From an uncultured Spirochaetota bacterium (GTDB taxonomy: Bacteria; Spirochaetota; Spirochaetia; SZUA-6; Fen-1364), in contig CAWGAA010000001.1 of assembly GCA_963820525.1 (NCBI GenBank), positions 128,001 through 192,000 of the forward strand: a stretch of DNA of 64,000 bases, written 5' to 3'. The first letter of the stretch is position 1. Every line of letters begins with the position of its first letter. This document shows, one piece after another, positions 1 through 64,000 of this stretch. The notes under the pieces are model-generated. The model did no database searches and was not told the origin of the DNA. It worked only from the letters and a program-made list of their open reading frames with translations. The position numbers and the translations under genes were made by a program.

Positions 1-2
1 AA

Positions 3-1559
3 AAAGGCTGGCGCGTCGTGGTGGCAGACGGAAACGAGAACGTCGTTGCGCGGGCAATGTGCGATTCTTTCGAGCGCGTAGACCTCAAGGACAAGGAAGG
101 GATGCTCCAGCTTGCCCGCCGGCTGTCAGCCGGGGGAGGGCTCGACGGGGTGTTTACGGCCGGCACCGATTTTTCGGCAACCGTGGCCTGGGTGTGCGAG
201 AGGCTCGGCCTGCCGGGCATATCCTACCAGACTGCCCAAAGGGCGACCGACAAGTTTCTCATGCGCACGGCCTTCCAGGCCGCCGGGGTCCCCATCCCGC
301 GCTTCATGGGCGTGTCGGTAGAAGACGATCTTTCGCGCCTAGCCCCCGCTTTCCCGTTTCCCGTGGTCGTGAAGCCGGTGGACAACATGGGAGCCCGGGG
401 GGTGCGCCGCATCGATTCACTCGAACAGTTAGCGGCGGCCTTAAGGGCAGCTGTGGCCCTGTCCCGGAGCGGCAGGGCGATCGTCGAGGAGTTCATGGAC
501 GGGCCCGAGCTGAGCCTCGACGCTATCGTGTACCGCGGGCGGATCACCATCTGCGGCGTTGCCGACAGGCATATCAGATTCCCTCCCTACTTCGTCGAGA
601 TGGGCCACACGATGCCCACGGCCCTGGAGACGGAGCAGGTGGAGGCTGCCGAGCGCGTCTTTTCCGAGGGGATACGGGCGCTCGAGATAGACAACGGCGC
701 GGCCAAGGGGGATATAAAGCTCTCCAGCTCCGGCCCGATGGTGGGAGAGATCGCCGCGAGGCTCTCGGGCGGCTACATGTCGGGCTGGACATTCCCGCTC
801 TCGAGCGGCGTGGAGGTGACCTCCGCCGCGCTCGACATCGCCGTCGGGCTTGCTCCGGACGGCACCGCGCCCCGATGGAAGAAAACCTCCGCCGAACGCG
901 CCTTCATCTCGATCCCCGGAACGATCAGAGGGATCGAAGGCGTCGAGCAGGCACGGACGGAGAAGGGTGTGCGGGAGATCTTCCTGCGGGTTGAGCCGGG
1001 GAGCAAGGTCACGTTCCCGACCAATAATGTCGAAAAGTGCGGGAACGTGATCAGCTGCCTGGATTCTCGCGCCGAGGCCGTTGCCGCGGCAGAGAAGGCC
1101 GCCTCCCGGATCCTTCTGCGGCTGTCACCCGAGAACAGCGAAACCGACGGCTTCCTTTTTTCAGCCCAGCTTCTTCCCGATGGGTGGGATGCATTCACCT
1201 TGAGCGATTCTTCGAACAGGGAAGCTCTCCAGGCCATGGCCCCGTTTCAGGGAGAGCCTGATGCGCTGTCTGCCGAGGGACCGATCAGAATCTGCCTGAT
1301 TCCTTCGGTTGACGGAGAGCAGGGGCGTGACTGGCACGGTCTCCCCCTTGTGGAGGCAATACGCCGTATCGGCGAGTTGTGCCGCACTGTTTTCCAGACG
1401 GACATGGGGCGGGGTGATGTTTTCGTCCTGGGGAGTGTCTTCTGGCGCGCAATTCTCCGCGGGGGCGTCCAGGGGGCCGTCTACCTCCTGGACAGCATCC
1501 GGGAAGCTTCGAAGCGGGGCGAGGCAGCGGGCATGCTGGGGAGAATATGCGGGGCTTGA
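3..1559 (+). CDS. ATP-grasp domain protein (5' end lies outside the window)
   Basis: Frame is open from position 3 (KGWRVVVADGN). ATP-grasp motifs: DKFLMR, PVVVKPVDNMGARGV, IVEEFMDGPELS, EIAARLSGG. Confidence 0.85.
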   Translation, partial: KGWRVVVADGNENVVARAMCDSFERVDLKDKEGMLQLARRLSAGGGLDGVFTAGTDFSATVAWVCERLGLPGISYQTAQRATDKFLMRTAFQAAGVPIPRFMGVSVEDDLSRLAPAFPFPVVVKPVDNMGARGVRRIDSLEQLAAALRAAVALSRSGRAIVEEFMDGPELSLDAIVYRGRITICGVADRHIRFPPYFVEMGHTMPTALETEQVEAAERVFSEGIRALEIDNGAAKGDIKLSSSGPMVGEIAARLSGGYMSGWTFPLSSGVEVTSAALDIAVGLAPDGTAPRWKKTSAERAFISIPGTIRGIEGVEQARTEKGVREIFLRVEPGSKVTFPTNNVEKCGNVISCLDSRAEAVAAAEKAASRILLRLSPENSETDGFLFSAQLLPDGWDAFTLSDSSNREALQAMAPFQGEPDALSAEGPIRICLIPSVDGEQGRDWHGLPLVEAIRRIGELCRTVFQTDMGRGDVFVLGSVFWRAILRGGVQGAVYLLDSIREASKRGEAAGMLGRICGA

Positions 1560-2590
1560 GAGCGCTCGCGATCCTTCTTCTGATTCTCCCGGCAGTCGTC
1601 TGTCTTTCCGAGGACCGCGAGATTTCCTCGGTCCTGGATGAGCTGGACGCGACCCTTGAATGGAACCCCCTGCGGGAGATCGGCGTGATTCTCATTGGCG
1701 GTGACCGTGTCGCGTTCAAGGTGGGCTTCCCCCTGGCCCTGGTGAACTACGACCAGAAGGTCGACATCGACGCTCCGCTCAGGCGCGACGGCGGGATCAC
1801 TTTCACGGCGGACGCCGTACGCGTCATCAAGGAAGCCCTCATCAGGAGCAGGTTCCAGCGCACGAAAGAGGGCTTCCGGGTTTCCACGATCCTCATCGAC
1901 CCCGGCCACGGGGGGACGAACCCCGGCTCCGTGGATGAGATCGTGCGCTCAGGAAAGAAGATCCAGATCCGGGAGAAGGATGTGGTCCTCTCCATTTCCC
2001 AGGAGCTCTCCGGAAGGCTCGAGGGACAGTACCCGGACAAAAAGATCCTCTTCACGCGGTCCACTGACGAGTACGTCTCCCTGGAGAAGAGGACCGATAT
2101 GGCGAACGCGCTCCTGGCAAAGACGCCCGACGTGATCCTCTACGTATCCATTCACGCCAACCGCACGGCGTTCAATGCGAAGGCATCCGGTTTCGAGGTT
2201 TGGTATCTGCCTCCCGAATACAAGCGGACCCTTCTCGACGAAAAGAGCACGGGCAAGGAGAACCTGGACATCCTGCCCATCCTCAACAGCATGTTGGAGG
2301 AAGAGATCTCGGTGGAGAGCATCATCCTGGGCCGCGCGATACTCGAGGGCATCGACGCCAAGGTCGGAAAGCTCACCGCCAACCGCGGCTTGAAGGAGGA
2401 GTCCTGGTACGTGGTTCGAAACGCCAACATGCCCGCAGTCCTCGTGGAGGTGGGTTTCCTCTCGAACCCCGAGGAGGCGGGGCGGCTGTCGGATCCCGCG
2501 TACTTGAAAGACATCGCCGAGGGCATATACAATGGGATCCGGTCCTTCATTTCAAACTTCGAAGCAACCGGGAGTCCAGGTGCTCGATAA
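1547..2590 (+). CDS. N-acetylmuramoyl-L-alanine amidase (Amidase_3)
   Basis: Signal peptide; motifs IDPGHGG, EKDVVL, SIHAN, PAVLVEVGFLSN. Confidence 0.93.
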   Translation: MRGLRALAILLLILPAVVCLSEDREISSVLDELDATLEWNPLREIGVILIGGDRVAFKVGFPLALVNYDQKVDIDAPLRRDGGITFTADAVRVIKEALIRSRFQRTKEGFRVSTILIDPGHGGTNPGSVDEIVRSGKKIQIREKDVVLSISQELSGRLEGQYPDKKILFTRSTDEYVSLEKRTDMANALLAKTPDVILYVSIHANRTAFNAKASGFEVWYLPPEYKRTLLDEKSTGKENLDILPILNSMLEEEISVESIILGRAILEGIDAKVGKLTANRGLKEESWYVVRNANMPAVLVEVGFLSNPEEAGRLSDPAYLKDIAEGIYNGIRSFISNFEATGSPGAR

Positions 2591-3086
2591 ACTGATCCTG
2601 CTCAGCCGCATCCGGCTCGGCCGTGGAGCGGCAATAGCCGGGGCGTCTCTTCTGGGAGTGCTCGCCCTCTCCCTGCTCGTGTTCCTCATTGCTGGCAACG
2701 GCCGGGTGAAGCGGGTGCTCTTTTTCCCGTTGGACGGCTCGGGGAGGCTCGTCGCCGAGGAGAGGTTCCTCACCAATCGGCATGAACTGGAGGGCGACAT
2801 GCGGGAGCTCGTCGAGGAGGAAATCCTCGGGCCCGTGAGGCATGACGCGGGCCTGCTCATGCCCCGGGACGTGACCGTACGCTCCATCTTCGTCAGGAGC
2901 AGGGTCGTCTACCTCGATCTCTCGGCCGATTTCCTGCGCGCCGGGCCGGAGTATCCCGTTCACGGACGGGAAGCCCTTTCCGCCCTGGAAAAGGCCATCG
3001 GCTTCAACTTCCCCGGCGTGCGGGAAGTCTTCATCACCATCGGCGGCCAGTCGCCCCGCTTCGGGGACGAAAAGAAAATTCGTTGA
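2580..3086 (+). CDS. GerMN domain membrane-anchored protein
   Basis: GTG at 2580 after GGAG; N-terminal TM helix; LFFP...LVAEER, GP, VYLDLS pattern; lies between amidase and flaA as in other spirochaetes. Confidence 0.7.
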   Translation: MLDKLILLSRIRLGRGAAIAGASLLGVLALSLLVFLIAGNGRVKRVLFFPLDGSGRLVAEERFLTNRHELEGDMRELVEEEILGPVRHDAGLLMPRDVTVRSIFVRSRVVYLDLSADFLRAGPEYPVHGREALSALEKAIGFNFPGVREVFITIGGQSPRFGDEKKIR

Positions 3087-3110
3087 CAAACAATACCGGC
3101 TCGCTATAAT
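3083..3110 (+). promoter_or_regulatory. Sigma70 promoter of flaA
   Basis: Perfect TTGACA (3083-3088), 16-nt spacer, TATAAT (3105-3110). The -35 box overlaps the upstream stop codon. Confidence 0.85.
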
Positions 3111-3153
3111 TGAATCTGTATAATAACGGGAATTTATTCGAAAGGAGCATCGA

Positions 3154-4176
3154 ATGAAACGGCTGTTCATTATGATCGTCCTTGGGCTCTTCCTTGCCGC
3201 ACTCGCCTCATTCGCGGATGAATCTGTGCTCATCGACTTCACGAAACTCTCCGCCGACGCAACGATCGGCAAGGCTTCCGCACCCAACGAGAATGGAGCC
3301 ACTCTCGTGGACTTCAGCACGGTGGCCGGCGCGAGCTTCACCGATGAGGAGAAGGCAGCAATGAAGACATCCCTCGCTCTGGGGAACTGGGACGTCGTGC
3401 TCGCCTCCTCGTCGCGGACCGTCGCCAACCAGGCCTTCTCCTTCACGAAAGAGGCCGCCATGAAGCCCACGGCCAAACCCTTCAACGGGGAGGAGATGGC
3501 CAACAAGAAGGTGATGGGAATCCGCATCCACTTTCCCGTCGAGACCTTCAATTCCTGGGCCATGATTCAGCCGCCCTTCGATATTCCGGCCTACGCGGAC
3601 AAGGACCAGCTTCAGGGCGACAAAATCGTGATTCCCGACGCCGAGAAAGGCCTCGGACACAAGTTCGAGGACGGGTATGGTGTGATCAAGAACGTGGGGA
3701 TCGTCAAGTCCATCAGCGCCACCGTCTACGGCTCGAACTTCCCCAACGGCTTCGGCATCAGGCTCCTCGATCAGGACGGAAACGAGCAGATGATCTTCAT
3801 GGACTACCTCCAGTTCGACGGGTGGAGGACCCTCACCTGGGACAACCCCAACTACATCACGGACGTTCGAAACAGGGAGATGAAGAAGTTCCCCCTCTAC
3901 CCCAAGAGCGAGCCCTACGTGAAGCTGGGCGGCGTCGTCATCTATCGCGACTCGACCCAGGAGGGAGGTGACTTCGTGTCCTATTTCAAGGATATCAAGG
4001 TCACCTACGACAAAGCCGTCCTCAGCACGGAACGCGACATCAACGACGAGGCGATCTGGGGAATCCTGCAGGCCCGCACGGAGGCGAGAAGACTCGCCGA
4101 GCTCAAGCGGGTGGGGAACCTCCAGGTGCTGCGCTACATAGAGAAGCTGAAGATGGATCAGGGCAAGGCCCCATAA
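3154..4176 (+). CDS. flaA: Periplasmic flagellar filament sheath protein FlaA
   Basis: AAGGAG RBS; signal peptide; ESVLIDF, KTSLALGNWDVVLASS, GIRIHFP, GYGVIKNVG, FDGWRTLTWDNPNYI are FlaA1-type motifs. Confidence 0.95.
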   Translation: MKRLFIMIVLGLFLAALASFADESVLIDFTKLSADATIGKASAPNENGATLVDFSTVAGASFTDEEKAAMKTSLALGNWDVVLASSSRTVANQAFSFTKEAAMKPTAKPFNGEEMANKKVMGIRIHFPVETFNSWAMIQPPFDIPAYADKDQLQGDKIVIPDAEKGLGHKFEDGYGVIKNVGIVKSISATVYGSNFPNGFGIRLLDQDGNEQMIFMDYLQFDGWRTLTWDNPNYITDVRNREMKKFPLYPKSEPYVKLGGVVIYRDSTQEGGDFVSYFKDIKVTYDKAVLSTERDINDEAIWGILQARTEARRLAELKRVGNLQVLRYIEKLKMDQGKAP

Positions 4177-4202
4177 GGGAAGCCCACTCATTGCTGCTCA
4201 TG

Positions 4203-4232
4203 AGAAAGGCCCCCGAAAGGGGGCCTTTCTTT
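4203..4232. terminator. Intrinsic terminator, probably bidirectional
   Basis: AGAAAGGCCCCC-GAAA-GGGGGCCTTTCT is a perfect 12-bp stem followed by TT, between convergent genes. Confidence 0.85.
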
Positions 4233-4289
4233 ATCGCTGGAATGCCGCCTACGAACGGCGGCTCTCTTTGCCCTGTCTTCGCGCGGCCT

Positions 4290-5483
4290 TTAGAACTGCG
4301 CTATCACCGCCAGCTCACCGGCGAAATCCTTGGGGGCGAGGGGCCACTCCATGGTGACGTCGACCTTGAAGTTCCATTCGATCCCCATGGTGACGAAGCT
4401 GATGTAGGGGGATTCCATGAGGGCGAAGCTCCCGCTCTCCGAGACGAAACGGAAATTGCTCTCCACGCCGCCCCGAAGCCCGTATTTTGTCAGGTCCCCC
4501 AGGGAAAGGTCGAGATTCACGTCAAAAGACCCGGTCTGATTCGTCGGCTGCTGGTCGTAGTAGCCGGGATGCCAGAAGAAGGTGGGAACGATCGAAAAGA
4601 TCCCGAGGTGAAGGCGCGGCTCGAAGAGGAGGTAGAACAGGTTGATCGAGAAGGATACATCACGGGAAGGGTCGAAGTTGGGGACACCGATCTGGGCCAT
4701 GAACTCCACGTTTTCGCCGCCCGAAGCGTAGAAGAGAACTCCTCCTCGGTAGATGCCGTCTGGGGTCTTCCCTGAAGGACCGAATGTCGCGCCAACAAAG
4801 CTTTCCAGCTTCACGCTGCCGAGGTCGGCCAGGGCCCGAAGGTCCCCGGAGTAGAACCCGGGAAAAAGAACGCTCATGCTGTTGAAAGGCGGTGGAAGCG
4901 GAAGCGGAAACACCTCTACGAAATTCGTATCCTCGTACGCATAGAGGGAGAAAAGAAGAGCCTCCTTGGCCGGCGTGAAGTCCAGCCGCCCGCCGGTGCC
5001 CTTGATCTGGTGAATCCCGTCGTACTGGGGTCCCTGCGGGAAATACAGGTAGCCCTTGTAGCGAGTCGAGATTTCCGGAGAGCCGAACACGGCGGCAAAC
5101 TCGTCTCCTTCGCAGAGGTAGTCGTTCACCCCGACGAACCAGGAGAAGGAGAGGGGAAGGGAGAAAAGCTCGTTTGCCGTAATGCTCAAGCCCTTGAAGG
5201 CCAGGCTCCCCGGGGAAGGCTGCTCGAGGAAGGAATTGAGGTAGGTAAATGTCACGCGGCCGCCGAACTTCACGCCCCCGTCAAAGGCCAGGTCCATCTG
5301 TCCCCACGTGGTGATGGCGAAGACGTCTCCCAGGCCCAGGCTGGAGTAATCCTGCATGCTCCCCCGCGTCACGACATCGAAAGTGGAAACGATGACGTTC
5401 GCCGCCCGCGCGGCCGCAGGAACGAAGAGGAGCAGAGCGAGCGCGATCAGGCCGCCCGTCGCCCCCTTTGCGCATCTGGCCAT
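4290..5483 (-). CDS. Hypothetical exported protein, probable outer-membrane beta-barrel
   Basis: GGAGG RBS; signal peptide (AAARA); many amphipathic Gly/aromatic-rich strands; C-terminal Phe. Confidence 0.6.
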   Translation of the reverse strand: MARCAKGATGGLIALALLLFVPAAARAANVIVSTFDVVTRGSMQDYSSLGLGDVFAITTWGQMDLAFDGGVKFGGRVTFTYLNSFLEQPSPGSLAFKGLSITANELFSLPLSFSWFVGVNDYLCEGDEFAAVFGSPEISTRYKGYLYFPQGPQYDGIHQIKGTGGRLDFTPAKEALLFSLYAYEDTNFVEVFPLPLPPPFNSMSVLFPGFYSGDLRALADLGSVKLESFVGATFGPSGKTPDGIYRGGVLFYASGGENVEFMAQIGVPNFDPSRDVSFSINLFYLLFEPRLHLGIFSIVPTFFWHPGYYDQQPTNQTGSFDVNLDLSLGDLTKYGLRGGVESNFRFVSESGSFALMESPYISFVTMGIEWNFKVDVTMEWPLAPKDFAGELAVIAQF

Positions 5484-5500
5484 GGGCGTCCCTCCTTTTC

Positions 5501-6223
5501 CTATGATGAGATCCGCTTGAAAATATAGCGCTCGAGGGCCGTCTTATCCGCGGCACCGAGAGTCTCGAAGCGCAGGGCGAGCACGTTGGCCTTGAAGAGC
5601 ACAATGATGGCGCTCGGAGAAAGCTCGCGGGGGCCGAGGGAAAACTGAAGGCGCGACACCCTCGTTCCCCCCGTAAGCGTTTCGGCCGGGGGCGGGTTGA
5701 GCAGCTCGACGGCTATTCCGCCGAGGCTGATGTCCAGAATCTTTCCGGAGACGAGCTGGGAGTGGACGGGCAGACGGAAATGCACGCGGATCATCTCCTG
5801 GGGATCAGGCTTCACGCGGATGTGCTTTCTCTGGGTATTGTGCTCCGCCAGCTTGTCGAGAATGCTCGCGAGCTTCGCGCGCGCTGCATCCTCGTGGAAG
5901 GGCTTCAGCAGATAGCCCGTCACGCCGGCCTCGATCATCTTCACCACGAAGTCCTTGCTCGCCTGCACCGTATGCACGATGATGGGGAGGTTCTTTACGG
6001 CATCCCTCTCCTTCATCTCCGTGATGAGCCGCATGCCCTCGACTTCCTGATTGTCGATGTCGACGATCGCTCCCTGGATGTCTTTTTCAGACTGAAGAAT
6101 CTCCCAGGCGGCGGCCCTCGTCGCCACCGGTCTTCCCTTTATCCCGAAGGAGAGCAGCACGTAGCAGAGAGCTTCCCGTACCGATAGTGAGCCCTCGACG
6201 ACGAGAAAACTCAAAACCTGCAC
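5501..6223 (-). CDS. Response regulator receiver fused to a PilZ domain
   Basis: REC motifs LVVE, IVD, HT, GYLLKPF; PilZ motifs RKHIR (RxxxR) and DISLGG (DxSxxG). Confidence 0.88.
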   Translation of the reverse strand: MQVLSFLVVEGSLSVREALCYVLLSFGIKGRPVATRAAAWEILQSEKDIQGAIVDIDNQEVEGMRLITEMKERDAVKNLPIIVHTVQASKDFVVKMIEAGVTGYLLKPFHEDAARAKLASILDKLAEHNTQRKHIRVKPDPQEMIRVHFRLPVHSQLVSGKILDISLGGIAVELLNPPPAETLTGGTRVSRLQFSLGPRELSPSAIIVLFKANVLALRFETLGAADKTALERYIFKRISS

Positions 6224-6298
6224 CTCCGTTTTCGGGACATAGTATATGTTGGGCGGTGAGGAGTCAACACTATCGCGGCTCTTCCATCGAGGCCTCGC

Positions 6299-6326
6299 TT
6301 GACTTTAGCAATGAGATAGCTAAAAT
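6299..6326 (+). promoter_or_regulatory. Putative sigma70 promoter of the che operon
   Basis: TTGACT-N16-TAAAAT ending 10 nt before the cheA ATG. Confidence 0.55.
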
Positions 6327-6336
6327 GTTCTTTAGA

Positions 6337-8799
6337 ATGAGCGATTACCTCGATCCACGCAACGAGGAGCTCCTGAAGGATTTCTTCGAGGAGGCTCAGA
6401 CCCAGGTCGAGCTCCTCGAGGGCAACGTTCTCGTTCTCGAGACGGAACCCGAAAATCGGGACGCGGTGGACGAGATCTTCCGCGCCGCCCACACCCTCAA
6501 GGGGGGCGCCGCGACGGTGGACATGAAGGAGCTTGCCGAGTTCACCCATCTCGTGGAGGACGTTCTCGACGTGATCCGCTCGGGAGAACTCCGCGTGGAC
6601 GGCTCGATCGTGGACGACCTTCTGGCCGCAATCGACGTCGTCAAGCGGATGCTCGATGAACGACGCGCCGGCCGCGTGGACGCAGAGGATACTTCACCGC
6701 TCGTCTCCTCGCTTCGGGCACGGCTCGGCGGCGGCAGGCGGGTTTCCGCGGCCGCCAAACAGGCAGGCACCGGGGCCGATCAAGCGCGAAAGGGGAAGCC
6801 CGGCGCGGTGAAGGCCTCCGCGGCTGCCTCCCGCCCCTCCGCCGCCGTTGAAGATGAGGCCGGCGGACGCGCTCACGGGGGCTTGAGCGAATACGAAGTT
6901 CTCGAGCTTGCCCAGGCCGCGGGGGGCGCGGGGGCAATCTATCGCGTGACTGTCAGCTTCGATGAAAACAATCCGATGAACACGGTCGGGGGCGTCCAGG
7001 TCTTCGCCGCCTTGAAGGACGTGGGCAAGGTGCTCAGGAGCGTTCCCGACTTCGATTCGCTCTGCGGCGACGATTTCTATCCCATCGTCGACTACTATGT
7101 CGCCACCCGTGAAAGCGCCGAGCAGTTGCGATCGCTGTGCACGATTGCAGACGTTACCCTCTCGGCGACGGTTTCAGCCGTGAGGGCTTCCGCCTCCACC
7201 GTTTCGGCTCAAGCGCGGAGAGCCGATACCGCACGGCCCGCGCGCGCGGCGTCGTCTCGAAAAACTCTTGCGGAAACCAAAGCTGAGGAGGAGCCGGCTT
7301 CTGCGGCGCTGGAGGACGGGTCGGGGGCAGGTGAATCCCCCGCCGCCGTCGAGCAGGCGCAGGAGGGGCCCGCGGAAGCGCGGGAGCAGAAAACGTTCAA
7401 GGCCGCGCAGGGCTCGGTTCTGCGCGTCGACAGCCGGCGGATAGACGACCTGTTGAACCTCGTGAGCGAAGCGGTCATCTCCAAGGCGAGCTTCAACCAG
7501 ATCTCACTCCAGTACTCCCAGTCCCTTCTCGAGCTTCAGGGGGTGAACACGCGCTATCGGGAAAAGCTGAAGGAGCTTTTCGAGGCTTTGCCCCAGTACC
7601 TCCAGTCGATGAAGGAGGGAACGCCCGAAGCCATCGTGACGCGGGAGATCACGCAGCGCTTCGGCTCGCTGTCAGGCCTCGTGGAAGGCTTCGAGAAGCA
7701 GCTCAAGTCCGCGGTCGGCCGCTTCAGGAACTCCTCGCAGAACCTCGCCCGGATCATCGGGGAGCTGCAGGAAGCGGTGATGCGCATCCGCATGGTTCCC
7801 ATCGCGCACGTGTTCTCCCGCTTTCCCCGGCTCGTTCGCGACCTCTCCAAGAACCTGGGCAAGAGCGTGGAGCTCGTCATCCAGGGCGAGGAGACGGAGC
7901 TGGACAAGTCGGTCATCGAGGATCTCATCGATCCCCTGATCCACTGCGTGCGAAACTCCCTCGACCACGGCCTCGAGCCGCCGGAAGACCGGGTGGACGC
8001 GGGAAAGACCGCGGAAGGCCATATTACCCTTCGGGCCAGGAACGAGGGCAACATGATCGTCATCGAGGTGAGCGATGACGGCAAGGGCATTGACCTTGAA
8101 GCAATTCGAAAGAAGGCCGTGGAGCGGGGGATCATCCATCCCAGCAAGAACCTGACGAACACCGAGGCGCACAAGCTGATATTCGAGCCCGGTTTTTCGA
8201 CGGCCCTGACCGTTACCGCGATCTCGGGTCGGGGGGTGGGGCTCGACGTCGTGAAGAGGCAGGTGGAGAAGCTGAGCGGCACCGTGGACGTGCATTCCGA
8301 AAAAGGCAAAGGAACCACCTTCACGATCCGCCTCCCCCTCACCCTCGCGATCATCCAGGGGCTGCTGGTGCGCGTCGGCACCGAGGTCTACGCCATCCCC
8401 GTCACCTCCGTGATCGAAAGCGTCCGCCTGAAGCCCGCCGAGGTCAAGCTGATAGACACCTACGAGGTGTTCAACCTCCGCGAGGACGTCCTGTCCCTCC
8501 TGCGGCTCAACAGGCTCTTCCGCATCCCGGTTGACGAGAACAAGACGATGTATTTCATCGTGATCGTGGGAACGCAGGACAAGAAGGTGGGGCTGCTCGT
8601 CGATTCGCTGATCGGCGAGGAAGACCTCGTTATAAAGCCCCTGAAGGGACACTACACGGCCTCCCCGGGGATCGCGGGGGCCACCATCCTGGGAGACGGG
8701 ACTGTCTCCCTGATCCTCGACGTGAGCAGGCTGCTCGAGTTCAGCGTGCAGCGGGAAGCGGACGAGCGCAAGCAGCGGACCGGAGTCGCGACGGAGTGA
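6337..8799 (+). CDS. cheA: Chemotaxis histidine kinase CheA
   Basis: Start MSDYLDPRNEELLKDFF; Hpt IFRAAHTLKG; VRNSLDHG, DDGKG, GFST, GRGVGLDVV; C-terminal CheW-like P5 domain. Confidence 0.97.
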   Translation: MSDYLDPRNEELLKDFFEEAQTQVELLEGNVLVLETEPENRDAVDEIFRAAHTLKGGAATVDMKELAEFTHLVEDVLDVIRSGELRVDGSIVDDLLAAIDVVKRMLDERRAGRVDAEDTSPLVSSLRARLGGGRRVSAAAKQAGTGADQARKGKPGAVKASAAASRPSAAVEDEAGGRAHGGLSEYEVLELAQAAGGAGAIYRVTVSFDENNPMNTVGGVQVFAALKDVGKVLRSVPDFDSLCGDDFYPIVDYYVATRESAEQLRSLCTIADVTLSATVSAVRASASTVSAQARRADTARPARAASSRKTLAETKAEEEPASAALEDGSGAGESPAAVEQAQEGPAEAREQKTFKAAQGSVLRVDSRRIDDLLNLVSEAVISKASFNQISLQYSQSLLELQGVNTRYREKLKELFEALPQYLQSMKEGTPEAIVTREITQRFGSLSGLVEGFEKQLKSAVGRFRNSSQNLARIIGELQEAVMRIRMVPIAHVFSRFPRLVRDLSKNLGKSVELVIQGEETELDKSVIEDLIDPLIHCVRNSLDHGLEPPEDRVDAGKTAEGHITLRARNEGNMIVIEVSDDGKGIDLEAIRKKAVERGIIHPSKNLTNTEAHKLIFEPGFSTALTVTAISGRGVGLDVVKRQVEKLSGTVDVHSEKGKGTTFTIRLPLTLAIIQGLLVRVGTEVYAIPVTSVIESVRLKPAEVKLIDTYEVFNLREDVLSLLRLNRLFRIPVDENKTMYFIVIVGTQDKKVGLLVDSLIGEEDLVIKPLKGHYTASPGIAGATILGDGTVSLILDVSRLLEFSVQREADERKQRTGVATE

Positions 8800-8807
8800 G
8801 GGAGAGG

Positions 8808-9470
8808 ATGGAACCGACGCTGGAAAAGATCGAGGGCACCGCCGAGACGACGAATCCCGAAGGGGGTGAGGCCGGCGCCGGGGCGGAAACCCTGGCCGCG
8901 CCGGTCCAGACGAAGGCGGAGTACCGCATGATCGCCTTCTCCCTCGCAGGCCGCGACTACGGCATCGACATCATGAAGGTGAAGGAGATCTCCCACGAGG
9001 GGAAATTCACCTACGTGCCGAATACGGCGCCCTTCGTGCTGGGCGTCCACAACCTTCGGGGCGAGATCATCCCGATCATCGACATGAGGCGGATGTTCAA
9101 CCTCGCCGTGGAACGGGCGAACGAAGGCGTGACGCAGAACGTTCTGATCCTCAAGCTGGAAAAGCTCGTCCTGGGGATGGTGGTGGATTCCATCGATGGG
9201 GTGATGAGCGCACCGGCGGACAGCGTCCAGCCCCCCCATCCCTTGTTCAGCGACATCAACCTCCAGTACATTAGCGGGGTCGTGGAGAGAGAGGGAAAGC
9301 TCTACGTCATCCTCGACGTCGAGAGAATATTCGCCGAGACGACCCAGGCCCCGAAAGCGCCGGTCAAGGCAGAGATCGCTCCGGTGGCGGCCCCCGTGGC
9401 TGCCCCGGGGGGGACCAGGACCTGCGCTTCGTCTGCGAGGGCCTTGCTACCTTTGCGTCGTTCTTCGTAA
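8808..9470 (+). CDS. cheW: CheW domain; N-terminal part of a CheW-CheR-like fusion split by a frameshift at G7 (9407-9413)
   Basis: YGIDIMKVKEI, VPNTAPFVLGVHNLRGEIIPIID, LILDV-type motifs; GAGAGG before ATG 8808. Confidence 0.9.
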   Translation: MEPTLEKIEGTAETTNPEGGEAGAGAETLAAPVQTKAEYRMIAFSLAGRDYGIDIMKVKEISHEGKFTYVPNTAPFVLGVHNLRGEIIPIIDMRRMFNLAVERANEGVTQNVLILKLEKLVLGMVVDSIDGVMSAPADSVQPPHPLFSDINLQYISGVVEREGKLYVILDVERIFAETTQAPKAPVKAEIAPVAAPVAAPGGTRTCASSARALLPLRRSS

Positions 9471-10168
9471 CGCCGATGAACCTGTCGTGGGTGGAACGGC
9501 GGTTCGAGGAGTGGCGAAAGCTGCGGAAAAAGCAGGGCGTGAGCGTTCAGCTGGGGGGAGCCGACGATGCGCGCGAGTTTCTCTCGAGCTTCTCCTCTCC
9601 GCCGCGCGGCCAGCTGTGGGCGGATGCCCAGAGGAAGGCCCTGACGGCCCTTTTGCCCGGGCGTCCCGCGGGCACATACGTCGTCTGGAATCACGGCTGC
9701 GGAAGAGGGTTCGACGCTTACTCGGTGGTCTGCGCATTGAAATCGGCGTATCCGTCCCTCGCGGTGAAGACCTGGGCGAATGACGGCAATCTCGTTGAAA
9801 TCGCATCGGCCCCGACCCTCACCCTTCCCAAGGAACGGGTGCCTGAGTTCTATATCGCAGGGGGCTTCATGCGCGAGACGGAGGCGGGCTGCCAGTTCAC
9901 CCCGGCCGTTCGGGAGAGCGTGATTTTCGAATACACCGAGTCGCTGGCGCGCACGGAGGGCCTGGAGGCGGATCTCATCGTCTCCCGTGACGTTCTGTCC
10001 TTCATGAAGCCGGAGACTCAGAAGACCGTTCTCGAAGCGTTTGCCCAGAGACTGAAGCCGGGAGGGCTCCTTGTTTTGGGCGCGAATGAGCAGGTTGCCG
10101 GGGAAGGCTGGCGGAGCGTGGAGAAGGGCGGAATGCGCGCGTTCGTGCGAGAAATCCCAAAGGAGTAG
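9413..10168 (+). CDS. CheR-like (probably non-catalytic) C-terminal part of the spirochaete CheW fusion
   Basis: Frame is open from the G tract (DQDLRFVCEGLATFASFFVTPMN); degenerate CheR motifs VWNHGCGRGFDAYS, DLIVSRDVLSF, LKPGGLLVLG. Confidence 0.8.
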   Translation, partial: DQDLRFVCEGLATFASFFVTPMNLSWVERRFEEWRKLRKKQGVSVQLGGADDAREFLSSFSSPPRGQLWADAQRKALTALLPGRPAGTYVVWNHGCGRGFDAYSVVCALKSAYPSLAVKTWANDGNLVEIASAPTLTLPKERVPEFYIAGGFMRETEAGCQFTPAVRESVIFEYTESLARTEGLEADLIVSRDVLSFMKPETQKTVLEAFAQRLKPGGLLVLGANEQVAGEGWRSVEKGGMRAFVREIPKE

Positions 10169-10171
10169 GCA

Positions 10172-10636
10172 ATGAGAGTCGAGTACATCAACCCGTTCGT
10201 CGAGTCCGCGTTCAACGTGCTCAAGGAGGTGCTCAACACGGAGCTGACCCGCGGGGAGCTGTTTTTGAAATCCTCCTCCCAGCCCGTTCTGGGAGTTGCC
10301 GCCATCATCGGGCTCACCGGCGACGTACAGGGGCGGATCCTCTTCGACATGGACGAGAAGACGGCCCTCGCCATATCCTCCGCAATGAACGGCGAGCGCA
10401 TCACCGCGATGGACGATCTGGCCAAGGCCACGATCACGGAGCTGGCCAACATGATAACCGCCCGCGCGGTGACCAAGCTTTCAGAGATGGGTTTTCAGTT
10501 CGACATCACCCCCCCGGCGATTTTCACGGGCAAGGACATGGAAGTTACGAACACGCAGATCGAATCGCTGATCGTTCCGATCCAGATGCCGTTGGGCAAA
10601 CTCGAGATCAATGTCGCCGTCCGCGAGAAAATTTGA
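10172..10636 (+). CDS. cheX: CheY-P phosphatase CheX
   Basis: MRVEYINPF start; ELANMI (ExxN) motif; DITPP; position in the operon. Confidence 0.95.
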   Translation: MRVEYINPFVESAFNVLKEVLNTELTRGELFLKSSSQPVLGVAAIIGLTGDVQGRILFDMDEKTALAISSAMNGERITAMDDLAKATITELANMITARAVTKLSEMGFQFDITPPAIFTGKDMEVTNTQIESLIVPIQMPLGKLEINVAVREKI

Positions 10637-10648
10637 GGGAGATTCAGC

Positions 10649-11089
10649 ATGAAGACGAAAACCGATTTTCCCAACATCAACGAGCGCAAGCCCGAAGGAT
10701 TGAAGGAAGACGGATCCCCGTTTCGGGTCCTCATCGTCGACGATTCGATGTTCGTCGCCAAGCAGATCGGCCAGATCCTGACCTCCGAAGGATTCGACAT
10801 CGTCGGAACGGCTGCCGATGGCGAGGAAGGCGTGGAGAAGTACAAGGAGCTTTCTCCCAACGTTGACCTCGTCACCATGGACATAACGATGCCGAAGATG
10901 GACGGCGTTACGGCGCTGCTGAAGATCGTTGAGTTCGACAAGAACGCGAAGGTGATCATGATCAGCGCGCTCGGCAAGCAGGACCTCGTGAAAAAGTCCC
11001 TGCTGGCCGGGGCCAAGAACTACATCGTCAAGCCGCTGGACAGGAAGAAGGTTCTAGAGCGGGTGGTCGGCGTTCTGAAAAAGCAATAG
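10649..11089 (+). CDS. cheY: Chemotaxis response regulator CheY
   Basis: VDDS, DITMPKMDG, ISA, YIVKP; spirochaete-type N-terminal extension. Confidence 0.95.
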   Translation: MKTKTDFPNINERKPEGLKEDGSPFRVLIVDDSMFVAKQIGQILTSEGFDIVGTAADGEEGVEKYKELSPNVDLVTMDITMPKMDGVTALLKIVEFDKNAKVIMISALGKQDLVKKSLLAGAKNYIVKPLDRKKVLERVVGVLKKQ

Positions 11090-11141
11090 AAAAGCCGCGC
11101 CACCCGCGCTATACTGTCGGGAAACGAGGAGGGAGTGGAAA

Positions 11142-11531
11142 ATGCGAAAGTACGCGTTGGCACTTGCCGCTTGCGCGCTCGCCCTGGCGCTGGCCTCTTG
11201 CGCGACGGTCTATTCCCGCGCATGGAAGGTTAACACGCAAGACCTCACTGACAGCCTCACGGTCTCGGGAGATTCGTTCAAGCTCTCCAGGACAGGGCAG
11301 GGCGGGACTTCGGTATTCGAGGGGAAGCTCGAAGACCATGGCGAGCAGTGGATCTTCCTGATCGCTTCGTGGAAGCCGGCCAATGCAACCGCCAAGCATT
11401 TCGACCCGCCGGTACGCTATATCTACAAGGTCAAGAAGTTCGAAAACGGGGTGTCCTTCCTGACGCTTGTAGACGTCGTAGGAACATCGACGTTCCAGTT
11501 CATCCAGAAGGGCGACTACAGCCTCAGGTAG
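11142..11531 (+). CDS. Hypothetical lipoprotein
   Basis: GAGGAGG RBS; hydrophobic leader ending in the lipobox LASC. Confidence 0.7.
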   Translation: MRKYALALAACALALALASCATVYSRAWKVNTQDLTDSLTVSGDSFKLSRTGQGGTSVFEGKLEDHGEQWIFLIASWKPANATAKHFDPPVRYIYKVKKFENGVSFLTLVDVVGTSTFQFIQKGDYSLR

Positions 11532-11649
11532 CTCTGCGTGATGCTCCGCCGCGCGAGCATGGCACGGGGCGCGGGTTCGGCTGAGGCCGCGGTGCTCTTT
11601 GAGCGGGGGCGCGTTGAGCGCGCCGTAGCGGCGGCGTGCACCAATTGTA

Positions 11650-11679
11650 TTGACACAAACGGCGCCCGTCGGCTAAGGT
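11650..11679 (+). promoter_or_regulatory. Putative tRNA promoter
   Basis: TTGACA-N18-TAAGGT followed by a GC-rich discriminator-like sequence. Confidence 0.5.
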
Positions 11680-11710
11680 ACGGCGCAGGCGCGGCGAAAA
11701 GCCGCTCCAT

Positions 11711-11785
11711 GGGCGGCTAGCTCAGTCTGGTTAGAGCACCAGCTCGACACGCTGGGGGTCACAAGTTCAACTCTTGTGCCGCCCA
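11711..11785 (+). tRNA. tRNA-Val (anticodon GAC); CCA not encoded
   Basis: Acceptor stem GGGCGGC/GCCGCCC; D arm GCTC..GAGC; anticodon arm CCAGC-TCGACAC-GCTGG; T arm ACAAG-TTCAACT-CTTGT. Confidence 0.97.
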
Positions 11786-11986
11786 TCTTAGTTCTTGAGG
11801 GACAATGATTTACGACGCGGCTTAGCAAGCCGCACAATCCAAATGGTGATGCCTGTTTTGATTACTTCCGCCTATCGAACATAAATGTAAAGGAATAAAC
11901 CAGGATCACTATCAGATTACCCCGACCCTTCCACTCCTGCAGTTTCCGAGGCGAAGAAGGCGGTAGTGTGTTAGAATGAATGCGAG

Positions 11987-14692
11987 ATGGCTTTTTTGAA
12001 GCCGCAATTATTAATTACGAAAAACCACCTGCCGCAACTGCCGCTAAACTTGGTGGCGCGTCCACGCCTCTCTCGGAAGCTGAATGAAGCCATGCGCCAT
12101 CGAGTGGCGCTGCTATCGGCCCCAGCCGGATACGGCAAGACCACACTCCTCACCGAAACCCTGCGCGAAAGCAAGAAACCGGTGGGCTGGGTCTCATTGG
12201 ATACCGGCGATAACAATCCCGGCAGTTTCTGGACGTACGTCATCGGTGCGCTTCAGAATGTTGAACCCGGGATGTGCCAGCCCATCCTCAATGCTCTGCA
12301 GTCGCCCGATCCGCCACCGACCAACTGGCTGTTGGCTGCGCTTATCAACTCAATCAGCAGCCATGAAGATGACTTTGCACTTATACTGGACGATTACCAT
12401 GCCATTGAGTCTCAAACTATCCATGAAGGCGTGAGCTTTGTCGTCGAACACCTGCCGCCGCAGGTTCACCTGGTTATTGCGAGCCGTGTCGATCCCCCGC
12501 TGCCGTTAGCCCGATGGCGGGCGAGGGGAGAGATCGCTGAGATTCGCGCAAATGACCTGGGTTTTTCCATTGAAGAGGCAGCGGCTTTTTTCAAGAAGAT
12601 AGCGGGAATAGCTCTTAACGAGCAGGACCTGGCAACGCTGGAAAGCCGCACGGAAGGCTGGATTGCCGGACTCAAAATGGCTGCCTTTTCTCTAGCAGGC
12701 AAGAAAGACATTTCAGGCAGCATCAAAGCCTTCTCCGGCAGCAACCGCTACATTCTGGACTACTTCGCCGATGAGGTGCTCAACCGGCAGCCGCCGCACG
12801 TCAGGCAATTCCTCGTGGAAACCTCGATCCTCGAGCGCCTCAGCGGTCCGTTGTGTGACGCCGTGACCGAGCGCAGCGACAGCCAATCGATGCTGGTTCA
12901 ATTGGAATCAGCCAATCTTTTCATCTCCCCCCTGGATGACGAGCGAAGCTGGTATCGCTATCATCAGCTCTTCGCCGCCATTCTGCGGAGTCTGTTGGCC
13001 AAATCCGCGTCCGAACTGGTACGGGAACTCCACCGCCGGGCCAGCACATGGTACGAGAAAGAGGGTCTCACCGAAGAAGCCATCGACCATTCCCTGCTCG
13101 GCAGCGATGCTGAGCGAGTCATCGGCCTTCTAGAGAACGCAGCCCCTTTCATGCTCGGCCAGGGCCAGGCAGCCAAACTATTGGACTATCTTGCTCGCAT
13201 CCCTGAGCCGCTCATCAAGAGGAGTCCCTGGCTATGTGTCGGCTTCGCCTGGGCGGCAATTATGGCCAACAAGCAAGATGTTTTATTGCCCATGCTTTCC
13301 CGGGCTATCGAATCATTTTCGGAGAGTCCGGACAGACTGTCACCCGGCAGCCGCGCCAATGTCCAGCGCATCAAAGGCCACACGCTCTCCATCCAGAGCT
13401 TGATAGCCCAGTCCAAGGACGACTTCCCCCGTGCCATCCAGCTTTCCGAGGAAGCCAACCGGGAGCTCCCTGGCGATGACATCGGCGATTTGCTTGCCCG
13501 TGCCGTCAACTCGCTGAACCTGGCCGCCTGTTATCAAAAGACCGGTGACATTGCCAAAGCCATTCCCTTCCTCGAAGAGCTGATCGCGGCTGGCCGGGAG
13601 ACCGGCTTTTCATACGCCGCTCTGGCCGCTCAAGGAAGTCTGGCCGAAATTGAGATGCAGCTTTCCCGGTTGGACCGGGTTGCCGAGATATGCAGGAAAG
13701 TTATCGAGCAGGGGACGCCATGGGGCGGCGCCTACCCTTTGCCGGGAGCTGCTCTTGCTTACATAGTACACGGGCACCTTGACTATGAGCGCAATAATCT
13801 GGATGGGGCTGTTACTCATTTAGCGAAGGGAATCGAGCTCGGGGAAATCAGCGCTCACTTGGAGCCAGTTCTCAAGGGCTATCTGTATATGGCTGAGCTG
13901 GCGCAGGCACAGGGCAACCAGGAGTCCGCCATTGAGCATATCCGGCGAGCCGAGAATGTGGGGCCATGGGTGGTCGTACCTCCCGAATTTCACCAGATAC
14001 CCGCATGGAAGGCCAGGCTGGCGCTGCGTCGAAGTGATAGTACAGCAGCCTCGGACTGGGCCCGGCAGCAAGAGATTTCCCTTCCACTCTCTCAGCTGCC
14101 CGGTTACCAGAAAGAGTACGACTATCTGACCCTGGTCAGGCTGAAGATCGCCACAGGTGAGTGCCGCGGCCTGCCGGTCTATCTCGATGAGTTCATTCGA
14201 AACGCCGAACATCAAGGGCGGAGCGCCGCCGTTATCGAGGCGCTTGTCTTGAAGGCATTGGCCCTGGGCTGCATTGGTGAATCTGCTGAAGCAGTAATAA
14301 CTCTTGATCGCGCCCTGACGCTGGCCGAGCCGGCCGGGTATGTGCGCGTCTTCGTCGACGAGGGATCCCCAATGGCAGAATTGCTCCGGAACTGCGCCTC
14401 CGGGAGCATGCACGCCGATTACGCCTCGAAATTGCTCGGTATGATGATATTTCAATCGCAGGGCCAGTCTGGCGGCCGGGCGAAGACCCCGGGTCTGATC
14501 GAAGCCCTGAGTGAACGCGAACTCGAGGTCCTTAAGCTCATTTCTTTGGGGAAGTCCAACAAAGAAATCGCCTTCGAGCTCTTTTTGGCTGTCGGCACGG
14601 TCAAAAAGCATACCAGCAATATCTTTGGCAAGCTGGGTGTGGAGAGCCGCACCCAGGCCATTGCTCGCGCCCGCGAACTGGGTATTGTTTAG
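11987..14692 (+). CDS. MalT-like STAND ATPase/TPR/LuxR transcriptional regulator
   Basis: Walker A APAGYGKTT, LILDDYH, TEGWIAGL, WYRYHQLF; C-terminal LuxR HTH (LSERELEVL...SNKEIA...TVKKH). Confidence 0.93.
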   Translation: MAFLKPQLLITKNHLPQLPLNLVARPRLSRKLNEAMRHRVALLSAPAGYGKTTLLTETLRESKKPVGWVSLDTGDNNPGSFWTYVIGALQNVEPGMCQPILNALQSPDPPPTNWLLAALINSISSHEDDFALILDDYHAIESQTIHEGVSFVVEHLPPQVHLVIASRVDPPLPLARWRARGEIAEIRANDLGFSIEEAAAFFKKIAGIALNEQDLATLESRTEGWIAGLKMAAFSLAGKKDISGSIKAFSGSNRYILDYFADEVLNRQPPHVRQFLVETSILERLSGPLCDAVTERSDSQSMLVQLESANLFISPLDDERSWYRYHQLFAAILRSLLAKSASELVRELHRRASTWYEKEGLTEEAIDHSLLGSDAERVIGLLENAAPFMLGQGQAAKLLDYLARIPEPLIKRSPWLCVGFAWAAIMANKQDVLLPMLSRAIESFSESPDRLSPGSRANVQRIKGHTLSIQSLIAQSKDDFPRAIQLSEEANRELPGDDIGDLLARAVNSLNLAACYQKTGDIAKAIPFLEELIAAGRETGFSYAALAAQGSLAEIEMQLSRLDRVAEICRKVIEQGTPWGGAYPLPGAALAYIVHGHLDYERNNLDGAVTHLAKGIELGEISAHLEPVLKGYLYMAELAQAQGNQESAIEHIRRAENVGPWVVVPPEFHQIPAWKARLALRRSDSTAASDWARQQEISLPLSQLPGYQKEYDYLTLVRLKIATGECRGLPVYLDEFIRNAEHQGRSAAVIEALVLKALALGCIGESAEAVITLDRALTLAEPAGYVRVFVDEGSPMAELLRNCASGSMHADYASKLLGMMIFQSQGQSGGRAKTPGLIEALSERELEVLKLISLGKSNKEIAFELFLAVGTVKKHTSNIFGKLGVESRTQAIARARELGIV

Positions 14693-14709
14693 TACGTCGA
14701 GGGTGACTC

Positions 14710-15060
14710 ATGATCAGAAACCAATGGTACGTGGTTCTGGAAAGCAGGCAGGTGCCAAAAGGCAAGCCGGTCGGCTTCAGGCGGCTGGGGGAAAACCTCG
14801 TTTTCTGGCGCGACGCTTCGGGGAAGCTCAGCTGCGCGTCCGATATATGCGCACATCGCGGAGCCTCCCTTTCTCATGGGAAGATCGTGGGGGACTTTGT
14901 CCAGTGTCCATTCCACGGCCTCAAATTCGACGGTACGGGCAGGTGCCGCCTGATCCCCGCCAATGGCCGGGCAGCCGCCGTCCCCGGAAATTTCAAGGTC
15001 TTCGCCTATCCCGTAAGCGAATCCAACGGCGCCGGCCTGTTCATGGGCTCCCCACCGTGA
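14710..15060 (+). pseudogene. Truncated Rieske non-heme oxygenase alpha subunit (VanA/KshA-like); only the Rieske domain remains
   Basis: NQWY start; CAHRGASLS and CPFHG ligands; the ORF ends just after the Rieske domain, overlapping the stop of the convergent gene. Confidence 0.75.
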
Positions 15061-16066
15061 GAACAACCTTCCCGAAGCTCTTACGGCTTTGAATGTAGCG
15101 ATGGGCTTCGCGCACTTTTTCGAAGGCGAACTGAGCTCCGACTATGGGTTTCACCTTTCCCTCGGCGCACAATTCCATCACTCGTTCCATGGCGCTTCTC
15201 AGCCGTGCTGTTTCTCCCCAGAGGTGCCCCATGTTCAGCCCGAGGATTCCTCGATTCGAGTTCATCAGGGAGATGGGGTGATAGAGCGGTGTGCGAAGAA
15301 TCGCGGCAATCGCGGCCAGGATCCGGCGCCTGCGGCCTGGTGCGATGGATGAAACTCCATAGGCAACTATCCTCCCCAAGGGGGCCAGGATGCGGCCGTC
15401 CTCGCGCAGGGTTCCGCCGCCCACTGGATTCAGGCACACGTCTACTCCGTTGCCTCCCGTAAGCGAGAGAACGCGGGAAACAAAATCAGGCGATCGGGGC
15501 GGGATCGTCATCTGAACGCCCAGGCGGGAGAGGATCTCGTTCTTGGCATCCGAGGCTACGCCGATCACGCGCGCTCCGTGCGCCGCGGCAAGCTGAACCG
15601 CGATCGTTCCGACTCCTCCTCCTGCCGAACGAACGAGGACGGTCTCCCCGGGCTTCAGCCCGCCAAGGGTGAAGAGAGCGAGCCAGGCCGTAACGGAGTT
15701 GACAGGGATCGCGGCTCCCTCGGAAAAAGACATCTCGGTCGGAAGGGGCCAGCACTGCGCTGCTGGGACGCACAGCTTGGTGGCATACCCCCCAAAGTGA
15801 GTCAGAGCAATGACCCGCGCTCCGGGGGTAAAATCGGCAACCGCCGGTCCCACGGTTTCGATAACGCCGCACGCTTCGTAGCCCACCACGAAAGGCGGCT
15901 TTGGGGCATCGGGGTAGAGACCCATCCTCCCCATGATGTCGGCAAAGCAAATGCCGATGGCCTTCACGGAAACGAGGACCTCTCCCTCCCGCGGGATCGG
16001 CTCGGGAGCTTCGCGGATAGCCAAAGCATTCTCCGAGCCGTGACGGAGAACCCAGATCTGCCTCAT
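15041..16066 (-). CDS. Medium-chain dehydrogenase/reductase (VAT-1/quinone oxidoreductase-like)
   Basis: FADIMGRMGLYP, GYEACG, SAGGGVG NAD(P) motif, FGKVVL C-terminus. Confidence 0.88.
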   Translation of the reverse strand: MRQIWVLRHGSENALAIREAPEPIPREGEVLVSVKAIGICFADIMGRMGLYPDAPKPPFVVGYEACGVIETVGPAVADFTPGARVIALTHFGGYATKLCVPAAQCWPLPTEMSFSEGAAIPVNSVTAWLALFTLGGLKPGETVLVRSAGGGVGTIAVQLAAAHGARVIGVASDAKNEILSRLGVQMTIPPRSPDFVSRVLSLTGGNGVDVCLNPVGGGTLREDGRILAPLGRIVAYGVSSIAPGRRRRILAAIAAILRTPLYHPISLMNSNRGILGLNMGHLWGETARLRSAMERVMELCAEGKVKPIVGAQFAFEKVREAHRYIQSRKSFGKVVLTVGSP

Positions 16067-16232
16067 GGCAAGACGGGTCCTCTCGAACGGTTTCTGCTCT
16101 TTTCCCGACGGCGTGTCATAGCTCGAAATGTACGGCGGGCGCTATCCAACGGTCAAACCGCGGCCAAGGAGCCTGGGCTGTGCAGCCCAGAAGAGCGCTT
16201 TCCTACTGAGAGAGGGCTCTCATTGAACAGCC

Positions 16233-17462
16233 CTATCGTGATCGACTTCCTTCCAGATCCGGGAGCAGTGCCGTTGCCAGCCCGAGAAGGGGGAGGAACG
16301 CGCAGACACTGAAAACGAACTCAATGCTGGTATGGTCCGCCAGCTTTCCAAGGGCCGCGGAGCCGATACCGCCCATCCCGAATGCGAAGCCGAAGAACAG
16401 GCCGGAGATCATCCCTACCTTCCCCGGGAAAAGCTCCTGGGCATAGACGAGGATGGACGGGAAAGCGGAAGAGAGAATCACCCCGATAAAAAGCGAAATC
16501 ACGGTTGTCCAGATCAGGTTGGCGTGCGGCAGGAGGAGGGTGAAAGGCGCAGCCCCGAGGATCGAGATCCAGATCACGTACTTTCGCCCGATTCGGTCGC
16601 CGATGGGACCGCCGATCAGGGTCCCCGCCGCCACGGCGAATTGAAAGAGAAAGAGGTGGAACTGGGAGCTTTGAACCGACAGGGAGAACTTATCCATCAG
16701 GTAGAAGGTGTAGTAGTTGTTCATCCCTGCCAGGTAGAAGAACTTGGAGAAGATGAGAAGCAGAAGGATAACGACAGCAAACACCGTCCTGTTTCTGGAG
16801 ACCGGCGCAAGAACGACGCCATGGCCTATTCCGCTTCTGCCTTCGATTCGATGCGTGTTCTTCGCGTACCAGCGACCGACCTGAGAGAGAAGGATTATTC
16901 CCGCGAGCGCTAGGATAGTGAACCAGAGCACCTGCTGTCTGCCGCGCGTCGAGATGATCAGCGCGGCCAAAAGCGGACCCAGCGATGAGCCGGTGTTCCC
17001 GCCGACCTGGAAGAATGACTGGGCGAAGCCTCTGCGGTTTCCCGCCGCCATGTGGGCTACCCGAGAGGATTCGGGATGGAATATCGATGAGCCCATTCCG
17101 ACAAATGCCACGGAGACGAGCAGCGCGCCGAAGCTGCCGGCTGTCGCCAGGAGGACAAGCCCCGCGAGGGTGAAGCTCATGCCCACGGCCAGCGAATAGG
17201 GCTGATGCCTTCGATCCGTGTATGCCCCGACAACGGGCTGGAGAAGCGATGCGGTGAGCTGGAATGTGAAGGTGATGAGGCCGATCTGGGAAAAGCTCAA
17301 GCCAAAGGAGCTTTTCACCAGCGGGTACATTGCCGGGATAAGTGACTGAAGGCTGTCATTGAGCAAGTGAGAGAGGCTGATGGCAATGAGGATGGGAAAG
17401 ACCGTTGTCGCAGCAGCCGGCCTTGTTTCATTTGCCGTGTCTTCTGGCAGGTTCGTGCTCAT
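16233..17462 (-). CDS. fsr: MFS transporter, fosmidomycin-resistance (Fsr) family
   Basis: SHLLNDSLQSLIPA, ASLLQP, FHPESSR, QSFFQVGGN, GPIGDRIGRK; about 12 TM helices; start MSTNLP. Confidence 0.85.
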   Translation of the reverse strand: MSTNLPEDTANETRPAAATTVFPILIAISLSHLLNDSLQSLIPAMYPLVKSSFGLSFSQIGLITFTFQLTASLLQPVVGAYTDRRHQPYSLAVGMSFTLAGLVLLATAGSFGALLVSVAFVGMGSSIFHPESSRVAHMAAGNRRGFAQSFFQVGGNTGSSLGPLLAALIISTRGRQQVLWFTILALAGIILLSQVGRWYAKNTHRIEGRSGIGHGVVLAPVSRNRTVFAVVILLLLIFSKFFYLAGMNNYYTFYLMDKFSLSVQSSQFHLFLFQFAVAAGTLIGGPIGDRIGRKYVIWISILGAAPFTLLLPHANLIWTTVISLFIGVILSSAFPSILVYAQELFPGKVGMISGLFFGFAFGMGGIGSAALGKLADHTSIEFVFSVCAFLPLLGLATALLPDLEGSRSR

Positions 17463-18396
17463 CCCTCGCTCCTTTTCGAGACGACGCGTCCGCGCTCCAG
17501 GTGGAGAACATGGGTGACGCACGAGGGGATATCTTCAGGCTCATGGGTCACGAAGAGGATCGAATGAGCCGGGGTCCCGCACAGCCCGTCGATAGCCTCG
17601 CGCAAGTGCGCGCGGTTGTCATCGTCCAGCCCCTGGAATGACTCGTCGAAGACCAGGAGGCGCGGCTGCTTCACCAGCGCGCGGGCGATCAGCGCCAGCC
17701 GTTTCTGCCCTTCGGATACCTCCGCAAACGGTTTATCGAGGACATCCTGCAGACCAAGCCCTTCCGCCAGGGCGCGGGCCTTTTTCATCCGGCCGGGCGG
17801 GCAGGCCTTCTGGAGGCGAAGGCTGTCGAAGAAGCCCGTGCAAATCGCCTCGCAGACGGTAGCCTCAGCCGCAAAGTGGATCTGCATTTCGGGTGAAACG
17901 TGGCCGATCCGCCTCTTTATCTCCCAGATGCTCACGCCGTCTCCCCGGCGATGGCTGAAGACCCGCACATCGTTCGCGTAGGCTTGCGGATTGTCGGCAA
18001 GGACCAGGCTCAGGAGGGTAGTCTTTCCAGCGCCATTCGGGCCGACAAGCGCCCAGTTCTCCCCCTGTTTGACGGTCCAGCTCACCCCGTCCAGCACCGT
18101 GACTCCGCCGTAGCGGACCGTGACGTCCCGTAGCTCGACGAGACTCCGGCCCGCCTGCCGCCTGTGGGAGAGATCTGATCCGAGGGTCCGCGAAAGGGGG
18201 CTTTCGAGCGGGACTCCGCGCGGAGATGCACCGCCCCCTCTCGCCTGGCGCGTTATTCTTCCATCCTCAACGCGCATCATGTTCTCGATCCAGGCCGGGA
18301 CTTCGCTCTCGGCATGATCGCCCACGAGAGCCGTGGGAAATCTTTATCACCGGTCAGGGGAATGACAGCGTCTTCGAGCTCGACAATGGGAAGCAC
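17459..18396 (-). pseudogene. ModF-like dual ABC ATPase with an internal deletion and frameshift
   Basis: Intact second ABC domain (GPNGAGKTT, ADNPQAYAN, SEGQKR, VTH). A separate frame from GTG 18396 encodes an ABC N-terminus (LPIVELEDAVI...LSWAIMP) that stops before Walker A. Confidence 0.7.
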
Positions 18397-18464
18397 AATT
18401 CATATATACGATTTTTCGGCCGCCTTCTGCAACGTGGGAGGCGGTGCCGGCGCCGGGCCGGGAG

Positions 18465-19208
18465 TCACCAGACACCGAGATCTTCCAGGGCGCGAAGTGC
18501 CCGCGCCCCCCAGTCCCGGTTTGCCTGCGGATTGGCTGGGCTGGGGTGGTGAATACCCGCCGTCTTCACCGTACTGAGCCCGGCTGACTCGGCAAGCGTT
18601 CTCACCCGGGCCTCGGCGAAGCGCCCGATCCCGACAATCCACTGGGGCTGTAGGGCCTCGATAATCGAGAGAAGGTGCTCGTCCAAGAGGGGAAAGAGAA
18701 GCTCCCGGTCTTTCCGTTTCAGCTTGTCCGGCGTCAGGTTTCTTCCTGCCTCATCAAGAAAGAGGAGGGGGCAGTAGTTGGTGACGAACTGGTCTCGAAA
18801 GAACCGATCCGCCGTGTCGAAGCGCTCCCGGAAAAGAGCCCACAACCGCCTTCCGCTCACCTCGCTTCGATGACAGTCAAAGCCCAGAACAGGAAGCCGC
18901 TGATGCGTACCAACCGGTGTGTCTACCCGGCCGCTTATCTTGAGCCAACCACGAACCGTCTCCACCTCGCCGAAGGGCACGCCTGTCTGGGCCATTCCCC
19001 AGGGCCCCGGGTTCATGCCGATGAACACGACCCGCTTGCGGCCGTTTGCATACTTGCTCACGTATGCCTCATACGTACGGCGCGCGTACAAGAGCGGGTT
19101 GTAGGCATGGCGTACGGGCGGGCTGAAGCTGAGCGCGCTCAACCGCCTGGCGAGCCGTCGGGATGCGGAGATGAGAGGTGCGCTTGGGGGGGGAAAACCG
19201 CTGGCCAT
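18465..19208 (-). CDS. SMUG1-family (family 3) uracil-DNA glycosylase
   Basis: GMNPGPWGMAQTGVPFG, RSEVSGRRLW, NYCPL, HPSPANP. Confidence 0.93.
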   Translation of the reverse strand: MASGFPPPSAPLISASRRLARRLSALSFSPPVRHAYNPLLYARRTYEAYVSKYANGRKRVVFIGMNPGPWGMAQTGVPFGEVETVRGWLKISGRVDTPVGTHQRLPVLGFDCHRSEVSGRRLWALFRERFDTADRFFRDQFVTNYCPLLFLDEAGRNLTPDKLKRKDRELLFPLLDEHLLSIIEALQPQWIVGIGRFAEARVRTLAESAGLSTVKTAGIHHPSPANPQANRDWGARALRALEDLGVW

Positions 19209-19289
19209 GGCCTCATGATAGCGGCCGGAGGGTTGACAGGGAAGAAGATAATCTGGATAAAGGTCTTTCGGTACGTCAGGAGGAGAAGC

Positions 19290-19385
19290 ATGGCCAAGGT
19301 GAGCTGGAACAAGACCTGGAGCTTGAAGATGAGAAAGCGGAACAAGAAAAGGAAGGGAAAGAACAGAAGCTCCAAGAAGAAATGA
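19290..19385 (+). CDS. 31-aa Lys/Arg-rich protein, candidate bS22-like ribosomal protein
   Basis: AGGAGG RBS; MAKVSWNKTWSLKMRKRNKKRKGKNRSSKKK; stop overlaps the next ATG (ATGA). Confidence 0.65.
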   Translation: MAKVSWNKTWSLKMRKRNKKRKGKNRSSKKK

Positions 19386-20602
19386 GCCTCGAAACCGCGC
19401 GATACCGGCTTTCGTCCCTCGGTGTCCTCGCAATCCTCTCCTTACTCTCGGCATCCTCGCCTCTGTTTGCGGAAGAGCTTTCCGGGGTCGTTCTTCCGCC
19501 CGGCGGCAAGCTGTCACTCATCGAAAAGTCCGACCTTCGCCGCTACGAGGGCGGGAAGTTCGTCGGCCTCGAGTACCGGGAGGTGAGAGGCGTCCTCGAT
19601 TGGCGGCAGAGCGAAGACGGCAGTCTGGTTCAGGGCACGTTCTACGTGCTCGAGCAGCTCAGCCACGATGGCGCCCATACCGCGCGGAAGATCGACGAAG
19701 CTGTTCCCGCCGCCTTCATAATCCGCCCCGACGGCACCTATATCGTGGAGGGAAAAGGGGCATATCCAACCCTTCGCGGTTTCCCGGTGCTTCCGGCAAA
19801 GGACCTCGCAACCGGAGATACCTGGAAAGCCCCCGGGACCAGGCTTGTCGACCCCTTCAATGAAGGAAAGTTCACGAGGATCGGGATTTATTCAGCCTAC
19901 CGCTATGAGGGCGAAAAGGACATCGGCGGAGCGCCTTCACGCATCATAAGCGCGAAATATGCGCTTCGCTACAAGAAGGGCGACGACGCCGACGGAGATG
20001 AACACCTGGCCAGCGTGTCAGGAAGCCACACGGTTTCCATTCAGCTCGCCGGCGCTTCGGGCGCCCTTTCCTTCATGCGCGACAGGGTCGAGGAAACGTA
20101 CCAGCTCGATGACGGGCGTTCCCTGACGTACAAGGGATTCATCCTGACCTGGTTCAACGCCGCCGCGCCGCTGGACCGAGACAAGATTGCGGGAAGGATC
20201 GCCCAGACGCTCAAGGATTCCGGGGCCCAGGACGTGGAGGTCAGGCAGAAGAAAGAGGGCGTGAGCGTATCCCTGAACAAGATCCATTTCATCGCGGAGC
20301 AAGCCTCGGTTCTCCCCGAAGAGCTGCCCCGGCTTCAAGCTGTCGCGGACGCCCTCAAGCAGATTCCCGGCCGTACCTTCCGCGTGGTCGGTCACACCGC
20401 CAGGGTCGGTACGGAAAAGAGCCAGCAAGAGCTTTCCGTGCGCAGGGCAAAGGCAATCGTTGATTACCTGGTTTCAGAGGGGATACCGGCGGATCGTTTC
20501 CTCTACGAGGGGAGGGGAGGTACCGAGCCCGTGGCCCCCAACGACACGGAAGAGAACATGGCCAAGAACAGGCGGGTTGAAATCGTCATCCTCGAAGACT
20601 AG
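19382..20602 (+). CDS. OmpA-family peptidoglycan-binding protein (Treponema TpN50-like)
   Basis: Signal peptide; C-terminal OmpA domain (VVGHTA, LSVRRAKAIVDYL, NRRVEI). Confidence 0.88.
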   Translation: MSLETARYRLSSLGVLAILSLLSASSPLFAEELSGVVLPPGGKLSLIEKSDLRRYEGGKFVGLEYREVRGVLDWRQSEDGSLVQGTFYVLEQLSHDGAHTARKIDEAVPAAFIIRPDGTYIVEGKGAYPTLRGFPVLPAKDLATGDTWKAPGTRLVDPFNEGKFTRIGIYSAYRYEGEKDIGGAPSRIISAKYALRYKKGDDADGDEHLASVSGSHTVSIQLAGASGALSFMRDRVEETYQLDDGRSLTYKGFILTWFNAAAPLDRDKIAGRIAQTLKDSGAQDVEVRQKKEGVSVSLNKIHFIAEQASVLPEELPRLQAVADALKQIPGRTFRVVGHTARVGTEKSQQELSVRRAKAIVDYLVSEGIPADRFLYEGRGGTEPVAPNDTEENMAKNRRVEIVILED

Positions 20603-20659
20603 GCAGGCGCTTCACCCATGCCCCTCCCCGAGGTTTCCAAGCCTTCCCGCTGAGCCTTT

Positions 20660-22204
20660 TTAATTGCGCTGGGGCAGCGCATAGACGGTCAGGGCCCCCG
20701 TCTCATCCGTGAGTGAGAGCCTGGCGTCTGCCACGATCGGGCTTTCCCAGTGGATACGCCCGATGTCCTTGCTCTCCCAGAGGGTCGAGCCGTCCGTCGG
20801 CTTCAGGGCGCTCAGGTGGAAGCTTCCGGCATAGAAGAGCACTCCTCCGGCGACGATCGGGGACGTCCCTCCTTCGCGGCTTTTCCACCTCGGCTCGAGC
20901 CTCGGCCTGCCCGGTTTTCCCGCCATCAGCCTTATGCCGGAGATGCCATTCCCATTGGAGACGAAGATCCAGACACCGCCGTCCGTGGGATTGACCCACA
21001 CCGCGGGGGCCGTCAGGACTTCCCCTCCCTGGGGAACGGGAATGATTTCGAGCTCTCCCCCAAGGTTGCCCGGTCCGCCTCTCGCGCTCAGGTTCGCGAG
21101 GTCGATAAGACGCAGCTTCCCGTCCTTCCCTGCCTGGACGGCGAGGTGGCGCATGCCGGTCAGTGCCGACACGGGGATGATCGCGGGGGCCGTGCTCCCA
21201 AGGTCGGCGTCGGTGTCGTCAAGGAGCTGATACTCGGGGGGAGTGTAGCTGTCGAGAGGCCCCCCTGGGGCTCCGGACCCGTCGGGGTGCAGGGAAAGGA
21301 CGCTGTCGCCCCAATTATGGCGGGAGGGATCGAAGCTGCCGTTGCCCGTGGCGAAGAAGATCCTGTCCAGAGCGGAATCATAGACGACACCGGCCCGCGC
21401 CCACACGGCGGTCTGAACTGCAGGGCAATCGGGGGTTGCGGGGCGCTGCTTGAAGTGGGTTTGAATATCGCTGCAGTCGGCATTGAAGACCCTCTGCTCG
21501 CCGTCGGAAAGGCGGATGATGGTGAGGTGTCCCTGATAATCCCCGCGGTCTCCGGGATATCCGGCATGAGCCATGTACAGGTATGAAACACCTGCTCGAT
21601 CCGTGGCGATGCAGAGGTTGGACGACCCTTTCTCATTGAAGGGTTTCAGGGTTGTGAGGGCGGGCCAGTTTTCTCCCGTGATCTCGCTGCCGTTTGCAAT
21701 CGAGTACTTGTGCACGTATCCGTCCAGGCCATAGCTGTAGACGAAACGCTTCTGCGGGTCTACGGCGGGTGAGGCGGTTGTGTAGCAGGGAAGGAAGCCA
21801 TTGTTCACCCGGCAGCCGTTTGCCGCGTACTGCTTCACCCATACCAGCGCGCCTGAGGCGGCGTTTACCGCGACGATGTGGCCCGCGCGGGTGGTCAGGA
21901 AGAGCATGTCCCTGGGGCCGCCCAACATTTCCACACCGCTTGCATATGCGGGCGCCCCATCGGCCACGTCCGGGAGCTTCACCTTGAAAAGCACGGTCAG
22001 GCGGCCGACGTTCGCCGTGGTGATGGCCCTTTCGGCTGGGTTGGAGCCGCTGTGTCCAGCGTCCCCATTGAACTGCAGCCAGTCGTCGGCAGAAGAGCGC
22101 GGGGCGGCGGCCGGGAGGAGGCTGAGGACCGAAATCAGAAAAAGAACCTGTGAGACGGGTGACCGGGCCTTACGGCATCCCCTGGGAGTTTTCATTTCTT
22201 CCAT
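20660..22204 (-). CDS. Secreted PQQ-binding-like beta-propeller protein
   Basis: Signal peptide; WLQFNGDAGHSG; repeated A.N..G..W blades; ATGNG, DADLGS, GKDG motifs. Start could be 22195. Confidence 0.78.
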   Translation of the reverse strand: MEEMKTPRGCRKARSPVSQVLFLISVLSLLPAAAPRSSADDWLQFNGDAGHSGSNPAERAITTANVGRLTVLFKVKLPDVADGAPAYASGVEMLGGPRDMLFLTTRAGHIVAVNAASGALVWVKQYAANGCRVNNGFLPCYTTASPAVDPQKRFVYSYGLDGYVHKYSIANGSEITGENWPALTTLKPFNEKGSSNLCIATDRAGVSYLYMAHAGYPGDRGDYQGHLTIIRLSDGEQRVFNADCSDIQTHFKQRPATPDCPAVQTAVWARAGVVYDSALDRIFFATGNGSFDPSRHNWGDSVLSLHPDGSGAPGGPLDSYTPPEYQLLDDTDADLGSTAPAIIPVSALTGMRHLAVQAGKDGKLRLIDLANLSARGGPGNLGGELEIIPVPQGGEVLTAPAVWVNPTDGGVWIFVSNGNGISGIRLMAGKPGRPRLEPRWKSREGGTSPIVAGGVLFYAGSFHLSALKPTDGSTLWESKDIGRIHWESPIVADARLSLTDETGALTVYALPQRN

Positions 22205-22296
22205 CCTCAATTATACCCTGGCGGGGCAGGGCCGGTCAAAGATCCGTGGCGCTCCGCAGGTCCTGTAGCCGCGGCCGCGATTTTTCTTTATAGTGA

Positions 22297-22677
22297 TTGC
22301 GGTTGCGCGGTGTGAGATTTCGCGTTCTCGACTTGGCTTCTATCCTTCTTTCGATCCTGGTGATCGCGGCTTTCTCCGCAGTCGCCTACGGCGGCAATGG
22401 AAAAGGCTCGGATGTGATCATCGAGGCGTCGGGAAAGCAGTGGATCTATCCCCTGGACCAGAATCGCGTCATCCCGGTGGCAGGACCCCTGGGCACCACG
22501 CTCGTCGTGATCAGGGACGGGAAATCCTTTGTGCAGGACTCGCCCTGCCCGGACAAGCTGTGCGTGCTCGCGGGATCGGTCTCGAAGCCCGGTCAGTGGA
22601 TTGCATGCCTTCCCAACAAGGTGATGGTGCGCATCGGGGGAAAGAGTGCCGAAAGAATCGACGACGTTTCTTTCTAA
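22297..22677 (+). CDS. NusG domain II-containing protein (EetA/Lin0431-like)
   Basis: N-terminal TM helix; GPLG, SPCPDKLCV and IACLPNKV signature. Confidence 0.88.
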   Translation: MRLRGVRFRVLDLASILLSILVIAAFSAVAYGGNGKGSDVIIEASGKQWIYPLDQNRVIPVAGPLGTTLVVIRDGKSFVQDSPCPDKLCVLAGSVSKPGQWIACLPNKVMVRIGGKSAERIDDVSF

Positions 22678-23182
22678 ACGCCTCGATCTGGTCGCCTTCC
22701 TCGGCGGACTGTGCCTCTTTTTCTCGACTGTCGAATACCTCATCCCCAAGCCCATCCCTTTTCTTCGCGTCGGTATCGCGAACCTTCCCATCCTCATCGG
22801 CCTGGAGATTCTCTCGCCGGGGGAGCTTTTCCTGCTCATTGTCTTGAAGGTGATCGGCCAGGGGCTCGTCGGCGGGACCCTCGTTTCGTACGTCTTTCTC
22901 TTTTCAGCCGTCGGCTCATTTGCAAGCGGCGCCTCGATGCTCGCCCTTTACCGCCTGGCAGGCAGGCGGGTGTCCTACCTCGGGGTGAGCGTCTTCGGCG
23001 CACTGGTGAGCAATACAGCCCAGATCGCGCTCGCGCGGCTGCTCATTTTCGGTCCCGGGGCATGGCTTATCGCTCCGCCGTTCATCGCCCTGGGCGCCGT
23101 CACTTCCGCCCTGCTGGGGCTTTTCACGGATCGATTTTCCGCCATGTCGAAGTGGATGGCTTTCGCGAGGGGCCTGAAATGA
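22646..23182 (+). CDS. Gx transporter family / heptaprenyl diphosphate synthase component I-like membrane protein (EetB-like)
   Basis: EYLIPKPIPFLRVGIANL, GVSVFGALVSNTAQ; multiple TM helices. Confidence 0.88.
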   Translation: MPKESTTFLSKRLDLVAFLGGLCLFFSTVEYLIPKPIPFLRVGIANLPILIGLEILSPGELFLLIVLKVIGQGLVGGTLVSYVFLFSAVGSFASGASMLALYRLAGRRVSYLGVSVFGALVSNTAQIALARLLIFGPGAWLIAPPFIALGAVTSALLGLFTDRFSAMSKWMAFARGLK

Positions 23183-23838
23183 CGCCACGGGCGGGGCCGC
23201 TGGCTGGTTTCATTGCGAACAATCTGGGCCCCCGCACCCTCTTCCTTGCCGGCGCGCTCCTCTTTCCCGCCTTCCTGTTTCAAAACGACCTGGGTCTCCG
23301 CTCCCTGGAGATTCTGCTCTTCTTCCTCCTCAACGCCCTTTCGGGGAGAAGGGTCAGATGGGTGCAGACGCTGGTGGTCGGCTCGGGAATCGTGGCCTTC
23401 AATCTCGTGATCCCCACGGGCCGGGTTCTCGTGTCCATCATGGGCGTTCCCCTGACAGAGGAAGCCCTCCGCTCGGGCCTTGCCAAGGCGACAGCCGTCA
23501 TAGGCATGATCGCCCTCTCTCAGCTCTCGATCAGTCCGGACCTGAGCTTTCCCGGCCGCCTCGGAGGCCTCATCGGCCGGACCCTCTTTTATTTCGAGCG
23601 GATCATTGCGGAGCGAAAGCGCCTGCGGCGCGGGCGGATACTCGAGCAGATCGACGGGCTCCTGCTGGAGATCCACGCAATGTGCCGCACGGATGCTGTC
23701 GGCGAGGGGAACGAGCGGAGATCCACCGGCCGGCGGACAACCCTCGCGGGGTACGCCTTTCTCGGGATGCTGGTAGCCGTGACCTGGGGCCTGTTGGTGC
23801 TTGCCATTGTCAGCCCCGGCATCATCTGGGCGCGTTGA
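23179..23838 (+). CDS. Membrane protein, possibly EcfT/FmnA-like
   Basis: ATGA-coupled to the upstream gene; several TMs; FNLVIPTGRVL...LTEEALRSG resembles ECF T-component loops. Confidence 0.55.
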   Translation: MTPRAGPLAGFIANNLGPRTLFLAGALLFPAFLFQNDLGLRSLEILLFFLLNALSGRRVRWVQTLVVGSGIVAFNLVIPTGRVLVSIMGVPLTEEALRSGLAKATAVIGMIALSQLSISPDLSFPGRLGGLIGRTLFYFERIIAERKRLRRGRILEQIDGLLLEIHAMCRTDAVGEGNERRSTGRRTTLAGYAFLGMLVAVTWGLLVLAIVSPGIIWAR

Positions 23839-23915
23839 AACGGAAGGCCGAAGCGGTTGGGGTGGCGCGGGGCGCTGCGGTCAAATCTGCGGCTCTCTTC
23901 GATCGGGATCTGCGC

Positions 23916-23945
23916 TTGACAGCGCTCGCGGCGAGAGATTACTGT
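23916..23945 (+). promoter_or_regulatory. Putative promoter of the FMN-binding protein gene
   Basis: TTGACA-N18-TACTGT upstream of an AAGGAG RBS. Confidence 0.45.
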
Positions 23946-23978
23946 ATCGCCGCTCGACTTCGACAAGGAGAGGCGGGA

Positions 23979-24722
23979 ATGCGCAAGATAACAATGGCCT
24001 TTGCGTGCCTTCTCATGGCGGCCGCCGCTTTCGCCGCGAGCAGCGCTTACAAGGACGGAAACTACAGCGGCACGTATGACGCGATGGATGGCCACGGCTG
24101 GAAGCCGCAGATGACGGTCGCCGTTCGGGGTGGAAGGATAAGCGCCGTCGCCTTCGACTCCGTCAACAAGGTGGGACAGCTCAAGACCAAGGACGCGGCC
24201 TATAGCAAGGCAATGAAGGGGCAAACGGGAACAAGCCCCGACCGTGCCTACCCAGAGCTCGCCAGGCGGCTGGTCGCGAAGCAGGAAGCCGGAGTGGACG
24301 CGGTAAGCGGAGCCACCGGCTCCAGCGACAATTTCAATGCCCTCGCGGCAGCGATACTTCAAAAGGCAAAGAAGGGGGATGCCTCACCGACCGTCCTGCC
24401 GATGAACGACGCCTACAAGGCCGAGGATAAAATCGACACGTTCGGCTACAAGGGAGTCATCTCCATCAGCTTCCAGGACGGGAAGATCGTGAAGGTTGTC
24501 TACGACGAGGTGGACAAGAACGGCAAGTCCAAGAAAACCAACGCGGACTATGCGAAAAACATGAAGGCCCAGTCAAAGGTGACCCCCGAGGAGGCCATGG
24601 ACAAGCTCGCCCAATCCCTGCTTGCCAAACAGGATCCGGCCGAGGTCGACGCGGTGAGCGGCGCCACCTCGATGTCGCATCGATTCGTCGCCCTGGTTGA
24701 GCTGGTCCTTGCGATGCGGTGA
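23979..24722 (+). CDS. Exported protein with two FMN-binding domains (PplA/Tp15-like)
   Basis: Signal peptide; two homologous domains, each with the DAVSGAT flavinylation motif. Confidence 0.9.
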   Translation: MRKITMAFACLLMAAAAFAASSAYKDGNYSGTYDAMDGHGWKPQMTVAVRGGRISAVAFDSVNKVGQLKTKDAAYSKAMKGQTGTSPDRAYPELARRLVAKQEAGVDAVSGATGSSDNFNALAAAILQKAKKGDASPTVLPMNDAYKAEDKIDTFGYKGVISISFQDGKIVKVVYDEVDKNGKSKKTNADYAKNMKAQSKVTPEEAMDKLAQSLLAKQDPAEVDAVSGATSMSHRFVALVELVLAMR

Positions 24723-24779
24723 TCCGGGACCCCGGCGCCTCCTCAGGCCGGCGTGAAGCCGCCGGCTTGGTGCAGGCTG

Positions 24780-25811
24780 TCACCATCCAGCCAGGGTGAA
24801 GCGGGAGCTTGTCAAGCGGAAGATGCCTTTGATGCCGGGAGTGACGTACACCTTGTGAGCGTCCGTCACGAATACCGCATTGACTGCCCCGCCCGACTTC
24901 TCCACGAGCTTGCGGCCTTTCTCCAGACCCAGAGTGAAGACAAGGGTGGAATAGCCATCCGCCACCATGGACGGCAAAGCGACAATGGAGACAGCGAGGA
25001 GGCCGTTTCGAACGGGGTATCCGCTCTTTGTGTCGAGGATGTGGTGATAGCGGATCCCTTCCTTGATGAAGTACCGCTCGTAGACTCCGGAAGTGACCAC
25101 GGACATCTGGGGTACCTCGATGATACCGAGATAGTTGCCCCGCGGCTCCTCGGGGTCCTGGATTCCGATCCGCCACACGCTGCCGTCCGGCTTCCTGCCG
25201 AGCGTCAGGATGTTGCCGCCGAGGTCGATGAGGGCATGGCGTACTCCGCGGGAGGCGAGCACCCTTGCCGCTTCGTCGGCCGCATATCCCTTGGCAATGG
25301 CTCCCAAGTCCATCGCCATTCCCTTCTTTTTGAGCTCCACCGTCTCCCGAGCGGGATCCAGCGAGACGGCACGGTAATCAATGAAGGCGAGAGCCTTTCG
25401 GATCTCGGATTCCGCCGGAATGTGCGCCCTTTCTGTTCCGATTCCCCACAGCTTCACGAGGGGTCCGACCGTTATATCGAAAGCCCCATCGCCGAGCCGG
25501 GATACCTCCAGGCCTTCCTTGATGACGGCGAAAGTGTCCGCGGACACTTTCGAGGGGCGGAGGCCCGCCGCCTCGTTCACCCGGATCACCTCGCTGTCCT
25601 TGCGGTCAACCGTCATGTTGTCCTCGATCTCGCCGATGCGCCGGAAAGCGGCGTCGAGGTCGGCTTCCGTTCCGCCGCCGTAGAGTGTGACCGTGCAGAC
25701 GGTTCCAAGGAGGTTGACCTCGGTGCGGGTGACATTCCCGCCATTCGCGCAGCCGCAGAGGACGGCAAGCGCGATGAGGCAGGCGGCGGAAACGAGAGAG
25801 CAATGACGCAT
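24780..25811 (-). CDS. apbE: FAD:protein FMN transferase ApbE, lipoprotein
   Basis: Lipobox LCGC; FDITVGPLVKLW, DLGAIAKGYAAD, VTSGVYERY, YHHILD, ADGYST. Confidence 0.95.
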   Translation of the reverse strand: MRHCSLVSAACLIALAVLCGCANGGNVTRTEVNLLGTVCTVTLYGGGTEADLDAAFRRIGEIEDNMTVDRKDSEVIRVNEAAGLRPSKVSADTFAVIKEGLEVSRLGDGAFDITVGPLVKLWGIGTERAHIPAESEIRKALAFIDYRAVSLDPARETVELKKKGMAMDLGAIAKGYAADEAARVLASRGVRHALIDLGGNILTLGRKPDGSVWRIGIQDPEEPRGNYLGIIEVPQMSVVTSGVYERYFIKEGIRYHHILDTKSGYPVRNGLLAVSIVALPSMVADGYSTLVFTLGLEKGRKLVEKSGGAVNAVFVTDAHKVYVTPGIKGIFRLTSSRFTLAGW

Positions 25812-25940
25812 GGGCCCGTTTATATCACGGCGCAGTCAGCCTTGGCAAAGGGTCCGACGGACCACCGAGAGCGCCGCCGTTCGCCTTCTTTCACGCGCAT
25901 CTCAGGATGTGTGTTCGGCGGGAATGTTTCGCGCAATCGC

Positions 25941-25970
25941 TTGACTTCCTGTGCTGCAGGAAGGTACTTT
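25941..25970 (+). promoter_or_regulatory. Putative promoter with a palindromic spacer
   Basis: TTGACT-N18-TACTTT containing CTTCCTG-N5-CAGGAAG. Confidence 0.45.
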
Positions 25971-26010
25971 TGCCAGTGTATAGGTCGAAATCAAAGATGG
26001 GGAGGTATCA

Positions 26011-26568
26011 ATGACGAAGAAAATCATTGCAGCAGTCCTCGTTCTCATGGTGTTCGCCGCCCTCGGAGCGTTCGCATTCGAACAGAAGAGCAAGACATTT
26101 CCCTGGATGGCGTCGTTCAATAAGAACAGCCAGATAAACCTGAGCGCGGCAGTCGGGTTCTACGGATACGGAATCGACATCACCGCCGGACCGGAGTATA
26201 TCATCACCAACTTCGACATCTCCGGGATTCCCCTGGAGTTCGGGGTCGCGGTTCGGGGAATGGCGGGATTCGCAAGCTTCCTCGGAGTCAGCTGGGTAGA
26301 CTGGGGAGTCGCGCCCCTGGCCACGCTTCACTGGGGCGTGGATTTCGGCGCGCCCTGGAAATTCGACTGGTACATCGGGCTCGGTCTCGGGATCGCGGGC
26401 GCGAGCGGGGGCTACGCGGGGTATTCCTTCGGAACAGGGATCGGATTCGGGTTTGCCTCCTTCGACGGGGTGGCGTGGCACTTCTCGGACAACCTCGCCA
26501 TCATATCGGAGTACGGATTTACCGGATTCAACTCCGTATGGGGAATCGGAGTGCAGCTGAGCCTCTAG
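26011..26568 (+). CDS. Small outer-membrane beta-barrel protein (probably about 8 strands)
   Basis: GGAGGT RBS; signal peptide; Gly/aromatic alternating strands; terminal strand WGIGVQLSL. Confidence 0.7.
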   Translation: MTKKIIAAVLVLMVFAALGAFAFEQKSKTFPWMASFNKNSQINLSAAVGFYGYGIDITAGPEYIITNFDISGIPLEFGVAVRGMAGFASFLGVSWVDWGVAPLATLHWGVDFGAPWKFDWYIGLGLGIAGASGGYAGYSFGTGIGFGFASFDGVAWHFSDNLAIISEYGFTGFNSVWGIGVQLSL

Positions 26569-26587
26569 CATCGTCTTTTGCCATGAG

Positions 26588-26615
26588 AGCCCCGGCGCAA
26601 CCGGGGCTTTTTTTT
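26588..26615 (+). terminator. Intrinsic terminator
   Basis: AGCCCCGG-CGCAA-CCGGGGCT followed by a T run. Confidence 0.9.
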
Positions 26616-26674
26616 CGGGCGATCGCGGCGCTTGGTTGATCCGCCGGAGCAAAGTCTGTATCCTTGAAGACCGT

Positions 26675-26830
26675 ATGAGTCCATTGTTTTTCAAGATTGT
26701 GATCGTCGGGGTTCCCTTTGGTTTTTCCCTCATGTGGTTTGTCTACTGGGTAGTGAAGATCTACAAGGAAAAGAGGCGGCTGGAGGCGAGAAAAGCGGGG
26801 AAGAAGGCCCGCACCGCCTCGCGCCGATAG
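26675..26830 (+). CDS. Small single-TM protein (51 aa)
   Basis: MSPLFFKIVIVGVPFGFSLMWFVYWVVKI followed by a basic tail; fills the gap before the ECF operon. Confidence 0.55.
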   Translation: MSPLFFKIVIVGVPFGFSLMWFVYWVVKIYKEKRRLEARKAGKKARTASRR

Positions 26831-26847
26831 TTTCGCCAGCTCGACCC

Positions 26848-28347
26848 ATGAATGGAACAGGGCTCTCCCTGGAGAACGTCTCTTTCCGCTATCCCTCGTA
26901 TGGAGAAAAGCAGGAGCAGTCCCTGCTCGAAGGTCTTCACTTTTCGCTGTCCCTGGGAGAGTGGGGCGCAGTTTTCGCGGGAGCCGACGCGGGAAAGTCG
27001 ACCCTGGCACGGATCATTGCCGGTCTCGTCCCCCGGTTCACGGGGGGGAGGCTATCGGGTTCCCTGGGCTTTCGGGGGATCGATCTCGCCGTATCCAAGC
27101 CCTACGAGCTCACCGAGCTTGTCGGCCTGGTGTTCCAGGACTCGGATGAGCAGCTGCTCACCACGCGGTGCGACACCGAGGTGGCATTCGCCCTGGAGTC
27201 CGAGGGAGTCCCTCGGGCGGAGATGACGGTCAGGGTCGAGGCCGCGATCGCCTTGATGGGGCTTTCGGATTTCAGCTCCCGAAACCCGGCAACGCTTTCG
27301 GGCGGAGAGAAGAAGCGCCTCCTCCTCGCCTGCCTCGCCGCAATCGATCCCGAGCTCTGGATCCTCGATGAAGCCTTTGAAGAGCTCGATCAATCGTGGA
27401 AAACGCGGATCGTCGATCACCTGCGGGGCAGGGGGAAAACAGTCCTCTTTCTCGATTCCCGCTGGTCTTCCCAGTACGCGGCGAACTGCTCGAGATTTGC
27501 CCTGCTCGAGGGTGGAAAGATCTCTCCCTTCGGCCCCGCCGAGCTGGCGCCGCTTGCCGCAGCTCTGGAGGAATCGGGTCTCGTGATTCCACGGGGGCTC
27601 GCCTCCCGGGAGTGCGCGCCTGTTGGGGAAAAAAAGGACGGCGGATTCTCACTGGTGATCGACAGGCTGGCGTTTCACTTTCCCGCTGAAGGGGCTTTCT
27701 CCATTCGCGTGGAGGGCCTCACCCTCCGCAAGGGGACCGTCTACGCTCTGGTCGGCAAAAACGGTTCGGGAAAGTCCACCATGGGGAAAATCCTCTGCGG
27801 ACTCCTGGCTCCCGACTCGGGTTCCATCGAGCTTGAGGAGGAGGGCAGAGCACGGCGGCGCGCGGTGCCTGAAGAGCTCAAGCGGCGCGTCGGCTACATG
27901 TTCCAGAATCCCGACTACCAGATCTTCCTCCCGACGGTCCGGGAGGAGCTCGCCCTTGGCCTTCGCGCCGCAGGCTTGCCGCGCGATGAGCTTGGGAAAA
28001 AAATCGAGCAAACCATCAGGCTCTTCCGGCTCCCTGCGGGAGATGCCCCACCGACCCTGATGAGCTACGGGGCGCGAAAGCGCCTCCAGGCCGCCACGTA
28101 CCACCTGCTGGGAAGGGATATCCTCATTCTCGACGAGATAGATTCCGGGCTTTCCTATGGGGAGTTTCTTCCCCTCCTGGAGGCTTTGCGCTCCAGCGGC
28201 GCCGGCATCGTAGTCGTCACCCACGACATGGATCTGGCGCGCGCGGTCTGCCAGCGCATCATCTTCCTTGAGGGGGGACGGGTCATTCGCGAGATCCCCG
28301 CGACGGACCTCGATGCCTCCGAGGCGCCGCAGGGGGCGGGGAGGTAG
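26848..28347 (+). CDS. ECF transporter fused duplicated ATPase (EcfAA')
   Basis: Two ABC domains: VGLVFQD, LSGGEKKR; GKNGSGKST, VGYMFQNPDYQIF, VVTHD. Confidence 0.9.
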   Translation: MNGTGLSLENVSFRYPSYGEKQEQSLLEGLHFSLSLGEWGAVFAGADAGKSTLARIIAGLVPRFTGGRLSGSLGFRGIDLAVSKPYELTELVGLVFQDSDEQLLTTRCDTEVAFALESEGVPRAEMTVRVEAAIALMGLSDFSSRNPATLSGGEKKRLLLACLAAIDPELWILDEAFEELDQSWKTRIVDHLRGRGKTVLFLDSRWSSQYAANCSRFALLEGGKISPFGPAELAPLAAALEESGLVIPRGLASRECAPVGEKKDGGFSLVIDRLAFHFPAEGAFSIRVEGLTLRKGTVYALVGKNGSGKSTMGKILCGLLAPDSGSIELEEEGRARRRAVPEELKRRVGYMFQNPDYQIFLPTVREELALGLRAAGLPRDELGKKIEQTIRLFRLPAGDAPPTLMSYGARKRLQAATYHLLGRDILILDEIDSGLSYGEFLPLLEALRSSGAGIVVVTHDMDLARAVCQRIIFLEGGRVIREIPATDLDASEAPQGAGR

Positions 28348-28357
28348 GGCGGTGGCC

Positions 28358-29113
28358 ATGGACTTCTTTTCGCCCGGCTCGTCTCTCCTTCATCGCTTCG
28401 ATCCCCGCGCCAAGCTTCTCCTGCTGGTCGCCGTGACGGCCTGTTTCTTTCTTCCCCTGCCCCTGGAGGTGCTCGCCGCGTATGTCGGAGCCCTGGCGGC
28501 CCTGGTCGGGTTTTCTCTCGGCGCGCGGCAGCTCGGGAAGTCCCTCCTCACCATCGCGCCGCTCCTCCTCGTCATCTGCCTCTTCACTCCCCTATTCCGG
28601 GCGGGCGGCAGGGTCATCTGGGCCCCTTTCGGGCTCGCATACCTCACGTTGGAAGGCGCATCGGCGACGGCACGCCTGCTTGCGCGCTTCGCCGGCATCA
28701 CTCTGGGATTCTTCGCGGCTTTCAGAACGATAGAGCTGAACGAGCTGATCCTGACGCTCCGCTGGTACGGGCTTCCCTATCGCTCCACCCTCATCCTCAC
28801 CATCGCATTGCGATTCATACCGTCGCTGGCCGAAATGTACGCGAACGTCCGCGATGCCCATACGCTTCGGCGCGGAGTCGAGAGCGGGAAAAGGCCATTC
28901 GAGAGGCTCATCCCCGTGCTCACCTCGATGATCATCCAGGCGGTGCGCGGGATACCGACGCTCGCCATGGTCCTGGAGCTGCGCGGCTTCGGGCGCGCCA
29001 ACCGCCGCACCGAATACAGGACCCTCGGCAGCGCACAACGGCTTGCCCGCCATCTTGCTGTCGGCGCCCTGCTCGCCGCGGTCCTGTTCGCTCCCCTGGC
29101 TCTGCCGCGCTGA
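28358..29113 (+). CDS. ecfT: ECF transporter T component
   Basis: SLLHRFDPRAKL, ALRFIP, LRGF motifs. Confidence 0.9.
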   Translation: MDFFSPGSSLLHRFDPRAKLLLLVAVTACFFLPLPLEVLAAYVGALAALVGFSLGARQLGKSLLTIAPLLLVICLFTPLFRAGGRVIWAPFGLAYLTLEGASATARLLARFAGITLGFFAAFRTIELNELILTLRWYGLPYRSTLILTIALRFIPSLAEMYANVRDAHTLRRGVESGKRPFERLIPVLTSMIIQAVRGIPTLAMVLELRGFGRANRRTEYRTLGSAQRLARHLAVGALLAAVLFAPLALPR

Positions 29114-29114
29114 C

Positions 29115-29143
29115 TTCACTCTCTGGCTCGTCTCATATATACT
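29115..29143 (+). promoter_or_regulatory. Putative internal promoter for the S component-yggS-rluD genes
   Basis: TTCACT-N17-TATACT upstream of AGGAGG. Confidence 0.5.
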
Positions 29144-29167
29144 TTCAAGGAAAGCAGGAGGCGTCCA

Positions 29168-29707
29168 ATGAACGATCGATCCGTCCCCGTCCCTTCGAGC
29201 CTTCGCATCGCGGCAGTCGCGGTCCTCACCGCGGTCACGTTCGTGATCGGCTATTTCGTGAGGCTTCCCCTTCCCGCCACGCAGGGCATCTTCACGCTTG
29301 CGGACCTTGCCATCTTTTTCGCCGCCTTCGCCTTCGGTCCCTACTCGGCCGCCATTGCGGGAGGAGCCGGGACGGCTTTGATCGATATAATCGGCGGCAC
29401 TGCCCAGTACGCGCCGATCTCGCTTCTCGTGCACGGCCTCGAGGGCCTTGTGGCGGGGGCGATCGCGGCCGCGGGAAAGAAGGGCCCGCGCGAGATCGTG
29501 CTGTGGATCGTCGCAGGAACGGCCGGCATCGTCCTCGTGGCGGGCGGCTACTTCCTTGCCGAGGTTGTTTTCTTCGGCGGCCCGGCGACGGCCGTCACCG
29601 AGGTGCTTCCCAACATCGCTCAGGCCGCGATCGGCGCGGTGGGGGGCGCGCTCCTCACCGCCGCGGTGCGCCGCGCGTATCCTCCGGTCCAGGGATTGCG
29701 GTGGTAG
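29168..29707 (+). CDS. ECF transporter S component (PdxU/HmpT-like)
   Basis: PLPATQGIFTLADL, AIAGGAGTALID, YAPISLLVHGLEG; about 6 TMs. Confidence 0.8.
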   Translation: MNDRSVPVPSSLRIAAVAVLTAVTFVIGYFVRLPLPATQGIFTLADLAIFFAAFAFGPYSAAIAGGAGTALIDIIGGTAQYAPISLLVHGLEGLVAGAIAAAGKKGPREIVLWIVAGTAGIVLVAGGYFLAEVVFFGGPATAVTEVLPNIAQAAIGAVGGALLTAAVRRAYPPVQGLRW

Positions 29708-30405
29708 TGGAAGAGCAGCGCCTCGAGCTTCGACGAAGGCTCGATGAGGTCCGCCAGCGCATCGCGCTGTCCGCGGCAAGGTCCGGCAGGAAGGCGGATG
29801 CCGTCCGGCTCATGGCTGTCACCAAGACCGTGCCGCGAGAGGCCGTTGAGAACGCCGTCGAGGCGGGGGTGGATCTCTTCGGTGAGAACAGGGTTCAGGA
29901 AGCCGGCCGGAAGTACGAGGGACTCGCGGGAAAGCTGGAGCTGCACCTGATCGGGCATCTGCAACGGAACAAAGCGGGCCTTGCCGCCGGGATATTCAGC
30001 TGCGTTCAATCCATAGACAAGCTCGAGACGGCGCAAGCCCTGAGCGGGCACTGCTCCTCCCGGGGAAAAGCCATGGACCTCCTGCTGGAAGTCAACACGA
30101 GCGGCGAGGAGTCGAAATCGGGTTTCCGCACGCGGGAGGAGCTCCTGCGGTGTCTGGATCCAATCTTCGAGCTTCCTTCCCTCAGGGTGAGGGGGCTGAT
30201 GACGGTCGGGCCGCTGGTCCAGGATCGCGAAGCCGTCCGGCGTGCCTTTTCAACACTTTTTTCCATTTTTGCCGAGCTTGCCGCTCGCGGGCTTCCCGAT
30301 TTCGAAATCCTCTCCATGGGGATGTCTTCGGACTACGAGATTGCGATCGAGGAAGGGTCCACGATGGTTCGCCTGGGCACGGCCCTTTTCGGGCCGAGGG
30401 CGTGA
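29707..30405 (+). CDS. yggS: PLP homeostasis protein YggS
   Basis: MAVTK, FGENRVQE, HLIGHLQRNK, SMGMSSDYEIAIEEGSTMVRLGTALFG. Confidence 0.95.
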   Translation: MEEQRLELRRRLDEVRQRIALSAARSGRKADAVRLMAVTKTVPREAVENAVEAGVDLFGENRVQEAGRKYEGLAGKLELHLIGHLQRNKAGLAAGIFSCVQSIDKLETAQALSGHCSSRGKAMDLLLEVNTSGEESKSGFRTREELLRCLDPIFELPSLRVRGLMTVGPLVQDREAVRRAFSTLFSIFAELAARGLPDFEILSMGMSSDYEIAIEEGSTMVRLGTALFGPRA

Positions 30406-30407
30406 TA

Positions 30408-30995
30408 ATGCGCCGCTCCATTCGTTTCGTTGTCGCCGCGGCCGTCCTCTTCTTGCTTGTCTGCCTTGGAGCTGCGGGGCAATCAGTCTCGGACACCGAT
30501 CCGTCGGGAGACGGCTCTTTGAACATCGGGCTGTCTCTTTACGGACTGCCCCCATCCCTGGATCCTTTTTATCAGCTTCTCGATACCCAGCCGCCCGCGG
30601 ATCAGCCCCCCGCGGATCAAGCGCCGGGCGGGCAAACCCCGCCCGCCGGCCAGCCGCCGGGACAGACCCCCCCGCCGGGAGACAAGACACCGGAGCCGTA
30701 TACGAAGGACGAGTTCGCGCCATGGCTTCAAGACCTCTGGAGGGCGGAGGTCATCTTCGTCGGGTCCCTTCCCTTCACGCTGTTCTTCTCCCTCGAAGGC
30801 TACGACTTCTACCGCTACGCCTCCTCCGGCTTTTCTCCGGCCCAGGCGCCCTGGCCTCTCCGTCCCGGCGCGCAGATCCAATACAGCGGGCAGGAGCAGT
30901 TCTGGCTCCTCATTTCCACGGTAACTCTTTCGGCTCTCGTGTCCGCGACAGACTACCTCATCGGAGCCCTGTCGAAGCCTCATGAAAACCGCTGA
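30408..30995 (+). CDS. Conserved spirochaete-type membrane protein with a Pro-rich linker
   Basis: Signal peptide; PEPYTKDEFAPWLQDLWRAEVIFVGSLPF; C-terminal TMs. Confidence 0.65.
   Translation: MRRSIRFVVAAAVLFLLVCLGAAGQSVSDTDPSGDGSLNIGLSLYGLPPSLDPFYQLLDTQPPADQPPADQAPGGQTPPAGQPPGQTPPPGDKTPEPYTKDEFAPWLQDLWRAEVIFVGSLPFTLFFSLEGYDFYRYASSGFSPAQAPWPLRPGAQIQYSGQEQFWLLISTVTLSALVSATDYLIGALSKPHENR
30588..30680 (+). repeat. Short imperfect coding tandem repeats (QPPAD/QTPP)
   Basis: CAGCCGCCCGCGGAT, CAGCCCCCCGCGGAT and related units. Confidence 0.6.
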
Positions 30996-31944
30996 CGCCC
31001 GGGTGGAAGATCCCGCGCATTGGGGAGCGCGGCTCGACGTCTTCATCTCGGAAGGCATGGGGCTCTTCTCCCGCAGCCAGGCGAAGGCCCGGGTCTTGGC
31101 AGCGCGCGTAAACGGAAAGAACGCCCGGCTCGCCAGGAGGGTGAAGCCCGGGGACCTGGTTTCCGTCGATTACACGGATGCCCCGCCGCTGGAGGCGGCG
31201 CCCCAGGATATCCCGCTGGACATCCTCTTCGAGAACGAGGATGCCATCGTCATCAACAAGCCGCAGGGCATGGTGGTGCACCCGGGAAGCGGCAACCGGG
31301 AGGGCACCCTCGTGAATGCGCTGCTCTTCCACTGCGCGGGGTTGGCCGGCGCCTTCGGCGGAGAGGACTCGAGGCCGGGAATCGTGCACAGGCTCGACAA
31401 GGACACCTCCGGGGTCATCATCGCGGCGAAGAACCCCCGCGCACACGAGTTTCTCGCCTCGCAGTTCAAGGCGCGCCGGGTGCGCAAGAGCTACCTCGCG
31501 GTGGTCATGGGCCTGCCGAAGGAGAGTCACGGCAGGGTGGAGACGGGAATCCTTCGCGATCCTTCCCACAGGAAGAGATTCATCTGCGTCTCCGGCCGGG
31601 GCAGAGCGGCCGTGACATACTACAAGGTGCTGCGCTCCTATCGGATGCCTGCCGGCGCGGGGCTCCCACGCTCTCCCGCCGTCTACGGCTTTCTCTCCCT
31701 GGCGCCGCGCACGGGGCGGACACATCAGCTGCGTGTCCATATGCGCCATCTGTCGACTCCCATCCTCGGCGATCCGCTCTACGGAAAGTCGGATGCCCGC
31801 TTTCCCGACGCCTCTCTCATGCTCCACGCCCACCGCCTTTCCATTCTCCTGCCGGGCGAGGAAATACCGAGGATTTTCGCCGCCCCCCTTCCTGAGCGGC
31901 TGCGGTCGACGCTCCGCCGGCTTCACAGCCTTTCGCCCAGGTAA
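30982..31944 (+). CDS. rluD: RluA/RluD-family pseudouridine synthase
   Basis: S4-like N-terminus (RLD..SRS); NKPQGMVVHP, HRLDKDTSG, TGRTHQLRVH, GDPLYG. Confidence 0.92.
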   Translation: MKTADARVEDPAHWGARLDVFISEGMGLFSRSQAKARVLAARVNGKNARLARRVKPGDLVSVDYTDAPPLEAAPQDIPLDILFENEDAIVINKPQGMVVHPGSGNREGTLVNALLFHCAGLAGAFGGEDSRPGIVHRLDKDTSGVIIAAKNPRAHEFLASQFKARRVRKSYLAVVMGLPKESHGRVETGILRDPSHRKRFICVSGRGRAAVTYYKVLRSYRMPAGAGLPRSPAVYGFLSLAPRTGRTHQLRVHMRHLSTPILGDPLYGKSDARFPDASLMLHAHRLSILLPGEEIPRIFAAPLPERLRSTLRRLHSLSPR

Positions 31945-32491
31945 GGGTTGAAGGCCCTCTCTATCCCGATCTTCGATGGGGGTCCGTGTCCCGGAAAAAC
32001 CGCGAGATCGTCGCCCAATGGGAGGATCCGCTTCCTGATTGAAGAGAGCAGGAGCCCGCGGGCATAGCCGTCCCGCGTCCGCCCTATCCCTCCCGCGTTC
32101 AGCGTGTCTCCCGTGAAGAGAAAGCGCCCCAGGCGGAAGCAGAGCGAGTCGATGGAGTGCCCGGGGGTCTCCAGGACCTGGAACGTGAAAGCGCCGAAGT
32201 CCAGCTCGTCCCCATCCTGGATGTGGTGGGCGGGAAAATCGAGGACGCTGGGCTGGTTGGAGTAGATCTCGGCGTCATAGACTTTGAGGAGCGTCTTGAT
32301 CCCGTTGATATGGGCATTGTGGGCATGGGTGACGAGGATCCTCCTGATCGAAAGCCGGTTCCCTTCCACGGCCTGCAGGAGCTGCGTGTCGAAGACTCCC
32401 GGATCGATGAGCACGGCGTCTCCCCCCCGTCGCTTCCGACGAGGTACGTGTTGGAGAAGCCGACGGAGGAGAACAGCGAGTAGAAGATCAC
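31923..32491 (-). CDS. MBL-fold metallo-hydrolase (glyoxalase II-like), frameshifted at a G7 tract
   Basis: GTG 32491 gives IFYSLFSSVGFSNTYLVGSD; the frame changes at 32422-32428 to DAVLIDPG, THAHNAH, TPGHS, FTGD, FPGHG. Confidence 0.82.
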
Positions 32492-33084
32492 CGCCCCACC
32501 TCGACAAACGTCGCCTCGTTCGTGTTCGACGAGCGGAAATCCACGCCTCTCACCGTCCCGTCGAATCGCACCCGTGTGAGGTTGCAGTCTTTCATTCCCA
32601 CCCCCTCGAACGAGCCTCCGAGGAAGCGCGAGGCGTAGAGGTTGGAGTGGTTGAACGTCGTGGCGCGGCAGCGGATCCCCATGAAGTTGCACTGCAGGAG
32701 GTCGCTCTCGGCGAAGAGGCACTCCTCGATGAGTGAGCCGGCGAAGACGGAGTTCAGGAGGGTGCTGCCTGAAAAATCGCAGGCGAGGATCTCGGCCGAG
32801 TCGCAGAAGACGAGCTGAAATGAGGACTTTCTCAGAAGCACGCTCCGCAGCCGAAGGCCGGCCAGGTTGCATCCCGAGACCTGGACGCCGCTTGCGTCGA
32901 GATCGGCGAGAGTGATGCCGCTGATATCGTAGTCGACGAGGCGCTTCTCGCCGTGCAGGATCTCCGCGATGCGGCGGGCGTAGGAGACGACGTCATCGCA
33001 GTGGACTGAGCAAACGGAGAGACCCGTGAGCGCTGTCCCAGCGCAGTGGGGAACCGAGCAGGGGCGAAAGCTGACCATTTCCAT
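32488..33084 (-). CDS. Pentapeptide repeat protein with a Cys/His-rich N-terminus
   Basis: A(D/N)(L/F)xx-like repeats (CNLAG, CDFSG, CNFMG, SNLYA, CNLTR); N-terminal C..C...C..HC. Confidence 0.85.
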   Translation of the reverse strand: MEMVSFRPCSVPHCAGTALTGLSVCSVHCDDVVSYARRIAEILHGEKRLVDYDISGITLADLDASGVQVSGCNLAGLRLRSVLLRKSSFQLVFCDSAEILACDFSGSTLLNSVFAGSLIEECLFAESDLLQCNFMGIRCRATTFNHSNLYASRFLGGSFEGVGMKDCNLTRVRFDGTVRGVDFRSSNTNEATFVEVGR

Positions 33085-33210
33085 TGAAAGGATATACCCA
33101 AGAGGGTGCGTCCGCAAGTCCGCGCGCGACGCCGGTTGGCTTCGCACCCATGGCTCACCGTGCATGCCTCCGGATTGTATCCTCCCGGCGAATTGTATAT
33201 CATCTGGTGC

Positions 33211-33501
33211 ATGTGCGCCTGCCATTTCTGCGGAACCGTCATCGAAAACCCGAGGGAGGTGTTTCGAGGTTCCGAATGCCCCGGATGCGGGAAGGATCTC
33301 AAGATCTGCCTCAATTGCAAGTTCTCCAGCCCCGGCGCCCACTGGGACTGTTCGGAGACGATCGACGAGCCGGTGGCGGAAAAGACCCGGGGGAATTTCT
33401 GCACCTATTTCGTTTTTCGGGATTCGGCCGCTCGGAGCGACAGTCCCCGGGGCACCGACGCCGCGCGCAAGAAGCTGGATCGGCTCTTTGGAGATGGCTG
33501 A
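33211..33501 (+). CDS. Small Cys-rich (multi zinc-ribbon) protein
   Basis: CHFC, CPGC, CLNC, C and NFC motifs; consensus-like promoter directly upstream. Confidence 0.8.
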   Translation: MCACHFCGTVIENPREVFRGSECPGCGKDLKICLNCKFSSPGAHWDCSETIDEPVAEKTRGNFCTYFVFRDSAARSDSPRGTDAARKKLDRLFGDG

Positions 33502-34285
33502 CGGGCCGATCGCCTTCATTGATTCGGGAGTCGGCGGGCTTCCCTACCTTGCCAGCACGCGGCGCTTTGTGCCGGGAAAGCGCATGGTTTACGCGGCGGA
33601 CCGTGAAAACTTCCCCTATGGAGAGAAAAGCGCCGAAGATATCACGCGTTCGGTCCTCTCGCTGACAGACCGGCTGATCCGAAAGGAAGATCCCCGGCTT
33701 ATCGTCGTGGCGTGCAACACCATGTCGGTTGTCGCGCTCGCGGCGCTGCGCTCCCGCTTCTCCCTTCCCTTCGTGGGGGTGGTTCCCGCCGTCAAGCCGG
33801 CCGCCGCCGCCTCCCGGGCCAAGTGCGTCGGGGTGCTCGCCACGCAGCGCACCGTTGAGGGGCGCTACCTCAAGGACCTCATCGAGAAGCATGCCGCAGG
33901 CTGCCGCGTGGCGAGCCTTCCCGCGGCGGATCTCGTGAGCTTCGTGGAGGAGGATTATTTCCGCTCTACTCCCGAGGAAAGGCGGGCGCGCGTCAGGCGT
34001 GAGGCTGAGCTTTTCCGCAGGGAGGGGGTGGATACGGTGGTTCTCGCCTGCACGCATTTCCTGCACCTGGAGGAGGAGTTCAAAGCCGAGCTGGGAAAAG
34101 GAATCGCCGTGGTCGACTCCCGGGAGGGAGTGGCCAGACAGGTTGCGCGGCTCCTCGACGGAGCAGAGGCCGCGCACGATGAGCGGCAGGGCGACTGCCT
34201 CTACCTCACGGGGCCGAATCCCATCGAGGAGCGCTACGTTTTCTTTGCACGGAAGTTCGGCCTGTCCCTGGCGGGAATCATCTGA
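33494..34285 (+). CDS. murI: Glutamate racemase
   Basis: DSGVGG, FPYGEK, ACNT, LACTHF. Confidence 0.95.
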   Translation: MADGPIAFIDSGVGGLPYLASTRRFVPGKRMVYAADRENFPYGEKSAEDITRSVLSLTDRLIRKEDPRLIVVACNTMSVVALAALRSRFSLPFVGVVPAVKPAAAASRAKCVGVLATQRTVEGRYLKDLIEKHAAGCRVASLPAADLVSFVEEDYFRSTPEERRARVRREAELFRREGVDTVVLACTHFLHLEEEFKAELGKGIAVVDSREGVARQVARLLDGAEAAHDERQGDCLYLTGPNPIEERYVFFARKFGLSLAGII

Positions 34286-34287
34286 CA

Positions 34288-35226
34288 ATGGCGGAAACTC
34301 GAAGCGGCCAGGTGCTTTTCGGCATCAACTCGATCTATACCGTGCTGACGGAGGATGGAAGCCGGCTCCTCTGCCGGATAAAGGGAAAAGTGTTGAAGGG
34401 GGGCGGGAAGAGCTACAACCCTATCGCCGCGGGAGATTTCGTCGACATCATTCCCGATTCGATCAGTCCCGCAGGCGGAATGATCACGGGCATCAGGGAC
34501 CGGCGCACGCAGCTTGCCAGGTGGAACAAGAAGGGAAGAGCCCGGCAGGTCCTCGCCGCCAATGCGGATCTCGCCGTATGCGTCACATCGCCCAAATCCC
34601 CTCCGTTCCGGCCCCGATTCATCGACAGGATCATCGCGGCGGCGGAGGGCGGCCGGATGCAGGTTCTCGTGCTCATGAACAAATCGGACCTGGGGGTGAG
34701 CGATGAGACGAGGGAAAGGCTCTCCTCTTTCATGAGCATCGGCTATCCCGTCCTCTCGTGCTCCGCCGTCACGGGGGCCGGAATCCCGGAGCTTGCGAAG
34801 GCACTGGAGGGAAAGATCTCCGCGTTCGTCGGGCAGTCAGGGGTTGGAAAATCATCCATCCTCAACGCGATGAACCCGGGCCTGAACCTCAAGATAGGGG
34901 AAGTCTCGCAGAAGCATGACAGGGGAAGCCATACGACGAATTTCTCCGCCCTCATGACCCTCGCGGGCGGCCTGAAGGTCATCGATACGCCCGGAATCAG
35001 GGAGCTGGAGCTGTCGGATGTCCTGCCGGAAGAGCTGGCCTACCTCTTCCGCGAGTTTTCTGCCTACGCCTCATCGTGCGCTGTGCCGGTCTGCCCCCAC
35101 GACGAGGAGCCGGGCTGTGCCGTGAGGGCCGCGGTGGAGAAGGGTGAGATCCACCCGGATAGGTATGAGAGCTATATCAGGACTTTGAGCGAGCTGCGGG
35201 AAACGAGGCGCCGGCTCCATGGATGA
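34288..35226 (+). CDS. rsgA: Ribosome small subunit-dependent GTPase
   Basis: NKSDL, GQSGVGKSS, GSHTT, DTPG, C-terminal CxxxxCxHxxExxC. Confidence 0.95.
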   Translation: MAETRSGQVLFGINSIYTVLTEDGSRLLCRIKGKVLKGGGKSYNPIAAGDFVDIIPDSISPAGGMITGIRDRRTQLARWNKKGRARQVLAANADLAVCVTSPKSPPFRPRFIDRIIAAAEGGRMQVLVLMNKSDLGVSDETRERLSSFMSIGYPVLSCSAVTGAGIPELAKALEGKISAFVGQSGVGKSSILNAMNPGLNLKIGEVSQKHDRGSHTTNFSALMTLAGGLKVIDTPGIRELELSDVLPEELAYLFREFSAYASSCAVPVCPHDEEPGCAVRAAVEKGEIHPDRYESYIRTLSELRETRRRLHG

Positions 35227-37561
35227 GCATTCGATCGAGCTCCTGGAGTTCGAAAGGATCAGGGGCGAGCTCATCGGGCTGTGCCTGAGCCCCCAGGGAG
35301 CCCGGCTCGTTTCGGGCCAGGATTTCGAGACGGAGCCTTCACGAATCAAGGAATCCCTCGATCTCGCGCTGGCGGCGCGCGCGGCGCTGGAGGCCGGTAT
35401 TCCTCTGCCCGGCTTCGATTTTCCCGACATTGATGAAATACTCCCTGTTCTTGGCAAGGCAGGCCTCGAGCTTGAAGGAGAGGAGCTGGCGGCCGTGGGC
35501 AGGAGCATCCTCTCCAGCCTGAAGCTCAAGCGCTTCGTCGTGAAGGCCTCGGAGCAGGAGAGGCTGCGGCGGATCGCTCAGGAGATCCCCGACCTTTCCC
35601 CGGTCTCGCGCCGCATCTTCCATACCGTGGATCCCGAGGGAAACCTCCGGGAGAAGCGGATCCCCGAGCTGGCCGCGATCCGGGATCGCATCCGCCGGCT
35701 GCGGGAGGAGGCCGAGCGCACCGCGCGGGGGATGCTCGATTCGGACTCCTCCCGGTCCTACTGGCAGTCGAACCTTCCCACGCAGAGGGACGGCAGGCTC
35801 GTCCTGCCTTTGAAGAGCCAGTTCAAGGGCCGCGTGAAAGGAATCGTCCACGAGATGTCGGCGAGCGGCTCCACCGTTTTCATAGAGCCGCTGGAGATCG
35901 TCGAGAAAAACAACGCGATAGTTCAGGAGGAGAGCCTCTACAAGCAGGAGGTGCGCAGAGTCCTTCGCGGACTTTCCGCCGAAGTGTCGGAGCGCTTCCG
36001 CGAGCTCGCCGAAATGTCGCGTGTGGTCGCCGAGGTGGATGCCCTGCTTGCCCGCGCGCGCTATGCGATATTGTACCGGTGCCGCGCGGCGGAGCCCAGC
36101 CCGGACAGGGTTTCTCTTCGGGAAGCCCGCCACCCCCTGCTCGGCTCGTCATGCATTCCCATTACCATTGCCGCGGGGGGAGAGTACACCATCCTCATCA
36201 TCACGGGGCCGAACACGGGAGGAAAGACCGTCAGCCTCAAGACCGTCGGCGTGCTCGCCCTCATGAACCAGTTCGGCATGGAAATCACGGCTGCCGAATG
36301 CTCCACGCTCCCCGCCTTTGACGGGATCTTCGCCGATATCGGCGACGAGCAGTCCATCGAGCAGTCCCTCTCCACCTTCTCGGCCCACGTGACGAACCTG
36401 GCGAAGATCTTCGAGGGCGTCACCTCACGTTCCCTGGTGCTTCTGGACGAGCTGGGGGCGGGAACCGATCCGGAGGAGGGGGTGGCCCTCGCCATGGCGA
36501 TTCTTGACCGTCTCCTGGAGTCCGGCTCCACGGTCTTTTCCACAACTCACCACGGCATTCTCAAGAACTACGGCTACACCCGAAGCGGGGTTCAAAACGC
36601 TTCCATGGGATTCGACAGGGAGACCCTGAGCCCGACGTACCGGATCCTCATGGGCGTGCCGGGTGAAAGCCATGCACTGGAGATAGCCCGCCGCAGGGGA
36701 ATTCCCCCGGAGGTCGTGGCCAACGCCGTTGCTTACCTTGCGGATGAAAGGACGGAGCTCTCCCAGATCGTGGCGAACCTCTCCGAGCGGCACCAGAAGC
36801 TCGCCCAGGCCGAGGAAGAGCACCGGGCGAAGGAGTCGGATCTGCGGGAGAAGAGGAGGAGGACCGACCTCAAGGAGCTGGCCCTCCGACAGAAGGAGCT
36901 TGAGCTTCGCAGGCAGGGGTTGAAGGAGCTTCGCGACTTCCTCTCCTCGATCAGGAAGGAATGGGAGGAGCTGCGGGCCGCAATGGCGGAAGCACCGCCG
37001 GGCCGCGGGGAGGTCGGACGGCTGTTCGGCGGAGTCCAGGAGCGGATAGAAAAGGAGGAGGCGCGGATCGCCCAGGAAAGGGAGAGCCTCACCCTCCCGG
37101 GGGAGGTGGAGATCCGCGAGGGAATGGAGGTGACGATCAGAAACAGCGCCCGGAGAGGCAGGGTCCTGCGGAGGGACCGGGGCAACAGGTGGGTGGTGGA
37201 GACCGAGACGATGCGCCTGTCCCTGCTTCCCTCGGAAATGAGGCCGGTGGAAGATTCGGGACCTCCACCGTCAGAGGTGCGGGTGAGCTACGTCACCTCG
37301 GAAGCTTCTCCGCTTCCCGTCGTGGAGCTCGACCTCCGTGGAATGAGGCTTGAGGAGGCCATCCGCAGCCTGGAGAGGCAGATCGACAGCGCCCTGGTTC
37401 ACGGCCTGCGGCAGTTCGGGGTAATCCACGGGAAAGGGGAGGGGATCCTCCAGCGCGCCATCCATCAATATCTCAAGGAGGCGCCGATGGTTGAAAACTA
37501 CCATTTCTCGGCCCCCGAGGAAGGCGGATTCGGCAGGACCCTGGTGGTGCTGAAGGGCTGA
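35219..37561 (+). CDS. mutS2: MutS2 endonuclease / collided-ribosome factor
   Basis: SASGSTVFIEP, GPNTGGKT, EQSIEQSLSTFS, DELGAGTDP; C-terminal Smr domain (DLRG, IHGKGEG). Confidence 0.95.
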   Translation: MDEHSIELLEFERIRGELIGLCLSPQGARLVSGQDFETEPSRIKESLDLALAARAALEAGIPLPGFDFPDIDEILPVLGKAGLELEGEELAAVGRSILSSLKLKRFVVKASEQERLRRIAQEIPDLSPVSRRIFHTVDPEGNLREKRIPELAAIRDRIRRLREEAERTARGMLDSDSSRSYWQSNLPTQRDGRLVLPLKSQFKGRVKGIVHEMSASGSTVFIEPLEIVEKNNAIVQEESLYKQEVRRVLRGLSAEVSERFRELAEMSRVVAEVDALLARARYAILYRCRAAEPSPDRVSLREARHPLLGSSCIPITIAAGGEYTILIITGPNTGGKTVSLKTVGVLALMNQFGMEITAAECSTLPAFDGIFADIGDEQSIEQSLSTFSAHVTNLAKIFEGVTSRSLVLLDELGAGTDPEEGVALAMAILDRLLESGSTVFSTTHHGILKNYGYTRSGVQNASMGFDRETLSPTYRILMGVPGESHALEIARRRGIPPEVVANAVAYLADERTELSQIVANLSERHQKLAQAEEEHRAKESDLREKRRRTDLKELALRQKELELRRQGLKELRDFLSSIRKEWEELRAAMAEAPPGRGEVGRLFGGVQERIEKEEARIAQERESLTLPGEVEIREGMEVTIRNSARRGRVLRRDRGNRWVVETETMRLSLLPSEMRPVEDSGPPPSEVRVSYVTSEASPLPVVELDLRGMRLEEAIRSLERQIDSALVHGLRQFGVIHGKGEGILQRAIHQYLKEAPMVENYHFSAPEEGGFGRTLVVLKG

Positions 37562-37572
37562 ACGCGGGGCCT

Positions 37573-37611
37573 CCCCGGCGGGCTTGGCGCCTTCCGCCAA
37601 GCCCGCCGGGG
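37573..37611. repeat. Perfect 17-bp inverted repeat after mutS2
   Basis: CCCCGGCGGGCTTGGCG-CCTTC-CGCCAAGCCCGCCGGGG; no U tract on either side. Confidence 0.85.
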
Positions 37612-37696
37612 GACTGCGCGCGCTCAAGCGGACGAGCGCTGACGGTTTGCGCGCCCTCTCTTGCGCGCGAAATGAGTGAAAGTGTAGTATGGCGCG

Positions 37697-37975
37697 ATGA
37701 ACTCCGGGCTCGTTTTCCAGCTCTTTTCGTCGTGGAAGATCATTTTCGTCTGCGCCTGCATCATGTTCCTGCTGCCCCTCATATTCTACCTGGCGTCGCT
37801 CAAGCCGGCGCGCCGGCGTCTTCCCCCATTGAAGCTCGGAAAGTCGAAGAAAGCCCGCCCGGCGCCCGCCGCTTCCAAAGCCACGGAGGAAAGGGGAAGG
37901 GGGGAAAGGCACAGGGAGGAGAAGCGAGAGGAAGAGAAGGAAGAGGACGAGACCGAGTACAGGGAACGGAAATGA
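37697..37975 (+). CDS. Small membrane protein with a charged tail
   Basis: N-terminal TM helix; ATGA overlap with uvrA; TTGCGC-N18-TAGTAT directly upstream. Confidence 0.65.
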
Positions 37976-40797
37976 AGAGCATCGTCATCAAGGGTGCCCG
38001 GGAGCACAACCTGAAGAACATCGACCTGGAGCTCCCCCGGGACAAGCTGATCGTCATTTCCGGCCTGAGCGGCTCAGGAAAGTCTTCCCTTGCTTTCGAT
38101 ACGATCTTTGCCGAAGGGCAGAGACGTTACGTGGAATCTCTCTCCTCCTACGCCCGCCAGTTCCTGGGCAGGCTGGACAAACCGGACCTGGATTCCATCG
38201 AAGGGCTCTCCCCCGCCATCGCGATCGAGCAGAAGACGACCCGCCGCAATCCCCGCTCAACCGTGGGGACGGTAACTGAAATCTACGATTACCTCAGGCT
38301 CCTCTTTGCGCGGATCGGCACCCCCCATTGCCCCAAGTGCGGAAGGGAGATCCAGGAGCAGTCGGTCGATCAGATCGTGGACTCCCTTTCGCTCCTGCCC
38401 GAGGGCATGAAGCTCACCCTCCTTGCCCCCGTGGTCTCGGGCAAGAAGGGCGAGCACCAGAAGGTTCTCACCGACGCCAAGCGCCTCGGCTACGTGAGGG
38501 TGCGCGTGGACGGAGATGTCCGCACCCTCGATGAGCAGATCGTTCTGGACAAGAAGAAGAAGCACTCGATCGAAATCGTCGTCGACAGGCTCGTGGCGAG
38601 CCCCGATGCCAGGAAGAGACTGGCCGAATCCGTCGAGAACGGCCTGGAGGTCTCGGGGGGGACGATCGTCGCCCTGGTCAAGGAAAAGAACGGGGAGCGC
38701 GAGGTGATGTACTCTCAGACCAGCTCCTGTCCTGTCGACGGGATCAGCATTCCGCAGCTCCAGCCCCGGCTTTTCTCCTTCAACAACCCCTTCGGGGCCT
38801 GCACGGAGTGCTCCGGGCTGGGAGTCACCCTGGAGTTCGATCGCGAGCTCGTGATCCCCAACCCGGATCTCTCCTTCAACGAAGGAGCCATCGTTCCCTA
38901 CAACCCCAAGGCGAACTGGTACAGGAGCCAGTTCGAATCTCTGGCGAAACACTTCACGTTCAGCCTGGATACCCCGCTGTCGAAGCTTCCCGCTGCGGTG
39001 ATTGAGGCGATCCTCTACGGGACGAAGGAGAAGATCGGGTTCAAATACACGAGCAGGGACGGGCGCGGCAAGTGGGAGTTCGAGTCGGGATACCGGGGAG
39101 TCCTCAATGAGCTGAAGCGCAGGTATCTCGAATCGAGCTCGGAGGACGTGAAGCAATGGCTTGAGGGCTTCATGGCCCAGAAGGAATGCGAGGCCTGCGG
39201 GGGAAGGAGGCTGAAGCCGGAGGTGCTTGCCGTCACCGTGGGAGGGAAGAATATCCACGAAGTGGCAAGCCTCTCCGTGCTTGATTCCATCTCCTTTTTT
39301 TCCACGCTGGAGCTTTCGACGACACAGCGCGCCATCGCGCGCCAGATTCTCAAGGAGTTGGCGAGCCGCCTGTTCTTCATGAAAAACGTCGGACTGTCCT
39401 ACCTCACCCTGGAGCGGCGGGCTTCCACGCTTTCCGGCGGCGAAGCCCATCGGATACGGCTGGCCACGCAGATCGGGTCCTCCCTCGTCGGCGTGCTCTA
39501 CATTCTCGACGAGCCCACCATCGGGCTCCACCAGCGCGACAACGAGATGCTGATCAGCACCCTTACTCACCTGCGCGACATCGGCAATACCCTTATCGTG
39601 GTGGAGCACGACGAACAGACCCTGAGGACCGCTGATTACATCGTGGACCTCGGCCCCGGCGCCGGAGTCCATGGGGGCCATGTCGTGGCCGCAGGCACTT
39701 TTGACGAGGTGGCAGGCAATTCCAAGTCCCTCACGGGACAGTTTCTCACCGGCGCCCTGACCATCGAGCCGCGCCTCCTGCGGCGAAAGGGAAACGGAAA
39801 GGCCATCAGCCTCTTCGGTGCGGCGGAGCACAATCTCAAGGACATCGATGTCCGCTTTCCCCTCGGAGTGCTCACCGTCATCACGGGGGTATCAGGCTCG
39901 GGCAAGTCGTCCCTCCTCACGGACCTCCTCCATCCCATCCTCTCGAATAGAGTGGCCCGCACCCACTGGCCGGAGGGGAAGTACCGGTCCATCGAGGGAG
40001 TGGAGGAGATCGACAAGGTCATCAACATCGACCAGAGCCCCATCGGGCGCACCCCCCGCTCCAACCCGGCAACCTACGTCGGCCTCTTCGGCCCGATACG
40101 GAGCCTCTTTTCCCAGCTTCCCGAGGCCAAGGCGATGGGCTTCAAGGCAGGCCGCTTCTCTTTCAATGTCAAAGGGGGGCGCTGCGAGAAGTGCCAGGGG
40201 GCGGGCACGGTCACGATCGAGATGCATTTCCTTCCCGACGTGTACATCACCTGCGATGTCTGCAAGGGGCGCAGGTACAACCGCGAGACCCTCGAGGTCA
40301 GGTACAAGGGAAAGAACATCCACGAGATCCTCGAGATGACGGTTGAGGAGGCGTTCGCTTTCTTCCGCCATATTCCCCCCGTGGCCGGAAAGCTCAGGAC
40401 CCTCCAGGATGTCGGCCTCGGCTACGTCAAGCTCGGTCAATCCGCGCTCACCCTCTCGGGAGGCGAGGCCCAGCGGGTGAAGCTTTCCCTGGAGCTTTCC
40501 AAGCGGAGCACGGGCCGCACCTTCTACATCCTGGACGAGCCGACGACGGGCCTTCACTTCGTGGACGTGAAAAAATTGATGGAGGTGCTGCAGATTCTCG
40601 TTGACAACGGCAACACGGTGGTCCTCATCGAGCACAACCTCGACGTCGTCAAGTGCGCGGACTATGTCATCGACCTGGGCCCCGAGGGCGGAGACCGGGG
40701 GGGGTATATCGTGGCCGAGGGTACGCCGGAGGAGGTTTCGCGAGCGCGGTCTTCCTACACGGGCCAGTTCCTCAGTCGGGTGCTGGGCGCCCGATGA
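37972..40797 (+). CDS. uvrA: Excinuclease ABC subunit A
   Basis: [25 protein letters not shown], zinc fingers, second ABC domain, [11 protein letters not shown]. Confidence 0.98.
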
Positions 40798-43700
40798 AGA
40801 GGCTGGTCCTCCTTTTCCTTCTGCTCTCCTCAGCTTCCATTCTCCTCGCTGAGGACCAGCCTCCCGCCCCCTCTCCCGCTCCCCCCGTTCCGCCCAAGGA
40901 AGCGGAACAACCCCCGAGCCCTCCCACTGCGGAGGGTCTGGTCTCGACCACCCTGCCCGAGGATATCTCGACGGCGAGCTACTACGAGCTGGTCGCATGG
41001 TGCCGCCAGCTCGGTCTCGACGATTCGGGGTCCCGGGCGGACATCCAGAAGAAGCTCTATACCTATTACAAGATCACGCCTCCCGCGGAGGCGGCAAAGG
41101 GGAAACGCGTCATTTCGGTGCGCTCCGCAAAGGAATCGGAGTATTTCACCGTTGAGCAGGTGAGCGAGAAATACATCGTGCTTCGCGGCGACGTGGTCGT
41201 GATCCTCTCGGATCAGGAGTCTGGGGCGGTGCAGGAGATCCACGCTCAGAAGATCACCTACAACCAGACCCTCAATTCAGTCACGGCGGAAGGAGGGGTG
41301 GAGTACAAGATAACGCGAAGCGGAAAAACGGATACCTTCACGGGAGAGAGCCTCTCCTTCGACGTGGACACCGGAGAGGGGGCCTTCTACAACGGCAGGA
41401 CCTCCCGCCCCCTGAACCGGGGAGACCAGCAGGTCACCTTCTTTTTCCAGGGCGACACGATCTCGCGGCTCGAGAACGACACCGTGGTTCTCGGCAACGG
41501 AAGCTTCACCTCCTGCGATTTGCAGGAGGCGCCGCATTGGCAGATGAAGGCCACCCGCGTGTGGATCCTGGGGCCGGGGGAATGGGCCCTGCAGAACGCG
41601 GTCCTCTCCGTCGGCCGAATCCCCATGCTGTATCTTCCCTTCTTCTTCCTCCCGGGAGACGAGCTTTTTTTCAACCCCTCCATCGGGTACGATCTGAGAA
41701 AAGGCGAGTACCTCCAGACCACGACGTACCTCATCGGAAAGAAGAAGCCGCAAAAAGGCACCTCCTTCTCCTTCATGCAGATGGCATCGGGAGAAGAGAC
41801 CGACTACGATCTGGAGCTTCACGGCCTGTTCCTCCGCAAGATCCCCCCCAAGGAATCGGGCAAGAAGGCGGATACCTCTTCGCTGAAGGTCCAGCTCGAC
41901 GGATACTCGAGCCTCGGAGTCTTTCTGGGCCTTGCCGGGGATTTCCCTCCTCTGGTCACTTTCCAGCTCGGCCTGGCGGAGAGCCGCAGCATCACCACCG
42001 ATTCCTTTGGCGCCAACACACCGCTTTTCATCCAGCCCGATGGAAGCACCACCAGCTACTGGAACCAGTCATCGATCTTCGGACTGCCGGTTCCCTTCCG
42101 TTTCGGCATGCAGGGAGACCTGAATGCCTCGGCAAGCTTCGGCTCAATCACGTCGCACTTCGAGTATTTCTCCGACCCCTTCTTCACGCAGGATTTCTAC
42201 ACCAGAAGCGAGGGCATCCAGTTCACGAGCAATCTTGCCGCCCTCCTGGTGCCGCCTCAGCAGACAGCCATCCAGAGCAACCTCTCCTGGGACTTTACGA
42301 GCAGGGCAGACTTTTCCAGCCTCATCAAGACTTCCCTGCTTCAGTCATTCTCCATCCCCTCCTTCAACCTCAAGTTCACCTGGCAGAGCAAGGAGACCCC
42401 ATCGACCGCAGGCACGCCCCTGTCCGTCGACCCCGGCAGGGTGTTCTACTACCCTTCGAGCCTCGTGGCGCCCAATTTCTCGCTTTCCGCATCGGGGGAG
42501 ATCCTGCATTACAGCTCGCTGCAGGAGGCGACTGGGCAACAGCCTCCGGCGCCGGCGGGGGCCCCCCCGGCACCGCAAACCCCCGCGAGCACACCTCCCG
42601 CCCCTGGCACGCCGCCGGCAGCGCAGCCCCCCGCCGCGCCGGGGACTCCCCCGGCACCGGGCACGCAAGAATCGCCGGGCGCGCCTCCAACGCCGGCGCA
42701 GCAGCCCCCTGCTTCGCCTCCGACGCAAGGAAATCCTCCAGTGCCGCCTGCCGGCGAGCCGGCGCCTCAAGCGAAGCAGCAGGCTTCGCCATCCGCCGAT
42801 CCGGGCAGGGGTTTTCGCCCACCCGTCAAGCCATTTCAGGCCGAAAAGCAGGAAGCGAAGGCTCCCGCCGTGGACCACTTTGTTTTTCGCGCGCCACAGC
42901 TGCGAAAGGACCAGACGATCTCCGCACAGCAGATGGAGACAACGGCTTCAATCGCCTACCAGGTGCAGCCGCGCGCGACCCTCGAGCAGACCTTCGATTC
43001 CAGCTCCTGGCAGTCGCAGAAGGATGTCGACTTCCGCCTCCTCTATGGCACGTTCGAGACGGGCGGCTCCAGCCAGCTCTCGGGCAATATCACGTTCTTC
43101 AACAAGGGCTTGAGTTCCACTCTCACCCTGGCCGCGGACGGGACCTACCGCAATCGCTACAGCCCTTCCTCGTCGCTCACGCCTTCGCAGTGGCAGAGCC
43201 TCCTGCTGGGAGACCTGCAGCAGGACCGTTTCGCGCTGCGGAGCATATTCCAGAGCACCGTGCTCCCCCTGGCGCAGGTTCCGCTTCTCTCCGCCTCTAA
43301 TCTCAACTACAGGCTGAACCTGAGGCTGTATCAGCTCAGCACGATTGGAAGCGACCCTCTCAATCCGCAGTTCAATGGGGTTGGCCCGGCCTGGGATCAG
43401 ACCGCGATTTCAGAGCATGCTCTCCAGGGAACCCTCGCGCTCAAGGCTTTCGATCAGAGCCAGACGCTTGCCGTGACCGCGCAGCTTCCCCCCCTCAACC
43501 AAAGCCTGATGGCGCGGCTGGACACGGGAATCTGGATCTTCAAGACCTACGCCCAAGGCGGAGCCACCCAGCTGGCCGGGGTCTGGCAGTACCAACCCCT
43601 CGTTGCAGGGGAGATCGTTCAGTTCTCCACGGATGCCAATATCTCGGAGGAGCTTCAGTTCGATGTGAGCGGAAGGGCTTTGAGCAAGTCGACGAGCCAG

Positions 43701-44357
43701 CTCAAGCTCTGGGGACTGACCAGCACCTTCACCGCGGAGAACATGTACCCCGTGGACCATTGGCTGGGCACCCAGCTCACTGGCGCTGCGCAGCAGTTCC
43801 TTCCCTCGCTTTTTCGCGTGGAATATAATTACTCGGGCGGCCCCATCTGGTTGTGGAAAAACCGGATCAAGCTTGACCCCACGCTGAAGACGAGCTGGTA
43901 CCTGAACCTCCAGAAGTACGCTGACAACTCGCTGGACTTCACCCTTTCGCTGAACTTCTCGATCTTCAAGTTCCTCGACCTGTCGTTTTCCTCGACGTCC
44001 TACAACAACAAGACCTATCGCTGGATACCGGGATGGCCGGAGTCGGTGCCGGGCGGCGGAGAGTCCGAAGTGAATCCACTCGTGGACCTTCTTCGCTCGT
44101 TCAATTTCTTCAATACGAGCGATCGGTTCCTCTCCTCCTTCAAGCTGCGAAGCCTTTCGCTGAAGGCCGTCCACCACCTCCATGACTGGGATGTCACCCT
44201 GGAGTACCAGGGTTCGCCGCAGCTCCAGACGATCGGGGGAGTCCCCCAGTACGCATGGACCCCCGCATTCGCAATCCAGGTGCAGTGGGTCCCCGTCCCC
44301 GAGGTGAGAACAAGGATGTACCAGGATACCACGGGCGCCTTCTATATCAGGGATTGA
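40794..44357 (+). CDS. lptD: LptD-like outer-membrane assembly protein
   Basis: Signal peptide; OstA-like N-terminal domain (FTSCD..PHW, YLPFF); long beta-rich C-terminus; follows uvrA as in Treponema. Confidence 0.78.
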   Translation: MKRLVLLFLLLSSASILLAEDQPPAPSPAPPVPPKEAEQPPSPPTAEGLVSTTLPEDISTASYYELVAWCRQLGLDDSGSRADIQKKLYTYYKITPPAEAAKGKRVISVRSAKESEYFTVEQVSEKYIVLRGDVVVILSDQESGAVQEIHAQKITYNQTLNSVTAEGGVEYKITRSGKTDTFTGESLSFDVDTGEGAFYNGRTSRPLNRGDQQVTFFFQGDTISRLENDTVVLGNGSFTSCDLQEAPHWQMKATRVWILGPGEWALQNAVLSVGRIPMLYLPFFFLPGDELFFNPSIGYDLRKGEYLQTTTYLIGKKKPQKGTSFSFMQMASGEETDYDLELHGLFLRKIPPKESGKKADTSSLKVQLDGYSSLGVFLGLAGDFPPLVTFQLGLAESRSITTDSFGANTPLFIQPDGSTTSYWNQSSIFGLPVPFRFGMQGDLNASASFGSITSHFEYFSDPFFTQDFYTRSEGIQFTSNLAALLVPPQQTAIQSNLSWDFTSRADFSSLIKTSLLQSFSIPSFNLKFTWQSKETPSTAGTPLSVDPGRVFYYPSSLVAPNFSLSASGEILHYSSLQEATGQQPPAPAGAPPAPQTPASTPPAPGTPPAAQPPAAPGTPPAPGTQESPGAPPTPAQQPPASPPTQGNPPVPPAGEPAPQAKQQASPSADPGRGFRPPVKPFQAEKQEAKAPAVDHFVFRAPQLRKDQTISAQQMETTASIAYQVQPRATLEQTFDSSSWQSQKDVDFRLLYGTFETGGSSQLSGNITFFNKGLSSTLTLAADGTYRNRYSPSSSLTPSQWQSLLLGDLQQDRFALRSIFQSTVLPLAQVPLLSASNLNYRLNLRLYQLSTIGSDPLNPQFNGVGPAWDQTAISEHALQGTLALKAFDQSQTLAVTAQLPPLNQSLMARLDTGIWIFKTYAQGGATQLAGVWQYQPLVAGEIVQFSTDANISEELQFDVSGRALSKSTSQLKLWGLTSTFTAENMYPVDHWLGTQLTGAAQQFLPSLFRVEYNYSGGPIWLWKNRIKLDPTLKTSWYLNLQKYADNSLDFTLSLNFSIFKFLDLSFSSTSYNNKTYRWIPGWPESVPGGGESEVNPLVDLLRSFNFFNTSDRFLSSFKLRSLSLKAVHHLHDWDVTLEYQGSPQLQTIGGVPQYAWTPAFAIQVQWVPVPEVRTRMYQDTTGAFYIRD

Positions 44358-44383
44358 CTCTCCTTTGTCATTATCGATACCAT
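44354..44383 (+). promoter_or_regulatory. Putative promoter of the phoH operon
   Basis: TTGACT-N18-TACCAT before AGGAGG. Confidence 0.5.
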
Positions 44384-44399
44384 CGTTTTCAGGAGGTCT

Positions 44400-45359
44400 A
44401 TGGAGAAACCGCTGACAGTCGTATTGAGCGACCAGGCCATTCTTCCCGAGGTTTGCGGAGCCAACGACAGCAACCTCAGGATCTTTGAAGAGCTGCTGGG
44501 CATCCGGATCTTCTCCCGGGGCAACGAGATCTTCCTCGAAACCGAGGACGATTCCGTAGAAAGAACCTTCAAATCACTGCTGCATCAGGTCGAGGATCAC
44601 ATCAGGCTGGGTCAGTATCCCGGCCCCGATCTCATCCGTTCCATCCACAGGACAATCCAGAGCGGCGAGTCCGAAAAGGCGGAGCTGCTCAAGCAGACCC
44701 ATGTGGTCATCCCCAATGGGTTTCGCAAGGTCTATCCCCGCACCTTCAACCAGGCCACCTACCTCGATGCGATAGAGACCAATGAGATGGTCTTTGGAGT
44801 CGGCCCCGCGGGCACCGGCAAGACATACCTTGCCGTGGCCCAGGCGCTCAAATGCGTCCTTGGGCAGGACCTGCGCAAGCTCATCATCACCCGCCCCGTC
44901 GTGGAGGCCGGGGAGAGCCTCGGCTATCTGCCCGGAGACCTGACGCAGAAGATCCATCCCTATCTCCGGCCGCTGTATGACGCGATCGAGTCCCTCGTTC
45001 CGCTGGAGATATTCCGGCGCATGGAGGAGAACGACGCCATCGAGATCGCCCCGCTCGCCTACATGCGCGGCCGCACCCTCTCGGGAAGCTTCATCATTCT
45101 CGACGAGGCCCAGAACACGACCCGGGAGCAGATGAAGATGTTCCTCACCCGCATCGGAGAGAACGCGCGCGTCGTCGTGACGGGGGACATCACCCAGATC
45201 GACCTCCCCCGAAGGTCGGATTCGGGCCTGCTCAACGTGATCCAGATCCTCAAGCCCATCCGCGAGATCCGGTTCGTATTCTTTGAAGAGCATGACGTCG
45301 TTCGAAACCCGCTGGTAAGAAAGATCGTCCACGCCTATGAGACAGCTCACGAAGAGTAG
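44400..45359 (+). CDS. phoH: PhoH-family ATPase
   Basis: [47 protein letters not shown]. Confidence 0.95.
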
Positions 45360-47613
45360 CCTCCGCCGGCTCATGCTGCGGGCGGCGGAGGCATTCCATG
45401 CCTGGAAGGTGGAGCGGCGGACCACCATGCTCGTGGCCGGCTCGTTTTTCCTGGCGCTCGCCATTGTCCTTCTGGCCACTCAGCTCACGGGTTTTTCGCT
45501 TCCGATCCGGCCGACGGATTGGGAGGCGGGCAGGGTGGCGGAGAAGGATTTCGTGGTCGATCGGGACTTCCCCTTCGTCGACGAGAAGGCCACGGAGCTG
45601 AAGAGGGCGGCGCGCGAGAAGATCGTCCCGCCCGTATTCAGACTGAACGACGAGATCACCGCGAACGCCATCAGGAGATTCGGCTCCTTTGACAACGCCA
45701 TCCTCCGTCTCGCACGCGACCGGACCTCGGAGGAGAAGGCCTTCCTTCGCCTGCAGGTTGACTTTCCCGGGCTCTTGAGCGCAAGCGACGTGCACACCTT
45801 GATGGCGTACCCCAACCTTGAGCGGGCACTCGACGACGCGAGACGCCTCCTTCAAGACGCCCTCGATGCGGGGATCGTGGATCTTTCGGGTCATCGCGAG
45901 GAAATCGCGAACGCGGACGGCATCGAGCTGTGGAAGGACCGCGGCGCCGGCATCCAGACGGAGGAGATCCCGCTGGAAGGGCTGGGGACCGTGGAAAACC
46001 TCTCCAAAATGATGCAGGCGGACGTGAACGCCACGGTGCGCTCCGATTCCGAGAGGCGGCTTGTTCTCCTGCTCCTGCGCGCCTTTGCGGTGGAGAACGC
46101 CTTCTCCGATGCGCAGAACACCGCGGCGCACCGCGCCAGCGCGGGTCAGTCCGTGGAGCCGGTCACAGAAAAGCTCGTGAAGGGTCAGGTGCTCGCCCGC
46201 AGGGGGGACGTCATCTCCGATTCCACGGCCGCAAAGATCCGGGCTCTCGGGGAATACTCCAATACGGTGAACCTCAACGGCGTGATCGGAAGCGCCTTCT
46301 TTCTCGTTCTCGTGTTCTGCGTCTCCCTGTTCCTCTTCATTCCGAGGACGGGGGCGGGCTCGCTGCGCAGGAGCCAGATCTCCCTGATGTGCAGCCTTGG
46401 GCTGGCGTACCTCCTCCTGGCCGCGCTTTCGGTGAGGTTCTTCGCGCTGCCGGATTGGGTTCCCGCTTCGGTCATGGTGCCCGCCAGCGCCTTCTCCATG
46501 CTCGTCACGATCCTCGTCTCCAACCCCGCCGGCATTTCCTTCTCTCTCATCGCGTCCCTCGCCCTGATGCTCCTGACGGGAATGAACATTCACGCCTTCC
46601 TCTTCGCGCTGCTCAGCGGAATTGCAGGCGTGGCGGTGGTGATGAACGCGGAGAGGCGCATCGACCTCATCCGGGCCGGGCTCATCCTGGCTCTCATCGA
46701 CTGCGGCATCATCGGTGTGCTCGGTTTGCTCTCGAATTTCGATCCCGGCCGGTTTTTGCAAGCGGGGGGCTGGGCGGCTTTCAACGGCCTCGCCTGTGGG
46801 GTGCTCTCCCTCGGGTTCCTGCCCGTCTTCGAGCACCTGCTGAACGCTCCGACGCGGTTCCGCCTCATGGAGCTCTCGGACCTCAACTCCCCGATCTTCA
46901 AGCGGATGCTCTCCCTGGCGCCGGGGACCTACACGCATTCGATCAGCGTCGCCAACCTGGCGGAAAGCGCCTGTGAGGCGATCGGCGCGAATGCCCTGCT
47001 GGCCCGCGTGAGCGCCTACTACCACGACATCGGCAAGATCGATCAGGCCGACTATTTCATCGAGAACCAGAAGACGTTCAACAAGCACGACGACATGAGG
47101 GCCAGCCTTTCAGCGGCGGTGATAAAGAGCCACGTGCGCATCGGCGTGGAGAAGGCCAGGGAGCTGGCCCTCCCTCAGGCCATCGTTGACATCATCGCCC
47201 AGCACCACGGCCGGGGGCTCATCACCTATTTCTACCACCGGGCGGTGAACGAGGAAAAAAACCCCCGCGTGTCCCGCGATGATTACTCCTATCACGGGGT
47301 CAGGCCGAAGACCAAGGAAGCGGCAGTGCTCATGCTCGCCGACACCGTCGAGGCCGCCTCCCGAACCCTCAAGAGGCCCACCGAGGCGCGCCTCGAACGC
47401 TTCGTCTGGGACATCGTCATGGACAAGTTCCACTCCGGCGAGCTCGCCGACTCCAACCTGACCCTCAAGGACCTGGAGACCGTCAAGCGAAGCTTCGTGC
47501 GCATTCTCCAGGGTTACTTCCACGCGCGCATCGAGTACCCCAAGCTCCGGCGCGGCAAGGGGGAGCCGGGGCCGCTGGGCTCCGCGGACCAGGCCCGGGA
47601 GTCGCTGTCGTGA
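45337..47613 (+). CDS. 7TM-7TMR-HD phosphohydrolase (PgpH-like, possible c-di-AMP phosphodiesterase)
   Basis: Periplasmic domain; about 7 TMs; APGTYTHS, YYHDIGK, YFIENQ, QHHG, MLADTVEAASR. Confidence 0.9.
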   Translation: MRQLTKSSLRRLMLRAAEAFHAWKVERRTTMLVAGSFFLALAIVLLATQLTGFSLPIRPTDWEAGRVAEKDFVVDRDFPFVDEKATELKRAAREKIVPPVFRLNDEITANAIRRFGSFDNAILRLARDRTSEEKAFLRLQVDFPGLLSASDVHTLMAYPNLERALDDARRLLQDALDAGIVDLSGHREEIANADGIELWKDRGAGIQTEEIPLEGLGTVENLSKMMQADVNATVRSDSERRLVLLLLRAFAVENAFSDAQNTAAHRASAGQSVEPVTEKLVKGQVLARRGDVISDSTAAKIRALGEYSNTVNLNGVIGSAFFLVLVFCVSLFLFIPRTGAGSLRRSQISLMCSLGLAYLLLAALSVRFFALPDWVPASVMVPASAFSMLVTILVSNPAGISFSLIASLALMLLTGMNIHAFLFALLSGIAGVAVVMNAERRIDLIRAGLILALIDCGIIGVLGLLSNFDPGRFLQAGGWAAFNGLACGVLSLGFLPVFEHLLNAPTRFRLMELSDLNSPIFKRMLSLAPGTYTHSISVANLAESACEAIGANALLARVSAYYHDIGKIDQADYFIENQKTFNKHDDMRASLSAAVIKSHVRIGVEKARELALPQAIVDIIAQHHGRGLITYFYHRAVNEEKNPRVSRDDYSYHGVRPKTKEAAVLMLADTVEAASRTLKRPTEARLERFVWDIVMDKFHSGELADSNLTLKDLETVKRSFVRILQGYFHARIEYPKLRRGKGEPGPLGSADQARESLS

Positions 47614-48071
47614 GCCGTGTGGAGGTCGTGGCCTCGGGCCTCGCGCGCCCCCGCTGGAGCCCACGGCTTTCCCGTTTCTGCCGCGCGGCCCTCAAGATCA
47701 TGGGCCACGCGGACTGGGAGGTGTCGATCCTGCTCTGCGACGATGAGACGATGCGCTCGCTCAATAAGAAGTACCGGGGAACGGACTCCTCGACGGACGT
47801 GCTCTCCTTCCGCCAGGGCGATGAGGAGTCGCCGGGATGTTCGGCGGCTGTCGGCGATGTCGCCATCTCCCTGGACACCCTTCGGGCCAATGCCGGCAAG
47901 CTGGGGCTTTCAGAGGATGAGGAGCTGAAGCGGCTGGCGGTTCACGGACTGCTCCACCTGGCGGGGATGGACCACGGGAGGGGCAGGAGCGGGGCCATGC
48001 TCACGCTTCAGGAAAAGCTCTTGAGGGATCTCGCCGGACAGCATATCGTATCGTCACGCTCGCACCGATAG
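47610..48071 (+). CDS. ybeY: rRNA maturation RNase YbeY
   Basis: LNKKYRG..STDVLSF; HGLLHLAGMDH. Confidence 0.95.
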   Translation: MSRVEVVASGLARPRWSPRLSRFCRAALKIMGHADWEVSILLCDDETMRSLNKKYRGTDSSTDVLSFRQGDEESPGCSAAVGDVAISLDTLRANAGKLGLSEDEELKRLAVHGLLHLAGMDHGRGRSGAMLTLQEKLLRDLAGQHIVSSRSHR

Positions 48072-48103
48072 TGTAAAGTGAGAGGGGAGGGGCCTCGAAG
48101 GGT

Positions 48104-50083
48104 ATGCGCAGAGCTTACGGTCTGGTCTTCGCGCTGCTCGCGTTGGCGCTGGCTGCGCCGGCGGTGTCGGCCCAGGACGCGATCGGGCTGTACCGCGCAG
48201 GAAGCGACGCGCAGGCTTCCGGCGACTACTACCAGGCGATAGAAAAGTTCAAGTCGGCCCTTGGCGCCAACCCGACATATCTGGCCCCGATGATCGGCCT
48301 GGCCGAGTGTTTCTTCCTCCTGGAGGAATACGACGAGGCGGCGCGATGGGTCTCTGCGGCGAAAAAATACGACAGGGACGATCCCGACCTCGCTGTGCTG
48401 GAAGGACGGATCGACATCGGCCGGGGAGACATCTCTTCGGCGCGCTCGCTCTTCCAGTCCGTGCTCTCACGCCAGCCGAACAATCTGGAGGCCCGCTTCG
48501 GCATGGCGGAGGCCGAGGTGTCGGAGGGAAGGGCGAAGGAGGCCCTCTCCCGGTACTCCCAGACCCTGAAGATGGCACCGGAGAGCTCCAAGGCGCTGCT
48601 TTCCCTCGCGCTGCTCTCCGATGAGATGGGAGACCAGACCGCGGCGTCGAGGTATTTCGACCTGGTGCTTCGAAGCCACTCCGATGATCCGCAGGTCGAG
48701 CTGGAGGCGGCAAGCTGGTACGCGCGCCGCGGCAGCCTCACCGATGCAGAGAAACGCGCCAGGATAGCGCTCTCCTTGAAGCCGGGCCTTCAAGCAGCCC
48801 AGCTCCTCCTCGGCGCCATCTTTCTGCAGAGCGGCCGCCCCCAGGACGCGATCGACGCCTACCGGCAGGTGGTTTCAGCAAACCGGGAGGAGGCGCTCGC
48901 CTGGTACGGCCTGGGCGTCGCCTATGCTCGGAACAAGGATACGACGAATGCCCTCGGAAGCCTGGGGACCGCGCTCTCGATCCGGCCACAGGACGAGGTG
49001 TCCAGAATCGCGGCGGAAAGCATTGCCCTCGATTTCCTGAAAATGGACGACCCTCAACGGCAGAAGCTGGCCGCCTACCATGTGAAGCTGGGATCCGAGC
49101 TGGAGAGCCAGAGCTTCCTCGACCGCGCGCTGGCCGAATACAGGAGGGCCCTGCTCCTGGATCCCATCTCCCGGGACGCGAGGGTTGCCTACGCCCGCAT
49201 CTTTCTCACCATGGGATTCCCTGCCAAGTACCTGAACGAGCTCCAGGTTCTCTCCAAGCTCGGCGTGAAAGACACCTTCGTGAGCGACGAGATCGAGACC
49301 TACACGAGCCGACTCGCCGATTCCCTTTCCGCCTCATGGGGCGTGGACCAGTTCGCCATAGATCGGCGGAAGTACACAGTCCCCGTATTCACGGTCTCCT
49401 CGACGAACCGGCTGTTCCATCCCCAGTCAAGCGATCTCCTCGCCCGCTTTTTCACCGACATGCTGCTGCGCTACGACTCCCTTTCCATTCCGGCCGGTCC
49501 TCCCGCCGTATCCGGTGTGGACGAGGCGTTCCGCAGCGCGCGGGAAAAAGGGAGCGACTACTTTCTCCTTCTCGGCTTCGACGAGTCTGAGCGGAGCTTC
49601 TCGGCCGACGCGGATCTGTATCTCTCCGCGACCGGCGAGCGTGTGGCATCCTACGGGGGCTTTCGCACGGGAAACGACAGGATCCGGGACGATTTTATCA
49701 AGATCGGCGCCCAGCTGGCCTCGGCGCTTCCCCTGCGGGGGACGCTCCAGAGCCGGAAGCTGGACCAGGGCCTGATCGACCTCGGCTCCTTTTCCGGGGC
49801 CAAGAAAAACGATTCCCTCGTCGTTGTCAGGCGGGATACCGTGCGCCTCGATCCACAGGCGCCGGGACTCCTCTACGCGGATTCGGATGTGCTGGGAACC
49901 TTCACCATACAGGCCGCCGACGAGGGAGTCGCCGCGGGGAACCTCCAGAGGAAGGGGTACTTCGATTTCATCAATCCCGGGGACGAAGTAGTGTATCCCG
50001 TGGCGAAGAAAGAGCAGGCCCCCCTGCAACCGGCCCCCCGGAAGGGCAATATCCTCACACGCCTGTTCGGAATCAAGGGCTGA
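48104..50083 (+). CDS. Exported TPR-repeat protein
   Basis: Signal peptide; many TPR units (AL..NP, ALSLKP, ALLLDP). Confidence 0.85.
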   Translation: MRRAYGLVFALLALALAAPAVSAQDAIGLYRAGSDAQASGDYYQAIEKFKSALGANPTYLAPMIGLAECFFLLEEYDEAARWVSAAKKYDRDDPDLAVLEGRIDIGRGDISSARSLFQSVLSRQPNNLEARFGMAEAEVSEGRAKEALSRYSQTLKMAPESSKALLSLALLSDEMGDQTAASRYFDLVLRSHSDDPQVELEAASWYARRGSLTDAEKRARIALSLKPGLQAAQLLLGAIFLQSGRPQDAIDAYRQVVSANREEALAWYGLGVAYARNKDTTNALGSLGTALSIRPQDEVSRIAAESIALDFLKMDDPQRQKLAAYHVKLGSELESQSFLDRALAEYRRALLLDPISRDARVAYARIFLTMGFPAKYLNELQVLSKLGVKDTFVSDEIETYTSRLADSLSASWGVDQFAIDRRKYTVPVFTVSSTNRLFHPQSSDLLARFFTDMLLRYDSLSIPAGPPAVSGVDEAFRSAREKGSDYFLLLGFDESERSFSADADLYLSATGERVASYGGFRTGNDRIRDDFIKIGAQLASALPLRGTLQSRKLDQGLIDLGSFSGAKKNDSLVVVRRDTVRLDPQAPGLLYADSDVLGTFTIQAADEGVAAGNLQRKGYFDFINPGDEVVYPVAKKEQAPLQPAPRKGNILTRLFGIKG

Positions 50084-50098
50084 AGCGGCTCTCTCCCG

Positions 50099-50127
50099 TT
50101 GACACTCCCCCCTCTTTTCCCTATATT
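50099..50127 (+). promoter_or_regulatory. Sigma70 promoter of the pgk-tpiA-secG operon
   Basis: TTGACA-N17-TATATT. Confidence 0.75.
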
Positions 50128-50175
50128 CGTGCAGATCTCTAACCTCATATTTCCACCGGGCTAAGGAGCATGGAG

Positions 50176-51360
50176 ATGGCCAAGAAGAGCGTCCGAGACA
50201 TCGACCTCAAGAACAAGAAGGTGCTGGCACGGGTTGACTTCAACGTCCCGCTCAAGGACGGCGCGATCACGGACGACACGCGGATCACCGCCGCGCTGCC
50301 CACGCTGAAGTACATCCTGGACCAGAAGGGAGCCAAGCTCATCCTCATGAGCCACCTCGGCCGGCCGAAGAAGGGCCCCGACAAGGAGAACTCGCTGGCT
50401 CCCGTGGCCAAGAGGCTCTCGGAGCTCCTGGGCAGGAAGGTCACACTGGCCCCGGACTGCATCGGGCCCGAGGCGGAGAAGGCCGTCGCGGCCATGAAGC
50501 CCGGAGACGTCGTCCTTCTGGAGAATGTCCGCTTCCATCCCGAGGAGGAGAAGAACGATCCCGCTTTCGCCAAGGCGCTCTCCTCACTCGGAGACGTCTA
50601 CGTGAACGACGCGTTCGGAACCGCCCACAGGGCGCACGCATCCACGGAAGGCGTTGCCCGCTATCTTCCCGCCGTGGCCGGCTTCCTGATGGAGAAGGAG
50701 ATCACGTTCCTCGGCGGGGTTCTTGAAAACCCTGCCAAGCCCTTTGTCGCAGTCATCGGCGGCGCGAAGGTCTCCACCAAGATCGCCGTCCTCCAGTCTC
50801 TCCTGCCCAAGGTAAGCACGTTCATCATCGGCGGCGGAATGGCGTATACATTCCTCAAGGCGAAGGGGATCTCGGTCGGCAAGTCCCTCGTGGAGGAAGA
50901 GTTCGCCAAGACGGCATCGGACTTCCTCGAGGCCGCCGAGAAGGCGAAGGTCGAGGTCCTCCTGCCCGTGGACCACAAGGTTGCACCCGAGTTCTCGGAG
51001 AGCGCGAAGGCGGAGCTTGTTGACGGAGTCAACGTTCCCGAGGGCAAGGTCGCGATGGACGTCGGCCCCAAGAGCCTCGCCCTTTTCCGCGACCGGATCG
51101 CAAAAGCGAAAACAGTGGTCTGGAACGGACCCCTGGGGGTGTTCGAGTTCGCCGAGTTCAGCCAGGGAACCCTGGAGCTCGCCAAGATGGTGGCGGCGTG
51201 CCCCGGCGTCACCGTGGTGGGCGGAGGGGACTCCGTCGCCGCCGTGAACAAGTTCGGCCTCGCCGACAAGATAAAGCACGTTTCGACCGGCGGCGGCGCT
51301 TCCCTCGAGTTCCTCGAGGGCAAGGAGCTTCCCGGCATCACGGCTCTGCAATCGAAGTAG
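50176..51360 (+). CDS. pgk: Phosphoglycerate kinase
   Basis: [46 protein letters not shown] spacing favours ATG 50176. Confidence 0.98.
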
Positions 51361-51367
51361 GCGCGCG

Positions 51368-52123
51368 ATGAGACAGAAGTTCATAGCCGGCAACTGGAAG
51401 ATGTACAAGACAACGGGGGAGGCATCGGCGCTCGCCCGCACGCTCGTCTCCGCCCTTTCCTTGGAGAAGGGAAAGAGGATCATGGTGGCTCCTCCCTACA
51501 CAGCCCTTCACGCGGCGCGGGAGGCGCTTGCCGGCTCCCCGATACTGCTGGGGGCCCAGAACTCGGCCCAGGAGCTGGAGGGCGCGCACACGGGAGAGGT
51601 ATCTCCCCGGATGCTGAAGGACGCGGGCGTCTCCGTGGTCATCCTCGGACATTCCGAGCGCCGTCACGTCTACGGTGAAGTCGACTCCCTCATCAACAAG
51701 AAGGTTCGTCTCGCACTCTCCGAAGGCCTCGAGGTCATCCTCTGCGTGGGGGAGACCCTCGGCGAACGGCAGGGGGGCGTCACGGAAAAGGTGGTGGAGA
51801 CGCAGCTTGTGGGAGGCCTCGCCTCGGTGGATACCGCGGCCTTCGCGCGTGTGACCATCGCCTACGAGCCCGTGTGGGCCATCGGTACCGGGAAAAACGC
51901 GACCCCCGCAGACGCTGACTCGGTGCACCGCTTCATCCGCGGTGTGATCACGCGCCTGTACGGGAAGACGCAGGCCGAAAACATCACGATTCAATACGGC
52001 GGATCGGTGAAGCCGGACAACATCAGGGACCTCATGAAAATGGAGAACATCGACGGCGCCCTCGTGGGAGGGGCCTCCCTGAAGGCTGAAACGTTCCTGC
52101 CGATAGTGCAGTTCGATCGGTAA
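51368..52123 (+). CDS. tpiA: Triosephosphate isomerase
   Basis: AGNWKM, GHSERR, AYEPVWAIGTG, YGGSVK, LVGGASL. Confidence 0.98.
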   Translation: MRQKFIAGNWKMYKTTGEASALARTLVSALSLEKGKRIMVAPPYTALHAAREALAGSPILLGAQNSAQELEGAHTGEVSPRMLKDAGVSVVILGHSERRHVYGEVDSLINKKVRLALSEGLEVILCVGETLGERQGGVTEKVVETQLVGGLASVDTAAFARVTIAYEPVWAIGTGKNATPADADSVHRFIRGVITRLYGKTQAENITIQYGGSVKPDNIRDLMKMENIDGALVGGASLKAETFLPIVQFDR

Positions 52124-52136
52124 GGGGGATTTCGAT

Positions 52137-52541
52137 ATGGGTCTTATCAGCATTGCCGTCCTCGTGATCCTGGTGATCAGCGCGATACTCCTCGTGCTCG
52201 TCATCCTCATCCAGGACGAGGAAGGTGAGGGGATCGGCGGTCTATTCGGCGGCGGAAGCTCGACTCCCTTCGGCTCCCGGTCGGGAAACGTGCTCACGAA
52301 GTTCACCGCCGTGCTTGCGACGATATTCCTGTTCTGCGCATTCGCCCTGGCGTGGCTCAACCGCTCTCCCGAAGTCGGCAACGTCATCGGCAAGGCCAGG
52401 CAGCAGAGCATCCAGACCGGCCAGAGTAACGAGTGGTGGATCCAGCTCTCCAAACCGCCCACCGGCGACCAGGGGAAGCCAAACTCTCCCGCCCAGCCCG
52501 ACGGCGCGGTGCCTGCGGCCGGGGATTCGGGAGGAAAATAG
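52137..52541 (+). CDS. secG: Preprotein translocase subunit SecG
   Basis: Two TMs flanking LIQ..GIGGLFGGG..FG; LTKFT. Confidence 0.93.
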   Translation: MGLISIAVLVILVISAILLVLVILIQDEEGEGIGGLFGGGSSTPFGSRSGNVLTKFTAVLATIFLFCAFALAWLNRSPEVGNVIGKARQQSIQTGQSNEWWIQLSKPPTGDQGKPNSPAQPDGAVPAAGDSGGK

Positions 52542-53024
52542 GTGGCGCTGCTTCTCGCGGAGCTCTTCACGCCGGGGCGCATCAAGACCGACCTCGAGGC
52601 GGAGGACAAGCCGGAGGTTTTCGAGGAGCTCGTGGACCTGCTGGTGACACAGTACATGCTCGATTGCAGAGACGAGATCCTCGAAGCCATCAGGGTCCGC
52701 GAGGAGAAGATGTCCACCGGAATCAAGAGGGGCATCGCGATACCGCACGCGAAAACCTCCCTCACAAAGGGTGTCATCGGCGTCCTGGGAATCTCTCGCA
52801 GGGGCATCGATTACGAGTCCCTGGACGGCGAGCCGGTGCACCTGCTCTTTCTCATGGTGAGCTCGGAGGATGATGCCGGCCAGCATCTCGCTGCGCTCAA
52901 GAAGATCGCCCTGCTCGTGGAGAATCCCGACTTCTACTCCGAGATGCTCGCCGCGAGCGATCCTGAGAAAGTGAATAGGATCATCCGCAAGCACGAGGAG
53001 ATCCTCGATTCCCAGGAATCCTGA
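52542..53024 (+). CDS. PTS EIIA (fructose/Ntr type)
   Basis: REEKMSTGIKRGIAIPHA; GIDYESLDGEPV; QHLAAL. Confidence 0.9.
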   Translation: MALLLAELFTPGRIKTDLEAEDKPEVFEELVDLLVTQYMLDCRDEILEAIRVREEKMSTGIKRGIAIPHAKTSLTKGVIGVLGISRRGIDYESLDGEPVHLLFLMVSSEDDAGQHLAALKKIALLVENPDFYSEMLAASDPEKVNRIIRKHEEILDSQES

Positions 53025-53042
53025 AAAAGCGACGGTGGGAGA

Positions 53043-53348
53043 ATGTCGGACATTCTTGACAAGCTTCTGGGCATAGAGAAGGACGCTTCCGGGCTGACAG
53101 CGGAGGCGGAGGCGGAAGCCAATCGGAGGAAGACCCTCGCCCGGATCGAAGCCCAGAAAGAGCACACCCGGTTGCTTGCGGAGAAGGCCCGGGAGATCGA
53201 GAGCCGCATCGCCGAAGAGCGCGCGCGGCTCGCCGAGGAGCGGGAGCTGAAGAACCGCGCCTATGCCGAGGGCTTGCGCACGCGGCCCCTGAGCGTCGAG
53301 GAGTTCCGCCGAGCGCTGCTCGCCTTCATCAGCTCCGAACGCGCATAG
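53043..53348 (+). CDS. V/A-type ATPase peripheral stalk subunit G/H
   Basis: Charged coiled coil (IEKDA...AEAEA); first gene of the ATPase operon. Confidence 0.7.
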   Translation: MSDILDKLLGIEKDASGLTAEAEAEANRRKTLARIEAQKEHTRLLAEKAREIESRIAEERARLAEERELKNRAYAEGLRTRPLSVEEFRRALLAFISSERA

Positions 53349-53362
53349 GGAAGGCGCCCACG

Positions 53363-54355
53363 ATGCTGCGCACCTTCAGGTATGCCTTCATCCTCGCCAA
53401 GATCTACGGGATCCTTTCCAAGTCGTTCATCGGAGAAAACTACCGGGAGATCCTCCGCCTGCGCACCGTGAGCGACGTGTACGATCGTCTCTTTCCCGGC
53501 AAGCGTTCAGAGCTTCCCGAATACCAGCTTACCTCGGAGCTGGAGCGCAGGGTGGTGGAGGCCGCCATCTCCACGCTGATCTCTGTGCTCGACCTGTTGG
53601 GTTCTCCCGAGCCTATCCTCGTTCACATGCTTCGAAAGTACGAGTATCAGGGGCTGAAGTCGGTGGTCCGGGGCATCGTGAACTCCCAAGTCGCCGAGTC
53701 CGCGGTCTGGGACCTGGGACGCTACGGGGGAATAGAGCTCGCCGGTTCGAAGGACTACGAGAAATCAATCAACCAAAGCCAGTATTCCTGGATCATGCCC
53801 CTCGTGAACGCCACCCCCCTTGTGGGAATCGAGAATGCGCTGGACCGGGACTACTACACGAAGCTTCAGAAACTTGCCCGTGAGCTGCCCCCAAAAGACC
53901 GCTCCGGGGTCTCCCGCCTCGTGTCGCTGGAAATCGTCCTGGCAAACGTGATCTGGGCTTTCCGGCTGCGGTTCTATTTCGGGCTCGACGAAGAGAAGGC
54001 AAAGGACCTCCTCATTCCCGGGATGGTGGACGCCGAACGGAGAGCCGTGATGCAGGTATTCGATATTCCCTCGGATTCCCTGGAAGGCTGGCGGAAGTGG
54101 AAGTTCGGCTGGCTCATTGAAGACCAGCTGAGCGAGGTCTTCCAGGCGCCCGACCCGATACGAGCGGAGCAGAACGCGACACGGAGGCTTTACACGCGGT
54201 CGCACCAGCTCTTCCACCAGGACCCTTTCACGCTTACCCCCCTGGTGGCGTTCTTCAAGCTCAAGGAATATGAAGCAAGCCTCCTTTCGACGGCCGTCGA
54301 GGCGCTTCGCCTATCGGTTTCGGAACAGGAGGTCCTCACTCTCCTCGGGGTGTAA
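53363..54355 (+). CDS. atpC: V/A-type ATPase subunit C
   Basis: YAFILAKIYG, ENALDRDYY, NVIWAFRLRFYF; position before subunit I. Confidence 0.85.
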   Translation: MLRTFRYAFILAKIYGILSKSFIGENYREILRLRTVSDVYDRLFPGKRSELPEYQLTSELERRVVEAAISTLISVLDLLGSPEPILVHMLRKYEYQGLKSVVRGIVNSQVAESAVWDLGRYGGIELAGSKDYEKSINQSQYSWIMPLVNATPLVGIENALDRDYYTKLQKLARELPPKDRSGVSRLVSLEIVLANVIWAFRLRFYFGLDEEKAKDLLIPGMVDAERRAVMQVFDIPSDSLEGWRKWKFGWLIEDQLSEVFQAPDPIRAEQNATRRLYTRSHQLFHQDPFTLTPLVAFFKLKEYEASLLSTAVEALRLSVSEQEVLTLLGV

Positions 54356-54358
54356 AAG

Positions 54359-56350
54359 ATGTTCACCGAGCGCATGAAGAAAATCGAGCTTCTCGTACTC
54401 AAGCGCGACATGGACGACGTGCTGCGGTATCTCGGATTCGCCGGATGCATGCAGCTCATCGCGGAGGCTCGCTCCGAGAGGGAGGTCAATCCGGAAGAGA
54501 GGGAGATCGCTGACCTTCGGGGAAAGATCGAGTCCGTGGCCCGTTTCCTCGGCATCACGGGATCCGGCTCCCGGTCGTCCTCCTCCACGGCCATGGAGCG
54601 GCGCGAGCTCATCGAGACGTCCCAGAAGCTCATCGACGGGCTTGCCGGCATGGTAGAAGAGGAGAGCCGCCTCCTTCAGGAGAAGCTCAACCTCAAGCAG
54701 TCTGCGGAAGAGCTTTCTGCTTTCGCCAACCTGAAGGTGGCCTTCAACGAGCTGGAACATCTCACCTACCTCTCCTTCAGGCTTGGTTCGGTCCAGCCGG
54801 AAAGCATCCCGGAGCTCTCCCGGCTTCTGGAAAAGCGGGCCCTCATCGTGCCCCTCAGCCGGCCCGGCTTTATCATGGCGATTTCCACCAAGAAAGGCCG
54901 CTGGGCGCTGGATTCCGAGCTGAAGAAGGTGGGATTCCAGGAGGCGAAGTTCCCTCAAGATCTCAAGGGAATCCCGGCGGAGGTCCTGCCTGCCATTACG
55001 CAAAGCCTTTCCTTTGCCGAAGGGGCCCTTGCGGCATTGGAAAAGAGGAAGGAAGAGTTCCGCGCCCATTCGCGCGGGCTCGTGCAGACCCTCCTCGACA
55101 ACCTCGACCTCGACGTGTCGATCGATACCGTGAAGCAGAATCTCGCCTCGACCGGCTCGGTCCAGAGGATCTCGGGATGGATTCCCCGCAAGCGATTCGA
55201 GGAGGTCGTCGCCGGCCTCGAAAAAATAACACGGGGCAGCATCGCGATCCGCGCATTCGAGCCCGAGGAGCTGCCCGAAGTGCGCTCGGGAAAGACCAAG
55301 GTCCCCGTCGTCGTCTCCCACGGACCCATCGTTCGGTCATTCGAGAGGATGGTGTTCTCCTACAGCGTGCCGCTCTACGGCACGATCGATCCCACCCCGT
55401 TCGTGGCCACCATCTTCGTCATCCTCTTTTCCATCATGTTCGGAGATGTGGGGCAGGCCCTGGTGGGGCTCATATTCGGCCTCTTGATCAGCAGCGGCAA
55501 GATCCCGGCCTTCGAGGGCTGGAGGCGGAAGAACTTCGGCACGATATTCATCGTGGTCGGGGCGGCATCAATGGTCACCGGCTTTCTCTACGGATCCTTC
55601 TTCGCCAACGAGAGAATCCTCGTGCCCGCGTCACGCTTCGTGACTCAGCTCATCGTCGGCCGTCCCATCGACCACATCATCTCCCTCCAGGGGACCACGA
55701 GAATTCTCTCCTTCTTCGGTTTCACGATCGCCGTGGGAGCCATCGTCAACACCATCGGGCTCGTCATCAATATGATAAACCAGGTGCGCCTGCGCAACTG
55801 GGAAAAGGCCATTCTCTCCAAAACCGGCCTCGCCGGAGCCGTCTTCTTCTGGTACGTGCTTTCCGTTGCCGTTCGCATTCTCCTGGGAGGCAAGTTCAAG
55901 GGCTTCGATCTGGCTCTCATAGCGGTGCCGCTGCTCGCCATCTTTTTCCGCGAGCCCATCTCCCACCTGTTCTCCGGGAAGCGGCCCATCCTGAAGGAAG
56001 GCTTCCTCTCCTTCTTCATGGAGGGGATCGTGGAGATCCTCGAGTCGGTCACCTACTACATGTCCAACTCGGTCTCGTTCCTCCGTGTCGCCGCCTTCGC
56101 GATGGCTCACACCGTCCTGTCCCTGATCGTCTTCACGATCGGAGACCTCGTGGCCTCCGCCCCGGGGGGCGTCGTGTTCCAGATCCTCATCATCGTGCTG
56201 GGAAACACCATTATCATCGTGCTGGAAGGCCTGATCGTCACGATCCAGGTCATAAGGCTGCAATACTACGAGTTCTTCTCCAAGTTCTTCACGGAGACCG
56301 GGGAAGAGTTCCGTCCCTTCACACTACACACATCGGGAGGTCCGTCATGA
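54359..56350 (+). CDS. atpI: V/A-type ATPase subunit I
   Basis: YGTIDPTPF, MFGDVGQ, SNSVSFLRV (essential Arg), RLQYYEFFSKFF. Confidence 0.95.
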   Translation: MFTERMKKIELLVLKRDMDDVLRYLGFAGCMQLIAEARSEREVNPEEREIADLRGKIESVARFLGITGSGSRSSSSTAMERRELIETSQKLIDGLAGMVEEESRLLQEKLNLKQSAEELSAFANLKVAFNELEHLTYLSFRLGSVQPESIPELSRLLEKRALIVPLSRPGFIMAISTKKGRWALDSELKKVGFQEAKFPQDLKGIPAEVLPAITQSLSFAEGALAALEKRKEEFRAHSRGLVQTLLDNLDLDVSIDTVKQNLASTGSVQRISGWIPRKRFEEVVAGLEKITRGSIAIRAFEPEELPEVRSGKTKVPVVVSHGPIVRSFERMVFSYSVPLYGTIDPTPFVATIFVILFSIMFGDVGQALVGLIFGLLISSGKIPAFEGWRRKNFGTIFIVVGAASMVTGFLYGSFFANERILVPASRFVTQLIVGRPIDHIISLQGTTRILSFFGFTIAVGAIVNTIGLVINMINQVRLRNWEKAILSKTGLAGAVFFWYVLSVAVRILLGGKFKGFDLALIAVPLLAIFFREPISHLFSGKRPILKEGFLSFFMEGIVEILESVTYYMSNSVSFLRVAAFAMAHTVLSLIVFTIGDLVASAPGGVVFQILIIVLGNTIIIVLEGLIVTIQVIRLQYYEFFSKFFTETGEEFRPFTLHTSGGPS

Positions 56351-56655
56351 AGAAGCGCATTTTCGCAACATTGATCCTCTTCCTTTTCTTCGCCCTGCCC
56401 ATCGCCTTTGCCCAGGGCGAAGCCGCAGCGGCGCCGGCCGCATCGCCGTCCACCATCAAGTATATAGCGGCGGCGGTGGCGGTGGGGTTTGCGACGATCG
56501 GCGGAGGGATCGCGGTAGGCCAGATCGGCGCCGCGGCCATGGCCGCCATGAGCGAAAATCCTGAGCTTTCCGGCCGGGCCCTTCCCTACGTCGGATTGGG
56601 CGAAGGTATCTGTCTCTGGGGCTTCATCGTCGCCCTCATGATTCTCTCCGCGTAG
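56347..56655 (+). CDS. atpK: V/A-type ATPase proteolipid subunit K (single hairpin with an N-terminal leader)
   Basis: IGGGIAVGQIGAAAMAAMSENPE, GLGEGI; ATGA overlap with atpI. Confidence 0.92.
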   Translation: MKKRIFATLILFLFFALPIAFAQGEAAAAPAASPSTIKYIAAAVAVGFATIGGGIAVGQIGAAAMAAMSENPELSGRALPYVGLGEGICLWGFIVALMILSA

Positions 56656-56665
56656 CGGGCCGGCC

Positions 56666-56974
56666 GTGAACTTTCACGTCATTGGAGACGAAGAGATCGT
56701 CACGGGATTCCGTTTCGTCGGCGTCGAGGGAAGCGTCGCCTATTCCCGCGCCGAAGCGCTGGAGGCCTTCAAAGCGGTCACTACCGCGGCGGGGGAGGTG
56801 ATGGTCTTGATCATCACGGAGCAGATTTCCGCGATGATCGCGGAAGAGGTCATGGACTGGCAGTTCAACGGCTCCTATCCCCTGATCGTAGAGATTCCGG
56901 GGATCGAGGGGCACCTGGAGAACAGGAAAAGCCTCATAGATTCGATTCGTGAGGCCGTGGGAGTACATGTCTAG
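56666..56974 (+). CDS. atpF: V/A-type ATPase subunit F
   Basis: VIGDEEIVTGFRFVGV, PLIVEIP, IREAVG. Confidence 0.92.
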   Translation: MNFHVIGDEEIVTGFRFVGVEGSVAYSRAEALEAFKAVTTAAGEVMVLIITEQISAMIAEEVMDWQFNGSYPLIVEIPGIEGHLENRKSLIDSIREAVGVHV

Positions 56975-57143
56975 CCAGGGACGGCGGAAGGGCGCGGAGC
57001 CAGGGATGGCGGCAGTGCCCTCTAGCCCTGCGCCGGTACTCCGCCCTACGGCTGTACTCAGCCGTATTGGGCGGAAGGGCGCGGAACCCTGCGGCTGTAC
57101 TCAGCCCTGCGGCGGTAATCCGCCGCACAAGGCGGCAGTGCCC
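56974..57143. repeat. Mosaic intergenic repeat with 18-bp units and paired hairpins
   Basis: Four related 18-mers (57025, 57043, 57086, 57104); GGCGGAAGGGCGCGGA twice; GGCGGCAGTGCCC twice. Confidence 0.8.
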
Positions 57144-57171
57144 CATACAGTGCGCCGAAGGAGTTTTGCCG

Positions 57172-57771
57172 GTGGAAGTCGTTAAGACCAGCGAAGAGCT
57201 GGAGAAGCAGATCCTCGAAGACGCTCGCAGGAAAGCGAGCCGCATACTCGAGAACGCAGAGAAGGAGTGCGCCGCCATCCGCGCCGAATGGGCGAACAAG
57301 CTGAAGGTGGAGGGCGAGCGCATAGATGGCGAGCTCGAGATGAAGATGACTGCCCTGAGAGAGGAACTGGCGGCGTCTCTGCCGCTCGATTTCATGCGAA
57401 CACGGCTCTCCTTCATAGAAGAGACGGTCCGGGGGAAGCTGCGCGAAGTATTTCAGGGTCTGTCTGAAGAAGAAAACGCCGACATTATCACCGTTTTGGT
57501 GAAGCGAATACAGCCCGTATTCGAGGGAAAGACCGTGGTGGCGTACACCGGGGGCATCGCAGCAGCCCGGGCGGAGAAGATCTTGAAAACCATCCCCGGG
57601 ATCGCAGTGAAATCCATGAAGAGTCTCCCTCCCGAGAAAGGCCATGGGATAATCCTCGAGACTTCGGACGGCAAAATACGGTTCCGGGGTACCTTTGACG
57701 AGCTCGAGAAGCTCCTGATGGAAGAGCATCGTGAGGAGCTTGTCGAAGCGCTGTTGGGAAAGGAGATCTAG
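57172..57771 (+). CDS. atpE: V/A-type ATPase subunit E
   Basis: GTG after AAGGAG; ILEDARRKASRILENAE coiled coil; GIILETSDGKIRF. Confidence 0.85.
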   Translation: MEVVKTSEELEKQILEDARRKASRILENAEKECAAIRAEWANKLKVEGERIDGELEMKMTALREELAASLPLDFMRTRLSFIEETVRGKLREVFQGLSEEENADIITVLVKRIQPVFEGKTVVAYTGGIAAARAEKILKTIPGIAVKSMKSLPPEKGHGIILETSDGKIRFRGTFDELEKLLMEEHREELVEALLGKEI

Positions 57772-57809
57772 CGCGCACCGCCTGGGCGCGTCTGACGGGA
57801 TAAGAGAAG

Positions 57810-59564
57810 ATGCTTGAAGGAAAGGTCATTCGGATCAACGGTCCCATCGTGAAAGCCGTCGGGCTGGGCGCGAGCGGGCTCTACGACGTGGTGGAGATCG
57901 GAGAGAAAAGGCTCATAGGAGAGATCATCCGCCTGGATGGAGACACCGCCACCATCCAGATCTACGAAGACAACACCGGGATGCGGGTGGGGGAGAGCGC
58001 ATTCTCCCTGGAAAGACCGCTTTCCGTGCATCTCGGCCCCGGCCTCCTCGGCAAGATCTACGATGGAATCCAGAGACCCCTGCGCGAGATCAAGAAAACA
58101 GCGGGCGGCTTCATCATGCCGGGAATCAAGATCCCACCCATCGAGGCTGAAAAGAAATGGCGTTTTATGCCTTCCATCAAGAAAGGGGACCGCGTTGCGG
58201 CCGGCACCCAGCTGGGGGAGGTGAGGGAAACAGAGACAATCCTGCACCGGATCCTCCCTTTTCCCGAGATGAAGGAGGCGCTGCTGGAATGGATCGCCCC
58301 CGAAGGAGACTACGACCTCACCGAGACGGTGGCCCGCTACTCGGACGGCACGTCCTCCACGATGGCCCACTACTGGCCCGTTCGGCGTGCGCGGCCCTAT
58401 ATCCAGAAGCTTGGAATGGAGGAGCCCCTGGTCACCGGCCAGCGGGTCATCGACGTGTTTTTTCCCATCTCGCGCGGCGGAACTTCGGCAATCCCCGGCG
58501 GCTTCGGCACGGGAAAGACCATGATGCAGCACGCCCTCGCCAAGTGGTGCGACGCGGACGTGATCGTCTACATCGGCTGCGGAGAGCGCGGCAACGAGAT
58601 GACGGACGTGCTCACCTCGTTCCCCGGCATCCAGGACCCGCGCACGGGCAGGTCCCTCATGGAGAGGACCATCCTCATCGCCAACACCTCCAACATGCCC
58701 GTGGCGGCCCGCGAGGTATCGATCTATACGGGGACCACCCTGGCCGAGTACTACCGCGACATGGGCTATGACGTTGCGATCATGGCGGACTCCACTTCCC
58801 GCTGGGCGGAGGCGCTCAGGGAGCTGTCCGGCCGCCTGGAGGAGATGCCGGCGGACGAGGGGTTCCCCGCGTACCTTCCCACGCGGCTTGCCGAGTTCTA
58901 CGAGCGGGCTGGCAGGGTGAAAACCCTGGGGAAAAAGCTCGGTTCGATCTCCCTCATTGGAGCCGTCTCTCCTCCGGGAGGGGACTTCTCGGAACCGGTC
59001 ACCCAGCACACCAAGCGCTTCATCCGCTGTTTCTGGGCGTTGGACAGGGAGCTTGCCAATGCCCGGCACTACCCCGCCATTTCGTGGATAGACTCGTACA
59101 GCGAGTACGCGGAGGAGATCCGGGGCTGGTGGGAGAAAGTGAACCCTGACTGGAGGGGCACGCGGGAGAAGGCGCTCGACCTTCTGAAGCGCGAGCAGAG
59201 GCTTTCCCAGATCGTCAAGCTCATCGGCCCCGACGCGCTTCCCGACAATCAGAGGCTGGTGCTCCTCACGGCGGAGATGATCAAGAACGGCTTCCTCCAG
59301 CAGAACGCCTACGACGATATTGACATGTTCTGCGTTCCGGAAAAGCAGGTCCGCATCCTCAAGCTCATCATGGACTTCCATGCTCGGGCGCTCACAATCA
59401 TCCAGCTCGGCGCTCCCCTTTTGAAAATCCGGGAGCTTCCCTGCCAGGAGAAGATCGTGCGGGCAAAGTCCACGGTGAAAAACGAAGACCTGGCGAAGCT
59501 CTCCCAGATGGAGGCCGAGATGACCGAGGAGATGGACGAGCTTGAGAGGAGCTACAGGAGATGA
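57810..59564 (+). CDS. atpA: V/A-type ATPase catalytic subunit A
   Basis: [39 protein letters not shown]. Confidence 0.97.
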
Positions 59565-61018
59565 AAGGGGTAGAGTATCGGGGCCTCACCCGCGTCGAGG
59601 GGCCCATCATCATCCTCGATCGAGTCGAGAACGTGGGGCTGGGGGAGCTGGTCCTCGTCTACGACCGCGAAGGCAAGCAGCGGGAGGGCAGGATCATCGA
59701 GCTTTCCCAGAACGCCGTGGCCGTGCAGATATTCGGCTCCAACACGGGGCTCTCCACGGAGACATCCACCGTGGAGTTCCAGGGCAAGCCCATGGAGATG
59801 CGGGTATCCCGGGACATGCTGGGCCGGATCTTCAATGGGCTGGGCAAGCCCCTCGATGGGTATCCCGCCCCGTTCACCTCGAACGCCCGCGACGTGAACG
59901 GCATTCCCATCAACCCGGACGCCCGCACGTACCCCAAGGACTTCATCCAGACCGGGCTGTCCTGCATCGACGGGATGAACACCCTGATCCGGGGGCAGAA
60001 GCTACCCATCTTCTCGGGAAACGGCCTTCCCCACAACAGGCTGGCGGCGCAGATCATCAGGCAGGCCAGGATTCTCACAGCGGCGGAACCCTTCGTCATG
60101 GTGTTCGCCGCCATGGGGGTCAAGTACGACGTGGCGCGTTTCTTCATCGACAGCTTCGAAGAGAGCGGGGTGCTCGCCAATGTCGTCATGTTCCTCTCCC
60201 TTGCCGACGACCCCTCCATCGAGAGGCTCATCACCCCGCGCTGCGCCCTCACCGCGGCCGAGTACCTTGCATACGAGTGCGACATGCACGTTCTGGTTAT
60301 CATGTCGGACATGACGAACTACTGCGAGTCGCTCCGCGAGGTGTCGACCATCCGTGGAGAGATCCCCTCGCGCAAGGGATATCCCGGGTACCTCTACTCG
60401 GACCTTGCCTCGCTGTACGAGCGCGCCGGAAAAATCGAAGGCTCCCAGGGCTCGATCACACAGATCCCCGTGCTCACGATGCCCAGCGACGACATCTCGC
60501 ATCCCGTGCCGGACTTAAGCGGCTACATCACGGAGGGCCAGATCGTCCTCGAACGCGAGCTGTTTCAGAAGGGGATTTATCCTCCCGTGGCGGGCCTTCC
60601 CTCCCTTTCGCGCCTCATGAAAGACGGAATCGGAGCCGGCATGACCCGCGAGGATCACAAGGAGCTTTCCTCCCAGCTCTTCGCCGCCTACTCACGGGTC
60701 AAGAGCATCAGGAGCCTGGCTGCGGTGATCGGAGAGGAGGAGCTTTCCGAGCTGGACAGGATGTACCTCGGCTTCGGGGACCGCTTCGAGCGGGAGTTCC
60801 TGGCCCAGGGAGAACGCGAGAACAGGAGCATCGACCAGACGCTCGATCTGGGGTGGAAGATCCTCACGGCGCTTCCCAAGGGCGAGCTGTACAGGATCCG
60901 CGAAGAGATGGTGAGCAAGTATTATCCGCAAGATCTCACGGTGGCGGGGGGAGGGCCGGCGCCGATCCCTAGGGCGGGCGACCGCGCCGCCCCCAAGACC
61001 GCGGGACGCAAGGAGTAG
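59561..61018 (+). CDS. atpB: V/A-type ATPase subunit B
   Basis: [34 protein letters not shown]. Confidence 0.97.
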
Positions 61019-61024
61019 GAGCCG

Positions 61025-61654
61025 ATGGCCCGCTATGACGTTCCTCCGACCAAGTCGTCCCTGCTCGCCGTCAAGGAGCAGCTGTCGATTGCGCGGGAAG
61101 GCTTCGAGCTTCTCGAGCAGAAGCGCGAGATCCTCGTCATGGAGCTCATGCGGATGGTCGAGGAGGTGAAGCTGCTGGAGAGGGAGATGGACAAGCGCAT
61201 CGAGGGCGCCTACGGGACGCTTCGGCGCATGTTCGTTCGAGTCGGGCGTCAGTCGGCAAAGGAAATCTCCGCGGGGATACGCTTCGACTATACGGTGCGG
61301 GAGAAGCAGGGCAAGCTCATGGGCATCCCGCTTCCCACCCTCGACATGCAGATGCCCAAGATGGACCTCAAGTATTCGTTCATGAGCACATACAGCTCGT
61401 GCGACAAGACGATGATCGAGTTCTTCGAGCTGTTGAAGCTGGTGGCGCGCATGGCGGAAATCCGCACCATGGTATGGCAGCTGGCCAAGGAAGTGCGCAA
61501 GACCCAGCGCAGGGTGAACGCGCTGGAAAAGATCGTCATTCCCGACGTCCTGGAAACCAAGAGCTTCATCGAGGGAGTGCTCGAGGAGAGGGAGCGCGAG
61601 GTTTTCTTCGTTCAGAAAATCCTGAAGGCACGCTTGCTGGGAGAGAGAGTATGA
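61025..61654 (+). CDS. atpD: V/A-type ATPase subunit D
   Basis: PPTKSSLL, GFELLEQKR, KTQRRVNALEK, EERERE. Confidence 0.95.
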   Translation: MARYDVPPTKSSLLAVKEQLSIAREGFELLEQKREILVMELMRMVEEVKLLEREMDKRIEGAYGTLRRMFVRVGRQSAKEISAGIRFDYTVREKQGKLMGIPLPTLDMQMPKMDLKYSFMSTYSSCDKTMIEFFELLKLVARMAEIRTMVWQLAKEVRKTQRRVNALEKIVIPDVLETKSFIEGVLEEREREVFFVQKILKARLLGERV

Positions 61655-62133
61655 AAGCCCTGTTCCAGAATATCGTCGTGGCCGTAAGCGGCTCCGAGGC
61701 GTCAATCAGCGCAAGCAAGTTCGGCATCGCAATGGCCAAGCTGTACCGCTCCCGGCTCATCGCCGTGTACGTGGTGGATACGGCCACCCTCAAGGAGCTT
61801 CTGATATCCAAGATCTTCATCGAGGACGAGAGCTTCGAGTACGAGAAGAGCCTCGAGGAGAACGGCATGAGGTATCTCAACTACATCGAGGAGCTCGCCG
61901 ACACGAAGGGCGTCTCGGTGGAGAAGGTGATGAGAAAGGGAGCCATCTTCTCGGAGATCATCAAGGTGGCGGAGGAATCGGAAGCGGATCTCATCCTCCT
62001 GGGCGGGTTCGAGGAAAAGGGCGGATACCGGGACATCCTGAGCCGGCAGCACAGGGATATCCTGCGAAACGCAAAATGCTCGGTCCTCGTCGTGAAAGAG
62101 CCGAACATGGATTTCATCTTCAAAAGATTATAA
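61651..62133 (+). CDS. Universal stress protein
   Basis: NIVVAVSGS, ADLILLG, AKCSVLVVK; ATGA-coupled to atpD. Confidence 0.9.
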   Translation: MKALFQNIVVAVSGSEASISASKFGIAMAKLYRSRLIAVYVVDTATLKELLISKIFIEDESFEYEKSLEENGMRYLNYIEELADTKGVSVEKVMRKGAIFSEIIKVAEESEADLILLGGFEEKGGYRDILSRQHRDILRNAKCSVLVVKEPNMDFIFKRL

Positions 62134-62163
62134 TTGTGCGATAGTATCGCTTGCTTACTCTTG

Positions 62164-62192
62164 TTGACAGATTCAGTAAACTCTTCTACCCT
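62164..62192 (+). promoter_or_regulatory. Putative sigma70 promoter
   Basis: TTGACA-N17-TACCCT upstream of GGAGG. Confidence 0.55.
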
Positions 62193-62215
62193 GTCATTGT
62201 AAACCCGGAGGGATC

Positions 62216-62884
62216 GTGATGATAGACGTGCAGAAGAAGGTAATCGGGCTGTTCGAACAACTCATCACTCAGGGAGAAGAGATCAAGAATACCTGCAAGA
62301 AGCTCTCGTTCGCGGGGAACAAGAAAGCCATCGATCCCCAGACCTGGGAAACGTGGAAGACGAGCTGTCTCACCCTCCTCAGGTCCACGTTCGGCACTTC
62401 CAGCCCCCACTACGACAGTTTCTCCAACGTCAAGTTTTTCGACTATTACAACTCGACCCTCATCTACCTCGGAATCCTGCAGAGCGCGCGCGACGATATC
62501 GAGAAGGGCTATTTCTACCACAAGAACCTGATGCTGAGCGTCAATGTCTTCACCTCGTTCCTTTCACGCGCCAAGGCCTTTGAGGAAGAGGGACAAAGGG
62601 AGAAGGCGCTCGGGCTCCTGGAGACCGTCATGTCGGAGGGATTGAAGAAGCTTGCGGAAAGCAAGCGCCTGGCGATCTCCGCCTCCGACGGCCGCGAGCG
62701 CATCACGGAGGCACTCGTGACTGCCGGGGCCTTGAGCCAGGAGGCGCGAGAGAAGCTGGTCGAGCTGGATCGCTTCATCGCGGGAGGCCGGTCAGGCTCG
62801 GCGGCAGACTTCGCCCTCTGGAACACCTGGCTTCAGAAGTTCATCTACGAGAATCTCGGCTCCCAGATCGTCATCCTCAACTGA
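62216..62884 (+). CDS. Hypothetical helical protein, possibly an inactive HEPN/DUF4145-like homologue
   Basis: Own promoter and RBS; W.TS...LL...FG..SPHY..F and GILQSARDDIEKG pattern; no RxxxxH motif. Confidence 0.55.
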   Translation: MMIDVQKKVIGLFEQLITQGEEIKNTCKKLSFAGNKKAIDPQTWETWKTSCLTLLRSTFGTSSPHYDSFSNVKFFDYYNSTLIYLGILQSARDDIEKGYFYHKNLMLSVNVFTSFLSRAKAFEEEGQREKALGLLETVMSEGLKKLAESKRLAISASDGRERITEALVTAGALSQEAREKLVELDRFIAGGRSGSAADFALWNTWLQKFIYENLGSQIVILN

Positions 62885-62902
62885 AGAGAACCGCCGCACG
62901 GC

Positions 62903-63982
62903 TCACTGCTCGGCCGGTATTTTCACGCTGAGGAGCTTCGGTGTGTCCTGGACGACGAGCGCGTACAGGATATCCGCCCTGACCACGGCTGAAAGGCCAA
63001 GGAGAGGGATGTCGCTTTCCAGGAGAAGGGAGCGCTCGTATCGGCCCCCCCTCCGGCTGAGGAGCCAGAGCGCGTAGCTCGAAGCGCCTCCGCTCAGCCG
63101 CTTGACTCCGTCGTAGAGAAACAGATAGCCGGTCCCCCGAGGAGCCAGGAACAGGTTGGCGGTCTCTTCGCTCGCGCAGACGATTGTCGATCGAATATCC
63201 CCTCCGTCCGATTGCTCCAGGAGCAGGATCCTCTTTCTCCGCGGATCAAAGGAGGCCACGGCAAGGATGCCCCGCGGCGTCACCGCTGCAGAATAGACGC
63301 CTGTGGGCAGGGCAATCGCCTTCTCCTGCACGGCCATGTCCTTGATCGTGATCACAAGGAGCTTTCCCGATTGCGCGTCGAACACGGTGAACCCCCCGGA
63401 AACCGCCTTTCCCGGGGCCGCGGGAGTGAAGGGGAAGATGCCGGCGAATCCGATCCGGCCGCCGAGATTCGTCATGAGCGAATCAGAGCACCAGAAAGCC
63501 GCCGGCTCTCCCTTGCCGCCGGGCAGAATCGCTACAGGCCTTCCCGGGGGCTCCAGAACGTCGACGGTCCATGGGGCGTCCCCGTCGCGTGAGAGTTCTT
63601 TCAGTATCCGCCTGTCGTCCTTCTTACGATCCGCGTAGAGGATGTACACATCCTTTCCAAAGAGCGCGCTGGCGTGCTCCCCGAAATCGATCGCCCGGGT
63701 GGGAGCGACGTCGATCGTGTCCGTCACGGAGGGAGCCGGGGCGACGCGAGGCAGCTCGAACCCCCGGACGGGGATCTCCATGACGCAAAGGGAGGCCGAC
63801 TCCCAATTCGAGGTGACCGCAATGAGCCTGTCGCCCGCGTCCAAAAGGGATGTGAACCGGCCGGCGCGCGAGGTGGAGAGATCCAGGATGCGGCTCTCGA
63901 GCCCGATCGACGTGTCGCGCCCGCCGCAGCCGCCCAAGCTGAGCGAAACTGCCAAAAAGAGAATCATTGTCTTGACCCGCAT
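62903..63982 (-). CDS. Hypothetical lipoprotein, beta-rich
   Basis: Leader MRVKTMILFLAVSLSLGGC with a lipobox-like Cys; long ORF. Confidence 0.6.
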   Translation of the reverse strand: MRVKTMILFLAVSLSLGGCGGRDTSIGLESRILDLSTSRAGRFTSLLDAGDRLIAVTSNWESASLCVMEIPVRGFELPRVAPAPSVTDTIDVAPTRAIDFGEHASALFGKDVYILYADRKKDDRRILKELSRDGDAPWTVDVLEPPGRPVAILPGGKGEPAAFWCSDSLMTNLGGRIGFAGIFPFTPAAPGKAVSGGFTVFDAQSGKLLVITIKDMAVQEKAIALPTGVYSAAVTPRGILAVASFDPRRKRILLLEQSDGGDIRSTIVCASEETANLFLAPRGTGYLFLYDGVKRLSGGASSYALWLLSRRGGRYERSLLLESDIPLLGLSAVVRADILYALVVQDTPKLLSVKIPAEQ

Positions 63983-64000
63983 TTTTTTGCCACCGTATAC

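Follow-up and report, generated by a model that had tools for sequence, protein, structure and literature searches.

What does the 31-codon open reading frame (ORF) between a uracil-DNA glycosylase gene and an OmpA-family gene of this uncultured spirochaete encode? The initial annotation had proposed a divergent form of the ribosomal protein bS22, with another small nucleic-acid-binding protein as the fallback. The features concerned are listed below, numbered within the window (i.e. the whole stretch of 64,000 nucleotides that was analyzed).

18465..19208, minus strand: uracil-DNA glycosylase superfamily gene (PF03167; udg), divergent from the ORF (family scan)
19233..19261, plus strand: TTGACA (-35 box) at 19233-19238 and a weak -10 candidate at 19256-19261; no consensus promoter in the source genome
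19278..19283, plus strand: Shine-Dalgarno sequence AGGAGG, with a 6-nt spacer to the ATG at 19290
19290..19385, plus strand: gene of 31 codons; its peptide bears Trp, is rich in Lys and Arg, and founds an unnamed family (frame conservation, pN/pS)
19290..19337, plus strand: codons 1-16, near-invariant block with W6, N7, T9, W10, K13, M14, and R15 (columns of 95 distinct peptides)
19338..19382, plus strand: codons 17-31, basic tail (columns of 95 distinct peptides)
19382..20602, plus strand: OmpA-family gene (PF00691) with a signal-peptide-like start (family scan; orthologue alignment)

Several details of the initial annotation were read in the sequence as described, i.e. the AGGAGG ribosome-binding site, the content of Lys and Arg (15 of 31 residues), the lack of Asp and Glu, and the overlap of the stop codon (TGA, 19383-19385) with the start codon of ompA (ATG, 19382-19384) in an ATGA overlap. 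The TTGACA hexamer is likewise present at 19233, but a consensus -10 box is missing 16-18 nt behind it, and a promoter scan of the region upstream of the ORF returned 0 consensus sites. Among the 2,483 short ORFs of the genome that are led by a Shine-Dalgarno sequence, only three are as basic: this ORF, canonical bS22, and one other. The frame had also been described as uncalled. The exact 31-aa protein is already present in public protein collections, where its cluster is named just 'hypothetical protein'; the product is unnamed rather than never called. The ORF finder displayed the frame solely as the tail of a 236-aa frame starting at 18675, antisense to udg. This in-frame extension is not conserved, the open frames of relatives measuring 40-139 aa.

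An ompA coding sequence truly beginning upstream would have spoken against a separate small gene. A start of ompA at 19178 was rejected, as four orthologues align from query residue 83-96 on, past the Met at 19382, and start with a signal-peptide-like stretch of their own. The start of ompA (window 19382-19470) has no Shine-Dalgarno sequence of its own ahead of 19382. Together with the stop overlap, this suggests that in the source genome ompA may rely on translation coupled to that of the ORF.

Conservation was analyzed by a search of 101 genomes, among them the source genome (G000) and 24 further genomes of the same family. One strong match each was detected in 18 of these 24 (19/25 with the source genome), and 16 of the 18 copies were intact ORFs of 30-34 residues, starting with ATG in 15 cases and with GTG in one. 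The copies of G014 and G018 (L018:1501 and L019:1501) were one base short in the same G/A run, giving frames of 72 and 60 residues, which probably reflects a homopolymer assembly error. Across 27 distinct DNA copies from 28 loci, pN/pS was 0.128 in the ORF frame vs 0.45-2.39 in the other five frames, and within codons 2-26 the variable columns numbered 10, 9, and 21 at codon positions 1, 2, and 3. GGAGG preceded the start codon in 26 of the 28 loci with enough upstream DNA (28/30 loci had enough). The relatives also keep a sigma70-like promoter at a distance matching the TTGACA of the source genome, with a mean score, in kin that are not independent, of 7.61 vs 4.65 ± 0.43 for 200 shuffles.

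At the peptide level, 95 distinct sequences of at most 35 residues were compared. Residues 1-16 are nearly fixed save positions 8, 11, and 12; residues 17-22 are variable yet basic; G23 and N25 are invariant, and K24 is present in 94 of the 95. Family members measure 30-34 residues, with 38-50% Lys plus Arg and at most two acidic residues. AlphaFold2 predicted a helix for residues 6-30 (mean pLDDT 77; 89 for residues 11-20). Peptide identity between the source genome and four relatives was 68-80%. For the same pairs, ribosomal proteins were 63-100% identical (uL30 73-75%, uL18 67-73%) and the neighbour enzymes MurC, MiaA, YicC, and a kinase 59-72%, so that the peptide stands at or above these enzymes. 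The ORF is a genuine gene, present once per genome and under purifying selection within a single family of spirochaetes. The frame is thus conserved in relatives, a lack of which the initial annotation had named as refuting its proposal, and its reading of a genuine small gene that encodes a very basic peptide is borne out by the 18 relatives and the low pN/pS.

The range of this gene is narrow. With a 32-row profile, none of the 67 genomes from seven sister families gave a match, and 400 genomes across the phylum returned 14 weak matches, all of which were read and none of which was a small start-to-stop ORF. A pattern search in a collection of 185,579 species gave 409 stretches, of which 17 were confirmed, each from a record titled as a MAG of Spirochaetota or Spirochaetia; a metagenome scan covering 17 of 64 parts added 11 loci. 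Protein searches yielded 12 representatives at 50% and 78 clusters at 90%, the latter without any functional name or Pfam domain. By eye, the protein collection was seen to cluster 30-residue members with 485-residue terminase-like proteins (P0038, P0043, and P0045); this co-clustering is an artefact, since the 485-residue proteins lack the family motif. Positional homologues were sought at 30 tRNA-Glu loci of the sister families by a scan that, as a control, recovered 16 of the 19 family copies. None was found; two short basic ORFs were encountered, both dissimilar. The ORF family is therefore either new-born or diverged beyond recognition.

Further searches returned no named relative. PHROGs gave 0 families for the ORF and Rfam 0 matches around it, and the phage and plasmid collections held no match to the family. 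PDB sequences gave nothing when the larger alignment was used; a match to archaeal S8e at E 3.4 vanished with that alignment. In the ESM Atlas, the best score, to unnamed clusters, was 0.84, below the usable level, and no named match was listed. Fold searches with the predicted single helix gave no Foldseek match and a best Z of 3.8, to generic helices, which is uninformative. A match to a viral contig was attributed to chance (12 residues, antisense to a long frame). No longer fused forms were found among 7,985 candidates, which is weak evidence. In the literature, we found no match to the N-terminal heptapeptide and, by title or abstract, no paper on the family, which small-protein catalogues in supplements could nevertheless hold.

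At the loci of the 18 relatives, neither ompA nor udg was found beside the ORF, in flanks of up to 1.5 kb on a side. This neighbourhood is peculiar to the source genome among the genomes compared, and the search upstream of ompA genes suggested in the initial annotation would miss the family. In 14 of the 18 relatives the ORF stands back-to-back with tRNA-Glu(TTC), and in two it lies directly behind tRNA-Gly, giving tRNA adjacency in 16/18; the other two have neither tRNA beside the ORF, one of these loci ending early upstream. Downstream frames vary among the relatives, several being convergent on the opposite strand, and no partner gene travels with the ORF. It thus changes its surroundings as one unit, and this speaks against a leader peptide. 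Five of the six family genomes without the ORF also lack tRNA-Glu(TTC) in their assemblies. In G006 (91% complete), the tRNA-Glu locus is present with a different gene behind the tRNA, and the ORF is missing, a probable loss. The gene in its place (L101:300-1500) encodes a membrane protein with, by eye, a LuxR-like C terminus, and the -10 box at this locus looks decayed.

Is the peptide bS22? We located bS22 by a short motif in three Borrelia-like genomes and one Treponema-like genome and built a profile, which matches PDB 8fmw_V (E 5e-16). By profile search, canonical bS22 is present in 97 of the 101 genomes, including the source genome and 23 of its 24 family relatives. The canonical gene of the source genome (G000:C2:703793-703888) has a GTG start and lies directly behind miaA as in Borrelia-like genomes; searched with the bS22 profile at E ≤ 10, the source genome gave this gene as the sole match (C2:703796), and the ORF was not matched. 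The bS22 sequence was identical in 7/7 family copies read, and the ORF peptide is less conserved than bS22. The profile comparison proposed in the initial annotation was run with hhalign and gave a probability of 3.9% over 6 columns. The alignment score between the two was reached by 854 of 2000 column shuffles and, in a second test, by 462 of 1000 shuffles. The conserved N-terminal residues of bS22 and its THK are absent from the ORF peptide, in line with the earlier remark that its N terminus, which carries two Trp residues, differs. PF08213 did not match the ORF, and true spirochaete bS22 likewise fails this model; Pfam and NCBIfam scans gave 0 families for the ORF and also 0 for true bS22, so that these blanks carry no weight. 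What the ORF shares with bS22 is a class of size and character (30-34 residues, very basic, predicted helical). As judged from these comparisons, the ORF is not bS22 and its likeness to bS22 is one of composition only. The proposal of bS22, or of a detectable variant of it, is therefore set aside, given the separate canonical gene and a score at the level of shuffles, while the fallback of another small nucleic-acid-binding protein fits.

The ORF also does not stand in for any other small ribosomal protein that was tested. Genes for bS21, bL32, bL33, and bL35 were present in 5/5 genomes tested, bL34 in 23/23, and uL30 in 30/30, and the S10-spc-alpha operon with bL36 was complete in six family genomes. 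The ORF, which lies outside every ribosomal operon, comes on top of a normal complement of small ribosomal proteins, and it takes the place of none of those tested. No match at the ORF was given at E ≤ 10 by the bTHX/bS31 model TIGR04560 (the Thermus control matched, and one control passed the cut-off) or by the eL41/eS32 model PF05162, which passed its cut-off in 0/14 control genomes. In G096 (L142:4681-4800), a gene for a small basic protein begins just a few bases past the 5S rRNA gene; we take it to be bTHX-like. Kinship of this gene with the ORF was rejected, 899 of 1000 shuffles reaching the ORF score. The source genome holds a candidate for bL38 of the Borrelia type (bb0162 homologue) at G000:C2:458398-458553 (tblastn E 2e-4), which apparently has Cys-x-Cys and Cys-x2-Cys, could bind zinc, and has no NCBIfam match. 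The ORF itself was rejected as bL38 (~55 residues), with which it shares the first residues alone (24/1000 shuffles, one of 11 comparisons). Among these 11 shuffle-controlled comparisons, the lowest counts were those for the uS3 N terminus of G005 (8/1000) and bL38 (24/1000); both were chosen after a likeness had been noticed, and neither survives correction. The motif NKTWS was seen in uS3 N termini at L254:8154, L255:8357, L256, L257, and L258, possibly by chance. An origin as a split-off extension of a ribosomal protein was also discarded: the S10-spc-alpha proteins of six family and 12 other genomes displayed no family-wide C-terminal shortening, with N termini checked for uL30 and uS3 only.

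The rRNAs and the rescue genes of the family were also surveyed. uL30 is short in the source family, without the Borrelia-type extension, and is as a rule short in the sister families too. The 5S rRNA measures 114 nt in the source family, while full-length matches in the sister families are mostly 112-118 nt, many of them 114. The 23S rRNA has 24 strict family-diagnostic columns; departures number 40-47 vs 6-95 in other genomes and are not unusual. Several extra 5S copies and scattered fragments of the 23S 3′ end occur outside full operons in family genomes (G000:C3:327885-328914, C2:79332, and C2:475221; similar in G014, G018, G019, G021, and G022). The source genome carries tmRNA, an SmpB-like gene, and ArfB (over the cut-off); its RF1 lies near G000:C3 position 291,000 and its RF2 near G000:C1 position 421,500.

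On the grounds of anatomy, conservation rate, and precedent, the peptide may be a family-specific accessory ribosomal peptide like CLaSP or bL37, whose Trp helix docks in an rRNA pocket while the Lys/Arg tail lies on the backbone; we give this model an even chance of being right. Residues 1-16 would form a helix that fits a defined rRNA pocket, W6 and W10 being stacked on bases, and the tail, in which Gly-Lys-Asn is fixed, would run along the phosphate backbone. The pocket of bS22 is probably taken by bS22. A candidate site is the cleft between 5S and 23S rRNA in which bL37, CLaSP, and the Borrelia uL30 extension bind; this cleft may be free since uL30 is short in the source family. The role of the peptide would be stabilizing and dispensable. 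An almost constant length (30-34 residues) and a block of 16 fixed residues would suit a tight pocket of folded RNA, for which the ribosome is the usual host. We also counted in favour the pN/pS, the gene's own expression signals, its rare basic composition, a rate like that of ribosomal proteins, the tRNA adjacency in 16/18 relatives, the CLaSP precedent, and the dispensability of bL37 and bS22. The family is small, basic, conserved, confined to one lineage, and additional to the standard set, as expected of accessory peptides. Counted against were (i) the lack of a match to any ribosomal family and of a ribosomal operon, together with a conservation below that of bS22; (ii) the lack of a family-specific rRNA change, with 5S, 23S, and the short uL30 not distinctive; (iii) G006, which keeps the tRNA-Glu locus without the ORF; and (iv) a Lys plus Arg content of 38-50%, lower than the positive charge of bS22 and eL41, the basicity fitting DNA or general RNA binding equally well.

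Several other explanations share part of this evidence. A general nucleic-acid binder (a nucleoid-associated protein or an RNA chaperone), which would act outside the ribosome and cover DNA or RNA through its charge, would agree with the high Lys and Arg and few acidic residues, with a stand-alone gene under its own promoter, and with its loss from the locus in G006; the near-invariant, partly non-basic 16-residue block and the fixed length seem to exceed the needs of charge, and we regard this explanation as unlikely. A little less probable is a rescue factor like ArfT or ArfA, with its basic tail in the mRNA channel left empty in non-stop ribosomes and the Trp helix recruiting RF1/RF2. The invariant Gly in KKGKNR stands at the same end as in the ArfT motif, with 5/9 positions matching by eye, and short length and narrow range recall ArfT, but the match consists mostly of lysines and was spotted after the fact, and the genome already has tmRNA, an SmpB-like gene, and ArfB. 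Moreover, with PF03889 at E ≤ 1, 0/25 family genomes passed the cut-off and none of 7 weak matches lay at the ORF. A ribosome factor dating from the family's ancestor, in which rescue was invented independently, the Gly-Lys-Asn tail sensing the empty mRNA channel and the Trp helix activating a release factor, would be just as doubtful.

The spacing of W6, W10, and M14 (i, i+4, i+8) on the predicted helix would also permit a small regulator that uses its W-x3-W helix to bind a protein (RNA polymerase, a sigma factor, or a ribosomal protein such as uS14) while the tail holds nucleic acid. NKTWS is found in the uS3 N terminus of 5/6 family genomes, with 8/1000 shuffles scoring as well; this match was picked afterwards among 11 comparisons (~0.09 after correction), the motif is missing from the uS3 of the source genome itself (138/1000 shuffles), and an unfiltered HMM search of the uS3 loci did not report it. 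As no partner gene travels with the ORF either, we consider a regulator improbable. Still less is to be said for a diverged bS22 paralogue competing for the h27/h44/h45 pocket, which would explain the common length class and the KNR near the C terminus; the score is that of shuffles, and the N-terminal and THK residues are missing. The two genes do share a contig in 12/19 genomes, 4.5-71 kb apart, but this linkage follows from the conserved gene order tRNA-Glu, murC, yicC, kinase, miaA, bS22, which is broken in the source genome. The most improbable of all is a leader peptide that senses Trp on behalf of the downstream gene, or else a peptide acting on membranes. Two near-invariant Trp codons and, in the source genome, possible coupling to ompA via the ATGA overlap would favour a leader; downstream frames differ, several on the opposite strand, and Rfam gave no match. 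The hydrophobic moment of residues 4-21 is low (0.05), which speaks against membrane activity.

We conclude that this small-protein family of one spirochaete lineage is new and that its members probably act in the manner of accessory ribosomal peptides specific to a lineage. Were the peptide ribosomal, these spirochaetes would have a tiny basic peptide besides bS22 and a bL38-like protein. Like bL37 and CLaSP before it, it would then be an unrelated peptide that a single lineage has recruited to the ribosome, and here one found from genomes ahead of structure. With its sharp boundary (19/25 in the family, 0/67 in the sister families), it is a clear-cut case of a young gene whose constraint is at the level of ribosomal proteins. 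For annotation it carries a warning, as a 30-residue Lys/Arg-rich spirochaete ORF is not automatically bS22. Because a 31-mer can be synthesized, assays of binding and rescue would be cheap, though we met no cultured member of the family.

Among known systems, bS22 of Borrelia burgdorferi (bb0822, PDB 8FMW chain V; described in PMC10618245) and of Bacteroidota (PDB 7JIL) resembles the ORF product in having ~30 residues, a very basic and helical character, a KNR near the C terminus, and in being missed by Pfam and NCBIfam scans. The similarity stays at the level of composition, the ORF having two Trp residues in a different N terminus, and whereas bS22 spans the whole class, the ORF family spans one family, beside a separate canonical bS22. 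The site of bS22 is a pocket of 16S h2/h27/h44/h45. For bS22 and eL41, a positive charge of 55-65% is reported in PMC10085706. ArfT and ArfA share with the ORF peptide a short length, restriction to a lineage, and a basic C-terminal motif with a glycine. According to PMC6299226, ArfT is narrowly distributed and has 40 residues; close to its C terminus lies KKGGSTNKK, which resembles the KGKGS of ArfA, and its stop codon is preceded by neither a terminator nor an RNase III site. The ORF peptide is shorter (31 residues vs 40 in ArfT and 52-55 in ArfA) and does not match PF03889.

Also comparable are bL37 of Actinobacteria and the N-terminal extension of Borrelia uL30, each, like the ORF product, a short basic helix of narrow distribution (PMC10618245 and PMC10081302). 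The gene for bL37 lies outside ribosomal operons and can be dispensed with; deletions of bL37 and bS22 caused no growth defect in M. smegmatis, as stated in PMC10081302. The ORF displayed no sequence match to the Borrelia-like uL30 extension (279/1000 shuffles), and the PDB searches with the ORF family, by which alone bL37 was covered, returned no bL37 chain. PMC13392368 describes CLaSP as a basic peptide of 22 residues, unique to Coxiellaceae and seen by cryo-EM between 5S and 23S rRNA, at the same site to which bL37 and the Borrelia uL30 extension bind (also PMC10618245). There, CLaSP is extended, adjoins nusB, and goes with a shorter 5S rRNA, unlike the ORF peptide, which is predicted to be helical, lies beside tRNA genes, and accompanies a 5S rRNA that is not distinctively short. 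Tiny, basic, confined to one bacterial family, and unrelated in sequence to other ribosomal proteins, as the ORF peptide is, CLaSP is the closest precedent for the way in which that peptide may act.
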